Of a stretch of DNA of 64,000 nt, positions 1 to 64,000 are shown one piece after another. Each line of letters opens with the position of its first letter. Position 1 is the first letter of the stretch. Position numbers and translations under genes: made by a program. The DNA lies in contig CAVYJM010000011.1 in NCBI GenBank assembly GCA_963768855.1, forward strand, positions 64,001 through 128,000, given 5' to 3'. The notes beneath the pieces are model-generated. The model had not been told where the DNA came from. It saw nothing but the letters and a program-made list of their open reading frames with translations, and did no database searches. Source of the stretch: an uncultured Thermoplasmata archaeon (GTDB taxonomy: Archaea > Thermoplasmatota > Thermoplasmata > RBG-16-68-12).

Positions 1-9819: not shown

Positions 9820-10671
9820 CTACGGGAAGACCTTCCTCGCGTTCACGACGAAGTACTTCTCCTTGAATGCGTTGGAGAGGGGCAGGCCCCGCATGCCCTC
9901 CACCTCCTCCCGGATGCCCGGGATTCCGGGTCCGGGCCAGTCGGAGCCGAACAGCACGCGGTCCGCGATCTTTTCAATCTGGGGGAACCACTCACGCAGG
10001 CGCGGCGGCGGGATCGAGGAGGTGTCGAGGTAGATGTTCGGGTGCGCGCGGACCAGGTAGTACGCGGCGTCGCACCAGAAGGGCCGGCCCCCATGCGCCA
10101 TGAGAATCGTCAGGTCGGGGAAGTCCGTGGCCACGTCGTCGAGCGCCATAGGGTCCCCGAACTTAGAGCGAGAGCCGGGGAATACTGAGGTGCCCGTGTG
10201 GATCATCACAGGCAGGTGGATCCGCTCCGCGGCGCGGTAGATCTTCCAGAGGTTGGGCATGCGCCCGTCGACGTACGCGTTCGACGCAAAGAGCTGGTGG
10301 GGCGGATGGATCTTCAAGCCGCGGATCTCGAGCTTGGACGCGAGGCGCTCCACTTCACCCTCGGGGTCCTTCGTGAATCGAGGGTGGACGCCGCCGAAGG
10401 CGAGCAGGCGCTTCGGGTCTTCGGAGGCGTACTTCGACACGAAGGCGTTCACGTCGAGACCGAGTCCCATCACTTCCGGGGCGGCGTAGTTGATGAGGCA
10501 TGCGCGTTCGACGCCGACCTCGTCGAGATGCTGGAGGAGGTTGCGCGGGTCCTCCATCCGCTTCGCCGTGGCATCGAAGTTCGGCATCGTCTTCCGCATC
10601 GTGTCGAAGACGGTGGGCTTCAGGTTCTTGTACGGCTCCAGGTGGACATGGACGTCGGTGATGCCGGGCAA
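9820..10671 (-). CDS. Amidohydrolase_2 family metal-dependent hydrolase
   Basis: DVHVH, KIHP, IHTG, AHGG, FGSDWP; probable TTG start at 10671. Confidence 0.88.
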   Translation of the reverse strand: MPGITDVHVHLEPYKNLKPTVFDTMRKTMPNFDATAKRMEDPRNLLQHLDEVGVERACLINYAAPEVMGLGLDVNAFVSKYASEDPKRLLAFGGVHPRFTKDPEGEVERLASKLEIRGLKIHPPHQLFASNAYVDGRMPNLWKIYRAAERIHLPVMIHTGTSVFPGSRSKFGDPMALDDVATDFPDLTILMAHGGRPFWCDAAYYLVRAHPNIYLDTSSIPPPRLREWFPQIEKIADRVLFGSDWPGPGIPGIREEVEGMRGLPLSNAFKEKYFVVNARKVFP

Positions 10672-10805
10672 CAGCCGGTGGAACCCGAGACCGCGGAAAT
10701 CCTTTTCGACGGAAGTACATGCATCCTTTGGGGAGCATTTATCCTCCGGCGCGGGAATTCGCCCTGCGACCGACAGCGTGCCGGCGTCGGAGGGACGCAG
10801 ATCCC

Positions 10806-11678
10806 ATGGCCACCGAACCGGCCACAATCCATGCTGGGCTATCCAAGTCCGCGGTGTCGCTCGCGCCGGTGCACATGAGTGCGGCAGGCGTTCTCGCTAC
10901 GGCGTACGGAGTCCTCTTGGCGCTTGTTACCCAGGCCCAGTGGGCCGGGCTCACCCCGCCGGGGACCGTCATCGGCCCGGAGAGCTTCGTGCAGAGTCTC
11001 GTGCTCCGCATTGACCAGGGAATCTACCTCTGCATCCTCGGCTCTGTTCTCGCCCTTGGCGGTTGGCTTCTCTTTCGCCGCGAGAGCCGAAGTATGAACC
11101 GCGGTCCGACTCCCTTCTCGCCGCCTCGATGGCGGGCGCCGCTCCTCGCCGTCCCCGTGCTTCTGGTCCTCGTGGTCTTTGTCATCGGCATCCTCCCGAT
11201 CCCGTACCGGACCCTGTCGCTCCCCCCTGCGGATTTCGCCCTGGCCCCTGCGGGGGTCACCGGTTCAGGGGAGACCCTCGTCGTCTCGAATCCGTTCCCG
11301 GCAGACGCCGGAGAGTATTTCGACTCCATCAGCACGGTCGTCTTCCGGAACAGACTCTCTGGCGCGACGGTGTTCATGGACAACATGTCCTTCAGGTATG
11401 TCAAGGGCGTGTCGGACCCATACGGACTTCCCCAGTTCGGCTCGGGGCATGTGGCTGCCAGCGCGGGCTCTTATGTGCTCGTCGTCCGCCCCTTCGATTG
11501 CGAATACTTCACGTCGCAGGCATGCGCCAACTACACGGTCGACGCGACGGGGACGGTCTGGATTCACTCCCCTACTGTCTATCTTCCCACGCAGTACGCC
11601 CTAGGGGCCGCGGCGTGCGCGGTCGTTGTCGGCGTCGTCGTTCAATCCGGGCTCGGCAGCCGCCGGATGACCTCGTGA
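10806..11678 (+). CDS. Hypothetical membrane protein (several TM segments plus a soluble beta-rich domain)
   Basis: Hydrophobic segments at both ends of a single coherent ORF; no recognised family; start uncertain. Confidence 0.55.
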   Translation: MATEPATIHAGLSKSAVSLAPVHMSAAGVLATAYGVLLALVTQAQWAGLTPPGTVIGPESFVQSLVLRIDQGIYLCILGSVLALGGWLLFRRESRSMNRGPTPFSPPRWRAPLLAVPVLLVLVVFVIGILPIPYRTLSLPPADFALAPAGVTGSGETLVVSNPFPADAGEYFDSISTVVFRNRLSGATVFMDNMSFRYVKGVSDPYGLPQFGSGHVAASAGSYVLVVRPFDCEYFTSQACANYTVDATGTVWIHSPTVYLPTQYALGAAACAVVVGVVVQSGLGSRRMTS

Positions 11679-12382
11679 TAGTCGCGGTAGGGGGTCTGGC
11701 AGGGCGCGCCGTCGGCGTACAGGAGGACGTTCTCCCCCGGGTCCGCGTTGCTGAGCGCCAAGATCGTCGAGGACACGGTACCGCCTCCCATCGCGTGGTT
11801 GCACAGGCTCACGCCCCCGCCGGACGCATGCGTGCGCAGGGTGGCCTGGAGCGTGCGGACGGCATCCTTGACGGCGCGGGTCGGCGCCTTCGAGAGCAGG
11901 TCCTGCACGGCCTCGGACTTGGGGTCTCCGACGGGATTGCCGCCCTCGTTCGTCAGGAGGTTCAGGCCTTCGTGGCCGCGCGTCACGGAGAGCTGCCCGT
12001 CGTACCGGAAGAACCGCAGGTCGCGGCGGGTGGCCGCCAGGGTGGTGAAGAAGTTGTACTCGTGGGCCTGCACTTCTCGCTGCAGCAGGACGTCGAGGGC
12101 GGGGATCGTCGGCGACTTCAGGGCGTCAAGGAGGAGGAGTCCGCGGGACCTCGCACTCGTCGACGTCCTCCCGCGGCGATTCGAGAGGGCCATGAGCAGG
12201 CCGTTCCCGCTGGCGCCGATCCACGTGCCTCCCGCCTGGCGGTCGCGCGGGGCCACGATTGCCGGGTCTCCCTCGAGGAACGCGGGCGGCTCCGATGGCC
12301 GCAGGGCCGACTCGTCGCGGTTCATGCCCACGACCAGGTCGTATCCGTCCACGGCTCGCCACAGCAGGATGAGCGTGCACAT
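11642..12382 (-). CDS. NRDE/TANGO2 family protein
   Basis: Begins MCTLIL and contains NRDE, GGTWIG and LSNR. Confidence 0.88.
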   Translation of the reverse strand: MCTLILLWRAVDGYDLVVGMNRDESALRPSEPPAFLEGDPAIVAPRDRQAGGTWIGASGNGLLMALSNRRGRTSTSARSRGLLLLDALKSPTIPALDVLLQREVQAHEYNFFTTLAATRRDLRFFRYDGQLSVTRGHEGLNLLTNEGGNPVGDPKSEAVQDLLSKAPTRAVKDAVRTLQATLRTHASGGGVSLCNHAMGGGTVSSTILALSNADPGENVLLYADGAPCQTPYRDYHEVIRRLPSPD

Positions 12383-12392
12383 CGGAAATCCC

Positions 12393-13004
12393 TCACGAGG
12401 ACTGTTCGAGATCGTACGCCCGCATCTGCGCCACCCGCGCAACATCGGGCCGTCCTGCTTTCGAGGCGGAGTCCATGGCGCGCTTGTACGCCTGAATTGT
12501 CGCGGCTCTCAGGCTCGCGTCGTTCGCCTCCGCCGCCTGCTCGCTCATCGCCTCCGCGGTGTCGAAGAAGTACTTCGAGGCGGTCAGGTGGTCTCCCCGG
12601 GCCTGGAAGAACGCCCCGGCGAAGAGGCCCTCATGGGTGAGGCCTTCAGCGCCCCCGGAGAAGTTCTCCTTGAGAACCGCGGCGTACTCCTTCGCGACCT
12701 CTGTGAGCGAGGGGTCGCCCTGGAGGTTCTGGACCGCGTTGCGGTACTCGACGAGGGAGAGATACGCGCGCTCGTCCCGGGCCATCTCATCGTCCTTCAG
12801 TGTGAGATAGGCCGCGCCCGCCTTCCGTCGCCACCCGCCCCCCTCGCGGAGCCGTCCAAGCTTCTCGTTGCACCGGGCGAGCGCCTGGCAAATGCCGATG
12901 CGGTCGATGCTCGATCCGGATTCCGTGAGCTTCACGTAGTGCTCCAGGGCTTTCGCGAAGTCGCCGCGGGCCTCCGCGTCGATGGCCTCGACGAGGTCGG
13001 ACAT
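12393..13004 (-). CDS. Hypothetical alpha-helical (TPR/SNAP-like) protein
   Basis: 203 aa Ala/Glu/Lys-rich helical repeat pattern; apparently co-transcribed with the NRDE gene. Confidence 0.65.
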   Translation of the reverse strand: MSDLVEAIDAEARGDFAKALEHYVKLTESGSSIDRIGICQALARCNEKLGRLREGGGWRRKAGAAYLTLKDDEMARDERAYLSLVEYRNAVQNLQGDPSLTEVAKEYAAVLKENFSGGAEGLTHEGLFAGAFFQARGDHLTASKYFFDTAEAMSEQAAEANDASLRAATIQAYKRAMDSASKAGRPDVARVAQMRAYDLEQSS

Positions 13005-13055
13005 AGATGGAACACAACCGTGGCATCCTTATCAAAATGTGGTCCGCGGTGAACG

Positions 13056-14675
13056 TCAGGCCGCGTCCGCGTCCCAGACCTGATCCTTCTCCATCGCCCA
13101 CGCCGGGTACTCCTCGTTCCCGATGAAGTGTCTTGCGTAGAGCTCGGCGATGCGCTCGTAGCGCGGATTGCCGACCTTGGCAACTTGATGGAGCAGGGCC
13201 ACGGTGGCCGCGTCCGCGATCCGAGTCATGGCGTGCTTTGCATTCCAAGTGATTTCCTGCGTCGATCCGGTCAGCAGCATGCCGATCGCATCCTCCGCAG
13301 CCTTCCTCGCCATCCGCCCGGTCTCTCCGCCGACGGCATCCAGCTGCGGGAGCACGTCCTCGAGGAACGGCTCGTGCGCCTTCCACTTCTGGATACTCTC
13401 CAGGAAGTCGAGGGCCTGGATGTTGCTCGGTCCCTCCCAGATGGGCGTGATGAGGGCCTCGCGGTGCCACCTCGCGACCGCGTACTCCTCGAGGAACCCG
13501 AGGCCGCCGAAGAGCTCCATGGCCAGGGAGGTCATCGCGGCCGCATGTTCCGCGGTGCGGTTCTTCGCGAGGTGGATCAGGAAACGGGCGTAGTGGTACG
13601 CGCGTGAGTACGGCCTCCGTTCCTTCCACACGCGGTCGAATTGGTCCACCGCACGGAAGGCCAGAGCGAGTCCGCCGGCCGAGCGTACGGCCAGATCCGT
13701 TAGGTCGCGGCGGATCAGGGGATGCTCCTGCAGACGCTTCCCGAAGGCCTCCCGGCGCCGGACGCGCTCGAGGACCTCCAGGTGGGCCTTCTTCGCGGTG
13801 GCCATGGCGCCGATGGCGTTCGCGAGGCGCGACACGTTCAGGATTTCGAGGCTCAGGTACACCCCGTCCTCCTCGCGCTCCATGAGGTGAGCCTCGCTCC
13901 CGTTCAGGTCGACCTCGCCCGTGGGGACCGCCCGGGTGGCGCTCTTGTCCTTCAGGCGGCGGACCGTGAAGTTCAGCTTCCGGGACCGGTCGAGGCGGGG
14001 GACGAGGAAGAGGGCGAGGCCCTTGGCCCCCGCTCTCGCGCCCTCGGGCCGCGCGGTCACCAAGGCGTAGTCCGCCAGGCCTGCGCCGCTCGCGAAGTAC
14101 TTCTCCCCGGTGAGCCGCCAGACGTCGCCGTCCTTCCGGGCGACCGTGATGTTCGCCCCGAGATCGCTGCCGCCCTGGACCTCGGTCATCCAGGTGGCGC
14201 CGAACGCGTCGCCGGCCAGCATATCCTCTTTCCAGGCGGCGAAGGAGGGGGCGTACTTGTGGATGCCGTACACGGTCTGGTTTGTAATGGTCAGGACGCA
14301 ATAGAGACCTGGGTCGCCCAGCAGATAGCCCAGGGCGAAGTGGTGATGCCAGCTCCCGCCCTCGTAGGCAGGGCGGTTGATGTGCGCCGCGGCCTTGAGG
14401 ACGACGCGCTCCGCGGGACTCAGCCGAGCGCGGTCCACGCGCTGTCCGTCCAGGTCGTGCGTGACGAGGACCGGCGCCGCGTCATGGTCGACGTGGTAGA
14501 CGACCTCGTAGACGTCCTCGCCCGCGAAGGCGCCGAAACGGTGCAGCTCGTCGCGGTGCGCGGGGAAGTCCCGCCAGAAGGTCCCGAGGACCGCCGCGAG
14601 GTCCGGATCGCGGTCGAAGTGGTTCGTCCCGTACGCGTAGGAGAGCTCCCGAAAGGCGTCCCGGTCCCCCGCCAT
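13056..14675 (-). CDS. Acyl-CoA dehydrogenase family protein (AidB-like)
   Basis: WMTEVQGGSDLG, GEKYFAS, RLKDKSATRAVPTGEV, WEGPSNIQALD. Confidence 0.9.
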   Translation of the reverse strand: MAGDRDAFRELSYAYGTNHFDRDPDLAAVLGTFWRDFPAHRDELHRFGAFAGEDVYEVVYHVDHDAAPVLVTHDLDGQRVDRARLSPAERVVLKAAAHINRPAYEGGSWHHHFALGYLLGDPGLYCVLTITNQTVYGIHKYAPSFAAWKEDMLAGDAFGATWMTEVQGGSDLGANITVARKDGDVWRLTGEKYFASGAGLADYALVTARPEGARAGAKGLALFLVPRLDRSRKLNFTVRRLKDKSATRAVPTGEVDLNGSEAHLMEREEDGVYLSLEILNVSRLANAIGAMATAKKAHLEVLERVRRREAFGKRLQEHPLIRRDLTDLAVRSAGGLALAFRAVDQFDRVWKERRPYSRAYHYARFLIHLAKNRTAEHAAAMTSLAMELFGGLGFLEEYAVARWHREALITPIWEGPSNIQALDFLESIQKWKAHEPFLEDVLPQLDAVGGETGRMARKAAEDAIGMLLTGSTQEITWNAKHAMTRIADAATVALLHQVAKVGNPRYERIAELYARHFIGNEEYPAWAMEKDQVWDADAA

Positions 14676-14726
14676 GCGGCCCGCATGGGGGGCGGGCGAG
14701 ATATGCGTTGCGGGCTGCCGCTCCCG

Positions 14727-15053
14727 TCAGAGCTCGGCCCACTTCCCGTAGCCCTCCCAGACGCGCACGTGGGCCGGGAACTTGAGCGCCTCCCCGAGGC
14801 GTTTTGATATGAGCTCCGCGATGTTCTCGACGGTCGGGTACTCGAGGAAGGTGTTCCAGTCCTTGTGGTCGTACTCCGATAGAACGGAGCGCGTGACCTT
14901 CTTCAGCTCGGCGAAGTCGAGGAGCATGCCTCCCTTGTGCTCCCCCTCGATGAACACGTCGACTTGGTACGTGTGCCCATGGAAGGAGCCGCAGCGTTCA
15001 TGCCCGGGGAGGTGGTGCGCGCAGTCGATGTACTCCGTGATGCCGAGCTTCAT
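14727..15053 (-). CDS. queD: 6-carboxy-5,6,7,8-tetrahydropterin synthase
   Basis: AHHLP...C...HGHTY, YDH, PTVENIA. A TATA-like box about 27 nt upstream supports the start at 15053. Confidence 0.88.
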   Translation of the reverse strand: MKLGITEYIDCAHHLPGHERCGSFHGHTYQVDVFIEGEHKGGMLLDFAELKKVTRSVLSEYDHKDWNTFLEYPTVENIAELISKRLGEALKFPAHVRVWEGYGKWAEL

Positions 15054-15140
15054 GGGCGCGCCCAAGGGGTCGACGGCCATAAAGGTTGGCGGGGGGCTCC
15101 TCCCGCTGACCGCATGCCGCGGACCCGGACGACGGGTGCC

Positions 15141-15476
15141 CTAGACGGGCGTCACGGTCAGGAACTTGAGGGCGTCCGCGCCGTGCTGGACGAACTGGTG
15201 CTCCTCGTCGTCCTCGACCAGCAAGACCACGCCGGGCCGGAGCGGAATCTTCTTCCCGTCCACGATCGCGAGGCCGCGGCCCGCCGTGACGACGAGCTCG
15301 TGTTCCCACTTGTGGCGGTGCGCCACGGAATACCCGCCCTTCCCGAAGACGAGCTCGTGCACGGAGGTGTGCCGGGCGCCGTCTTCGCGGCCGACGAGCT
15401 GCCGCATCCGGACGTTGTGGCTGCCCTCTTCCAAGAAGCGGACCGGGGCGACCGACCGAACGGTGGTCGTATACAT
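15141..15476 (-). CDS. Cupin domain protein
   Basis: HRHKWEHE...H cupin metal motif; lies between queC and queD. Confidence 0.85.
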   Translation of the reverse strand: MYTTTVRSVAPVRFLEEGSHNVRMRQLVGREDGARHTSVHELVFGKGGYSVAHRHKWEHELVVTAGRGLAIVDGKKIPLRPGVVLLVEDDEEHQFVQHGADALKFLTVTPV

Positions 15477-15542
15477 TGGGGGGAGAGGGGAGGCGGGAGA
15501 CCGCATTAAGCTTTCGAGCGCCACGGCGCAATCGGCCCGCGC

Positions 15543-16196
15543 TCACTTCTCGTAGGGGACGGGATCCTCGAGCCCGAGGGCCGCAAACGCCTCCCGGCGC
15601 TCTCGGCAGGAGACGCAGGTGCCGCAGTGAACGTCCCGGTCCCAGTAGCAGGACCACGTGAGGCCGAACGGCACGCCGAGGTCCCGCCCCATCCGGAGGA
15701 CGTCCGCCTTGGACTTGCTGCTCAGCGGGACGACGACCTGCACGGGCGACCGGTCGAACGACCAGAGGCTCAGATGGAACATGCTGTTCAGGAACTCGAA
15801 GAATTTCGGGCTCGCGTCCGGGAAGGATTCTGGGTCGATGCCGTTGTGGCCCCCGACGAGGTACCGCGTGCCGTCCAGCTCCGCGTAGTACGCCGCGAGG
15901 CTGTAGAAGATCAGGTTCCGGGCCGGGATGTAGCCCTCCGGAGAATCCTCCAGGACGGGGTTCGCAAGTCCGCTCGACCGCAGGTCGTCGACCTCCTTGA
16001 GGAAGGGCAGCCCGACGGTCCGGACCGGCCGCACGCCCGCCTCCTTCACGAGGCCCTCGATCGCCGTGTGCTCGCGGCGGGGACGCCCGAAGTAGTCGAA
16101 CGTGAGCGGCTGGACGTCCCAGCCCTGCTTCTTCGTCCACCAGAGGGTGACGGCGGAATCGACGCCGCCGGAGAGAAGGACGATGGCGCGGTCCAT
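15543..16196 (-). CDS. queC: 7-cyano-7-deazaguanine (preQ0) synthase
   Basis: SGGVDS PP-loop, YIPARN, TWSCY...CGTCVSCRER zinc site. Confidence 0.93.
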   Translation of the reverse strand: MDRAIVLLSGGVDSAVTLWWTKKQGWDVQPLTFDYFGRPRREHTAIEGLVKEAGVRPVRTVGLPFLKEVDDLRSSGLANPVLEDSPEGYIPARNLIFYSLAAYYAELDGTRYLVGGHNGIDPESFPDASPKFFEFLNSMFHLSLWSFDRSPVQVVVPLSSKSKADVLRMGRDLGVPFGLTWSCYWDRDVHCGTCVSCRERREAFAALGLEDPVPYEK

Positions 16197-16257
16197 CCGG
16201 GTTCGCGAACTCACCGGCCCGGCCCTATAAGGAGTTTGTCCACATGGGGGCGGCACC

Positions 16258-17349
16258 TCAGTCCGCCGGAGGCGGCGGGAGGAAGAACGGGTGCCACAGG
16301 ACCTCGATTTCGTCCTCGACGCCGTCGAGCGGCTCGCCGTCCCAGTTGTCGAGCTTGTCCGCGTACCGGTCGATGAGGCATGCGAGGAGATGGCGGAGGC
16401 GCGGCACGATGTCCTCCGTCGCGCCCCGCGTCACGAGGACCGCGACGACGATGCCGCGATCGTTGCACAAGATGAAGCGATGGTCGCCGAGCGTCACTTC
16501 CTGTACGTCGTTCCCGTCCCGCTCGGAGAACGTCTCGCGCACGAAGTTGGATAGGACGCTGATCATCCCGCCGACGACGTCCCGGTCCTTGTCGGACATG
16601 AGCGTGCGGGACATGTGCTTGACCAGGAGACCGTTGGCCCCGATCACGAAGACTTCCTCGATCGCGGGCTCGAGATGGGCTGGCGCCGGAGGCTCGGGAG
16701 GCGGGGGAGGGACGGGCTCCGCGCGGCGCGGTGTGACGCCGGTGCTCCCGGCGGGCTTCCGGGCGGGCCGCAGGGACCACACCTCCGAGGCCCCGAAGGC
16801 CAGCAGGATGCAGAGGCCCAGGAGAAGGTACCACGCCGGGCCGGGGCCCCAGGTGAGGAGTGTGCTCGAGTTCCCGGAGACGATCTGCCCCTCGAACCCG
16901 GGGAGCGGATTCCCGTTGAGCTGGGGCAGATCCTCCGCGGCGACGGTGACTTGGAGGACCAGTTCGACCGGGACCAGGAGGGCGAGGAGGCAGCCGGACA
17001 CCAGGGCGAGGCCGGGGAACACGCCGCGGAGCTTGCGGCGCTGAGTGGCGAGGCTCAGGGCCATGGCGGCCACGATCGAGGCGAGGAGCCCCAGGAACTC
17101 GTATTGCATTTGCTCGAACAGGGAGGATATGTGGGCTTGGCCCGGTAGGTCTGGATACGTGAAGCTCGCGGTGGTCGCGTTCCCGAGGGTCTTGTTCTGA
17201 ATCGTGTGGGTCACGTCGAAGAGGCCGTAGGACCACGTCTCGATCTGGGTGCTGTCGGAGAGTCTCCATTCCCAGACGGGCTCCCCGACCGCGACGATGA
17301 CGACCGCGAGGGCGATCGCTGCGACGGCAATCCCGGACCACGCCGACAT
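16258..17349 (-). CDS. Four-TM claudin-like membrane protein fused through a Pro-rich linker to a C-terminal longin/roadblock-like domain
   Basis: TM1, W-x14-GLF, TM2, TM3, TWGPGPAWY-TM4, PPPPPEPP linker, then EEVFVI...DVVGGM...FVRETF...LDNWDG. Fold calls are inference. Confidence 0.7.
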   Translation of the reverse strand: MSAWSGIAVAAIALAVVIVAVGEPVWEWRLSDSTQIETWSYGLFDVTHTIQNKTLGNATTASFTYPDLPGQAHISSLFEQMQYEFLGLLASIVAAMALSLATQRRKLRGVFPGLALVSGCLLALLVPVELVLQVTVAAEDLPQLNGNPLPGFEGQIVSGNSSTLLTWGPGPAWYLLLGLCILLAFGASEVWSLRPARKPAGSTGVTPRRAEPVPPPPPEPPAPAHLEPAIEEVFVIGANGLLVKHMSRTLMSDKDRDVVGGMISVLSNFVRETFSERDGNDVQEVTLGDHRFILCNDRGIVVAVLVTRGATEDIVPRLRHLLACLIDRYADKLDNWDGEPLDGVEDEIEVLWHPFFLPPPPAD

Positions 17350-17438
17350 AGTCCGGAAAGGTCGTCTCCGGGCCAGCTTAAGAGGCCTTTTGCGTCATTA
17401 TCGCGCGGAGAAGGCAGCCGGGCTCCCAGGCGTGAGAA

Positions 17439-18218
17439 TCAGCTGTCCGTCCACCGCGGCTCGCGCTTCTCGAGGAAGGCCTGCACCCCCTCCTCCTTGT
17501 CCTTCGACGTGATCACGAGAGTGAACAGGGTCTGTTCATACCGGAGGCCCTGGTCCATCGGCAACCGGGTCGAAGCTTTCACGGCAGCCTTGGCGAGCCG
17601 CACCGCGACCATGCTCTTCGAGGCGATCTTCCCCGCGATCTCCTCGACGCGCTTGTCCAGGAGGGGATGCGCGACGACCTCGTCGACGAGCCCGATGCGC
17701 AGCGCTTCCTTGGCGTCGATCCGTTCGCCGCTCAGGGTGAGCTTGAGGGCCGTGCCCAGGCCGACGAGGCGCGGGAGCCGCTGGCTCCCGCCGCCCCCTG
17801 GCATGATTCCGATGTTGACCTCCGCCTGGCTGAAGAGGGCCCGCTCGGAGGCGATCCGGACGTCGCAGGCCAAGGCGACCTCGAGGCCCCCGCCGAAGCA
17901 GTAGCCATCGATGCGCGCGAGGATTGGCTTCGCCATCCGGTCCACCGCCTCGTAGACGCTGCCCCGCCGCTCCAGGTCCGCCTGCTCGACGAGCCCCCGT
18001 CCCTGGAACTCCTGGATGTCCGCACCCGCGATGAACGACCGGTCTCCCGCGCCCGTCAGCACGACGACGCGGACCGTGGGATCCGCGTCGAGCCCGTCGA
18101 GGACGCGGATGAGCTCGCCCTTCATCTCGAGGGACATCGCGTTGTGCTTCTCCGGCCGGTTGAGCGTCACGACCGCGATCGGCCCGCGGCGCTCCACGAG
18201 GACGAGGGACGAGGCCAT
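17439..18218 (-). CDS. Enoyl-CoA hydratase/isomerase (crotonase) family protein
   Basis: FIAGADI, GGGLEVALACD, AEVNIGIMPGGGGSQRL. Confidence 0.93.
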   Translation of the reverse strand: MASSLVLVERRGPIAVVTLNRPEKHNAMSLEMKGELIRVLDGLDADPTVRVVVLTGAGDRSFIAGADIQEFQGRGLVEQADLERRGSVYEAVDRMAKPILARIDGYCFGGGLEVALACDVRIASERALFSQAEVNIGIMPGGGGSQRLPRLVGLGTALKLTLSGERIDAKEALRIGLVDEVVAHPLLDKRVEEIAGKIASKSMVAVRLAKAAVKASTRLPMDQGLRYEQTLFTLVITSKDKEEGVQAFLEKREPRWTDS

Positions 18219-18267
18219 GAGATCGGCTGCGGGGAGGACGGCCGCGGATTTTAGGCCTTCCGAACAA

Positions 18268-18290
18268 ATCAACCTTGTTTAAGGTTGACT
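18268..18290 (-). promoter_or_regulatory. 23-bp dyad element (8-bp arms TCAACCTT/AAGGTTGA, 4-nt spacer), copy 1
   Basis: ATCAACCTTGTTTAAGGTTGACT is the exact reverse complement of 36027-36049. It lies 49 nt upstream of the crotonase ATG at 18218. Confidence 0.75.
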
Positions 18291-18325
18291 GGTCCTAGGC
18301 GCGGCGGTCCGCGGGTGGCGCCCTT

Positions 18326-18805
18326 TCAGAGGAGCTTGTCCATGGTCAGGACGGTCGTCTGGAACCCGAGCTTCTTCCAGAACTCGACGCTCATGGCGTT
18401 CTTCGTGTCCGTGGCGACGCGCACCCGACTCACGCGCTTCTCCCCGAACCATCCGAGGGCGGCGGCCACCATCGAGCGGCCCACTCCCTTGCCGCGGTAG
18501 GGTTCCTGGACGTAGACCGCGGAGATGTGGCCGTACTTCCGCTCCATGAAGATTCCGGGCGGCTGCTCAAGGGAGGCGAGTAGGAATCCGGCCGGCTTCC
18601 CGCCGACCTCGGCGATCTGTGCCACGCGGTTCCGCGTACCGAGGAAAGAACGCAGGTGCCTCTCCCACTGCTCGGGCGCCCCCGTCGCGAGCCGGAAGTC
18701 CTGTCCCCCTAGGCTCTCGTCGAATCCGATCAGCTCGCGCCAGAGGCGGATGAGCTGCGGGAGGTCGTCCGCTTTCGCCGGATGAACCCGGAGGTCGAGG
18801 GCCAT
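18326..18805 (-). CDS. GNAT family N-acetyltransferase
   Basis: VYVQEPYRGKGVG acetyl-CoA motif, N..S..FW.KLGF. Confidence 0.92.
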   Translation of the reverse strand: MALDLRVHPAKADDLPQLIRLWRELIGFDESLGGQDFRLATGAPEQWERHLRSFLGTRNRVAQIAEVGGKPAGFLLASLEQPPGIFMERKYGHISAVYVQEPYRGKGVGRSMVAAALGWFGEKRVSRVRVATDTKNAMSVEFWKKLGFQTTVLTMDKLL

Positions 18806-18869
18806 GTTCCCGCGCTACGCCCGTCCGGGGGCTAAAAGCCTCGGTCTATTCCGTTCCGGGCGGCGCGAC

Positions 18870-19658
18870 TCACTTGCCCTGGAACTGCGGCTTGCGCTTC
18901 TCGAGGAAGGCCTTGAAGCCCTCCTTCGCGTCTGCCATGGAGAACAGCCTGTTCTGGAGTTCGCGCTCGAGCGCGAGGCCCTCGTGGAGCGGGACCTCGA
19001 TCCCTTCGGCGACGGATCGCTTGATCAGGCCGACGGCTCGCGCGGCATGGTTCGGGTACGCCAGGCCCTGGGCGAATGCCATCGTCTCCTCCCAGAACTT
19101 CTCCCTCGGGAAGACGCGGTTCAGGATGCCCCACTCGAGGGCCTCCTTCGGGGAAAGGGTGCGGCCCGTCGTCATCAGGTCAATCGCGCGGCTCTTGCCG
19201 ATGAGCCGCGGGAGGCGCTGGGTTCCGCCGGTCCCTGGGAGTACGCCCAGGGTCACCTCAGGCAACCCGATCTTCCAAGCCCCGTCCGAAGCGAAGCGGA
19301 GGTCCGCGGCGAGGGCGATCTCCAGGCCGCCTCCGACGCAGTGCCCGTCGATTGCTGCGATGAAGAGCTTCGGGGTGGACTCCATCTTGTTGAGGACCTC
19401 CTGGCAGTTCAGGCAGAACATCGCCTTGTACTCCGGCGTGGAGGTCGCGAGGAGGTTGATGTCTGCGCCCGAGGACCAGATCCCGTCGAGCTTCGAGGCG
19501 AACACGCAGAGGTCGATCGAGTCGTCGAAGCGCACCTCGTCGATCACGTTGCTGATGTCCCGCATGAGATCCGTGTCGTACGTGTTCATCTTCGGCTTGT
19601 TGAACCATGCGACGGCCACGCGGTCCTTCTTCTCCAAGGACATGTAGGTGAGGTCCAT
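18870..19658 (-). CDS. Crotonase-family protein resembling the BoxC N-terminal (ring-cleavage) domain
   Basis: GGGLEIALAAD and LPEVTLGVLPGTGG, plus BoxC-like KAMFCLNCQE and RFDD segments; immediately downstream of the BoxB-like gene. Confidence 0.8.
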   Translation of the reverse strand: MDLTYMSLEKKDRVAVAWFNKPKMNTYDTDLMRDISNVIDEVRFDDSIDLCVFASKLDGIWSSGADINLLATSTPEYKAMFCLNCQEVLNKMESTPKLFIAAIDGHCVGGGLEIALAADLRFASDGAWKIGLPEVTLGVLPGTGGTQRLPRLIGKSRAIDLMTTGRTLSPKEALEWGILNRVFPREKFWEETMAFAQGLAYPNHAARAVGLIKRSVAEGIEVPLHEGLALERELQNRLFSMADAKEGFKAFLEKRKPQFQGK

Positions 19659-19733
19659 CAGCTGCCCCTCGTCGCGTCCTATGATTGCGGCTTGTAATAA
19701 AGGATGGCCTATCCATGCGACGGCGGAGCGAAT

Positions 19734-21155
19734 TCAGGGGGCCGGCCGATGCACAGGCTCCGGCTCTCCCCACTTGTCGTTGAACAGGAACTCGTCCTTC
19801 ACGAACTGCCAGTGGCGGCTCGTCATGTATCGTTCCGGCAGGACGGTCTTGAGGTAGTCTGCGTAGTCCTGCCGCTCGATCGGCTTCCCGTCGTGGGTGA
19901 GCAGACTCCCGCGGACGTCGTACGGGAGGTACACGTAGCCCACGCCAGGCGAGTCGCTGCCCACGTTGCGGAAGTCTCCGTATTCCTGCAGGCCGCGGAT
20001 CCGGAAGAACCGCCGATCCGGCAGGAGCACGAGGTCGTCCTTGGTCATGCCGTGGAGCGTCTCGCCCGCCTCGAGCCGTGCCAGGACGCGCTTCGCCTCC
20101 TCCCGCGTGCAGCGGGCCTTCGAGGCGATCATTGCGAGGTTCACGTCCTCGACTTTGCCCTGCACCTCGGCGATGTAGATCGCCTGCGCTTCGCCGTTCG
20201 TCAGGGTCTTGAAGACTCCCTTGACGAGGCCTCCGCCGAGCTCGGAGCCGAACATCTCGAGGCCGCGGGGGTACCACATGTTGATCGTCCGCTGGAGATC
20301 CTCCACGCCGAAGTTGCCCCCGTCGTGAATGGCGGCCGCCCCGATCGCCTTCATGAGCGTCTCGCCGGCGGCGAGGTGGTACGACTCCTCCTTCCACCGC
20401 ATCCACGGCATGGAGACGGCCATGGGGCCGTACAGGAAGTGGTGCTGCATCTCGAGCTGGAACTTCCCGACGCGGTCGATCAGGCTCATGAACGTGGCGG
20501 AGTCCATGATGCTCTTGAACTCGATGTTGAAGGCGTCGAGCACGTGCTCGCCCGGCTTCATCGCGAAGAGCTCCTCCAGCGTCTCCGTGGCCCAGTGGTG
20601 TCCCCACCGCGCGCGGTCGAAGCTCGCGTCGAGGGTGAGGACGCCGGCCATCTGCATGTGGTGCCGCAGCTCCTCGACGCACACACGCTTCTTCGAGAAG
20701 GAGATCGCGTCGAGGCGGTGTCCGGTCGGGTCCGTGCGGTGCATGCCTTCCACGATCTCCCGGTCCAGGCCGTTCAGGGATCCGGAGTCGAGCTGCTCGT
20801 AGACCATGCGGTGCTGCTGGATGGACGCCAGTTCCGTGGACGCCTGGGCGCGGATGATCTTGAGCGCGGTCATGTACTGGCTGTCGGGCATGTCGTCGGC
20901 CTTCCAGACCCGCGTGGAGAGGTCGGCCGTTGCGTCCGTGGCCCCGACGACCTTGCGTGCGAAGTCCGCGAAGCCGTCGGGCTTTGCGAGGACGCAGGTC
21001 AGGAGCGGCATCGGCGTCGCCGGATAGTAGCGGGACCAGTTCGCCTCGTCGAGGACGACGGGCATCTCGGGGAAATACGATTCCTGCCAGGCCCGCCCCT
21101 CCTCCTGCCACTTCTTCGGCAGGGGCTCCATCCGGAACTGGTCGAGGAGGGCCAT
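19734..21155 (-). CDS. Ferritin-like diiron aryl-CoA epoxidase subunit (BoxB/PaaA-like)
   Basis: Ligand set STE / EELRH / IDRVGKFQL / KEESYH, plus INMWYPRGLEMFG; about 473 aa, the BoxB size class. Confidence 0.75.
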   Translation of the reverse strand: MALLDQFRMEPLPKKWQEEGRAWQESYFPEMPVVLDEANWSRYYPATPMPLLTCVLAKPDGFADFARKVVGATDATADLSTRVWKADDMPDSQYMTALKIIRAQASTELASIQQHRMVYEQLDSGSLNGLDREIVEGMHRTDPTGHRLDAISFSKKRVCVEELRHHMQMAGVLTLDASFDRARWGHHWATETLEELFAMKPGEHVLDAFNIEFKSIMDSATFMSLIDRVGKFQLEMQHHFLYGPMAVSMPWMRWKEESYHLAAGETLMKAIGAAAIHDGGNFGVEDLQRTINMWYPRGLEMFGSELGGGLVKGVFKTLTNGEAQAIYIAEVQGKVEDVNLAMIASKARCTREEAKRVLARLEAGETLHGMTKDDLVLLPDRRFFRIRGLQEYGDFRNVGSDSPGVGYVYLPYDVRGSLLTHDGKPIERQDYADYLKTVLPERYMTSRHWQFVKDEFLFNDKWGEPEPVHRPAP

Positions 21156-21242
21156 CGACCCGAACAATAGAGGTCCCGACGGATGAATCTTTCCGGGTCG
21201 CTCCGAGAATTCGGTTTGCCGAAATGGGCACCCGGCCGCAAT

Positions 21243-21998
21243 CTAGCGGGGCGCGAGGACCGCGATGTAGTCCCCGGGCGCGTACCCGCCTCCCCAGATG
21301 ACCCGCGCGAGTTCCCAACCGCTCTGGTGGGCGATCCTCGCGAGGTCCTCGGGGGACTGGAGCAGCAGGTCGAACCAGTCGCCCACATGGCCTTTGTACC
21401 GGACCCGCAGGGTGAGGAGCCCAGGCGGTCGGCCGCGCGCAATGTTCCGCTTCACATACGGGAGATGGTCCACGGACCAGGTGCCGGGGAGCTGGCTGTG
21501 GCCGACGAGCCGGCCTCCGCGACGAATCGCCGGGGCCAGGCGGCGGAAGAAGTCGCGCATGTGGGGCACGTCGCCCGCGAGTCCGAGGTTGTTGCCGAGC
21601 AGGAGGACCGTGTCGAACGTCCCGAGGCCCGCCGGGATCCGGCGGACGTTGCCGAGGTACACCTCCTGCACGCCCCGGATTCGCGCGAGGGCGACCTGCG
21701 TCGGCGACGCGTCGAGCCCGACGACGGCGTGGCCTTTGGACTGCAGGTAGAGCGCGTGGCGGCCCGGACCGCACCCGAGGTCCAGGACGCGTCCGCGGAC
21801 CTCCTTCATCGCCTCCCGCTCCATCCGCGGCCACTGGTTCGCCGTGCCGAAGTACGAGTGGAGCGCGGACAGGCTCCGGTACCCGTCCTCCCGCTCGAAC
21901 TCCACGCGGACGCGCTTGCCCATCCAGAAGTCCAGCATCGCCTGGGCGTAGAGCTCGAAGGACGATCCGGGTGGCGCCTTACTCCCGCGGCGGGGCAT
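21243..21998 (-). CDS. Class I SAM-dependent methyltransferase
   Basis: VLDLGCGPGRH, GLDAS, FDTVLLLGNNLG. Confidence 0.88.
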   Translation of the reverse strand: MPRRGSKAPPGSSFELYAQAMLDFWMGKRVRVEFEREDGYRSLSALHSYFGTANQWPRMEREAMKEVRGRVLDLGCGPGRHALYLQSKGHAVVGLDASPTQVALARIRGVQEVYLGNVRRIPAGLGTFDTVLLLGNNLGLAGDVPHMRDFFRRLAPAIRRGGRLVGHSQLPGTWSVDHLPYVKRNIARGRPPGLLTLRVRYKGHVGDWFDLLLQSPEDLARIAHQSGWELARVIWGGGYAPGDYIAVLAPR

Positions 21999-22128
21999 GG
22001 AAGCCGCGCGGGGATGGGCACCCCGGCTACATGACCTTTCTGCCCCGGCGGACGCGGCGCAGCTACAAGATAACCGCATGCGGCAAACTTTATCCGGGCG
22101 ACGGGCGTGAGGTCGCGGGGGAGCCGCC

Positions 22129-22275
22129 ATGGCCCGCACGCGCCGGGAATCGAAGTTCGAGGTGTTCGGGGAGGAGATGCTCGAGAAGGTGGTCGCCAAG
22201 AGCGGCAGCTCGGGGCGCGTCTACCTCCCGCCCGACTGGATCGGGAAGCGGGTCAAGGTCATCCGGGTCGATTGA
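22129..22275 (+). CDS. DUF2080-like small protein (48 aa; absent from the ORF track)
   Basis: Translated by hand: MARTRRESKFEVFGEEMLEKVVAKSGSSGRVYLPPDWIGKRVKVIRVD. Confidence 0.8.
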   Translation: MARTRRESKFEVFGEEMLEKVVAKSGSSGRVYLPPDWIGKRVKVIRVD

Positions 22276-22282
22276 GGGGACG

Positions 22283-23347
22283 ATGGCCGGCTCGAGGTGG
22301 GGACCGAGAGGGATCGCGGGCTGCGCGCGGTGCGGGAGCCGCCGCGTCCACCCCAAGCTCCTCGTCATGGGACCGGTCCCCGGGATCGACAGCGACGCGT
22401 ATTCCTACATCTGCGAGGACTGCCACTACGAGGGCATGCCGGTCATCTTCGACACGGACGAGCAGCGCGCCCAGTTCGAGAAGGAGATTCGCGAGCGGGG
22501 ACACGCGCCGCCCGAGAAGCCCCTGAAGACCGCCCCGAGCATCCCGATCCTGCCCGTCTACACGAAGCCCCTCCTGGACGTCCCCCTCCTGGACCAGCTG
22601 CCCATCCACGCCGCAGCGGTCGTCGGCGTCCGCTGGGACGGGACGCGTCTTCAGCCAAACGGATACCGGACGTCCTTCCCGGAGTACTGGAACGTGATTG
22701 GCGGCTCGCGCTACAACGCGTCCCTCCTGTACATGCTGGACCTGAGCGGGATCGAACGGGGGAACCCGAACTTCGACGTGATGCGGCATCTCGTGAAGCG
22801 GTGCGACGTCTGGCTCGACCTCGGCGCCCGGGACTCCGACGACATCATGGACGGTTACATGCTCGATGTCGAGCGCGTCGTCGCGGGGACCAAGACCCTG
22901 CCCTCCCTCGACGCGTTCGTCGAGGCATACGCGCTCTCCCCGGCGGTCCTGCCCTGCCTCGACTGGGACGGCCAGATCGTGTGGGGCGACCCGCGCGAGC
23001 GGCGCAGAGATCTGTCGGAGGTCCTGGGATCTCTCCGGGCCATCGGGTTCGAGGCGGTGTGCGTGATGGACCTCCGGCGCCTTGGAACGGAGCAGGGACC
23101 GGACCCCGCGCTCGTCTCGCTTCTGCAGGGATCCGATCTGTCCGTGTACCTCGGCGGCGGCGTGCAGGAGACGGACATCACCGGGCTCAAGGAGAAGGGG
23201 TTCGCTGGAGGGCTCGTCGACCCGTACACCCCGGTCATCCGGAACCTGCTCCTGCCCCCCAAGCCCGAAGGGCCGGCGCCCGCGTCGACGCCGGAGACGG
23301 TCGCCCGCCCCGCGCCCTCCTCGCGCGCCGTGCCGGACGCAGGCTGA
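22283..23347 (+). CDS. Zn-ribbon fused to a HisA/HisF-related TIM-barrel protein
   Basis: N-terminal CARC...CEDC; barrel motifs YMLDLSG, PCLDW, VMDLRRLGTEQGPD, YLGGGV. Confidence 0.75.
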   Translation: MAGSRWGPRGIAGCARCGSRRVHPKLLVMGPVPGIDSDAYSYICEDCHYEGMPVIFDTDEQRAQFEKEIRERGHAPPEKPLKTAPSIPILPVYTKPLLDVPLLDQLPIHAAAVVGVRWDGTRLQPNGYRTSFPEYWNVIGGSRYNASLLYMLDLSGIERGNPNFDVMRHLVKRCDVWLDLGARDSDDIMDGYMLDVERVVAGTKTLPSLDAFVEAYALSPAVLPCLDWDGQIVWGDPRERRRDLSEVLGSLRAIGFEAVCVMDLRRLGTEQGPDPALVSLLQGSDLSVYLGGGVQETDITGLKEKGFAGGLVDPYTPVIRNLLLPPKPEGPAPASTPETVARPAPSSRAVPDAG

Positions 23348-23351
23348 GACG

Positions 23352-24182
23352 ATGTGCGCCCTCGAGGTCGAGGAGGCGCACGCCACGACGTCCGAGGGCG
23401 TGCGGATCCTCTATCGGGTGAGCGGCAAGGGCCCCTTCGCGATGGTCATGCCGGTGCCCTGGGGCCTGGACTCCTTCATCCAGACCCGCGGGTTCTCCTC
23501 CCTTGCCTTCTACCTCGCCCTCGTGACGTTCGATCCGCGGGGCGTCGGCGGGTCCGACCCGGTCCGCTCGGACACCGAGTTCTCGCGCGACACGACGGCG
23601 CGGGATGCGGCGACCGTTGCGGACGCGCTCGGCCTGTCTCGCGGCGTCGTCATCGGCCACTCCGGAGGCGGGGCCGTCGCCCTCACGTACGCGCTGGCGT
23701 TCCCGGAGCGGGTCTCCCATCTCATCCTCGTCTCGACGGCCGCGTGGTGGTCCGATCCGAGCCCGTTGCGCACGGACCAAGGGTTCCCGGTGACGGAGGC
23801 CGAGATGCGGGAACGGATGCGGGAGGATCTTGACCGGTCCGTGCGCCATCCGGCCGTGTTCGCGAAGGCGATGGACGAGCTGCTCCCGAGGATGCGGTTC
23901 TCGCCGGCTCGCCTGAAATGGGTGGTCACGCAGGACGCGAAGTCGTACGATGTGCGCGGCCGACTCGGAGAGATTCGCGTGCCCACGCTCATTGTCCACG
24001 GCCGGCAGGACGAGCGCGTTTCTCTGGACCGAGCGAGGGAGCTGCAGGCAGAGATTGCCGGGTCCCACTTGGTTGTCGTGGAGGATTGCGGCCACTGGCC
24101 GCACATAGAGAAGCGCACTGAGTTTCTCGACGCAGTCCGGAGCTTCCTGGGGCTCGTGGACCGGGTCCCGAGGTCGTTCTGA
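23352..24182 (+). CDS. Alpha/beta fold hydrolase
   Basis: DPRGVGGS, GHSGG nucleophile elbow, PTLIVHGRQD, CGHWPH. Confidence 0.9.
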   Translation: MCALEVEEAHATTSEGVRILYRVSGKGPFAMVMPVPWGLDSFIQTRGFSSLAFYLALVTFDPRGVGGSDPVRSDTEFSRDTTARDAATVADALGLSRGVVIGHSGGGAVALTYALAFPERVSHLILVSTAAWWSDPSPLRTDQGFPVTEAEMRERMREDLDRSVRHPAVFAKAMDELLPRMRFSPARLKWVVTQDAKSYDVRGRLGEIRVPTLIVHGRQDERVSLDRARELQAEIAGSHLVVVEDCGHWPHIEKRTEFLDAVRSFLGLVDRVPRSF

Positions 24183-24191
24183 CCGCGAGCC

Positions 24192-24605
24192 TCAGACCCG
24201 TTCCACGTCGACGCCGACGCTCCGCAGGATGTCGAGGCCCTCGTCGGAGCGGTACGTCGCGCGGTAGTACACCTTCGACACGCCGGAGTTGACGATGGCC
24301 TTCGCGCATGTGATGCAGGGCTGGGCGGTGACGAAGACCACTTTCTTCGGATCGTTCACCCGCACTTTGATCAAGGCGTTCACCTCACTATGAACGCAGC
24401 CACACCCGCCTGGTTGGTCCACCTTGCAGTCTTCGTGCGAGAGACCCCTCGCGGTCCCGTTGTATCCGAATCCGTAGATCTGAGTCATGTCCTGCGACGT
24501 GAGCACGCACCCGACCTGGAACCGCTTGCACGTTGCCCTGCGGGTGAGCGCCATCGCGAAATCCATGATCAGGCTCTCCAGGCTCGGCCGCTCGATCGTG
24601 CCCAT
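24192..24605 (-). CDS. dCMP deaminase family (cytidine/deoxycytidylate deaminase)
   Basis: GYNG, HSE (HxE) and PCITC (PCxxC) zinc motifs. Confidence 0.9.
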   Translation of the reverse strand: MGTIERPSLESLIMDFAMALTRRATCKRFQVGCVLTSQDMTQIYGFGYNGTARGLSHEDCKVDQPGGCGCVHSEVNALIKVRVNDPKKVVFVTAQPCITCAKAIVNSGVSKVYYRATYRSDEGLDILRSVGVDVERV

Positions 24606-24726
24606 CTCCGCTCCCCTGAGGACTTCTGCGGACAAGTCCGCCCGGCGTCATAAGGCTTCGGGAGCCAAGCCCGTTTGCCGGGACCCCCGCGAATCTTTTT
24701 CTATGCGAGCAAGTTCGGATGGCCCG

Positions 24727-25932
24727 ATGGCTCCCAGGGACCGCGCCGAGGCCGCCGTGCCGGTCACATGGCCTCAGGTCCACGCATTCCGCATGGCGCG
24801 GCACCACCTGGATCGTCCCGCACCCAGGACCCAGCTCATACGGGCCGTCGCGGACTCCTGCGGCGTCCAGGCTCAGGTCATGGCGGCCGCCCAGCTCGCC
24901 GTTCGCGTCCGGGTTGGCAGACTCACGCTCGAGGACATCGAGCGCGCCCTCTGGCAGGAACGCTCCCTCGCCAGGGTGTGGTGCATGCGCGGGACCGTCC
25001 ACCTCGTCCCCGCCGACGAGCTCGCGGTCTTCGTGCGGGGGTCCAGCACCCGGCAGGAGGGCCGTGTCGCATCTTGGCTAGACCGCACCGGAGCCTCGAG
25101 GGCGTCGGCCGATCGACTGATCCAGGCGGCGAGCGCGGCCATGGACCGGCCGCGGACTCGGGAGGACATCGCGGTGCGGATCCGTGACTCCCTCGGTCTG
25201 CCCATCGAGAAGAAGGGCTCGCGCGGGTGGGGCGGTCCCGCGGACGTGGCAGGTTTCAGGCTCGGACGCGCCGTGGTCACGGTCCCCGACATCGCGTTCA
25301 TCGCATCCTACCGCGGGCTCGCTTGCTTCGGGCCGGACGAGGGGCAGGGAACGACCTTCGTGCGGCCGGACGCCTGGCTACGCGAATGGCACGATCTCTC
25401 CGTGACGGATGCGGAAGAGGCTCTTCTCCGCCGGTATCTCCACGCGTTCGCCCCCGCAACCGCGTCCGACTTTGCGGCCTGGAGCGTCCTGACCGTGGGA
25501 CGTGCCCGGCAGATATGGTCCCGCATCGAGGACGATCTGTGCCCCGTGACCGTGGACGGGCACGGGGTGTGGGTCCTGCGCCGCGACCTTTCCTCCCTTG
25601 AGCGAGCGAAGCTCGATCGTCCGACGGTCCGCCTGCTGCCATATTTCGATTCGTTCCTCATGGGGCACAAGGAGCGGCGCCACCTCGTGGACGGGGCCCA
25701 CCACAAGCGGATCTATCGTCCGGCGGGTTGGGTGTACCCGGCCGTCCTCGTGGATGGGCAGGTCGCGGGCGAGTGGTCCTACGAGCGCAAGGCAGGACGT
25801 CTCCAGGTGCGGGTCCGACCGTACGCGCCTCTCGACGAGGAGGCGAAGGACCTTGTCCGGGCCGAAGCGGAGGACGTGGCGCGGTTCCTGGAAGCTTCGG
25901 AGGCGCACGTCAGCTTTGCGAGGGCTCGATGA
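24727..25932 (+). CDS. HTH_42 / AlkZ-YcaQ family DNA glycosylase-like winged-helix protein
   Basis: GVQAQ (QxQ), WCMRGTVHLVP, LLPYFDSFLMGH, LVDGQVAGEW. Confidence 0.85.
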   Translation: MAPRDRAEAAVPVTWPQVHAFRMARHHLDRPAPRTQLIRAVADSCGVQAQVMAAAQLAVRVRVGRLTLEDIERALWQERSLARVWCMRGTVHLVPADELAVFVRGSSTRQEGRVASWLDRTGASRASADRLIQAASAAMDRPRTREDIAVRIRDSLGLPIEKKGSRGWGGPADVAGFRLGRAVVTVPDIAFIASYRGLACFGPDEGQGTTFVRPDAWLREWHDLSVTDAEEALLRRYLHAFAPATASDFAAWSVLTVGRARQIWSRIEDDLCPVTVDGHGVWVLRRDLSSLERAKLDRPTVRLLPYFDSFLMGHKERRHLVDGAHHKRIYRPAGWVYPAVLVDGQVAGEWSYERKAGRLQVRVRPYAPLDEEAKDLVRAEAEDVARFLEASEAHVSFARAR

Positions 25933-25941
25933 CCGCTCACC

Positions 25942-27666
25942 CTACGCGGACTTGGAAGAGGCCTTCGCGGCGGCGACCTCCCGCTCCCGAAGCTCCCGCC
26001 GCAGGACCTTGCCCACCATCGTCTTCGGAAGCTCCTTCTCGAAGGCCACCTGTTTCGGAACCCTGAACGGCGCGAGCTTCCCCTTGCAGAAGGCGATGAT
26101 CTCCTCGGCGGTCGCGGTCCCCCCCGGCTTGAGCACCACGTACGCCTTCACGCTCTCGCCGCGGTACGGGTCCGGGATGCCGATCACCGCGGCCTCCTGG
26201 ACCGCAGGGTGCATGTAGAGGACCTCCTCGACCTCGCGGGGGTACACGTTGTAGCCCGAGCAGAGGATCATGTCCTTCTTGCGGTCCACGATGAAGAAGT
26301 AGCCGTCCTCGTCCATCTTCGCGATGTCGCCGGTGAGGAGCCAACCGTCGTGGAGGACATTCGCGGTCTCCTCGGGCTTGTTCCAGTACCCTTTCATCAC
26401 CTGCGGCCCGCGAATCGCGAGCTCGCCGACGCCACCCTGGGGCACATCCTTCGACGCGTCGTCCACGTCCACGATCTTCGAATCCGTGTCGGGCCACGGG
26501 ATGCCGATCCCCTCCTTGATGAGGCCCTCCAGGGGGTTCGCATGGGTTACGGGGGATGCCTCGGTGAGGCCGAAACCCTCCACCAGCTTCCCGCCCGTCA
26601 CCCGCTCGAACTCGTGGCGCACCTCGTTCGGAAGGGGAGCCGAACCGGACACACAGGCCTTGATCGACCTCAGGTCGTACTTCGAGAGCTTGGGATGGCG
26701 GAGGATCGCGATGTACATCGTCGGAACGCCGGGGAAAAGCGTCGGGCGGCGCTTGTTGATCAGTTTGAGGATCACGTTGATCTCCCGCGGGTTCGGGTGG
26801 AGGATGACCTCCGCGCCATCCGCCACGGCCGCCGTCATCACCGTCGTCAGGCCGTAGACGTGGAACAGCGGGATCACCCCTAGGATGCGCTCCTGCTCCG
26901 TTCGCCTCCAGGGCAGCCACGCGTTGTCTTGGAGGGCGTTCGCGACCAGGTTCCTGTGGGTCAGCATGGCGCCCTTCGGGACGCCCGTCGTACCGCCTGT
27001 GTACTGGAGGACGGCCACGTCCTCCGACGGTCGCACGGGGGGCTCGGAGCCCGGCCGGGGGGTGGCGCGGACGAAGTCGCGGTAGCGATGGACCCAGGAG
27101 GCCTGGGGGATCTCGAGGGGCCAGTGGCCCTCCTTCTTCAAGTCCCCCCGCTTCCGGATGGGATAGAGCTGGCGCAGGGGGAATGGCAGGAAATCACCCA
27201 CGTCGCACAGGATGACGTTCGACACCCGGGTCTTCGGCTTGGCCTTCGCCAGGTTGGGCCAAAAGATGTCCAGCGCCACGACGGTCTCCACGCCCGCGTC
27301 GTTGTAGAGGTACTCGAGCTCCCGCGGCGTGTAGAGGAAGTTGGTCTGTACGACGACGCCGCCGGCGCGGAGCGTCCCGAAGAACGCGACAAAGAAGTGG
27401 GGCGTGTTGGGGAGCATCAGGGACACGCGGTCCCCGGGCTTCACCCCGAGCCCCCGCAGTCCGGCGGCGAAGCGGTCCGCGAGCTCGTCGAGCTCCCCGT
27501 AGGTGGTTCGCTTTCCGAAGAACACCATCGCGGTCCAGTCCGGATGCTCCTTGGCGGTCCGCCGCAACAGCTCATGCACCGCGATCTCGGGATACTCGAT
27601 GTGCTTCGGCACGCCCTCAGGCCAGTGCTTGTGCCAGGGCTTCGGCAGAATGGCCTCTGCTTGCAT
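25942..27666 (-). CDS. Long-chain fatty acid--CoA ligase (ANL superfamily)
   Basis: YTGGTTGVPKG, EGFGLTE, GWLLTGD, DRKKDMI, GKVLRR. Start at MQAEA follows a GGAGG RBS and a TATA-like box. Confidence 0.92.
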   Translation of the reverse strand: MQAEAILPKPWHKHWPEGVPKHIEYPEIAVHELLRRTAKEHPDWTAMVFFGKRTTYGELDELADRFAAGLRGLGVKPGDRVSLMLPNTPHFFVAFFGTLRAGGVVVQTNFLYTPRELEYLYNDAGVETVVALDIFWPNLAKAKPKTRVSNVILCDVGDFLPFPLRQLYPIRKRGDLKKEGHWPLEIPQASWVHRYRDFVRATPRPGSEPPVRPSEDVAVLQYTGGTTGVPKGAMLTHRNLVANALQDNAWLPWRRTEQERILGVIPLFHVYGLTTVMTAAVADGAEVILHPNPREINVILKLINKRRPTLFPGVPTMYIAILRHPKLSKYDLRSIKACVSGSAPLPNEVRHEFERVTGGKLVEGFGLTEASPVTHANPLEGLIKEGIGIPWPDTDSKIVDVDDASKDVPQGGVGELAIRGPQVMKGYWNKPEETANVLHDGWLLTGDIAKMDEDGYFFIVDRKKDMILCSGYNVYPREVEEVLYMHPAVQEAAVIGIPDPYRGESVKAYVVLKPGGTATAEEIIAFCKGKLAPFRVPKQVAFEKELPKTMVGKVLRRELREREVAAAKASSKSA

Positions 27667-27795
27667 GTCCTCCCCTTCTCGGTGCGGAATCGTCTCCTGA
27701 GGCATTAAACATCGTCCCGCCTGTCCAAGGCGATTGCCGTCGGTCGACGCGAAACGATTATGCGGTGCAGCTCCCTCGGAGACGGCGGCGCACCC

Positions 27796-28561
27796 ATGCC
27801 GGAAGACGCACGAATCGAAGTGGCTCGCGAGGGCCCCGTCGCGGTCCTATTCCTCCATCACCCGCCGAAGAACCGGCTCACGCAGGCGATGATTCAGCAG
27901 CTCTCCGGCCATGTCGGGGCCATCGAGAAGGACGGCAGCGCAGCTGGCCGTCGTCGTTGCAGGAGCGGGAGGGCACACGTTCTGCGAGGGCCTCGATGCC
28001 ACGGAGTGGTCGGCCCTTTCCCCGAAGGACGCGCAGTCGGCCCTCCAGCGCGGGTTCGAGGCACTGTGGGCCCTCGAGCACCTGACGAAGCCCACGATTG
28101 CAGCCATCGAGGGCGGTTGCCGGAGCATCGGAGCGGAACTGGCCCTGGCCTGCGACCTCCGGTTCGCCTCGGAGACCGCGACGTTCGCGTTCCCGGAGAT
28201 CGACCAGGCCTGGATGCCGAGCCATGGGGGGACCGCGCGGCTGCCGCGGATGATTGGTCGGTCCCGGACCCTGGAGCTCTTCCTAACGGCGGCCAACGTC
28301 GACGCTCGAGAGGCCGCCAAGCTTGGCTTCGTGGAACACGTCACGAAACCCGGGGAGGCGATGACAAAGGCGCTCGCCCTGGCCAGTGCCTTCGCCGAGG
28401 AACCCCGCACGGCGGTCCATGCGATCAAGCGCGCGCTGACCGAGGCCGAGGAGAAACCGTACCGCAATCGGTTCCTCCTCGAAGCGCAGCACTCCGTGCA
28501 GCTCCTGTGGACGGACGCGTACCGCGAGGCCCAGGAGAAGGCGCGCCGCAAAAGCCCCTAG
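27796..28561 (+). pseudogene. Enoyl-CoA hydratase family gene with a frameshift near 27940 (pseudogene or sequence error)
   Basis: MPEDARIEVAREGPVAVLFLHHPPKNRL...EKDGS is in one frame; QLAVVVAGAGGHTFCEGLD...GAELALACDLR...FPEI continues in another. Confidence 0.75.
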
Positions 28562-28610
28562 GCGGCGCAAACTCCTTCCCCCGCCCCGGCATGGTGGCTC
28601 CGGGGAACCG

Positions 28611-28973
28611 ATGGGGGCCGAGGCGCGGCGCGGCAAGGATGTGGACCGGCTCCTGACGGGGCTCGACCCGCCGCAGCGGGACGTCGCGATCGCCCTGCGG
28701 GAGTTTCTCCTCCAGGCGGGACCGGAGCTCCACGAGGCCGTGAAGTGGGGCGCTCCGTGCTATCTCGTGGAAAGGCTCGTGTGTTCGATCGCGGCGCACT
28801 CGGACCACACGAACCTCGAGTTCTACCACGGCACCTCGCTGCGGGACCCGAAGCGGCTCCTCGAGGGCAGCGGCAAATCCCTGCGGCACGTGAAGTTCCA
28901 CAAAGCTGCGGACATCAAGCCCGCGCTCCTGAAGCCGCTGCTCCGCGAGGCGATCGAGCTCGACGCCTCGTGA
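28611..28973 (+). CDS. DUF1801 (YdhG-like) domain protein
   Basis: EAVKWGAPCY, FYHGTSLRDP..LLEGSGK.LRHVK. Confidence 0.85.
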   Translation: MGAEARRGKDVDRLLTGLDPPQRDVAIALREFLLQAGPELHEAVKWGAPCYLVERLVCSIAAHSDHTNLEFYHGTSLRDPKRLLEGSGKSLRHVKFHKAADIKPALLKPLLREAIELDAS

Positions 28974-28982
28974 GACGTGTCG

Positions 28983-29729
28983 TCACTGCTTGTACGCTTT
29001 CGCGATCGCCCACACGGTGAGCGGGTAGCCCTTTGGGTCCACGTTGTCGATGATCTCGTGCAGGACCTCGCGTGCCTTCGGCTTCGGCAGGCTTCCGAGG
29101 AATGTGCGCTTCTTGTGCGTCTTCATCCACTCACGGAACTCGTCCTGCTTCGTGACATACAGCGAGCGGACCGTCTTGTCGACGAACTGGACGCCGGACT
29201 TCGTGCCGATCTGGTCCGCATCGTAGTCGCGCTGGAGGAACTCGAAGAAGAACCACTCGTCGTCGAGGAGCTCCCGCGAGAAGCATTGGAGCAGCGGCCC
29301 GAAGGAGTCCTTGTCCTGGTAGATCGGTGTGAGGAACTCCGCGCCCTTCTTCTCCAGGTACGCCCGGAACTTCACGATGTCCGTCGTGCGGAGGGCGAGG
29401 TGTTGGATGTACGTCTTGGCCTCCCCTGCCGGCTTCCCATCGAACCCGAACTTGAACGGCGCCTGGCCCTGCGAGACTTCGTCGGGGGCGTCGATCCCGA
29501 AGACCATCGCGATCCGCTCGTTCGTGTAGGGGTGGTGGAAGGCGGAGGTCGCCATCCCCGTCTTCTCCTCGCCGACCCGCGGCGTCTCGTAGACGACGCG
29601 GTAGCCGTCGCTGACGAGGAAGTCCCGCAGGTTGTTGAACACGGTCATGTCGCGCACGAGCACGGTCTTGTGGTCCGGCTTCAGCTTCATGAATTCCGGG
29701 ACGGCCAATTGGATCCCCAGGCCGCGCAT
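28983..29729 (-). CDS. VOC-superfamily dioxygenase resembling the C-terminal catalytic half of 4-hydroxyphenylpyruvate dioxygenase
   Basis: DH...IQHLALRTTDI...GAEFL...LLQCFS...FFEFLQR, i.e. the His/His/Glu triad pattern; about 248 aa (or start at 29690). Confidence 0.7.
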   Translation of the reverse strand: MRGLGIQLAVPEFMKLKPDHKTVLVRDMTVFNNLRDFLVSDGYRVVYETPRVGEEKTGMATSAFHHPYTNERIAMVFGIDAPDEVSQGQAPFKFGFDGKPAGEAKTYIQHLALRTTDIVKFRAYLEKKGAEFLTPIYQDKDSFGPLLQCFSRELLDDEWFFFEFLQRDYDADQIGTKSGVQFVDKTVRSLYVTKQDEFREWMKTHKKRTFLGSLPKPKAREVLHEIIDNVDPKGYPLTVWAIAKAYKQ

Positions 29730-29793
29730 TGTCGGGCGATGTCCATAACCCTTGCGTGGTTGGATTTCGCATGACCGAAAATCGCACGGCGAT

Positions 29794-30804
29794 TCACGAG
29801 GTTCGCGCGATCGGGTTCGTGAGGATGCCGACTCCCTCGACCTCGAGCTCGACGATGTCCCCCGGGACGAGGTACGCCGCGGCATCGCCCTTTTCGAACT
29901 CGCACCCGCCGGGAATCGTCCCGCTCCCCCAGACCTCCCCCGCATGGACGGCCTGGCTCGCCGCGAGGAACGTGCCGAGTTCCTCGAACGACCAGGCGGC
30001 TCGCTGGCCCGCTTCGATCAGCGGGTTGCGGGTCACGAGGGTGCGGAGCCGGCCTGCGAGGCGCTGCACGCCGTTCACGCGGACTGCGACGCGCTGGTCG
30101 CGGAGGGCGCCGAACTCATCGCGCGTGACGACGCACGGGCCCAGGGCGTTCGCCCAGTCCTTCCCCACGGCGGGGCCCATCCCGACCCGCCCCGCGAGGG
30201 ACTGCAGGTCGCGCATCGAGAAGTCGTTGAAGATCGTCACCCCGAACAGGGACGGAGGGCCGCGGGTCCGGTCCGCGGTCGGGCCGACCACGTACCCGAT
30301 CTCCAGCTCGTAGTCGAGCTTCTGCGACGCGGTCTGGCTCCAGGTGCCGCCCTCGAAGGTCGCGAAGGTGGGGAACGGGACCGGTTCCCCGGGGCCCAGG
30401 AGGTTGAGCGCGTCCCCGTTGTAGTAGGCCGGGACGCGGTCCCACTCGGGGGGCACGCGGTCGCCGCGGGCGGCCCGGGTCCGCGCAATGTGCCCCCGGA
30501 AGGCGATGAAATCCCGCAGCAGCCGGGGCCACAGGGGTGCATGCAGGCGCACGCGGGCGGGATCGTGCGCGTAGGCGGGCCGGGACCGCGCGACGGCTCG
30601 CTCCGCCCGCCGCACGGCCGCCGTGGCCCGCCGCCATGCGCCTCCGGACAGGGTTCCGGCTGAATCGAGGAACGTGAGCATGTCGGAGGGCAGACGACGG
30701 TCCAATGCGTGCAGGTCCACGATCGTCTCCCATGCGTCCCAGGGGCCGAGGGCGGCACCCAGGCGCTCCGCCTCGCGCCCTCGCGAAAAGGTGAGGAGTC
30801 TCAT
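29794..30804 (-). CDS. fahA: Fumarylacetoacetate hydrolase family protein
   Basis: LRDFIAF, YYNG, LDYELEIG, IFNDFSMRDLQ, GKDW, GSGT; ATGA-coupled to the upstream gene. Confidence 0.85.
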   Translation of the reverse strand: MRLLTFSRGREAERLGAALGPWDAWETIVDLHALDRRLPSDMLTFLDSAGTLSGGAWRRATAAVRRAERAVARSRPAYAHDPARVRLHAPLWPRLLRDFIAFRGHIARTRAARGDRVPPEWDRVPAYYNGDALNLLGPGEPVPFPTFATFEGGTWSQTASQKLDYELEIGYVVGPTADRTRGPPSLFGVTIFNDFSMRDLQSLAGRVGMGPAVGKDWANALGPCVVTRDEFGALRDQRVAVRVNGVQRLAGRLRTLVTRNPLIEAGQRAAWSFEELGTFLAASQAVHAGEVWGSGTIPGGCEFEKGDAAAYLVPGDIVELEVEGVGILTNPIARTS

Positions 30805-31472
30805 GGGCCCCCACTCCCTAGGAGGCTCGTCCACGGCACCGGCGCTCCCTGCGACCGGCAGAGCGGACAACCCGCGGGCGCGAAGACCGGGATCTCCGCG
30901 CGGAGGGCGCTGTAGAAGCGGCCACCGAGGGTCGCCTCGGTCTCCGCAACCTTGGGCGCGGTCCCCTTGACGAAGACGGCGGCCGCCACGCGGGTCCCGC
31001 CGAGGCGCTCCACGAATTCGGGGAGGCGCTCGCCGACGCACCGCCCGGTGTGGCTCACCCCGTTGAGGACGAGCGCCCGGGCCCCGCGTTCGAGGCGTCC
31101 CTCCACGAGGCGGTCCCCGAATCGGCCGCTCGGGAGGTACTCCCAGTAGGCCGCGGGTCGCCCGACCGAACTGGCCACGGCGTCCGCGAGGACCCGGACC
31201 GCCGGCTGCGCGGGGGCGAACAGGACGTCGAACTCGATGTGCTCGCGGTCGATCCAAGCGACCAGATCCTCCCGGATCCAGTCGACGAAGCGCGGGTCCG
31301 CGGTCACCGGTTCCAGGAGGAAGAACCCCTGGAGATGGTTCCCCCGCTCGTCCGCGGGGTACCGATAATGCCCGTCCGGGTGGAACGGCCTCGCCGTGCG
31401 GAGGACTCTCTCGAGGTGTTCGCGCGGGAACGTCGCGGAGGTCGCGGTCAGCCGCTCGCCCAGGGAGTCCAT
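30801..31472 (-). CDS. Type I phosphoribosyltransferase-fold protein (PyrE-like) with a degenerate PRPP loop
   Basis: PyrE-like layout with C-terminal CPLC, but ALVLNGVSHTG in place of VLVVEDVxTTG. Confidence 0.7.
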   Translation of the reverse strand: MDSLGERLTATSATFPREHLERVLRTARPFHPDGHYRYPADERGNHLQGFFLLEPVTADPRFVDWIREDLVAWIDREHIEFDVLFAPAQPAVRVLADAVASSVGRPAAYWEYLPSGRFGDRLVEGRLERGARALVLNGVSHTGRCVGERLPEFVERLGGTRVAAAVFVKGTAPKVAETEATLGGRFYSALRAEIPVFAPAGCPLCRSQGAPVPWTSLLGSGGP

Positions 31473-31485
31473 CGTCCCGCCCCGG

Positions 31486-32739
31486 TCACGCGCTCGGGGA
31501 TTCCCATCCCGGGCCCGCGGCCTGCTCGGGTGCCCGGGCGTCGGACCAGCTCAGGACATACTCCGGGTCGCGGAACGCCCAGCCGTCCGTCGTGATGCGC
31601 ATGCTCTCGAAGTACGTGTCGAGCATGACCGCAAGGCGGGGCGAGACCGTGCCCCGGTCCGCGAGGGACCTCGCCGCGGCCTGGCCCTGCGGGCTGTGGG
31701 GCGTGGCCCCGGGGTGGAACGTGAACGAGCCCTCTTCGATCACTCCCTTGCGGGCCTCGTAGGCCATGTTGCAGAAGAACATGAGTTCGTCGCTGTCGAC
31801 GTTGAAGTGCGCGTAGGGCGCGGGCACCTCCTTGGGATTCCAGCCCTGCATGACGGGCACGAAGGAGCACAGGGAGAAGCCGTTGCTCGGCACGTTCCCG
31901 GACTGGAACGTCTGGTGCATCGGCGGCGCGGTGTGGATCTCCCGCGCGATCCCGTGGTGGCGGTGGATGTCGAAGAGGAACGGGTAGAGGGCGCCCTCCC
32001 ATCCGACGAGGTCGAACGGATGGTGGCCCAGGGTGATCCGCGTGATCTTCCCCCCGCCGAACTTCGCGTCCACCGGGAACTCCCCGCGCTCGTCCCGGTA
32101 CGGCGGCAACTCGGGCAGCTCGACCTCCGTCTCCACGACGGGGGACATGAGCGTCGCCTGGCCCCCCTTGTTGAAGTACTGCGGGGCGAACTGGATCGGA
32201 TACACCGATTCCACGAGGAGGAACCACGCCTTGTCCGTGTCGAGCTCGACGCGGTACGTCGTGCCCTTCGGGACCGAGACGTACACGTCCTTGCGGAACC
32301 GGAGGTCCCCGTACTCCGTGCGAAACCGCCCCTCGCCCTCCTGGACGAAGTAGATTTCGTGTCGCTCCCCATTGCGGAAGAACGTGTCCTCAGGCATGTC
32401 CTCCTTCGGCTTCGAGACGCCGAGCGACGTCCGGGGCCCCGCGACGATTGTCCTCCGGCCGCGGACCGCGTCCTTGTCGAAGGGCATTCGGCCCGTGCGG
32501 ATGTGGTGAGGCTGGAGGAGGTCCGCCTCGGGCGGGAACGCGGGCGCGAGATCGAAGTCTCCGCGCCGGGGTGCCTTCACCTGATCCGTCGGGTACGCGC
32601 GGACGTGGACCTTGCGGGACCAGGGTCCGCTGAAGCCATAGCTGCCGTGGATCTCCTCGAGGGCGAGGACGTCCGGGATCGCGTAGAACTCGGTGTGCGG
32701 TGTCGGCGGGACGGTACCCCGCTTCGCAATGAGGACCAT
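31486..32739 (-). CDS. hmgA: Homogentisate 1,2-dioxygenase
   Basis: FFRNGERHE, HHPFDLVGWEG, HTAPPMHQTF, HFNVDSDELMF, FHPGATPHSP with His/Glu/His iron ligands. Confidence 0.88.
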   Translation of the reverse strand: MVLIAKRGTVPPTPHTEFYAIPDVLALEEIHGSYGFSGPWSRKVHVRAYPTDQVKAPRRGDFDLAPAFPPEADLLQPHHIRTGRMPFDKDAVRGRRTIVAGPRTSLGVSKPKEDMPEDTFFRNGERHEIYFVQEGEGRFRTEYGDLRFRKDVYVSVPKGTTYRVELDTDKAWFLLVESVYPIQFAPQYFNKGGQATLMSPVVETEVELPELPPYRDERGEFPVDAKFGGGKITRITLGHHPFDLVGWEGALYPFLFDIHRHHGIAREIHTAPPMHQTFQSGNVPSNGFSLCSFVPVMQGWNPKEVPAPYAHFNVDSDELMFFCNMAYEARKGVIEEGSFTFHPGATPHSPQGQAAARSLADRGTVSPRLAVMLDTYFESMRITTDGWAFRDPEYVLSWSDARAPEQAAGPGWESPSA

Positions 32740-32851
32740 CGCGTGCTCCCCTAGCGCGACGTATGCCCCGGCCGGTCTTAAACTCGCGCCGCGGCGGCCG
32801 AGAGGTTCAAGTCCCACGGCGTCCTTGATGAGCGGGGGAAGCCAGGCCGCC

Positions 32852-34165
32852 ATGGGCGACGAGGCCCTCATCCACAACTACATCGTCGAGCGGAAACTGG
32901 GCGGCGGCCTTCCTGGGAAGATCACCCTCTGGGACGAGACCCTCCGCGACGGCGAGCAGACGCCGGGCGTCGCCTTCACCCCGGAGGAGAAGGTCACGAT
33001 CGCGACTCTCCTCGATGAGATGGGCGTCCCCCTGATGGACGTGGGCATCCCGGTCGTGTCCTCCGAGGAGGCGCGCGGCGTCAAGGCGATCGCGAACGCG
33101 GGCCTCGACGCGTCGATCATGGCCGCCGCCCGCGCGGTCCGCAGGGACGTCGAGGCGTGCGTCGACGCCGGCGTCGACGAAATCGCGCTGTTCATCGCCT
33201 GCTCCGACCTGCACATGAAGTACAAGCTCAACATGACGCGCGAACAGGTCCAGGAGGCCGCGGTCCGCGAGGTGACGTATGCGAAGGACCACGGGCTCAG
33301 GGTCTCCTTCGTGACGGAGGACACGTTCCGCGCGGACCTCGACTACGTGGTCGAGCTGTACAACGCGTGCATCGAGGCGGGAGCGACCCGCTGCGTGATC
33401 TGCGACACGGTCGGCGTCATGACGCCGGTCGGCATCCGGTGGTTCGTGGAGCAGGTCAAGCCCCGCCTCCGGCCGACCCAGCTCTCCTTCCACGGCCACA
33501 ACGACTTCGGGCTCGCGACTGCGAACAGCCTCGCGGCGGTCGAGGCGGGCGTCGAGGTGCCTCACACCTGCGTGAACGGGCTCGGAGAGCGTTCGGGGAA
33601 CGCGAGCTTCGAGGAGCTCGTCATGGCCCTCGAGGCGCTCTACGGCTACAAGACCGGCATCGACGTCTCGCGGATGTACGAGGTCTCGCGCCTCGTCGAG
33701 AAGCTGAGCGGCGTCCCGGTCGGGGTGAACAAGCCCGTGGTCGGCTACAACGCCTTCAGCCACGAATCCGGCATCCATGCCGACGGCGTGATCAAGCACA
33801 CGGCGACCTACGAGCCGATCCAGCCCGAGCGGATCGGGCGCACGCGGCAGTTCATCTACGGGAAGCACACGGGTTCCGCCTCGGTCGTTGAGAAGCTCCG
33901 GACGAACCAGGTCGAGGCGAGTCCAGACCAGGTCCAGGCGCTCGTGGTGCTCATCAAGGAGTACGCCGAGAGCAAGTCCAAGGTGGACCCGCAGGCGTTC
34001 ATCGAGCTCTTCCGCGAGCGGGAGGACCGCCGCCGCGGCATCACGGAGGAGGAGTTCTGGCTCCTCGCGAAGCGGGCCGGTCTCGCGGTGCCTCCGGACC
34101 GCGAGCCGAAGTTCCCACGGTACAGCCTCGAGCCCCCGAAGGAGTCCGGGACGGCCCTCCGGTAG
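32852..34165 (+). CDS. 2-isopropylmalate/homocitrate/citramalate synthase family protein (no C-terminal regulatory domain)
   Basis: DETLRDGEQ, HGHNDFGLA, NGLGERSGNA, HESGIHADG, GKHTG. Confidence 0.9.
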   Translation: MGDEALIHNYIVERKLGGGLPGKITLWDETLRDGEQTPGVAFTPEEKVTIATLLDEMGVPLMDVGIPVVSSEEARGVKAIANAGLDASIMAAARAVRRDVEACVDAGVDEIALFIACSDLHMKYKLNMTREQVQEAAVREVTYAKDHGLRVSFVTEDTFRADLDYVVELYNACIEAGATRCVICDTVGVMTPVGIRWFVEQVKPRLRPTQLSFHGHNDFGLATANSLAAVEAGVEVPHTCVNGLGERSGNASFEELVMALEALYGYKTGIDVSRMYEVSRLVEKLSGVPVGVNKPVVGYNAFSHESGIHADGVIKHTATYEPIQPERIGRTRQFIYGKHTGSASVVEKLRTNQVEASPDQVQALVVLIKEYAESKSKVDPQAFIELFREREDRRRGITEEEFWLLAKRAGLAVPPDREPKFPRYSLEPPKESGTALR

Positions 34166-34210
34166 ACCATGTTTATGACCTCCTCCCGCTTCCCATAGGG
34201 GGCGACCGAG

Positions 34211-35473
34211 ATGACCGCGCAGACGATGACCGAGAAGATCCTCGCGCGCGCGAGCCACCGTCCCGCCGTGCGGCCGGGCCAGATCGTGGACGGCTTCGTG
34301 GACCTCCTCTACATGCACGAGATGCTTGCCCTCGCCCTCAAGCCGTTCGACGAGATCGGCGTGAAGCGGATCTGGGATCCCGCCAAATGCGTCGTCACGA
34401 TTGACCACTGGGTTCCGCCGCCGACCCCCGAGGTCGCGAAGATGCACCAGGCGATCCGCGAGTTCTGCTGGGCCCAGGGCATCGCCCGGTTCCACGATGT
34501 CGGCGATCACGGGATCATCCATCAGCTCGTCGTCGAGCGCGGCTACGTCCACCCGGGCGAGCTCGTGATCGGGTGCGATTCCCACACGAACATGGCGGGG
34601 GCCATGGGAGCCTTCGCCGCGGGGATCGGCGCGACGGAGACCGCCGCGGTCATGGCGACGGGCAAGCTCTGGCTCAAGGTGCCCGAGACGATCGACGTCC
34701 GCGTGGAGGGGAAGCTCGCGAAGCGCACGGGGGCGAAGGACGTCATCCTGAAGGTCATCCAGACCACCGGGGACGATGGGGCGGCGTACAAGGCCGTGGA
34801 GTTCCACGGCGGCACGGTCCGTGCGTTCCCGATGAACGAGCGGTTCACCCTCTCCAACATGACCACGGAGATGGGCGCGAAGGCCGGGATCGTCCCCTCC
34901 GATGAAACGACGGAGCGCTACCTCGAGGCCGTCGGGGCGAAGACCTCGTACCGCGCGCTGGACGGGGATCCGGGAGCGACCTACCTGAACGTGTACGACC
35001 TCGACGTGAACGGGATGGGGCCGCAGGTCGCCTGCCCAAACAATCCCGCGAACGTGAAGCCGATCGAGGAGGTGGCGGGCACGAAGATCGACATGGCCTT
35101 CCTCGGCTCGTGCACGAACGCGCGGATCGAGGACCTCCGGGCCGCGGCGGAGATTCTGAGCGGCGAGAAGGTCGCCCCGCATGTCCGGATGATCGTGACG
35201 CCCGCGTCGCAGGCGATCTACCGACAGGCGCTCAAGGAGGGCCTGGCGGAGGTCTTCCTCGAGGCCGGGGCCACGTTTACCTCGTCCACGTGCGGACCGT
35301 GCTTCGGGGGCCACATGGGCGTCCTGGGGCCGAAGGAGGTCTGCATCTCGTCGACGAACCGCAATTACCCCGGGCGCATGGGGAGTCCGGAAGCCCTGGT
35401 GTACCTCGGTTCGCCCTACACCGTGGCCGCCTCGGCGATGTACGGGGTCCTGACGGACCCGCGGGAGGCGTGA
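34211..35473 (+). CDS. leuC: 3-isopropylmalate dehydratase / homoaconitase large subunit
   Basis: DSHT, GSCTN, CGPCFG, STNRNYPGRMG aconitase motifs. Specificity (LeuC or HacA) is not resolvable by eye. Confidence 0.9.
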   Translation: MTAQTMTEKILARASHRPAVRPGQIVDGFVDLLYMHEMLALALKPFDEIGVKRIWDPAKCVVTIDHWVPPPTPEVAKMHQAIREFCWAQGIARFHDVGDHGIIHQLVVERGYVHPGELVIGCDSHTNMAGAMGAFAAGIGATETAAVMATGKLWLKVPETIDVRVEGKLAKRTGAKDVILKVIQTTGDDGAAYKAVEFHGGTVRAFPMNERFTLSNMTTEMGAKAGIVPSDETTERYLEAVGAKTSYRALDGDPGATYLNVYDLDVNGMGPQVACPNNPANVKPIEEVAGTKIDMAFLGSCTNARIEDLRAAAEILSGEKVAPHVRMIVTPASQAIYRQALKEGLAEVFLEAGATFTSSTCGPCFGGHMGVLGPKEVCISSTNRNYPGRMGSPEALVYLGSPYTVAASAMYGVLTDPREA

Positions 35474-35982
35474 CCGTGCAGACCACGTTCGAGGGGCGCG
35501 TCTGGAAGTTCGGTGACGATATCTCGACGGACCACATCATCGCGGGACGCTACCTCACCTCGGTCGACCCGAAGGTCCTCTCCGAGCACGTCATGGAGAA
35601 CGTGGACCCCTCGTTCGTGAAGGGGGTCCGGCCCGGGGACATCGTCGTGGGCGCCACGAACTTCGGGTGCGGCTCGAGCCGCGAGCAGGCGCCGATCGCC
35701 CTGAAGGCGGCCGGCATCTCCTGCGTCGCAGCCAACACCTTCGCCCGTATCTTCTACCGGAACGCAATCAACATCGGCTTCCCGGTCATCGAGTGCCCCG
35801 GGCTCCACGAGATGGTGAAGGAGGGCGACGTGATCACGGTCGACCTCGCGGCGGGTCATGTCATGCTGCCCTCCGGGGAGACCGTGCGGTTTCAGCCCTT
35901 CCCGCCGAACATCCTCGAGATCCTGAACGCAGGTGGTCTCGTCCCGAAGCTCCGCGCGGAGCTCGCGTCGCGGTCCGCATGA
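35470..35982 (+). CDS. leuD: 3-isopropylmalate dehydratase / homoaconitase small subunit
   Basis: DDISTDHII, NFGCGSSREQAP, FARIFYRNAIN; GTGA overlap with the large subunit. Confidence 0.9.
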   Translation: MTVQTTFEGRVWKFGDDISTDHIIAGRYLTSVDPKVLSEHVMENVDPSFVKGVRPGDIVVGATNFGCGSSREQAPIALKAAGISCVAANTFARIFYRNAINIGFPVIECPGLHEMVKEGDVITVDLAAGHVMLPSGETVRFQPFPPNILEILNAGGLVPKLRAELASRSA

Positions 35983-36026
35983 AGTGGATCCGACGGGCCG
36001 TGCGACAAGGCGCCGTGGGGAGTTGA

Positions 36027-36049
36027 AGTCAACCTTAAACAAGGTTGAT
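36027..36049 (+). promoter_or_regulatory. 23-bp dyad element, copy 2
   Basis: AGTCAACCTTAAACAAGGTTGAT, identical on the coding strand to copy 1; 76 nt upstream of the ATG at 36126. Confidence 0.75.
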
Positions 36050-36125
36050 CTCCGCTGACCCGCGGCGTCGTGGATCGCGGTCCCGCGCGAATCCTTATGT
36101 GGCGTTTCCGCTTCCGCGCCTGCCG

Positions 36126-37256
36126 ATGGCGTACAAGCTCGCACTCCTGGGAGGTGACGGCACGGGTCCTGAGGTCCTGCGGGAGGGCGTCAAGGTCCTC
36201 GAGGCCGTGCAGGACGCCTACGGCGTCGCGTTCGACATGGTCCCGTATGCCGCGGGGGGCCAGCATTTCCTCGACACCGGGGAGGAGTGGCCCGACGGCA
36301 CGTTCGAGTCGTGTAAGGCCGCGGATGCAATCCTCCTCGGGGCAGTCGGCCTGCCCAACGCGATCCTGCCGAATGGGGAGCTCGCGGGGATCGGGGTCCT
36401 CTTCGGCCTTCGCTTCGGCCTCGACCTCTACGCGAACGTGCGGCCGACGAAGCTCTACCCGAACGTCCGTCACAAGGTCCACGACGGGTTCAAGCAGGTC
36501 TGGGATCCGGGGAAGGTCGACTTCGTCATCATCCGGGAGAACACGGAAGGACTGTACACGCCGACGCGCGGCTACCTGGACCGGGGCGGAATGAAGGAGC
36601 TCGCGATCGACAGCCGGGTGATCACCCGCAAGGGCGCCGAGCGCGTGATCCGATTCGCCTTCGAGCTGGCGAAGACGCGCCGCGGTGCACCCGCGGACGG
36701 GAAGCACCGCGTCACCTGCGTGGACAAGTCCAACGTCACCGCCGGGTGCAAGCTGTTCCGCGCGATCTACGACGAAGTGGCCGCCGACTATCCGGCGATC
36801 GGGAAGGACTACGCCTACATCGACGCTTTCCTCCAGTGGCTCGTGCGCTCCCCCGAGGCGTACGACGTCGCGGTCACGTCGAACATGTTCGGCGACATCG
36901 CGACGGACCTCGCGGCGGTCCTCCAGGGAGGCATGGGCATGGCCGCGGGTGGGAACGTCGGCGACGAACATGCCCTCTTCGAGCCGATCCACGGCAGCGC
37001 GCCGAAGTACGCCGGCAAGGACGTCGTCAATCCGACGGCGATGATCCTCGCGGTCCAGATGATGCTGGAGTGGCTCGGGCGGCGCAAGAAGGACCGCGCC
37101 CTGCAGGAGTCCGCCGTCGTCGTGGAGAAGGCGGTCGAGGCCGTCCTCCGCGAGGGGAAGACGCTCACCTACGACCTGGGCGGGGCCGGAAGGTGCAGCG
37201 AGATGGGTTCCGCAATCGCGGAGTCGACCCGGAGACTCGCGAAGAAGCCCCAGTGA
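36126..37256 (+). CDS. leuB: Isocitrate/isopropylmalate (beta-decarboxylating) dehydrogenase
   Basis: GDGTGPEV, RENTEGLY, DKSNV, NMFGDI, EPIHGSAPKYAG. Could equally be a homoisocitrate dehydrogenase. Confidence 0.88.
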   Translation: MAYKLALLGGDGTGPEVLREGVKVLEAVQDAYGVAFDMVPYAAGGQHFLDTGEEWPDGTFESCKAADAILLGAVGLPNAILPNGELAGIGVLFGLRFGLDLYANVRPTKLYPNVRHKVHDGFKQVWDPGKVDFVIIRENTEGLYTPTRGYLDRGGMKELAIDSRVITRKGAERVIRFAFELAKTRRGAPADGKHRVTCVDKSNVTAGCKLFRAIYDEVAADYPAIGKDYAYIDAFLQWLVRSPEAYDVAVTSNMFGDIATDLAAVLQGGMGMAAGGNVGDEHALFEPIHGSAPKYAGKDVVNPTAMILAVQMMLEWLGRRKKDRALQESAVVVEKAVEAVLREGKTLTYDLGGAGRCSEMGSAIAESTRRLAKKPQ

Positions 37257-37265
37257 TTCGTGGGC

Positions 37266-37475
37266 TCAGTACTGGACGAACAGGCGCCGGCATCCGGTGC
37301 ACCGGTACGCGTCCATGTAGACGTTGCCCCACCCGTCCGGCTTGATGAGGACTTCGCCGCCCCGTGCGAGGCGGCTCTTCTCCGTCATCCACTTGGCCCC
37401 TTCGACGAAGCTCTCGGCCACGAGGTAGCCCTTCTGCATCGGCTTGCCGCACGAGCCGCAGATATCCGGCCCCAT
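37266..37475 (-). CDS. Small zinc-ribbon protein (PF20097/DUF6487-like)
   Basis: CGSCGKPMQKGYL...AYRCTGC; 69 aa. Confidence 0.7.
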   Translation of the reverse strand: MGPDICGSCGKPMQKGYLVAESFVEGAKWMTEKSRLARGGEVLIKPDGWGNVYMDAYRCTGCRRLFVQY

Positions 37476-37557
37476 CGCCGTGGGAACACGGGGTCCCCGC
37501 CATAACCCTTCCCCTTGGATAATCAATATCGAGAGCCGGAGGCCGGGCTGGCTCGGC

Positions 37558-38670
37558 TCAGAGGGGGAACTTGTCGAGGATCTCCGGCCGACGGCGCTCC
37601 CCGCTCTTCATGTACTCTTCGAGCTGCTCCCGCAGGACCGGCGTCAGCTCCGCGAAGACATCTGTGAACAGGGTCTCCAGGTCCGGGGGCGGGGCGCGCT
37701 CGACCTCCCGGATCGTCTCCGTGATTAGCTCGTCGAGCTCCTTCCGCAGCGCGGCGTCCTGGTCCGCGTTCCACAGGCCCTTGAGCTCGAGGTACTTGCG
37801 CATCCGTTCAATCGGGTCCTGGCGCTGCCACCCCGCGACCTCCTCCTTCGAGCGGTATCTCGTCGGATCGTCGCTCGAGGAGTGTGGCCCCATCCGGTAC
37901 GTGACCGCCTCGATCATCGTCGGCCCGCCCCCGCCACGCGCCTTGTCGACAGCGGCTTTCGTGGCGCGGTACACCGCCAGCACGTCGTTCCCGTCCACCC
38001 GGACGCCCTCCATGCCGTAGGCGAGGGCCTTCTGCGCGAGCGTGTGGGCGGCCGTCTGGTGGGCTAGGGGGACGGAGATCGCGTACTGGTTGTTCTTGCA
38101 GAAGAGCACGGTCGGGGTCTTGAACACCCCTGCGAAGTTCATCCCCACGTGGAAGTCGCTCCCGCTCGTGGCCCCGTCGCCGAAATACACGAGGGTCACG
38201 ACCGGGTCACCGCGGACCTTCGCCGCCCACGCCGCGCCGACGGCCTGGGGGATCTGGGTGCCAACCGGGCTTGATGCGGACACGTAGTTGATCTGCTTCC
38301 AGCCGAAGTGGTTCGGCATCTGGCGGCCCTTGTTCGCGTCGAGGCTGTTCGCGAACTCCTGAGCAATCATCAGCTTGAGGTCGAGCCCCCGTGTGAGCGC
38401 GCACCCGGGTTCGCGGTAGGCGGGGAAGACCCAGTCCACCTTGTCGAGGGCGAGTGCGCTGCCGACCTGGCACGCCTCTTCGCCCGTGCTCGGCACGTAG
38501 AAGCCGATCCGGCCCTGTCGCTGGAGCGACAGCATGCGGGAGTCGAGGATGCGGACGAGGACCAGGTCGCGATACGCCTTCTTCAGCGCGTCCGCGGAGA
38601 GCTTCGGCTCGACCTTCGAGTCGTACGTCCCGTCGAGATCGATGATCCGGAGCAGCTCTTCCTTCGTCAT
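37558..38670 (-). CDS. pdhA: 2-oxoacid (pyruvate/branched-chain) dehydrogenase E1 alpha, paralog 1
   Basis: LQRQGRIGFY, GRQMP, TPP motif GDGATS...NNQYAIS, HSSSDDP. Confidence 0.92.
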   Translation of the reverse strand: MTKEELLRIIDLDGTYDSKVEPKLSADALKKAYRDLVLVRILDSRMLSLQRQGRIGFYVPSTGEEACQVGSALALDKVDWVFPAYREPGCALTRGLDLKLMIAQEFANSLDANKGRQMPNHFGWKQINYVSASSPVGTQIPQAVGAAWAAKVRGDPVVTLVYFGDGATSGSDFHVGMNFAGVFKTPTVLFCKNNQYAISVPLAHQTAAHTLAQKALAYGMEGVRVDGNDVLAVYRATKAAVDKARGGGGPTMIEAVTYRMGPHSSSDDPTRYRSKEEVAGWQRQDPIERMRKYLELKGLWNADQDAALRKELDELITETIREVERAPPPDLETLFTDVFAELTPVLREQLEEYMKSGERRRPEILDKFPL

Positions 38671-38674
38671 GCCC

Positions 38675-39580
38675 TCAGAGGCCTCCCGGGCGTCGCCGCT
38701 CGCGGAGCGCGTTCTCCAGGAAGAACTCGCCGGCCCGGTAGGAGGACCGCACGAGCGGGCCCGCGGCCACATAGGCGAAACCCAGGTCCTCGCCCTCCTC
38801 GCGCAGCTCGTCGAACGTCTCCGGCGTCACGTACTCCTGAACGGGCAGGTGCCACGCGCTCGGCCTCAGGTACTGGCCGAAGGTCAAGAGGTCCACGTCG
38901 TTCGCGCGGAGATCCCGCATCGCCTCCCGGATCTCCTCCCGTGTCTCGCCGAGGCCGAGCATGAGCGAGGACTTCGTGAACAGGCCGCGACGCATCCCCT
39001 TCGCGCCCCGCAGGACGGAGAGGCTCTGCTGGTAGTTCGCCCGCGGATCCCGGGCAACGCCCTGGAGGCGTCGCACGGTCTCTAGGTTGTGATCCAGGAC
39101 GTCCGGGCCCGCCTCCACGACGGTCCGCACCGCGTCCAGGTCCCCCTGGAAGTCCGGGATGAGGGCCTCGACGAGGATCTCCGGGTCGCGGGCCTTGATC
39201 TCCCGGATCGTCTCGGCGAAATGGGAGGCACCGCCGTCCGGGAGGTCGTCCCGGTCGACCGACGTGAGAACGACGTATGTCAGGCCGAGATCCGCAATCG
39301 CGGCGGCGACCTTTCGTGGCTCGTCCGCGTCCACGAGGCCGTGGGGATGTCCCGACTTCACCGCGCAGAAGCGGCAGCCGCGGGTGCACAGGTCGCCTAG
39401 GAGCATGATAGTGGCGGTCCCGCCCCCCCAGCATTCAGACATGTTCGGGCAGTGGGCCTCCTCGCACACCGTGTGAAGGTTGAGGTCCCGCAGGAGGGAT
39501 TTGAGGTGGCCGTAGTTGTCTCCCGAGGGCGGGCGAACCCGCAGCCACTCCGGTTTCCTCTCGGCCAGCATCAGATTCAC
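38675..39580 (-). CDS. lipA: Lipoyl synthase
   Basis: [24 protein letters not shown]. Confidence 0.96.
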
Positions 39581-39626
39581 GCAAGCACCCGGACCTTAAA
39601 AGCTCTAAGGGTTCCGCGGCCTTCGG

Positions 39627-39941
39627 TCATCCGAACCGGAAGCCGACGCCGTACGAGCCGCGGGGATAGGACCACCGGATCGCTCCCTTCCCGATGTGCG
39701 CGCAGACCACCGCGCAGGCGCCGAGCTCGATACACCCCTCCGTGTTGTACACGAGCTCCCCCTTCTCGAGCCGGTATACCTTCGTCGGGCAGACGTAGAG
39801 GCACGGCTTCGCCTCGCAGGTCCGGCAGATCTGGGTGTCCACCGTGATGAACGCCTCCTCGTCGAACTCGAACTTGTCCAGGCCGACGCGGTCGTCCGCG
39901 GTCAGGACCTTCGAGGCGTCCGGCTTCGGGGTCTCGGGCAT
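39627..39941 (-). CDS. fixX: FixX-type ferredoxin
   Basis: CRTCEAKPCLYVCP...GCIELGACAVVC, W.YPRG..GV.FRFG; divergent from fixC. Confidence 0.88.
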   Translation of the reverse strand: MPETPKPDASKVLTADDRVGLDKFEFDEEAFITVDTQICRTCEAKPCLYVCPTKVYRLEKGELVYNTEGCIELGACAVVCAHIGKGAIRWSYPRGSYGVGFRFG

Positions 39942-40106
39942 CGGGTCGGTCGGCGGAAGAGGAGGAACGGTACAAAAGGGTTGGCCACTTCCCTGCCGGG
40001 GAGCTGCTTTCCGACGCGAGGAGCAACGGGCGCCCGCGGTCGAGCCTGACGGCGGTACCCTAAAGGCTTTTACTCGCTCCGCTTTTCCGCTCCGGGTCAA
40101 GGTACG

Positions 40107-41402
40107 ATGACAGAGCGTTTTGATGCAATCGTCGTGGGCGCCGGCCCGGCCGGCTCCGCGGCGGCCCTGACCCTCGCGCGGAAGAAGTTCTCCGTCCTGC
40201 TCGTGGAGCGCGGCCGCGCTCCGGGACAGAAGAACATGTTCGGCGGCCGCATCTACGCGTGGCCGCTCTTCGATCTCGTTCCCGACTGGCAGAAGGACTG
40301 CCCCGTCGAGCGCCTCGTCACGAAGGAGAGCCTCGCCTTCCTCACGGAGGACGCCTCGCTCGGCCTCGCATTCGACTCTCCGAAGCTCGCCGAGGGGAAG
40401 GCGGCCAGCTTCACCGCACTGCGCGCCAAGTTCGACGCGTGGCTCGCGAAGAAGGCCGAGGACGCGGGGGCTATGCTCATCACCGGCATCCGCGTGGATG
40501 ACCTATGGCGGGAGGACGGCCGCGTGAAGGGCGTCTACGTCGCCCCGAACGACCGCGTGGCCGCGGACCTCGTAGTCATCGCGGAGGGTGCGACCTCGAC
40601 CCTTGTCCGGAAGGCGGGTCTGAAGGCGGACCTCGAGCCCCGCGAGGTCAGCGTCGGCGTCAAGGAGACGATCGAGCTCCCGCCCGAGACGATTCAGGAG
40701 CGCTTCTCGCTCGGGGAGAAGGAGGGGGCCGCGACCGTCTACGCGGGCTATGCATCCCTCGGTCTCCGGGGCGGCGGTTTCCTCTACACGAACAAGGCGT
40801 CGATCTCCCTGGGCCTCGTCATCTCCTCCGAGGACCTGGCCCGGAAGAAGCTTGAGGTGCAGGACGTCCAGACGAAGTTCCGGATGCATCCCGCAATCCA
40901 GAAGCTGCTCAAGGGCGGCAAGCTGACCGAGTACAGCGCTCACCTCGTCCCCGAACTCGGGCGGCGGATGATGCCCCAGCTCGCCGGGGACGGCGTCCTC
41001 GTGGCAGGGGATAGTGCGGGGTTCCTGATCAACAACGGGTACACGTTCCGCGGTGTGGACCTGGCCATGGCCTCCGGCATGGCGGCGGGCGAGGCCGCGG
41101 ACGCGGCCAGGTCGGCGGGCGGGATGACCGCGGCGAACCTCGCGGCGTACGAGCGGTCGCTCCGCGCCCACAACGTGCTCACAGACCTCGAGGCGTTCGC
41201 ACGCGCGCCGCTGTACCTGAAGAACGAGCGCCTCTTCGACGTCTATCCTCGGCTCCTGATCGACCTCGCGGAACGTGTGTACCGCGTGGACGGGACGGCC
41301 CGGGAACGCCTCGTCGACACGGTCCTGAAGGAGGCGAACGCCTCGGGCGTCTCCAAGCTCGCGTTGCTCATGGACCTGCTGAGAGGAGCGCGATCGATGT
41401 GA
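40107..41402 (+). CDS. fixC: FixC-type ETF:quinone oxidoreductase flavoprotein
   Basis: GAGPAG, KNMFGGRIY, GGGFLYTNKASISLG, EYSAHLVPE, AGDSAG, RGVDLA. Confidence 0.92.
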   Translation: MTERFDAIVVGAGPAGSAAALTLARKKFSVLLVERGRAPGQKNMFGGRIYAWPLFDLVPDWQKDCPVERLVTKESLAFLTEDASLGLAFDSPKLAEGKAASFTALRAKFDAWLAKKAEDAGAMLITGIRVDDLWREDGRVKGVYVAPNDRVAADLVVIAEGATSTLVRKAGLKADLEPREVSVGVKETIELPPETIQERFSLGEKEGAATVYAGYASLGLRGGGFLYTNKASISLGLVISSEDLARKKLEVQDVQTKFRMHPAIQKLLKGGKLTEYSAHLVPELGRRMMPQLAGDGVLVAGDSAGFLINNGYTFRGVDLAMASGMAAGEAADAARSAGGMTAANLAAYERSLRAHNVLTDLEAFARAPLYLKNERLFDVYPRLLIDLAERVYRVDGTARERLVDTVLKEANASGVSKLALLMDLLRGARSM

Positions 41403-42217
41403 TGGAATCCGCGGGCAAGAAAGGCATTCGGATCGTCGTCTGCATCAAGCAGGTGCCGAAGGCCCAAGAGCTCCAGGTCGACCCGGTGACGAAGACGCTG
41501 AAGCGGGTCGGCGTGCCGAGCGAGATCAACCCGCCGGACCAGAACGCGCTCGAGATGGCCCTCGCCCTCCGGGAGAAGCACGGCGGCGAGATCGTCGTGA
41601 TCTCCATGGGCCCGACGTCGTTCGACGAGAGCCTCGAGCGGGCGATCGCGATGGGCGCGGACCGCGGGTTCCTCGTGACGGACCGCAACCTCGGCGGCTC
41701 GGACACGGTCCCGACCGCGTTGACGCTCGAGCGGGCCATCGAGAAGGTCGGCCAGGTGGACCTCGTGCTCTGCGGCGAGGAGACCACGGACGCGTCCACG
41801 GGCCACGTCGGTCCAGGGATCGCGGGCCACATGGACATCCCGCAGATCACGTACTGCTCGGCGGTGGATCTCGTGGGCGGCCGGGTGCGCGGCGTGCGGA
41901 TGATCGAGGACGGCGCGGAGACCTGGGAGGTCCCGATGCCCTGCGTCGTCACGGTGGACTTTGGCTGCAACAACCCCCGGCAGCCCACCCTGACCGGCAA
42001 GATCCGGGTGAAGCGGGGCGGCCTGATCACGCACTGGAGCGCGGCCGACCTCGGGCTGAAGCCCTCCCAGATCGGTCTGAAAGGCTCTCCCACGATCGTG
42101 GCCAAGGTGGACACCGTCCAGCTGCCGAGCCGACAGGGGAAGATCTTCGAGGAGGAGCCGGCGATCGCCGTCTCCCTTCTGCTTGAATCCCTCCGCAAGG
42201 ACAAGGTGATCCCGTGA
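41399..42217 (+). CDS. etfB: Electron transfer flavoprotein beta subunit (FixA/EtfB)
   Basis: CIKQVP, INPPDQNALE, GSDTVPT, TGHVGP, GLKGSPTIV. Confidence 0.93.
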   Translation: MMESAGKKGIRIVVCIKQVPKAQELQVDPVTKTLKRVGVPSEINPPDQNALEMALALREKHGGEIVVISMGPTSFDESLERAIAMGADRGFLVTDRNLGGSDTVPTALTLERAIEKVGQVDLVLCGEETTDASTGHVGPGIAGHMDIPQITYCSAVDLVGGRVRGVRMIEDGAETWEVPMPCVVTVDFGCNNPRQPTLTGKIRVKRGGLITHWSAADLGLKPSQIGLKGSPTIVAKVDTVQLPSRQGKIFEEEPAIAVSLLLESLRKDKVIP

Positions 42218-43299
42218 GCCACGACCATCCCACTCCCCCGCCCATGGCGGCCCACAAGGGAATCTGGGTGTTCCTGGAGGCCCGCAACGGGTCGCTTCGC
42301 GATGTGAGTGTGCAGCTCATCGGCGAGGCGCGGCGGATCGCGGACAAGCGAGGGACCGAGCTCACGGGCATCCTGCCCGGATGGAAGGTCGAGTCGCTCG
42401 CTCGGATCGCGATCGAATGCGGCTGCGACCAGGTCTTCCTGGTTGAGGACCCGCGCCTCGAGTTCTACACCTCGCGTCCCTTCACGAAGGTCATGGCGGC
42501 CCTGCGGTGGAAGTACCATCCGGAGGTCATCCTCTTCGGCGCATCCAAGAACGGACGAGACCTCGGCGGCCGCCTCCATGCGGCCATTGACACGGGCCTC
42601 GCCGCGGACTGCGTGCGGTTCGACGTGACCGAGGAGGGATTCCTTGACATGATCCGTCCCGCCTTCGGCGGGAAGAGCCTCGCACACATCCACTGCGAGG
42701 AACACCGGCCCCAGATGGCCTCGGCCCGGTGGAACGTCTTCCCGATGCCGAAGCGCGACCCGACCCGCACCGGGGAGGTCGTGCGGGAGACCGTCGCCTT
42801 CGAGGACTCGGACTTCGACACGCGGATCGTGGACTTCCGGGCGACCGAGAGCCACGAGACCCGCAAGATCGACGACGCGAAGATCCTCGTCTCCGGGGGG
42901 TTCGGCCTCGGGGACCCGAAGAACTTCGCCCTCCTCGAGGAGTTCGCCTCCCTGCTCGGCGGCGCCGTGGCCTCCTCGCGGAAGCCCGTCGACCTGGGCT
43001 GGGTCCCGAAGGCGCTCCAGGTCGGCCAGACCGGGAAGACCGTCCGCCCCGACCTCTACATCGCGGTCGGGATCAGCGGCGCCGTCCAGCACCTCGCGGG
43101 CATGCAGGAGGCCGCCAAGATCGTCGCGATCAACAACGACCCGAAGGCGGCCATCTTCGAGATCGCGGACTACGGGATCGTCGGGGACCTCTTCCAGGTC
43201 CTCCCCGAGGCAATCCGGCAGCTCAAGGCCTTCAAGGCGCAGGCAGGGGCGGCGCTCCCTCGGGAAGCAGCTCCGGAAGGCCGGCCCTCCGGAGCGTGA
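42214..43299 (+). CDS. etfA: Electron transfer flavoprotein alpha subunit (FixB/EtfA)
   Basis: TGLAADC, RPAFGG, QVGQTGKTVRP.LYIAVGISGAVQH. Confidence 0.94.
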   Translation: MSHDHPTPPPMAAHKGIWVFLEARNGSLRDVSVQLIGEARRIADKRGTELTGILPGWKVESLARIAIECGCDQVFLVEDPRLEFYTSRPFTKVMAALRWKYHPEVILFGASKNGRDLGGRLHAAIDTGLAADCVRFDVTEEGFLDMIRPAFGGKSLAHIHCEEHRPQMASARWNVFPMPKRDPTRTGEVVRETVAFEDSDFDTRIVDFRATESHETRKIDDAKILVSGGFGLGDPKNFALLEEFASLLGGAVASSRKPVDLGWVPKALQVGQTGKTVRPDLYIAVGISGAVQHLAGMQEAAKIVAINNDPKAAIFEIADYGIVGDLFQVLPEAIRQLKAFKAQAGAALPREAAPEGRPSGA

Positions 43300-43948
43300 C
43301 GCCGAAGACGCTCTGGAAGTGCACGATCACGGACGCTTGGACGTCCTCCATGGCGAGGGACCGCCCGAGCTCCTTCGCCATCGACGTCATGATGGTCCCC
43401 GTGTGTCCGCACGGCCGAATCCTGAGGAAGTCGGAGAGGTCCGTGGTCACGTTGTGCGCGAACCCGTGGAACGTGACGTTCTTCTGGACTGCCAGCCCGA
43501 TTGAGGCGATTTTCCTTGACTTCACCCAGACGCCCCGCTCGGGGCCCTCGTGGACCGCCTCGATCCCGAAGTCCGCACACGTTCGGATCAGCACGTCCTC
43601 GAGGTCCGTGACGAGCCGCTTCACCTCGAGGCGGTCGGGGAGCTTCAGGATCGGATAGCCGACGAGCTGGCCGGGGCCGTGGAACGTCGCCTCGCCTCCG
43701 CGCTCGACGCGGAAGACCGGGAGGCTCTTGTCGAGCACGTCCTCGTCCGTTCCGCGCCGGCCAAGGGTGACGACGGGCTCGTGCTCCACGAGGATGAGGC
43801 CATCCGGGATGCGGTCCGCCGCGCGACGCGCCGCGAGCGCCTTCTGGATCGCCCACGTGGCCCCGTACTCCATCCGCCCGAGGTCCAAGAGCCACGCGTC
43901 GCGGAACACGACGCGTTCCGGGGCCGCGGTTTCCGTCGTCTCGAGCAT
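43232..43948 (-). CDS. lipB: Lipoyl(octanoyl) transferase
   Basis: LVEHEPVVTLG, RGGEATFHGPGQLVGYP, KIASIG, HGFA, IRPCG. Confidence 0.94.
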   Translation of the reverse strand: MLETTETAAPERVVFRDAWLLDLGRMEYGATWAIQKALAARRAADRIPDGLILVEHEPVVTLGRRGTDEDVLDKSLPVFRVERGGEATFHGPGQLVGYPILKLPDRLEVKRLVTDLEDVLIRTCADFGIEAVHEGPERGVWVKSRKIASIGLAVQKNVTFHGFAHNVTTDLSDFLRIRPCGHTGTIMTSMAKELGRSLAMEDVQASVIVHFQSVFGVTLRRAGLPELLPEGAPPLPAP

Positions 43949-43964
43949 CGCCCTGCGGTCCCCG

Positions 43965-45368
43965 TCAGCGGTTGAGGACGTTGATCGCCTGGCCCAGGGC
44001 GGCGGCCGCTGTCTCCATGATGGTCTCCGGCAGCGTGGGGTGCGGATGGACCGTGAGGGCCAGGTCCTCGATCGTCGCGCCCATTTCGATCGCCAGGGCG
44101 AGCTCGCTGATCAGGTTGCTCGCGTCGGGTCCGACGATCGCGGCCCCGAGGAGGACCTTTGACTCCGGGTCCGAGACGAGCTTCACGAAGCCGTCGCTCT
44201 CGCCCTCCGTCAGGGCGCGCCCGATCGCGCCGAAGGGCACCTTGGCGACCTTCACCACGCGACCCTCCGCCGCGGCCTGGGGCTCCAGGAGGCCGACCGT
44301 CGCGATCTCCGGATCCGTGAAGACGGCCGAAGGCATCGCGCGGTAGTCGACCTCGACGGGCTCGCCGCTCACGACCTCCGCTGCGGTGAGGCCCTCCATG
44401 GTGGCCTTGTGCGCGAGGAAGGGCTGGCCCACGACGTCGCCGATCGCGAAGACGTGTTTGTTCGACGTGCGCAGCTGCTTGTCGACGAGGACGTAGCCTT
44501 TCGGGTTCATCTTGACGCCGGCCTTGTCCGCCGCGAGGCCGTCGGTGTTCGGGTGGCGGCCGACGGTCACGAGGATCGCGTCGGCGCGGACGGTGAGCGG
44601 CCCGTCGGGCGTCTCGGCCTCGATGACGGCCTGCCCCGCCTCCTCGCGCCAAGCCTTCGCCTGGGACTTCGTGTGATACTCGACGCCCATTTTGCGCAGG
44701 TGCCGCTCGACCACCCGGACGACCTCAGGGTCCATCCCGGGGAGGAGCTGCTCCAACAGCTCGATGACCACGACCTTCGTCCCGAGCTTTGCGTAGAACG
44801 TTCCGATTTCGAGACCGGAGATGCCGCCGCCGATGACCAGGAGCGCGTTGGGCACGGCGGGCAGTTCGAGCGCCTCCTTCGTGCTGATGACCCGCTTCCC
44901 GTCGAACTTGAACGCAGGGAGGTCCGTCGGGCGGCCTCCCGTCGCGATGATCGCGTCCCCGAACTCGACGTCCTCCGTGCGGCCCTCCGGGGAGCGCGTC
45001 CGGACCGTCTTCGCGTCGACGAAGGAGGCTTCCGCGAAGGCGACCTCGACTCCGTTCCCCTTGCACAGCTGGGCGACCCCGCCGACGAGTTTGTCGACCA
45101 CGGATTGCTTCCAAGCCTGCAGGCGCGCGATGTCGACCTTCACGGGTCCGACATCGATGCCCCAGGCCGGGGCGCGCTCGATCATCTTCACAACGTTCGA
45201 CGCGTGGATGAGGGCCTTGCTCGGGATGCACCCGTAGTTCAGGCACTCCCCGCCGAGCCTGTGTCGCTCCACGAGCAGGACCTTCTTCCCCAGCTGCGCC
45301 GCCCGGATGGCGGCCGGATAGCCTCCGGGCCCGCCCCCGATGACCACGAGGTCGACCTTCCGCGCCAC
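43965..45368 (-). CDS. lpdA: Dihydrolipoyl dehydrogenase (E3)
   Basis: GGGPGG, GGECLNYGCIPSK redox disulfide, HPHPTLPE; start at GTG 45368 or TTG 45386. Confidence 0.95.
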   Translation of the reverse strand: MARKVDLVVIGGGPGGYPAAIRAAQLGKKVLLVERHRLGGECLNYGCIPSKALIHASNVVKMIERAPAWGIDVGPVKVDIARLQAWKQSVVDKLVGGVAQLCKGNGVEVAFAEASFVDAKTVRTRSPEGRTEDVEFGDAIIATGGRPTDLPAFKFDGKRVISTKEALELPAVPNALLVIGGGISGLEIGTFYAKLGTKVVVIELLEQLLPGMDPEVVRVVERHLRKMGVEYHTKSQAKAWREEAGQAVIEAETPDGPLTVRADAILVTVGRHPNTDGLAADKAGVKMNPKGYVLVDKQLRTSNKHVFAIGDVVGQPFLAHKATMEGLTAAEVVSGEPVEVDYRAMPSAVFTDPEIATVGLLEPQAAAEGRVVKVAKVPFGAIGRALTEGESDGFVKLVSDPESKVLLGAAIVGPDASNLISELALAIEMGATIEDLALTVHPHPTLPETIMETAAAALGQAINVLNR

Positions 45369-45446
45369 GTGCGGTCGAAGGTCCAACCTTCCCTTATGCC
45401 TTTGGGCGCGGCGGGGTCCGCTCCCGGACGGGATCCCGGACTCGGC

Positions 45447-46886
45447 CTACGGGGGCGGAGGCGGGGGAGTCTGCGCCTGTCCGGCGGCCGGGGACGCCCT
45501 CGCGGGGCGTCGGCGACGGCGCATGACGAGCAACGCGACGATCGCAACGACCGCCACGACCAGGATCAGGAGGCCCCAGTAGGGCGCCTGCAGGAAGAAG
45601 TCCGCGATCGCGTTCCCCTGCGCGGGCGGGACGACGCTGTAGTCCGTCTTCGTCTTCTGGATGTTCCCCCTTGCCGTCGACGACGGCACGTTCGGCATCT
45701 CGAAGATGGGGATCTGGGACGGTCCCGGGCAGAGGAGCGCGGAGAAGCCTACGATCATGCCCTCGTTCGGCGCGGGGTACGTCGGGCTGTACAGCGCGGC
45801 GATCGTCGCTCCACACACGCCCGGCGCCATGGCCGGGTAGATCTCGAACACTTCATGGAACTGGTTGTCCGAGAGGAACTGGGACACCTGGCTCGCCTGC
45901 AGCTCGAGGTTGACCGGGAGCGGATTCGTTTCGTGGATCTGACCGTGGTTGAACACGTTGACGCCGCCGTACACGATGGCGACCTGGGAGAGGTCGATCG
46001 GGAAGTGGTCCAGGCCGGTCACGGAGAGCAGCGGGATTCCGCCCAGGACCTGGCTCACGTTCTCGAAGAACGCCTGCTCGTCCTGGGCGCTCAGCCCGGT
46101 CACGTCGATCGTCCCCGTCTCGGTCCCCGCGAACGTCGCGGTCGAGTTGGCCCACCACGTCTCATTGTCCGTGATCGGGAAGTTGAAGACGTCCAGGGCC
46201 GGGGAGAAGAGCGTCGAGAGCCCGTTCTGTGTGTCCACGGTGAGACCGAGGTCCCGGCTCGGGTAGGTCACGGTCACGGCGCACGTCGTATTGTCGAAGC
46301 CGAAGGACGGGACGTTGACGAGGCTCGCGCTCGCCCTCAGCTGGGTCGTCGAGTTCGTCGTGTCGTTCTGGATTGCAAGGGTCGAGATCGCGTAGGACGT
46401 CCGCCCGTCCGAGGTCGTCAGGCCGGTCAGGTCGAGGGTCACGTTCGAGGCGTCGGTCTTCGTGGGGAACACGGGCAGGGTGCAGTTCTCCCCGATCCGG
46501 ATTCCCGCGTACGTTCCGGCCTGCGGGAGATTGTTGAACGTCGCGTTCAAGACGAGATGGAGCTTGATCCCGGAGGCGGACACCGTATGGAGGATGTACG
46601 CGCTGTCCGTCTTCATCGTGACCTGCTGGTCGACCCACGAGTCGAGGGATCCGGTCGCATTGACGTAGTTGAGATGGGTGATATTGACGAGGCTCAGGTA
46701 GCTTGAGCTCCCCGTGAGGAGCGTGGTCAGCTCTTGGCCGAGGGGGACGGTGAGGCCGTACCCGACCTCCTGCCCGACCTGCCACGTAGGGACCGTCGCG
46801 GGTTGCGCGGCTGCGGGAACCGCGAAGGCGGTCAAGGCGAGGAGGAGGGCGAGTGCCGCAGGGAGCCAGGCGCGTGCAGGGATCAT
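45447..46886 (-). CDS. Secreted, C-terminally membrane-anchored surface glycoprotein (hypothetical)
   Basis: N-terminal signal peptide, Thr/Asn/Val-rich body with about 10 N-x-S/T sequons, C-terminal TM followed by RRRRR and a Pro-rich tail. Confidence 0.75.
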   Translation of the reverse strand: MIPARAWLPAALALLLALTAFAVPAAAQPATVPTWQVGQEVGYGLTVPLGQELTTLLTGSSSYLSLVNITHLNYVNATGSLDSWVDQQVTMKTDSAYILHTVSASGIKLHLVLNATFNNLPQAGTYAGIRIGENCTLPVFPTKTDASNVTLDLTGLTTSDGRTSYAISTLAIQNDTTNSTTQLRASASLVNVPSFGFDNTTCAVTVTYPSRDLGLTVDTQNGLSTLFSPALDVFNFPITDNETWWANSTATFAGTETGTIDVTGLSAQDEQAFFENVSQVLGGIPLLSVTGLDHFPIDLSQVAIVYGGVNVFNHGQIHETNPLPVNLELQASQVSQFLSDNQFHEVFEIYPAMAPGVCGATIAALYSPTYPAPNEGMIVGFSALLCPGPSQIPIFEMPNVPSSTARGNIQKTKTDYSVVPPAQGNAIADFFLQAPYWGLLILVVAVVAIVALLVMRRRRRPARASPAAGQAQTPPPPPP

Positions 46887-47000
46887 GGGATCTCTCCGTG
46901 TCACGGTGCCAACTCAGCCCGCTTTCTTATAAGTTCCTGAGTGTGCAATTATCACCGCACTGTGTGGATTCCGGCACCCAGGCCCCCTTCCGCGCACTCG

Positions 47001-47021
47001 CGGACCCGCGACGCGGGTCCG
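47001..47021 (-). terminator. Perfect 10-bp-arm GC palindrome just downstream of the E2 gene; possible terminator or processing hairpin
   Basis: CGGACCCGCG-A-CGCGGGTCCG, about 15 nt after the pdhC stop. Confidence 0.4.
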
Positions 47022-47035
47022 GGCTTTGAGCTTGG

Positions 47036-48262
47036 TCACACTTCCACGAACAGCATCGCGGGATGCTCGAGATAGCCCTTCACGGACTGGACGAAGGCCG
47101 CGCCGACATGGCCGTCGATGACGCGGTGGTCGAAGGAGCACGACACGTACATCATCTCGCGGGCCACGATGTGGTCATCCCGGACGACGGGGCGCTTCTC
47201 GATCTTGTGGACGCCGAGGATGGCGACCTCGGGCCAGTTGATGATCGGGGTCGCGAGGATGCCGCCCTCCTTGCCGAGGGACGTGATCGTGAACGTGGAC
47301 CCCTGGACCTCCTGGAGGGTGAGCTTCTTCTCCCGGGCCGCGGTCGCGAGGTGCTCAATCTCCTTCGCGAGGGCCCAGAGGTCCATCCGGTCCGCGTCAT
47401 GGAGCACGGTGACCGTGAGCCCCTCGTCTGTGGCGGTCGCGATGCCCAGGTTGTAGTACCGCTTGACCACGATCTCCTGGCGCTCGTCGTCCACGGAGGC
47501 GTTGAGGGTCGGATGCTCGCGGAGCGCCGCGACGCACGCCTTGACGATGAACGGCAGGAAGGTGAGCTTGACGCCCTTCTTCACGCCCACCTCGTTCAGC
47601 CGTTCCCGGAGCTGCACGAGGTGGCTCATGTCGACCTCCTCGACGTACGTGAAGTGCGCCGCGGTCGTGTTCGACTTCGCCATCTTGTCGTAGATGCGCT
47701 TCCGCAGGCCGTGGATCGGGATGCGCTCCTCGGCGCCGGCACTCGGGACGGGGACCGCGGGTTTCGGTGCTAGGCTCGGAGTCGCGGCGGGCATCGGGCC
47801 GCGGGCCGCGCCGCGCACGTCCGCTTCCGTGATTCGCCCGGCGGGGCCCGTGCCCCGGATCGAGGACAGGTCGATGCCGAGCTCGCGAGCGAGGCGACGG
47901 ACCGCGGGCGCCGCGAGCGCCTCGCCCCCGCGGGCCGGCGAGGCGGCCGGGGTCGAGGAGGGGGGCGGAGGAGGAACGGATGGGGCCGGGGCGGCTGGCG
48001 CTGCCGGGAGCCGCGCGGACTCGCCCGCGTCCCCGAAGACGACGATCGTGCTTCCGACCTTCACGATCTCACCTTCCTTCCCGCGGCGTTCGAGGATCTT
48101 TCCCGTGACCGGGGAGGGGATCTGGACCGTCACCTTGTCCGTCATGACCTCGACGAGGGGCTCGTTCTCCTTGACGCCGTCCCCCTCCTTGACGAACCAC
48201 TTCGTGATCTCGCCCTCGTGGACGCCTTCGCCAATGTCGGGGAGCTTGAATTCGCGGGTCAT
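47036..48262 (-). CDS. pdhC: 2-oxoacid dehydrogenase E2 (dihydrolipoamide acyltransferase)
   Basis: LPDIGEG, lipoyl site EVMTDKV, Pro/Ala linker, PAVRRLA E3-binding domain, DHRVIDG. Confidence 0.95.
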   Translation of the reverse strand: MTREFKLPDIGEGVHEGEITKWFVKEGDGVKENEPLVEVMTDKVTVQIPSPVTGKILERRGKEGEIVKVGSTIVVFGDAGESARLPAAPAAPAPSVPPPPPSSTPAASPARGGEALAAPAVRRLARELGIDLSSIRGTGPAGRITEADVRGAARGPMPAATPSLAPKPAVPVPSAGAEERIPIHGLRKRIYDKMAKSNTTAAHFTYVEEVDMSHLVQLRERLNEVGVKKGVKLTFLPFIVKACVAALREHPTLNASVDDERQEIVVKRYYNLGIATATDEGLTVTVLHDADRMDLWALAKEIEHLATAAREKKLTLQEVQGSTFTITSLGKEGGILATPIINWPEVAILGVHKIEKRPVVRDDHIVAREMMYVSCSFDHRVIDGHVGAAFVQSVKGYLEHPAMLFVEV

Positions 48263-48428
48263 CGCGGTCGCCGTCCCTGTGCGGTGGGCGTCGAAGCTCC
48301 CCGTGTGTAATAATCCTTCGCTCACGAGCGCAGCAGGAGTCGCCCGCGACGATGCATTAAAGCGGGAACCCAGTCCTCTTCTTCGGGACATGACGCGGCC
48401 GTCTCGCCACCTCGTTTGCCGGGGGAAG

Positions 48429-48929
48429 ATGGAGGCTCCGTTCCGGTACGTCCGGTACGTCGGCGTACCGTCCCTCGTGTTCGGGGTCGGGGTTGTCGGG
48501 TATGTGCTGTACCGTTCGACGGGATCTCTCCGCGCGGATCTTCTCGATCCAGTCTCCATCCTCGCCATCGCTGTGGCCCTGTCGAGCCTCGCCCTCGGCA
48601 TCCTCTTACTCCTTTTGCTCCTCCGAGTTGGGCCCAACGCCGTGTACGAGGAGGGCATCGACATGGGGAACGTGCCGCGCTATTGGGAAGTCCTCGCAGG
48701 TCGCACCTTTCACTCTTGGGATGAGTTCTCTCGATATCGTATCGAACTCATCGGCCCGCCGGCGCACCGGCTGAAGCGGATCACCCTCTACTGGCGGAAA
48801 GGTCGTGGCCGCATCGTCTTCACCAACGCCTACCTGAGCGCCGAGTTTGTGGACGCTCTCGGACAATTCCTCGCGACCTCCAAGGTGCTCCCGCTCGAGC
48901 AGGAAGCGGCCGAGACGCCGGCGGCGTAG
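48429..48929 (+). CDS. Hypothetical membrane protein (2 TM plus small soluble domain)
   Basis: Two hydrophobic helices followed by a bPH-like pattern; alternative start at 48390. Confidence 0.55.
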   Translation: MEAPFRYVRYVGVPSLVFGVGVVGYVLYRSTGSLRADLLDPVSILAIAVALSSLALGILLLLLLLRVGPNAVYEEGIDMGNVPRYWEVLAGRTFHSWDEFSRYRIELIGPPAHRLKRITLYWRKGRGRIVFTNAYLSAEFVDALGQFLATSKVLPLEQEAAETPAA

Positions 48930-49181
48930 GGAACGGTTTTATGACTCCGGCCCGATACCCGGTCGGGGAGGAGCTGGGTCGTGGAGGAGTGGCACAGACC
49001 GGTGGGCGTGATTTGTGCCGGCCGGCTCGGCGCCATCGACCTCCGGGAACTCGCTCGCCTCGGACCTCGGGTCCGGACGGCGGAGGACTCCCGTTGAGGG
49101 GCAAGGGCCGTCCGAGGAATCCCGACCTGCTCCTCCTTTCCCAAGGGGGACCACGAACGAGAGGGGGGCCGTGATCGAGGC

Positions 49182-49577
49182 ATGCTTTCTCCCCGCCGCG
49201 TGGCCCTCGTGGTGCTCGCCCTCCTGACCGCTGGCTCCCTCCTGGCCGCGGGACTGCTCGGGGTCTTCGCGGATCGATTGGGCCTCGTGGCCCATTCGGG
49301 ACTCTCCGCAGGAGCCCTCTCGTCCGGCGGCGTGGTGTTCCTCGTCCTCGGGATCCTGCTCCTTCTCACGAGTCCCTTCCTCCTGCGACGGCGCCCCACG
49401 GCCTGGCGGGTCGCCATCTTCGTGTCTCTGCTCGCCGTGCTCTGGTCCTTCTATTCGATTGCCCGGACGATCGAGGTGTTACACCTCGAATGGGAGATCG
49501 CCGCGGTCATGGCGGCGGTCCTTGCCGGATACCTCCCGTCCGTCCGTCGGTTCTTCCGGCCGATCGACGTGGGTTGA
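49182..49577 (+). CDS. Hypothetical membrane protein (4 TM)
   Basis: 131 aa, strongly hydrophobic, ends LPSVRRFF. Confidence 0.65.
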   Translation: MLSPRRVALVVLALLTAGSLLAAGLLGVFADRLGLVAHSGLSAGALSSGGVVFLVLGILLLLTSPFLLRRRPTAWRVAIFVSLLAVLWSFYSIARTIEVLHLEWEIAAVMAAVLAGYLPSVRRFFRPIDVG

Positions 49578-49673
49578 ATCGGGCGTCCCTCGGGTGCGCT
49601 GGGCCAGACGATTCGCGAATCCGAGAATCAGAGGGGAAGGGTTATCCACCGCCCGCGGGAGTTCGCCCTCTCC

Positions 49674-50267
49674 ATGCCGCATCCTCCTCCGCGCCTCCAT
49701 CTCGAGGGCCGGCCCGGCGAACTGCTGGAGTCGGGGATGAGGATGTGTCTCATCGACGTCGAGACCTCGTTTCACGGCCTGCGGAAGTCCGTCGAGGGCG
49801 TGGTCGGGGACGCTGCGGCGATCCTCTTCTACGAATCGGGGCTTCGAGGCGGCACCCACTACGCGGACGCCATCCTCCGGAACGGCGTCATGACCCCGGA
49901 CGAGCCCGGCTACCGGCGTGCCATCGAAGAGTACTCCGTCGGCGGCTTCGGTGCCTTCGAGATCCGCGAGCTGGACTTCGCGCGCGGCAAAGCGGTGATC
50001 GTTTGCCGGGAGCCCATGGCCTTCGAGGCCCATGCGGCGCTCGCAAACGGCGAGCGTCGCCCGCAGCCCGTGTGCGACTTCTCCCGCGGCGTCCTCGCGG
50101 GGCTTCTCTCCGGATTCACGCACCGGACGGACCTGGGATGTTTCGAGGAAACGTGCCGTGCCGTCGGGAGCGATGAGTGTCTCTTCCGGATCGGCGGGGA
50201 CGAGGCGATGCGCCGGGCCGCCGTGGCTCGCAGCCTCTCCCGGCCGCCCGCCAAACCCCGCGCGTGA
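49674..50267 (+). CDS. V4R (4-vinyl reductase) domain protein
   Basis: GFG...SFE-like EPMAFEA, PVCDFSRGVLAG, EETCRAVGSDECLF. Confidence 0.85.
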   Translation: MPHPPPRLHLEGRPGELLESGMRMCLIDVETSFHGLRKSVEGVVGDAAAILFYESGLRGGTHYADAILRNGVMTPDEPGYRRAIEEYSVGGFGAFEIRELDFARGKAVIVCREPMAFEAHAALANGERRPQPVCDFSRGVLAGLLSGFTHRTDLGCFEETCRAVGSDECLFRIGGDEAMRRAAVARSLSRPPAKPRA

Positions 50268-50280
50268 TTCGCGGCGGCGG

Positions 50281-51252
50281 CTAGAAGGCCATGACCTTGT
50301 CGATGCCCGCGAGCACACGGTCCGGGTTCGGCATGTACACGTCCTCGAGGGCATAGGGGAACGGCGTGTCGAAGCCCGCCACGCGGACGATTGGCCCGCG
50401 GAGGTACTCGATCGCCTTCTCCGCGAGGAGGGCGCTGATCTCGCCGCCATATCCGCCCGTCCGCGGGGCCTCGTAGACGACGACGGCCCGGCCCGTCTTC
50501 TTCACGGAATCGAGGACGGCGTCCACGTCGAGGGGCACGAGGCTCCGGAGGTCGACGACCTCTGCCTCGACGCCCTTCCCCGCGGCCTTCTCCGCCGCCT
50601 CGAGGCACACCTGGGCCATGTAGCCCCACGCGAACAGGGAGACGTCTTTCCCGGCGCGACGCACCAGGGCCTTCCCGATCGGGACGGTGAGCTCCCCCTC
50701 AGGCACTTCCTCGCGGAATGCGCGGTACAGCTTCTTGGGCTCGAGGAAGAGCACCGGATCCGGATCCCGGATCGACGACGTCAGGAGACCCTTCGCATCC
50801 GAGGGGGTCGACGGCACGACGACCTTGATCCCCGGGGTGTGGCAGAAGTATGCCTCGCTCGACTGGGAGTGGTAGTGCCCCCCGCGGATCCCGCCTCCGT
50901 ACGGGGTGCGGATCGTCATCGGGACCGTGTACTGCCCGCCGCTGCGGTACCGCATCTTGGCGGCCTCCGAGACGATCTGGTCGAAAGCGGGGTAGATGAA
51001 GTCCATGAACTGGATCTCGGGCACCGGGCGGAGGCCGTAGAGCGCCATGCCGATTGCGCTCCCGATGATCCCGCTCTCGGCGAGGGGCGTGTCGAACACG
51101 CGGTCGGGGAACTCGTCGATGAGGCCCTCCGTGCACCGGAAGACGCCGCCGTTCTTGCCCACGTCCTCGCCCAAGACCACGACGCGGTCGTCCCGTCGCA
51201 TCTCCTCCCGGAGAGCGTTATTGATCGCCTGCACCATTGTCATCTGCGGCAT
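50281..51252 (-). CDS. pdhB: 2-oxoacid dehydrogenase E1 beta subunit
   Basis: GEDVGKNGGVFR, TPLAESGI, EIQFMDF, HYHSQS, VDLRSLVPLD. Confidence 0.95.
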   Translation of the reverse strand: MPQMTMVQAINNALREEMRRDDRVVVLGEDVGKNGGVFRCTEGLIDEFPDRVFDTPLAESGIIGSAIGMALYGLRPVPEIQFMDFIYPAFDQIVSEAAKMRYRSGGQYTVPMTIRTPYGGGIRGGHYHSQSSEAYFCHTPGIKVVVPSTPSDAKGLLTSSIRDPDPVLFLEPKKLYRAFREEVPEGELTVPIGKALVRRAGKDVSLFAWGYMAQVCLEAAEKAAGKGVEAEVVDLRSLVPLDVDAVLDSVKKTGRAVVVYEAPRTGGYGGEISALLAEKAIEYLRGPIVRVAGFDTPFPYALEDVYMPNPDRVLAGIDKVMAF

Positions 51253-51258
51253 CCGCGT

Positions 51259-51900
51259 TCACGACTCCGTCGCGTAGTACTCCGCGTAGGGATCCTCGCT
51301 CGGCCCCTGCCCGGGCAGGCGTTCCTGCAGGTCCGGGTCGTCCTTGAGGGGACGGAGGTCCGGGTCTTCGTCGAGACGGTCGAGGTAGTCCGCCTGGAGT
51401 TCCACGGCCTTCACGAAGTGTTCGATCGCCTTAGGTTTGTTTCTCATTCTCGCGGCGATCCGCGCGACATTGTAGTGCGCGCTCGCGCGCCCGGGCTCGA
51501 GCTCGAGCGCATGTGCATACGCCCCAAGCGCCCCCTCGAGGTCTCCCGCATTCAGCAGATCGAACCCGAGGCTGTTCCATCCCTGCGGGTTGGACGGGTT
51601 CGCGTCGCAGAGCATCTGGTCGATCCGGGCGGCCTCGAGATGCTTGCCCTCGGACCCCAGGCAGGCCGCAGCGAGGGCGGCGGCCTCCGGGTCGACGGTG
51701 TCCTTCCTCTGGATGAGCGGACGCACCAGGGCCAGCGCCTCTGAGGTGCGTCCCTGCTTGAACAGTTCGTGGGCCCGGGCGACGGCGGTCCCGCCGGGTG
51801 GCGACGCGACGGCTGCGGCGCTCCCCTTCTTGCCGATCCTCTCACCCCCTCGGGAACGCCTTCGCCTCGGCGAGCTGCTCGCGGAGGTTCCACGGGACAT
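51259..51900 (-). CDS. Tetratricopeptide repeat protein
   Basis: TPR patterns (GWNSLG..., AHYNVARI...A...D.DL..L). Start uncertain because the ATG lies inside the E1-alpha 3' end. Confidence 0.8.
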   Translation of the reverse strand: MSRGTSASSSPRRRRSRGGERIGKKGSAAAVASPPGGTAVARAHELFKQGRTSEALALVRPLIQRKDTVDPEAAALAAACLGSEGKHLEAARIDQMLCDANPSNPQGWNSLGFDLLNAGDLEGALGAYAHALELEPGRASAHYNVARIAARMRNKPKAIEHFVKAVELQADYLDRLDEDPDLRPLKDDPDLQERLPGQGPSEDPYAEYYATES

Positions 51901-52951
51901 CCTCGGTGACCTCAGTGAAGAACGTATCGACGGGAACCGGGGGCATCGCCTCGGCCTCGGATATCGCCTGCGTGATCTCGTCCCCGAGCCCCTTCTCCAG
52001 GGACGCCTCGCGAGGCTCGTCCCACCATCCTTGACGCTCGAGGTAGGCGCGGAAGCGGACGAGCGGGTCGCGCGCCCGCCAGGTCGCGGCCTCCTTCTCG
52101 TCCCGGTACCTCGACGGGTCGTCGCTGGACGAGTGCGGCCCGAACCGGTAGCTGAGCGCCTCGATCAGGGTCGGCCCCCGTCCGGCGCGCGCCTCCGCCG
52201 CAGCGTGACGAACCGCGCCGTACACCGCGAGCGCGTCCATGCCGTCCACGCGCAGCCCCGGAAGGCCGTAGGCCTGTGCCTTCTCCGCGAGCGTCGCGGA
52301 GGCGGTCTGCCTCGAGACCGGGAGGGAGATGGCCCACTGGTTGTTGTTGCAGAAGAAGACGCACGGGACGCCGAAGACGCCCGCGAAGTTCATCGACACG
52401 TGGAAGTCCGGGGTGCTCGTCGCCCCGTCGCCGAAGTACACGAGGACGGCGTCGCGGGCCTTGCGGAGCTTCATCCCCCAGGCGATCCCCATCGCGTGCG
52501 GGATCTGCGTTCCCACGGGCGAGGAGATGGAGAGGTAGTTCCCCTTGCGGTACACGTAGTGGCAGGGCATCTGGCGCCCCTTCGCGGGGTCGCCGCTGTT
52601 CGTCATGAACTGGCAGATGAGCTCCGTGAGGGGCATGCCGCGGGCCAGCGCGGCCCCGGGCTCCCGGTACTGCGGGACGATCCAGTCTCCCGCCTCCATG
52701 GCCATCGCCGCTCCGACGATCGCGGCTTCTTGGCCGATGGAGGGCCCGTAGAACCCGATCCGCCCCTGTCGCTGGAGCGCGAGCATACGGTTGTCGAGGA
52801 CGCGCTCGAGCATCATTGCGCGGTAGAGCCGTTCCGCGTCGGTCCGCGAGAGCCCGGGGTCGGCAGCGGGCTCGACGGACCCGTCTTCCCGGAGCACGCG
52901 CACGGTTTCTCCCAGGGAATTCCTCCTCGACAGGAGTCGGTGTGAAAGCAT
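51842..52951 (-). CDS. pdhA: 2-oxoacid dehydrogenase E1 alpha, paralog 2
   Basis: LQRQGRIGFY, GRQMPCH, GDGATS...NNQWAIS, HSSSDDP. Confidence 0.92.
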   Translation of the reverse strand: MLSHRLLSRRNSLGETVRVLREDGSVEPAADPGLSRTDAERLYRAMMLERVLDNRMLALQRQGRIGFYGPSIGQEAAIVGAAMAMEAGDWIVPQYREPGAALARGMPLTELICQFMTNSGDPAKGRQMPCHYVYRKGNYLSISSPVGTQIPHAMGIAWGMKLRKARDAVLVYFGDGATSTPDFHVSMNFAGVFGVPCVFFCNNNQWAISLPVSRQTASATLAEKAQAYGLPGLRVDGMDALAVYGAVRHAAAEARAGRGPTLIEALSYRFGPHSSSDDPSRYRDEKEAATWRARDPLVRFRAYLERQGWWDEPREASLEKGLGDEITQAISEAEAMPPVPVDTFFTEVTEDVPWNLREQLAEAKAFPRG

Positions 52952-53019
52952 CGGTCAACGCGGACTTAAGCGTATCGCAGGACGGCATCTCTTTATCGCC
53001 CCGGCGCTTTCGGCTCCGG

Positions 53020-53970
53020 GTGTCCGCCCGTGCCGACGCACGTGTCGTCGGCTACCTTGCGGTTTCCGTCGCAGCGGTCTTGTACGGCCTCTGGGCGAAC
53101 CTCTCGAAGCTCGTCGAGAACAGCGTGCCTCCCCTGACCATCGCGCTCTACACGCAGTTCCTCCCGGGACTCCTGTACCTTCCGGCCCTGGCGCGTCACG
53201 GCTTCCCCCGGAAGGACGTGCCTCTCCTGCTGGTCATCAGCGGGGCCGGAGCCGTCGCCGCCCCTGTCGTCTACTACTACGGCCTCGTCGGGACGACCGC
53301 GTCGAACGCCGCCCTCCTCTCCAACTCCGAAGCCGTGTTCACGGTCGTGATCGCGTTCGCGTTCCTCGGCGAGCGGCTCACCCGCAGAGGATACGTCGCC
53401 CTCGCGGGGGTCGTGGTCGGGGCGTTCATCGTGACGACGGAGCTGCGCCTGACGGACCTCGCCTCGGTACAGTACCTCGCCGGGAACCTCCTGCTCATCC
53501 TGGGAACCTTCTTCTGGGCCGTCGACAACAATGGGAGCACGGTCCTGAGCAAGCGTTCCCGGATCCTCCCGATGATCTCCGTGAAGCTGCTCCTGGGATC
53601 CGCCCTGCTCCTTCCCATCCTGCTCGTGGCCGGAGCGCCCCTCGTCCCGTCCGGTCCCGACGCGTGGCTTCTGCTCGTGATCGCCTTCGCCGGAGTGGCG
53701 AGCTTCACGATCCTTTTCTACTTCGCCCTTCGCCGGATCGGAGCGATGCGCGCGGGGTCCATCCTCTCCACGTCATCTCTGTGGGGCGTGCTCATCTCGC
53801 TCATCCTGTTCCCCGGAGAGACCCTGAGCCCGACGCAGATCGCGGGGGGCGCGCTGATGGTCCTCGCGACGATCGCCCTCTACGTGTTCGGCGGCACAGA
53901 GTCCGCCACGTCCGCCCCCGCCGGCGAAACCTTGAAACCCGCGGGCTCAGATGGTCCGAGGCTGCCTTGA
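53020..53970 (+). CDS. DMT/EamA family transporter
   Basis: About 10 TM segments in two EamA repeats; GTG start about 25 nt after a TTTAT box. Confidence 0.88.
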   Translation: MSARADARVVGYLAVSVAAVLYGLWANLSKLVENSVPPLTIALYTQFLPGLLYLPALARHGFPRKDVPLLLVISGAGAVAAPVVYYYGLVGTTASNAALLSNSEAVFTVVIAFAFLGERLTRRGYVALAGVVVGAFIVTTELRLTDLASVQYLAGNLLLILGTFFWAVDNNGSTVLSKRSRILPMISVKLLLGSALLLPILLVAGAPLVPSGPDAWLLLVIAFAGVASFTILFYFALRRIGAMRAGSILSTSSLWGVLISLILFPGETLSPTQIAGGALMVLATIALYVFGGTESATSAPAGETLKPAGSDGPRLP

Positions 53971-55577
53971 CGCCGCCGACCACTCAGACTCCGTTTGCCT
54001 CCCTCGCCCACCTGGTGCGGAGCCTCGAAGGCACCTCGAAACGCCTCGAGAAGCGCAGCCTGCTCGCGGACTTCCTCCGTTCTCTCCGGTCCGACGAGGT
54101 CGCCCCGGCGGTCCACCTCGTCGTGGGGCGCATCTTCGCGGAGTCGGACGACCGCGCCTTGAACGTCGGGTGGGCGACGCTGCGCCGCGCCCTGGAGGGC
54201 CAGAGGCAGACGTCGCTTGTGGCCGAGCCCCTCACCATCCTGGAGGTCTCCCGCGGCTTCGCCGAAATCGCCGCCGCGCACGGCCCGGACTCCGTACGGG
54301 AACGCCGCCGTCGGTTCGAGTCCCTCCTGGGAAGGGCGGCCCCGGGGGATCGCGACATCCTGCTGCGCATCGTCTTCGGCGAGATGCGGATCGGGGTCAA
54401 CGAGGGCGTCATGCTCGAGGGGATTGCGGACGCCGCCGGCGTCGATCTCGATTCGGCCCGGAGCGCCCACATGTTCTTGGGGGACCTCGGTCGCGTGGCG
54501 GAGATCGCGCTCCATGACGGTGTTCGCGGACTGCGGTCCGCGGGCCTTCGTCTCCTGTCCCCGATGAAGCCGATGCTCGCGGAGATGGCGGAGGACCTCG
54601 ATGCGGTCCTAGCGGAGCACGGTGGCGAGACCGCGATCGAGTTCAAGCTCGACGGCGCGCGCATCCAGATCCACCGGGTCGAGGACCGGGTCCGGATCTT
54701 CAGCCGCCGCCTCACGGACGTCACGGCGAGCCTCCCGGAGATCGTCGCCTTCGCGCGCTCGTTGCCCGCGACCCGGTTCCTGCTCGAGGGCGAGGTCGTG
54801 GCGGTCGATCGCGCCGGGAAGCCGCTCCCCTTTCAGGACCTGATGCGGCGATTCCGGCGCGTCCACGACATCGCGAAGACCTCGCAGGAGGTGCCGCTCC
54901 GGCTCTACGTCTTCGACGTCCTGAGCCTGGAGGGTCAGGATCTGATCGACACCGCATACCGCGACCGGTGGGCCCGCCTCGAGGCCCTCGTCCCCGCCGA
55001 GGTCCGCACGCCGCGCAAGGTCGTGCACACGCGCGAGGAGATTGAGGCCTTCCTGAGGGAATCCCTCGATGCGGGGCACGAGGGGCTGATGGCGAAGTCC
55101 CTGGCCTCGACGTACTCCGTGGGGAAGCGAGGCAAGAAGTGGTTCAAGATCAAGCCGGCGGACCATCTCGATCTCGCGGTCGTTGCGGCGGAGTGGGGTT
55201 CGGGCCGGCGGCACGGATGGCTGTCGAACTACTGGCTCGCGGTGCGTGAGGAGGCCACCGGGAACTTCCAGATGATCGGGAAGACGTTCAAGGGCCTCAC
55301 GGACCGTGAGTTCGAGCTCATGACGGAGCGGATGAAGGCCCTCGCCGTCTCCGAGGAGCGGTGGGGTTTCCACGTCCGTCCCGACGTCGTCGTCGAGGTT
55401 GCGTACAACGAGATCCAGAGGAGCCCGCACTACTCGAGCGGCTTCGCCCTGAGGTTCGCGCGGATCGTGCGCATCCGGGAGGACAAGGGCCCGGAGGACG
55501 TCGACACGTACTCGCGGCTCCAAGAGCTGTACGCCAAGCAGTTCGAGCGCAAGGGTCGCGGCCCGGCCGATTTGTGA
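53967..55577 (+). CDS. lig: ATP-dependent DNA ligase (archaeal type)
   Basis: EFKLDGAR (KxDG), LEGEVV, FDVL, EGLMAK, WFKIK, FALRFARI..IREDK; TTGA overlap with the EamA gene. Confidence 0.95.
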   Translation: MTPPTTQTPFASLAHLVRSLEGTSKRLEKRSLLADFLRSLRSDEVAPAVHLVVGRIFAESDDRALNVGWATLRRALEGQRQTSLVAEPLTILEVSRGFAEIAAAHGPDSVRERRRRFESLLGRAAPGDRDILLRIVFGEMRIGVNEGVMLEGIADAAGVDLDSARSAHMFLGDLGRVAEIALHDGVRGLRSAGLRLLSPMKPMLAEMAEDLDAVLAEHGGETAIEFKLDGARIQIHRVEDRVRIFSRRLTDVTASLPEIVAFARSLPATRFLLEGEVVAVDRAGKPLPFQDLMRRFRRVHDIAKTSQEVPLRLYVFDVLSLEGQDLIDTAYRDRWARLEALVPAEVRTPRKVVHTREEIEAFLRESLDAGHEGLMAKSLASTYSVGKRGKKWFKIKPADHLDLAVVAAEWGSGRRHGWLSNYWLAVREEATGNFQMIGKTFKGLTDREFELMTERMKALAVSEERWGFHVRPDVVVEVAYNEIQRSPHYSSGFALRFARIVRIREDKGPEDVDTYSRLQELYAKQFERKGRGPADL

Positions 55578-55620
55578 ACCGTGGACGGCCGCACCGAGGC
55601 ACACGCCGCTCCGTCGGCAT

Positions 55621-55636
55621 ACCTCTACTTAGAGGT
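55621..55636. terminator. Short inverted repeat between convergent lig and EamA genes
   Basis: ACCTCTA-CT-TAGAGGT. Confidence 0.3.
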
Positions 55637-55676
55637 GCGCGGTCGCCCGCACCGGCTCGAAGACGGTCGGTCTCGT

Positions 55677-56600
55677 TCATTCCACGTCGCGCGACGCCAG
55701 GATGGCCCGGGACTGGCTGCCCTGGCCGTACACGGTGAGGTAGATCCCCAGGAGCGCAAGGAGGGCCCCGGCGGCAACGCCGATGCTGGGCACCTGGCTC
55801 AGGATGGCCCAGGCCAGGAGGCTCGAACCGATAGGCTCTCCGACGAGGCTGAGACTGACCACGGGCGCCGTGACCCACCGGAGGGACCAGTTGTAGAGGG
55901 TGTGCCCGCCGATCTGCGGGATGACCGCGAGCGCGAGGAACAGGAGCAGCTCCGTATTCACGTTGCCCACGGGTGTGAGGCTCTCCCCGAGGGCGACCGC
56001 ATACAGGAACAGGACGGCGGTCGAGCAGGCGTACACGACCAGGGCGTAGTCGAGGAGGGCGATCCGTTGCCGCAGCTTCCGGCCGGCCAGGAAGTACAGG
56101 CCCGCCATGATGCCTCCGACGAACGCGAGGAGGTCGGCGTACAGGAGGCTCCCGCCGGGTCCGTAGTCCGCGAAGGCGATGACCACGACCCCGCTGAATC
56201 CAACGACGATCCCCACCGCCATCCACCGGTTGAGGCGCTCCTTGAGGACGAAGTGGGAGAGCAGGCCCACCATCAACGGATGGGAGGTCACGAGGACGAC
56301 GGAGGAGGCGATGCTCTCCTGCGGCACCTTCAGGGATGAGATCCAAAGGGTGAAGTGCGTCGCGAGGATTGCGCCGATGCCCGCCATGATCAGGAGGTCG
56401 CGGCGGGGCAGCCCCTTCAGCGGCCGCGTCCCTGCCAGGAGGTACCGCACGAGGAGGACGCCCGCTAGGATGAGCGTCGCGAACCCGAGACGGTAGAGCG
56501 CGATCGTGATCGCGGGGGACGTGGACCACGTGATGAAGATGGAGGCCCATGAGACGGAAACCACGGCCAGGGCGATGCCGGCGTAGGGGCCGCGGTCCAC
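55677..56600 (-). CDS. DMT/EamA family transporter
   Basis: About 10 TM segments; QIGGHTLYNWSL and EPIGSSLLA motifs. Confidence 0.9.
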   Translation of the reverse strand: MDRGPYAGIALAVVSVSWASIFITWSTSPAITIALYRLGFATLILAGVLLVRYLLAGTRPLKGLPRRDLLIMAGIGAILATHFTLWISSLKVPQESIASSVVLVTSHPLMVGLLSHFVLKERLNRWMAVGIVVGFSGVVVIAFADYGPGGSLLYADLLAFVGGIMAGLYFLAGRKLRQRIALLDYALVVYACSTAVLFLYAVALGESLTPVGNVNTELLLFLALAVIPQIGGHTLYNWSLRWVTAPVVSLSLVGEPIGSSLLAWAILSQVPSIGVAAGALLALLGIYLTVYGQGSQSRAILASRDVE

Positions 56601-56719
56601 GGACGCGGCACGGGTCCGGGGCTATGTAACGCCTCCGGCGCAGGGGAAGAACACGTTTTTATGGCCTCCACCGGATGCAGGCAGGACTCGGCCGGCGGCC
56701 GAGGCTCGGAGGGTGTCGA

Positions 56720-57355
56720 ATGAAAAGCAAAGTCGGCGTCGTCATCGGAGTGATTGCAGTCGTGCTCGCGATCGTCGCGGTCATCGGCCCCTGGTGGACC
56801 CTACAAGCGCAGGCGACCCTCGGTCCGATTTCAATGAACGGGAACGACCAGTTCGGCCTGTTCGGAGGCTCTGCGTTCTTCCAGATGGGCTCGACGTCCA
56901 ACTCGAACACGACGAACTACAACGACATGCCCCACATCGGATCCGTGTTTACGGTCGCGACGATTCTCTTGGTGCTCGGGCTCATCCTCGGGATTGGGAT
57001 GATCGTCGTAGGTGCAATGTCCGCGTCCCGGCCGTCGTTCCAAAGGCTCGGAGGGGGCCTTGGCATCCTCGCGTTCCTCTTCGTCCTGTTCGGGGCTCTG
57101 TACGTCATGTCCTCCCTGCCCGACGCGGTGAACCAAGACAGCGGGGCTGCCACCTCCGGCACCACCGTGTCCGGGTTCTGGGGAACGAAGACGAGCGCCA
57201 TCGGCTCCTTCGCCCAAGCCACCGTCACCTGGAACGCGGGCTGGGGCTGGTACGTCGCCGTGGTCGCGGCGATCGTCCTCCTCGCTGCCGGCGTGGCGCT
57301 CTTCGCGGCGAAGAGGCCCGCGATGGCCACGCCCCTGCAGGCCCCGTCCCCGTAG
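56720..57355 (+). CDS. Four-TM claudin-like membrane protein (stand-alone paralog of the membrane part of 16258-17349)
   Basis: TM1-GPWW...FGLF...TM2-TM3...TWNAGWGWY-TM4. Confidence 0.7.
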   Translation: MKSKVGVVIGVIAVVLAIVAVIGPWWTLQAQATLGPISMNGNDQFGLFGGSAFFQMGSTSNSNTTNYNDMPHIGSVFTVATILLVLGLILGIGMIVVGAMSASRPSFQRLGGGLGILAFLFVLFGALYVMSSLPDAVNQDSGAATSGTTVSGFWGTKTSAIGSFAQATVTWNAGWGWYVAVVAAIVLLAAGVALFAAKRPAMATPLQAPSP

Positions 57356-57558
57356 ACGGAATCCGTAGCAGACATTCGCGTTCGTCCCCAGGAACGGTCC
57401 TCGCTGCGCGGCTGGGCCCTCTCCGCCCCGTCCCTACTGCGCAGCTCGCGCCCCGTGGACGCGGCTCCGCCCGCCGAGACGCCGGCCCGCCTAGGGCACC
57501 GTGTCGTTCGGGCTTATATCGGGAGAGCGCCATGCACGCCGAGCGACGGTGAACGTCA

Positions 57559-58428
57559 ATGCCGGTGGACCAGATACGGAAGATCGCCGTGATGGGCGCG
57601 GGGACGATGGGGGCGGGCATCGCCCAGACGTGCGCGGCCGCGGGATTCCAGGTGACGATGCGGGACATCGACCAGAAGTTCGTGGACGGTGGCTTCCGCC
57701 GCATCCGAGACCCGCTGATGAAGCGCGTCGAGAAGGGCAAGATGACCCCTTCGGACGTCGAGTCCATCGTTTCGAGGATCCACGGGACCGTGGATCTGAA
57801 GGAGGCCCTGAGCGGAGCGCAGGTCGTCATCGAGGCCGTCTTCGAGAAGATGGAAGTCAAGCGTGAGATCTACGCGGAGATGGACCGGATCGCGGCGCCG
57901 GAGGTCGTCTTCGCCTCCAACACCTCCTCCCTGAGCATCACGGAGATGGCGAACGTCACGAAGCGCCCCGACCGCGTCGTCGGCATGCACTTCTTCAACC
58001 CGGCGCCGGTGATGAAGCTCGTCGAGGTCATCCGCGGGTCCGAGACCAGCGACGCGACGGTGGGCCTCGCGAAGGACCTTTGCGTCAAGCTAGGCAAAGA
58101 GGCCGTCGAGGTGAAGGAGAGTCCAGGCTTCGTCGTGAACCGCCTCCTCGTGCCGATGATGAACGAGGCGTTCAACCTGCTCCAGGAGGGCGTCGCGAGC
58201 GCGGAGGACATCGACAAGGCGATGCGGCTCGGGACGAACATGCCCATGGGCCCGTTCGAGCTCGCAGACTACACGGGCATCGACGTCGGCCTGGACGTGA
58301 TGGAGGTCCTCTTCCGGGAGACCGGTGATCCGAAGTTCCGGCCGTCGCCGCTCCTGCGAAAGTACGTGCGCGCGGGCCGACTCGGGAAGAAGTCGGGCCG
58401 CGGCGTGTACGACTACACGAAGGGATAG
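57559..58428 (+). CDS. hbd: 3-hydroxybutyryl-CoA / 3-hydroxyacyl-CoA dehydrogenase
   Basis: GAGTMGAGIA, EAVFE, SNTSSLSI, GMHFFNPAP, PGFVVNRL, PMGPF. Confidence 0.94.
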   Translation: MPVDQIRKIAVMGAGTMGAGIAQTCAAAGFQVTMRDIDQKFVDGGFRRIRDPLMKRVEKGKMTPSDVESIVSRIHGTVDLKEALSGAQVVIEAVFEKMEVKREIYAEMDRIAAPEVVFASNTSSLSITEMANVTKRPDRVVGMHFFNPAPVMKLVEVIRGSETSDATVGLAKDLCVKLGKEAVEVKESPGFVVNRLLVPMMNEAFNLLQEGVASAEDIDKAMRLGTNMPMGPFELADYTGIDVGLDVMEVLFRETGDPKFRPSPLLRKYVRAGRLGKKSGRGVYDYTKG

Positions 58429-58506
58429 CTTCCGCCGCCGTGAGCCGCAAAGCCTCCTCGGCCCGAAGCTTCATCGCGGCTCGCGCCATACCGGGCTCCG
58501 GTTCCC

Positions 58507-59286
58507 ATGCCTGATTTCATCCGCGTGGACGTCCAGGACCGCCTCGCGATCGTCACGATCAACCGGCCGGAGGTCCGGAACGCGCTCAACTCCGACGTCG
58601 TGCGGGAGCTCACCGCAGCCTTCGAGCGCCTCGCGCGCGACCCGCAGGTCGGCGCAATCATCCTGACCGGGGCCGGGGACAAGGCCTTCGTCGCGGGGGC
58701 GGACATCAAGGAGATGGTCGGCAAGAGCGGGCTCGAGATGCAGGCCTTCTCGGAGCTGGGCCGCCGCCTCGGGGACGCGATGGAGCGGTGCCCGAAACCC
58801 ATCCTCGCCGCGATCAACGGCTACGCCCTCGGCGGCGGATGCGAGATCGCGATGGCCTGCGACCTCCGCCTCGCCTCCGAGAATGCGAAGATCGGTCAGG
58901 CGGAGATTAACATCGGGATCATCCCGGGGTTCGGCGGGAGCCAGCGCCTGCCCCGGCTCGTCGGGAGCGGCTGGGCCGCCCAGATGGTCTTCACGGGCGA
59001 GGCGGTCGATGCGGCCACCGCGGAGCGAATCGGCCTCGTGAACCGGGTCGTCCCCGCAGACCGCCTCCTCGAAGAAGCGCGGTCGCTCGCACGCAAGATG
59101 CTCGAGAAAAGCCCGGTCGCTCTCTCCCTGGCGAAGGCGTGCCTCAGGGTGGCCCAGGAAATGCCGCTGCCTCAGGGGCTCTCGTACGAGGCCGCCGCAT
59201 TCGGCGTGGTCGGTGCCACGCAGGACAAGGTCGAAGGGATGACGGCCTTCCTTGAAAAGCGGAAGGCGGTCTGGAAAGGCGCCTGA
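58507..59286 (+). CDS. crt: Enoyl-CoA hydratase (crotonase)
   Basis: FVAGADI, GGGCEIAMACD, AEINIGIIPGFGGSQRL. Confidence 0.93.
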   Translation: MPDFIRVDVQDRLAIVTINRPEVRNALNSDVVRELTAAFERLARDPQVGAIILTGAGDKAFVAGADIKEMVGKSGLEMQAFSELGRRLGDAMERCPKPILAAINGYALGGGCEIAMACDLRLASENAKIGQAEINIGIIPGFGGSQRLPRLVGSGWAAQMVFTGEAVDAATAERIGLVNRVVPADRLLEEARSLARKMLEKSPVALSLAKACLRVAQEMPLPQGLSYEAAAFGVVGATQDKVEGMTAFLEKRKAVWKGA

Positions 59287-59451
59287 TCAGTACGACTCGA
59301 ACTCTTCCTGGAGGTCGATGACGACCTGCTCCAGGACCTCTTCGAAGGATGAGCTCCGGTATTCGCGCATGCCGCCCAGCTCGCTCTGGATCCGGGCGAT
59401 GAAGTTGTTCGAGCTCTTGAGGAACTCCACGTTGACGAGGGACTCTTCCAT
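59287..59451 (-). CDS. Small hypothetical protein, 54 aa (absent from the ORF track)
   Basis: MEESLVNVEFLKSSNNFIARIQSELGGMREYRSSSFEEVLEQVVIDLQEEFESY. Codon usage is typical of the window and the ORF fills the gap between crt and rps17e. Confidence 0.7.
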   Translation of the reverse strand: MEESLVNVEFLKSSNNFIARIQSELGGMREYRSSSFEEVLEQVVIDLQEEFESY

Positions 59452-59645
59452 CGGTACCGGATCTCCCGGGGCGGCGCTCTGACGCGTTCCCGCGAAAGCG
59501 TATTGGAGGTCCCTATTTAATGCTTGGCAAATGTCGTCGCGAGCTCGGGCCTTCGTCGCCGTCTCCCGTTCTCCCTCAGGAATGTTTATCTACGTCCCTC
59601 CCTTTGGCGCACGCCCACCGACCTGGATAACGGAGTGAGACGCCT

Positions 59646-59837
59646 TTGGGAAACATCCGGCCGACCTACATCAAGCGTGTCGCGATCGAGCTCGTCAAGC
59701 AGTACGCGAACGAGTTCACGGGGGACTTCGAGCACAACAAGGCGAAGGTCTCCGAGCTCTGCGACGTCAGCAGCATCTTGATGCGGAACCGGATTGCAGG
59801 CTACATCACCCGCTACCGCCAGCGTGAGACAGTCTGA
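59646..59837 (+). CDS. rps17e: 30S ribosomal protein S17e
   Basis: [13 protein letters not shown]...F..DFEHNK...[10 protein letters not shown]; TTG start. Confidence 0.96.
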
Positions 59838-59891
59838 GACGCGCGCCGGCCACCCGGGCCTGCGAGGCGACCCCTTCAGGAGCGGAGCGGC

Positions 59892-60908
59892 ATGAGCTAC
59901 GCGGTCGAGACACGAGACCTGACCCGAGTCTTCGCCGGGAAGCGGCATCTGCTCCGCCGGCGCAAGAAAGACCCGGCGGACGGGGAAGAACCCGAGGGCC
60001 CCGTCACCGCGCTCGATGGCGTCACGATGCAGATTAAGGAGGGCGAGCTGTTCGGCCTCCTCGGACCGAACGGCGCGGGCAAGACCACCCTCATCAAGAT
60101 CCTCTGCACCCTCCTCCTCCCCACATCGGGGCAGGCGTACGTGGCCGGATTCGACGTCGCGAAGGACGTGTTCCCGATCCGCCAGCGGATCTCCATGGTC
60201 TCCGGGGGCGAGACGACGGGATACGGCCTGCTGACGACGCGCGAGAACATCTGGATGTTTTCCCAGTTCTATGGGGTCACCTCGAAGGACGCGAACGTGC
60301 GCATCGACGAGCTCATGGACGTCTTCGGCCTGCGGGACAGGAGGGACGCGAAGGTCCGCACGCTCTCCACGGGCCAGCGGCAGAAGATGAACATGATCCG
60401 GGGCTTCGTGACCGACCCGGACATCCTCTTCCTAGACGAGCCGACCCTTGGACTCGACGTGAACGCAGCCCGTATCATTCGGGACTACGTGTCGAAGTGG
60501 GTGCAGGAGCAGAAGGGCAAGACCGTCTTGCTGACGACGCATTACATGGCCGAGGCGGACGAGATGTGTGACCGCATCGCGATCATCGACAACGGCCGTA
60601 TCCTCGCCTGCGACACGCCTGAGAACCTCAAGAAGATGGTCCGCCTCGATACGACCTTCCGTCTCGAGATCGACCCGATCCGCGACACGGCCGGTTTCGG
60701 GAAGATTCCGGGCGTGAAGAACTACTCCGTGAAGGACGATGCCTCGAAGAACACGTCGTACCTCACGTTCATCCTGGATGGTGAGGGACCCGTCGCCGAT
60801 ATCCTGAGCCACATCATGGCCCAGGGCTCCCGCGTCCGTTCTCTCCAGAAGTCGGACCCTACGCTCGAGGACGTGTTCGTGAGCATGGTCGGGAAGGGGT
60901 TCGAATGA
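59892..60908 (+). CDS. ABC-2 type exporter ATP-binding protein
   Basis: GPNGAGKTT, LSTGQRQK, LFLDEPT, TTHYM. Confidence 0.94.
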   Translation: MSYAVETRDLTRVFAGKRHLLRRRKKDPADGEEPEGPVTALDGVTMQIKEGELFGLLGPNGAGKTTLIKILCTLLLPTSGQAYVAGFDVAKDVFPIRQRISMVSGGETTGYGLLTTRENIWMFSQFYGVTSKDANVRIDELMDVFGLRDRRDAKVRTLSTGQRQKMNMIRGFVTDPDILFLDEPTLGLDVNAARIIRDYVSKWVQEQKGKTVLLTTHYMAEADEMCDRIAIIDNGRILACDTPENLKKMVRLDTTFRLEIDPIRDTAGFGKIPGVKNYSVKDDASKNTSYLTFILDGEGPVADILSHIMAQGSRVRSLQKSDPTLEDVFVSMVGKGFE

Positions 60909-61867
60909 GCGGCGAGGCTGTCCAGAAGCCCGCGACCGAGCGCCGCTCCGACCTTCGGTTCAAGTTTGGGCTGAACCTGCGGTCCGTCCTCGGGCGGGCG
61001 TATCCTCGCGTGATCGGCGCGAACCGCGAGCCATCCTGGGTCTTCTTCGAGGTCTTCCTCCCCCTGCTCGGCATCGCGGCGTATGTGTTCATCTACCAGT
61101 CCTTCTACGGCGCCCAGGTCGCCGCCATCCGGGCGGGGCAGTGCGGGACCGTCTCCTGCGACGTCGCCCTTGCGAACGCCGCCAAGAACCTCAACGCGCT
61201 CGTGGCGACCGTGGTCCTCGGCGGGACGATGGTCGCGTTCTGGCTCAACGTGCTCTGGTCGATGGCGAGCCAGCTGTACTGGGAGAAGGAGATCGGGAAC
61301 CTCCAGATCTACATGATGGCGCCGATGAGCCGCATGGCCCTCCTTGGCGGCATGGCGATCGGCGGGATGTTCATGACGTCGGTCCGCGCGCTCTCGACCC
61401 TTGTCGCGGGGATCGTCGTGTTCGGCGTGATTTTCCAGATCGCCGACCCGTTCATGCTGCTCGCGGTCTTCTTCGTGACCCTGATTGGGCTCTATGGGAT
61501 GGGTATGATGTTTGCGTCCCTCTATCTCCTCTGGGGTCGGGAGGCGTGGAATATGTCCGCGCTCCTGGAGGAACCGATCTTCTTCTCGAGCGGGATGTAC
61601 TTCCCCGCGGGCGGTTTCCTCATGGTGCAGCCATGGGGGCCTGCGGTGGCCGTTGCAGGGAGCATCGTGCCGGCGATGCTGGGCCTGGACGCTCTAAGGC
61701 AACTCACTGTGCCTAACAGCGGACTACCGATCATCCTCACGCCGGTCTCGGAGCTCGAACTCTTGCTCGTGCTCGCCGTCGTGTTCCTGATTCTCGCGAG
61801 GTACGCCCTCGCGCACCTAGAGACGCTCGCGAAGCGAGAGGGGAAGCTGACGTCACGGCATCAGTGA
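60905..61867 (+). CDS. ABC-2 type exporter permease 1
   Basis: About six TM segments, EKEIGNLQIY, SGMYFP; ATGA overlap. Confidence 0.88.
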   Translation: MSGEAVQKPATERRSDLRFKFGLNLRSVLGRAYPRVIGANREPSWVFFEVFLPLLGIAAYVFIYQSFYGAQVAAIRAGQCGTVSCDVALANAAKNLNALVATVVLGGTMVAFWLNVLWSMASQLYWEKEIGNLQIYMMAPMSRMALLGGMAIGGMFMTSVRALSTLVAGIVVFGVIFQIADPFMLLAVFFVTLIGLYGMGMMFASLYLLWGREAWNMSALLEEPIFFSSGMYFPAGGFLMVQPWGPAVAVAGSIVPAMLGLDALRQLTVPNSGLPIILTPVSELELLLVLAVVFLILARYALAHLETLAKREGKLTSRHQ

Positions 61868-62736
61868 ACACGTACTGGAGGACCTTCAAGGTCGCCGCAT
61901 GGCTCGGCTGGGAGATGGATTCCAATTGGACCGAGCCGTGGCTCTTCATCATCTACTCGATCATTAAGCCGATCGCAGCGACGTTCATCCTCATCCTCAT
62001 GTACGTCGTGTTCGCGGCGATTGGCCGGTTCAACGCGGGTCCTCTTTTCGACTTCATGTATGTCGGGAACGCGTTCTTCATCTTCGTGGGCGCGACCCTC
62101 TTCGGCACGTTCCAGGTGATCCAGTCGGACCGCGAGTGGTACCAGACCATCCGGTACATCTACATCTCTCCGATCTCGTTCTACCTGTATGTGATGGGAC
62201 GGGCCACCTCGAAGATCTTGGTCTCCACCTTCGCGGTCGTCATCACGCTCGCCTTCGGCGCGTTCGTCCTCAACCCGCCGGTTCAGATTTCTCTCCCGTT
62301 GTCCTCGATTCCGGTGTTCGTCGCGGGCCTTCTCCTCGGCCTCTTCTGCCTCCTCGCGATCGGCATAACGCTTGGAGGCGTGACGTTCCTCATGGCCCGG
62401 CACACCCAGACGCTGTCGGAGGCCGTCCCCGGGATCTTCTACGTCTTCTGCGGGGTCCTCTTTCCTTTGACCGTCCTACCCAGCTGGCTGCAGGGCGTCG
62501 GGAAGGCGATCCCGCTCACGTACTGGTTCGACCTCTCCCGTCGCCTCCTGCTCTCGCCTTCCGACCAGGCGGCCCTGACCCCGCTGACGGGCCTCGGCGG
62601 CTTCTCGGACCTCACAATCTTGGCGTTCCTCGCCCTCTCCAGCATCGTGTTCTTCGCTCTGAGCCTGGGCGTATTCAAGCTGGGAGAATACCTGGCCCGC
62701 AAGGCGGGCAAGATCGACATGACGACGTCCTACTGA
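61864..62736 (+). CDS. ABC-2 type exporter permease 2
   Basis: About six TM segments, GVLFPLTVLP, IPLTYW; GTGA overlap. Confidence 0.88.
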   Translation: MNTYWRTFKVAAWLGWEMDSNWTEPWLFIIYSIIKPIAATFILILMYVVFAAIGRFNAGPLFDFMYVGNAFFIFVGATLFGTFQVIQSDREWYQTIRYIYISPISFYLYVMGRATSKILVSTFAVVITLAFGAFVLNPPVQISLPLSSIPVFVAGLLLGLFCLLAIGITLGGVTFLMARHTQTLSEAVPGIFYVFCGVLFPLTVLPSWLQGVGKAIPLTYWFDLSRRLLLSPSDQAALTPLTGLGGFSDLTILAFLALSSIVFFALSLGVFKLGEYLARKAGKIDMTTSY

Positions 62737-63080
62737 GGCGCCTTGCGCGCAGCCCGCGCGGCCTTCTGTTCCGCGCGATAGGGAAATCGTTGGATCGCGC
62801 CGCAGGCCGTGCACGCAACGACGACGTGGCCGCGGCCGACCCGAACCCGGGCGTTCACCCCAGGGACGAGGTAGGTGAGGCACGCTTTGCAGAACCGCCG
62901 CTTGAACTCCGCGGGGATCCGCACGTTGTAGCGCATCCCGATCCGCCGCGCCAGGTCGACGTACCGTCGCGCGCGGGCCCACCGTGCGTGGAGCGCCTCC
63001 TGCTCGGCCTCGTGGAAGAGGATCTCCATGCGCTCGAGGGCGATCCGCCGTTCCATCCCTCGGTGGCGCCGCTTCGGCAC
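62730..63080 (-). CDS. rnp4: Ribonuclease P protein component 4 (Rpp21)
   Basis: IALERMEILF...ARRYV..ARRI, CKAC...CTAC zinc site; GTG start 24 nt after a TTTTAT box. Confidence 0.92.
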   Translation of the reverse strand: MPKRRHRGMERRIALERMEILFHEAEQEALHARWARARRYVDLARRIGMRYNVRIPAEFKRRFCKACLTYLVPGVNARVRVGRGHVVVACTACGAIQRFPYRAEQKAARAARKAPQ

Positions 63081-63173
63081 GGGAGGGCGACGGGGTCGAC
63101 GCCATAAAACCCTTCGCGGACGGCGCGCGACCAACCTTTAACTACGGACCCGGGCTTTCCTCGCGCGATCGGC

Positions 63174-64000
63174 ATGCGGCTGCGCATCAAACGGATCTTC
63201 CGGAACGCCGGCGACCATCTGGACCAGATCGTGCTCATGAACTCCGTGGAACCCCACATCGACATGTCCTTCTTCTATGCGACGGGGATCACGGACGGAC
63301 TGTTCGAGGGGTGCGCTGCCTTCCTTCAGCCGGACGGGAGCGCTGAGATCATGACGACCGCGCTGGAGGAGGAGGCCGCGAAGAAGAGCGGGCTGCCTCT
63401 CCACGTGTTCCGCCATCGCGAGGAGCCCGCGAGGCTCATCCGGAAGATGCTTGCGGGCCGCCGGCGGATCGGGATCAACGCCGACGAGCTCACCCACACT
63501 GCGTTCCAGCGCCTGCGCAAGGCCGCCCCCAAGACCGCGAAGTTCGTGGACGTCTCGGAGGCCGTCACGGACGCGCGCCTGGTCAAGGATGCGCAGGAGA
63601 TCGAGTACATCCAGAAGGCGTGCGACATCGCGTCCAAGTCCTTCGAGCAGACCCTCTCCTTCATCCGTCCGGGAGTGCGGGAGTCCGAGATCGCCTCGGA
63701 GCTCGTATACCACATGCAGCGGAACGGGGCCACGGGTCCCTCGTTCCGCACGATCGTCGGGTCCGGCCCGAACAGCGCGGAGCCCCACTACACGGCCGGT
63801 CCTCGCAAGATCCGGAAGGGCGACCTCATCGTGATCGACTTCGGGTCGTTGTACCACATGTACTGCTCCGACGTGACCCGCACGGTCGTCGTGGGCAAGG
63901 CGAGCGACGAGCAGCGGCGGATGTTCGACACGGTCGCCCGCGCGCAAAGGGCGGCGCTGCCCAAGCTCCGCCCGGGGACGAAGGGCAAGGCAGTCGACGC
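63174..64000 (+). CDS. pepQ: Xaa-Pro peptidase (M24B prolidase / aminopeptidase P), runs off the window end
   Basis: Translated by hand: RLVKDAQEI, PSFRTIVGSGPNSAEPHY, IDFG, YCSDVTRT. Confidence 0.92.
   Translation, partial: MRLRIKRIFRNAGDHLDQIVLMNSVEPHIDMSFFYATGITDGLFEGCAAFLQPDGSAEIMTTALEEEAAKKSGLPLHVFRHREEPARLIRKMLAGRRRIGINADELTHTAFQRLRKAAPKTAKFVDVSEAVTDARLVKDAQEIEYIQKACDIASKSFEQTLSFIRPGVRESEIASELVYHMQRNGATGPSFRTIVGSGPNSAEPHYTAGPRKIRKGDLIVIDFGSLYHMYCSDVTRTVVVGKASDEQRRMFDTVARAQRAALPKLRPGTKGKAVD

Follow-up and report, generated by a model that had tools for sequence, protein, structure and literature searches.

What does a BoxB-like diiron oxygenase do in an archaeon? BoxB and PaaA define the 'hybrid' aerobic strategy of aromatic degradation at low oxygen, and to our knowledge they are the only characterized diiron aryl-CoA epoxidases, both of them bacterial. 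BoxB is the benzoyl-CoA 2,3-epoxidase of Azoarcus evansii (PDB 3PER, 3PM5 and 3Q1G; NCBIfam TIGR03225), and PaaA the catalytic subunit of the phenylacetyl-CoA 1,2-epoxidase PaaABC(D)E of E. coli (PDB 3PW1 and 3PVR; TIGR02156; Pfam PF05138). The gene studied here encodes a protein of 473 amino acids at positions 19734–21155, on the minus strand of the window (the whole stretch of 64,000 nucleotides that was analysed), in an archaeon of soil or wetland whose genome is 93.6% complete. We favour, with somewhat better than even confidence, the reading that this protein would be a stand-alone, O2-activating aryl/acyl-CoA oxygenase, member of a third family of the BoxB/PaaA type, that works with the crotonase encoded next to it, named here ECH1.

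The reading frame is intact. The minus-strand ORF 19734–21167 translates without internal stops, from an ATG at 21155 that agrees with the start of all homologues in our alignment (A1) to a stop codon at 19734–19736; initiation further upstream, at the in-frame TTG at 21167, is unlikely. The opposite-strand ORF 19704–21170 was rejected as a shadow frame, GC3 of the minus frame being 0.93. All motifs listed in the initial annotation (AQASTELASIQQH, VEELRH, IDRVGKFQL, KEESYH, INMWYPRGLEMFG and LPDRRFFR...DGKPI) are found in the protein. For the oxygenase and ECH1 genes, contigs with 88–98% similarity are present in three metatranscriptome libraries, which is consistent with expression of both, contigs from RNA libraries being proof that similar sequence is present and not of transcription.

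The iron ligands were mapped by phmmer alignment to BoxB (3PER), combined with the published list of BoxB ligands, E120, E150, H153, D211, E240 and H243 (PMC5489048). They correspond respectively to E108, E162, H165, D227, E257 and H260 of the oxygenase, which bears out the full E/ExxH/D/ExxH pattern proposed from the sequence, and all six are invariant in the 20 sequences of A1, with identity as low as 31%. On the minus strand, the first ligand lies in Q104-x-x-T107-E108 (20832–20846), which is followed by S111 (20823–20825), both placed by the 3PER alignment and invariant in A1. The first ExxH, E161-E162-L-R-H165 (20661–20675), provides the bridging ligand E162 and H165, and the second, E256-E257-S-Y-H260 (20376–20390), provides E257 and H260, on the same two grounds. 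Between them, the segment F209–D227 (20475–20531) forms the pocket wall and carries the Asp ligand, as deduced from the 3PER alignment and the residue roles in BoxB (PMC5489048).

The protein fits the ferritin-like diiron-carboxylate superfamily, with a four-helix bundle and two (D/E)...ExxH motifs. In fold as in sequence its closest relatives are BoxB and then PaaA, as had been proposed, and it places with none of MiaE, the desaturases or R2; R2lox and other ferritin-like proteins occupy lower places in the fold list. BoxB is the closest solved structure to the model over its full length, N- and C-terminal extensions included. The likeness to BoxB noticed at the C-terminus is real, as the LPxxxFxRxxG motif aligns and the structural alignment covers model residues 7–446. 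Identity with BoxB is only about 19–23%, and a BoxB loop of about 40 amino acids after 'GLKGR' is missing. The extra stretch noticed between the first two ligand helices is also real: 54 residues separate E108 from E162, compared with 30 in BoxB. Set against bacterial relatives it amounts to an insert of about 35 amino acids (residues 118–153; 20697–20804, minus strand) that is confined to the archaeal clade, all five bacterial relatives in A1 having gaps, and the region has predicted helices at 129–141 and 147–174. With PaaA the oxygenase has in common the diiron core including the Asp ligand, the EESxH and EMFG-type motifs and, for a substrate that is inferred on our side, CoA-thioester chemistry.

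Nevertheless, the oxygenase is neither a BoxB nor a PaaA. It scores 26.9 bits on the BoxB model TIGR03225 (cut-off 499.1) in a match limited to residues 161–309, when true BoxB representatives reach 672 bits, 17.9 bits on the PaaA model TIGR02156 (cut-off 280) and 21.5 bits on Pfam PF05138, PaaA_PaaC (cut-off 28.5). In our careful tree it falls in a separate family (support 100/99), sister (99/91) to BoxB and BoxB-like proteins, with PaaA-like sequences outside; an AU test, for a group specified once a quick first tree had been seen, rejected its grouping with true BoxB in a clade of their own (p = 8e-5). The scores below cut-off and the separate clade together led us to discard both assignments, and the 'mixed BoxB/PaaA features' of the initial annotation prove a fair label for a third clade that belongs to neither family. 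The oxygenase also differs from the short PaaA-like proteins of the SSO1313 type, which are represented by a Sulfolobus solfataricus protein of unpublished function (PDB 4MUD): these have 235–290 amino acids, consist of the core only, lie in another clade and, unlike the oxygenase, pass the PaaA_PaaC threshold (113 bits).

The protein had looked like an isolated archaeal oddity, which it is not: its family numbers more than 2400 close homologues from Thermoplasmata MAGs and has a bacterial branch, in Acidobacteriota, and 416 loci of the family were confirmed by tblastn among GTDB species representatives. In the careful tree Acidobacteriota sequences surround the archaeal clade, which, judging from these sequences, appears to be derived from that branch. 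Members are about 395–515 amino acids long and have the motifs QxSTE(L/F)GSIQQH, EE(L/F)RH, HVLDAFN, IDxVGK(Y/F)QL and EMFG (A1), all present here. A search for fusion partners found no homologue longer than 828 amino acids, which is weak evidence, and bacterial relatives of 441–735 amino acids have no recognizable extra Pfam domain. Identity is 59–92% across an order, and the gene is an accessory and not a core one: 10 of the 151 genomes sampled from the class Thermoplasmata have it, and gains or losses occur within genera. There is no curated model for the family, and our literature searches returned nothing on a BoxB-sister oxygenase family or on an archaeal Box pathway.

The pocket gives some indication of the substrate. 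In BoxB, Q116, T119 and S123 place the benzoyl thioester, Q116 through a hydrogen bond to the thioester carbonyl, two Phe flank the aromatic ring, and the benzoyl-orienting second shell consists of Q116, T119, S123, F193, F203/F206 and T210 (PMC5489048). Q116, T119, S123, F193 and F206 are retained in the oxygenase as Q104, T107, S111, F209 and F222, and the thioester Gln and the two ring-flanking Phe are invariant or nearly so in its relatives. In contrast, W200, F203, F204 and T210 are replaced by I216, S219, A220 and I226. As the pocket differs from that of BoxB, a substrate other than benzoyl-CoA, as previously envisaged, is plausible, and because four bulky residues have given way to smaller or aliphatic ones, the acid may be bulkier than benzoate or differently substituted.

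The statement that no BoxA, PaaE or other Paa subunit is encoded nearby is correct and, for BoxA, PaaE and PaaA/PaaC-like genes, extends to the whole genome (93.6% complete). In this genome BoxA models found only ferredoxin-domain matches of at most 38 bits (cut-off 459), the best PaaE match has 77.6 bits (cut-off 420.8), the best BoxC match 86 bits (cut-off 712), and no second PaaA/PaaC-like gene (PF05138) is present, so that the BoxB partners BoxA and BoxC are both absent. Since neither BoxA nor PaaE is encoded, the electron donor of the oxygenase must be something else, in support of the proposal of a non-standard donor. Ferredoxin domains are numerous in the genome, and a ferredoxin-type carrier would most likely be what reduces the two irons. 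A small Cys-rich protein was considered as a donor: an ORF of 57–70 amino acids extends across the stop codon of the oxygenase gene in loci L046–L050 only, matches no Pfam family and has no homologue in the window genome, and being limited to those loci and absent here it cannot be the general donor. The phenylacetate-CoA ligase PaaK was not found in the genome, nor is a benzoate-CoA ligase evident, the nearby ligase being FadD-like (623 bits, versus 274 on the benzoate-CoA ligase model). Oxygen use by the host is plausible from its gene content, namely a haem-copper oxidase (529 bits) and, within the window, a homogentisate-dioxygenase-like gene. The alpha subunit of indolepyruvate:ferredoxin oxidoreductase is also encoded (732 bits, above cut-off).

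The oxygenase was initially seen as partnerless, a view that does not hold, because the crotonase gene downstream tracks it across genomes. ECH1 (262 amino acids; 18870–19658, minus strand; Pfam ECH_1, 182 bits) lies 75 bp downstream of the oxygenase gene and forms a conserved pair with a second crotonase, ECH2 (17439–18272, minus strand), which is similar to PaaF and short-chain hydratases (242 bits on the 2,3-dehydroadipyl-CoA hydratase PaaF model, under the cut-off of 371). In the sample of 151 Thermoplasmata, all 25 genomes that encode the oxygenase or one of its short relatives of the SSO1313 type also have an ECH1 orthologue, against 2 of the 126 others, counts whose independence is overstated, since the genomes are related and represent perhaps six lineages. 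Orthologues were defined by at least 390 bits (322 for one at a contig end), the next-best crotonase scoring at most 245. ECH1 belongs to a distinct crotonase subfamily, found together with diiron genes of the BoxB/PaaA-like kind, and it is a candidate processor of the oxygenase product. It adjoins the oxygenase within the genus, and is 6–8 kb away in loci L042 and L044, of a clade at about 70% identity. In another family (f15), the short diiron gene is directly preceded by the ECH1 orthologue, at spacings from a 4-nucleotide overlap to a 12-nucleotide gap, and a hotdog thioesterase is encoded near the pair. Both intergenic gaps contain TATA-like AT-rich boxes, a sign that the oxygenase and ECH1 genes may be transcribed separately. 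Two observations count against our preferred reading: the ECH1–ECH2 pair is kept where the oxygenase is unlinked, and two genomes carry ECH1 without a diiron gene.

ECH1 scores 206 bits on the generic enoyl-CoA hydratase model, 123 on PaaG, 118 on the alternative oxepin-CoA hydrolase and 86 on BoxC, all under cut-off, and it is the most BoxC-like crotonase of the genome (the next has 48 bits). It has the crotonase fold of BoxC (PDB 2W3P) and, on a by-eye reading of the alignment, both catalytic Glu (GGGLE and PEV), and as with BoxC and oxepin-CoA hydrolase there is a genomic tie to a diiron acyl-CoA oxygenase, deduced for ECH1 from gene data. Bacterial ECH1 orthologues come after an aldehyde dehydrogenase gene, a pairing like that of BoxC with BoxD, and in one case lie 3.7 kb from a paaA/B/D/C-like cluster; in the present genome no single orthologue of that dehydrogenase could be designated, as the best match has 44% identity and paralogues score close. 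However, BoxC has two domains and about 550 amino acids while ECH1 has a single domain, and ECH1 is nearer to generic enoyl-CoA hydratases (2PPY, 258 bits) than to BoxC (88 bits).

Other neighbours are less informative, the neighbourhood of the oxygenase being conserved only within the genus. A GNAT acetyltransferase gene (18326–18805, minus strand) lies between ECH1 and ECH2 and a SAM-dependent methyltransferase gene (21243–22199), syntenic within the genus only, lies upstream on the same strand; for both, a functional link with the oxygenase is only putative. A GNAT gene is also found beside one bacterial relative and, weakly, in locus L101. The methyltransferase, GNAT, QueC/cupin/QueD and AMP-ligase genes were rejected as evidence of function, being syntenic only where the oxygenases are at least 76% identical. 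Nor do we regard as linked the homogentisate-type genes (HgmA-like and FAH), which are 8–12 kb from the oxygenase; in L002, a relative at 80% identity, gene calls include neither of them within 10 kb upstream of the oxygenase gene. Outside the genus the neighbours have nothing to do with acyl-CoA metabolism, which also counts against the preferred reading: they are UbiA, NosD-like, an MFS transporter, Crp, haem biosynthesis, HD-GYP, DUF5777 and proline dehydrogenase, the last of which adjoins bacterial relatives or is fused to them. A redoxin gene is upstream of one bacterial relative.

These observations bear on what else the protein might be. If it were a true BoxB analogue, it would be a benzoyl-CoA 2,3-epoxidase that catalyses the first step of a minimal Box pathway in archaea, with single-domain ECH1 in the place of two-domain BoxC and ferredoxin in that of BoxA. 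The full-length match to the BoxB structure, the retained Q, T, S, F and F that position thioester and ring, the BoxC-like score of ECH1 together with its tracking of the oxygenase, and the resemblance of ECH2 to PaaF all fit, but the shortfall on the BoxB model, the AU rejection, the change of four pocket residues including the benzoyl-orienting F203 and T210 (PMC5489048), and a genome with no BoxA, no BoxC above cut-off and no evident benzoate-CoA ligase make it improbable.

Less improbable, though still doubtful, is that the enzyme is an oxygenase or desaturase of a non-aromatic or non-CoA-thioester substrate, for example an acyl-CoA with an aliphatic or isoprenoid chain, a precursor of quinones or lipids, or a compound derived from an amino acid, and that the link with ECH1 reflects ordinary beta-oxidation-type chemistry. 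The variable neighbours outside the genus (UbiA prenyltransferase, proline dehydrogenase, haem-biosynthesis genes) and the generic short-chain hydratase profiles of ECH1 and ECH2 point in that direction, and the conservation across an order would also suit a central, non-peripheral role; against it stand the near-invariance of the thioester-carbonyl Gln and the ring-flanking Phe pair, the use of aryl-CoA by the only characterized relatives, BoxB and PaaA, and the accessory distribution of the gene. Finally, a gene that stands alone without a reductase, with a redoxin gene beside one bacterial relative and R2lox and others further down the fold list, could encode a ferritin-like diiron protein that oxygenates no substrate and whose role is protective or redox-related (detoxification of peroxide or oxygen, handling of iron, an R2lox-type ligand-binding oxidase). 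Many functions of this sort are carried out by ferritin-like folds; here we consider such a role very improbable.

In the aryl/acyl-CoA oxygenase reading that we prefer, the enzyme, probably monomeric, would activate O2 at its diiron site, bind the CoA thioester of an aromatic acid (or of an unsaturated acid of similar size) and insert one oxygen atom, through epoxidation or hydroxylation of the ring. Its reactive product would then pass to the ECH1-type crotonase and be hydrolysed or isomerized. BoxC and PaaG/PaaZ process oxygenase products in this manner in bacterial hybrid pathways. Speculatively, arylacetyl-CoA from indolepyruvate:ferredoxin oxidoreductase might be the source of substrate. 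A more specific and only tentative extension is that Thermoplasmata, and Acidobacteriota, have a minimal CoA-epoxide 'hybrid' aromatic pathway composed of a ferredoxin-fed stand-alone oxygenase and a ring-opening single-domain ECH1, in which the 473-amino-acid and the short SSO1313-type oxygenases would be interchangeable and would both epoxidize aryl-CoA. If true, the Box/Paa strategy would have its first archaeal equivalent in this pathway, and the orphan structure 4MUD could be assigned a function.

The family is abundant in uncultured Thermoplasmata of soil, wetland and groundwater and in Acidobacteriota. Its genes are currently labelled inconsistently by annotation pipelines (PaaA, BoxB or hypothetical), so that metagenomic inferences of 'benzoyl-CoA' or 'phenylacetate' degradation in Thermoplasmata are unreliable. 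A third family at the depth of BoxB and PaaA would extend diiron aryl-CoA chemistry to archaea and to new substrates, and the absence of a dedicated reductase raises the question of how such a diiron site is reduced. The tight coupling of the oxygenase with one crotonase subfamily defines a concrete, clonable two-gene unit, and this constant co-occurrence, with the usual electron-donor partner lacking, suggests that archaea have a CoA-dependent, oxygen-using pathway not described so far.

The minus-strand frame at 19734–21167 is coding (GC3 0.93 in a window of 64–72% G+C), and its codon-position G+C identifies the overlapping plus-strand ORF as a shadow frame. Translation from the ATG at 21155, a methionine that is the start in every aligned homologue, gives an oxygenase of 473 amino acids (19734–21155, minus strand) with all the motifs quoted in the initial annotation, whose observation of a BoxB-like diiron gene is confirmed as a whole. 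With 21.5 bits against Pfam PaaA_PaaC (cut-off 28.5), 26.9 against NCBIfam BoxB (499.1) and 17.9 against the PaaA model (280), the protein falls clearly short of all three cut-offs. Among solved structures, a sequence search matched only BoxB (3PER, E = 2e-4) and Sulfolobus SSO1313 (4MUD), and an AlphaFold model built from a 20-sequence alignment (pLDDT 85, pTM 0.86) gave BoxB chains as its top eleven Foldseek matches. Because BoxB tops both the sequence and the Foldseek matches, the alternative raised initially, that MiaE, desaturase or R2 would offer a better placement, is not borne out.

Searched exhaustively with HMMER, 1.84 billion cluster representatives yielded only 155 matches, including a single full-length archaeal representative (62% identity); a second tier follows at about 40% identity (395–515 aa), and true BoxB appears only at E ~1e-4. 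Pairwise scores set the target and the second tier apart from BoxB, and further still from PaaA. When 34 sequences over 420 columns were analysed carefully with IQ-TREE, the target family had support of 100/99, its sister (99/91) is a clade of true BoxB and shorter BoxB-like proteins, and PaaA-like sequences fall outside both; a quick tree was concordant. Constraint to an exclusive clade with true BoxB cost 44.7 log-likelihood units (AU p = 8e-5, for a group chosen after the first tree had been seen). The archaeal clade (100/100) is nested within second-tier sequences (91/88 and 94/87), which suggests that it may have acquired the gene from bacteria. A set of 297–378 aa BoxB-like proteins (P0192, P0204, P0207, P0217, P0231, P0244) groups with true BoxB (100/100), scores only ~170–215 bits against one true BoxB representative, and apparently forms another uncharacterised branch.

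Residues were mapped using a phmmer alignment to 3PER (crystal numbering) and the description of the BoxB site in PMC5489048. The six diiron ligands E108, E162, H165, D227, E257 and H260 (BoxB E120, E150, H153, D211, E240 and H243) are all invariant in the alignment. In BoxB, Q116 forms a hydrogen bond to the substrate, whose benzoyl group is oriented by T119, S123, F193, F203/F206 and T210 (PMC5489048). The oxygenase keeps Q104, T107, S111, F209 and F222, but has S219 for F203 and I226 for T210, and I216 and A220 at the neighbouring positions of W200 and F204. BoxB, BoxB-like and SSO1313-like proteins share the QxxTExxS and AFN motifs with the oxygenase; E. coli PaaA lacks them. The aligned residues point to a BoxB-type site for thioester binding whose acyl pocket would be roomier or otherwise shaped. 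An insert of ~35 residues (118–153), helical in the model, is confined to the archaeal clade in the alignment.

In the genus, the gene order is methyltransferase, oxygenase, the crotonase ECH1 (18870–19658, minus strand), GNAT, a second crotonase, ECH2 (17439–18272, minus strand), an unknown membrane protein, QueC, cupin and QueD. A 363-aa protein conserved downstream of ECH2 (16258–17349) has a sub-threshold Roadblock/LC7 match and otherwise no family, and the trio of QueC, a small cupin gene (15141–15524) and a PTPS/QueD-type gene (14727–16256) is kept genus-wide. Conservation of the block is limited to genomes whose oxygenase shares at least 76% identity, and so reflects shared ancestry, not selection; neighbours are unrelated at more distant archaeal loci and at bacterial loci. 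TATA-like AT-rich boxes (TTTATTA; AAAGATTCAT) lie in both intergenic gaps (19659–19733 and 21156–21242), ~30–40 nt ahead of the next start codon, which suggests that the oxygenase and ECH1 may be on separate, nearly leaderless transcripts. A divergent gene resembling homogentisate dioxygenase (HgmA_N 30.5 bits) confirms, together with one for an FAA hydrolase, a predicted O2-dependent aromatic ring-cleavage cluster (28983–32877) 8–12 kb from the oxygenase; the gene between them (30801–31472) and a 320-aa ORF (28983–29945) match no Pfam family. Elsewhere, a proline dehydrogenase gene follows bacterial oxygenase relatives (P0137; L019:8001–10473), and the C-terminus of one such relative, P0168, with a weak proline dehydrogenase match (NCBIfam 30.6 bits, cut-off 500) and no Pfam match, may be a read-through.

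In the genome (2.87 Mb, 93.6% complete) we found no second PaaA/PaaC-like gene, no PaaE, no PaaK, no BoxC match above cut-off, and no BoxA, for which the matches were ferredoxin domains only. The sole FNR/PaaE-like reductase match, beyond the window (G000:C10:72000–72743; 77.6 bits), has an in-frame TGA, which would fit a pseudogene, recoding or a sequencing error. A haem-copper oxidase is encoded, which makes an O2-dependent enzyme plausible, as is indolepyruvate:ferredoxin oxidoreductase, a known archaeal source of arylacetyl-CoA. In a single archaeal subclade (68–71% identity), a Cys-rich ORF of 57–70 aa (CxxCG...WC...CRxC; L046:4650–4823, L047:1813–2001, L048:2018–2227, L049:9383–9595, L050:4102–4314) overlaps or abuts the oxygenase stop codon; it matches no Pfam family, has no homologue in the window's genome, and is a candidate accessory protein of rubredoxin-like or zinc-ribbon type.

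The oxygenase is part of a large archaeal-bacterial family. More than 2400 close homologues (65–92% identity), inconsistently labelled PaaA, BoxB or hypothetical, come mainly from Thermoplasmata MAGs, and scanning the GTDB species representatives yielded 416 confirmed loci, in Thermoplasmata of soil, groundwater and sediment and, at 36–40% identity, in Acidobacteriota (Blastocatellia, Thermoanaerobaculia, Chloracidobacterium). The window stretch itself was found in wetland and freshwater-sediment metagenomes. At class level the gene is accessory: 10 of 151 genomes (each at least 85% complete) have a full-length copy, and its presence varies inside four genera.

Nothing in the genome matches BoxC better than ECH1 (86 bits; runner-up 48), but ECH1 scores 88 bits against BoxC 2W3P compared with 206 for generic hydratases and 258 for Geobacillus 2PPY, an uncharacterised structure, and was therefore rejected as a BoxC orthologue. 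It belongs to a distinctive subfamily whose distribution follows that of the oxygenase. Of 16 further genomes from the order, all four with the oxygenase have an orthologue (at least 59% identity), against two of the 12 without; five more oxygenase-bearing genomes (two Acidobacteriota) have one clear orthologue each, unlinked. In the class sample, orthologues (at least 390 bits, or 322 for one at a contig end, versus at most 245 for other crotonases) occur in 27 of the 151 genomes, namely all 25 with a diiron protein and two without a diiron gene, these co-occurrence counts coming from related genomes of about six lineages. The ECH1–ECH2 pair is also kept where the oxygenase is not nearby. Fifteen of the 25, all from one Thermoplasmata family (f15), carry in place of the long form an SSO1313-type protein of 280–292 aa (PF05138 113 bits; 4MUD 125 bits), whose gene lies directly downstream of the ECH1 orthologue in 14 of them. 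At the three loci read (L107:6218–7884, L108:5887–7549, L109:6226–7863) the two are translationally coupled, overlapping by up to 4 nt or lying up to 12 nt apart, with a 4HBT thioesterase nearby. In genus g26 of this family the long form takes the place of the short one, and ECH1 is 6.4 kb off. Two different diiron proteins of the superfamily are thus tied to one crotonase, in two gene orders. Bacterial ECH1 orthologues (62–65% identity) are placed after an aldehyde dehydrogenase, of betaine-aldehyde/StyD-like type in the conserved pairs L110:3992–6789 and L111:4486–6783 (Bipolaricaulota and another MAG), and one lies 3.7 kb from a paaA/B/D/C-like cluster.

The initial interpretation is therefore partly supported: a BoxB-like diiron oxygenase without a standard reductase stands, but it belongs to a distinct, uncharacterised family and its crotonase partner is recurrent. 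We infer its reaction and its substrate, which is probably not benzoyl, from these comparisons. The strongest argument that the product would be a reactive CoA ester passed to a crotonase is the likeness of the ECH1 pattern to BoxB–BoxC–BoxD and PaaABCE–PaaG/PaaZ (PMC4498308). The pairing of ECH1 with the short gene also provides a genomic context for the orphan PDB entry 4MUD.
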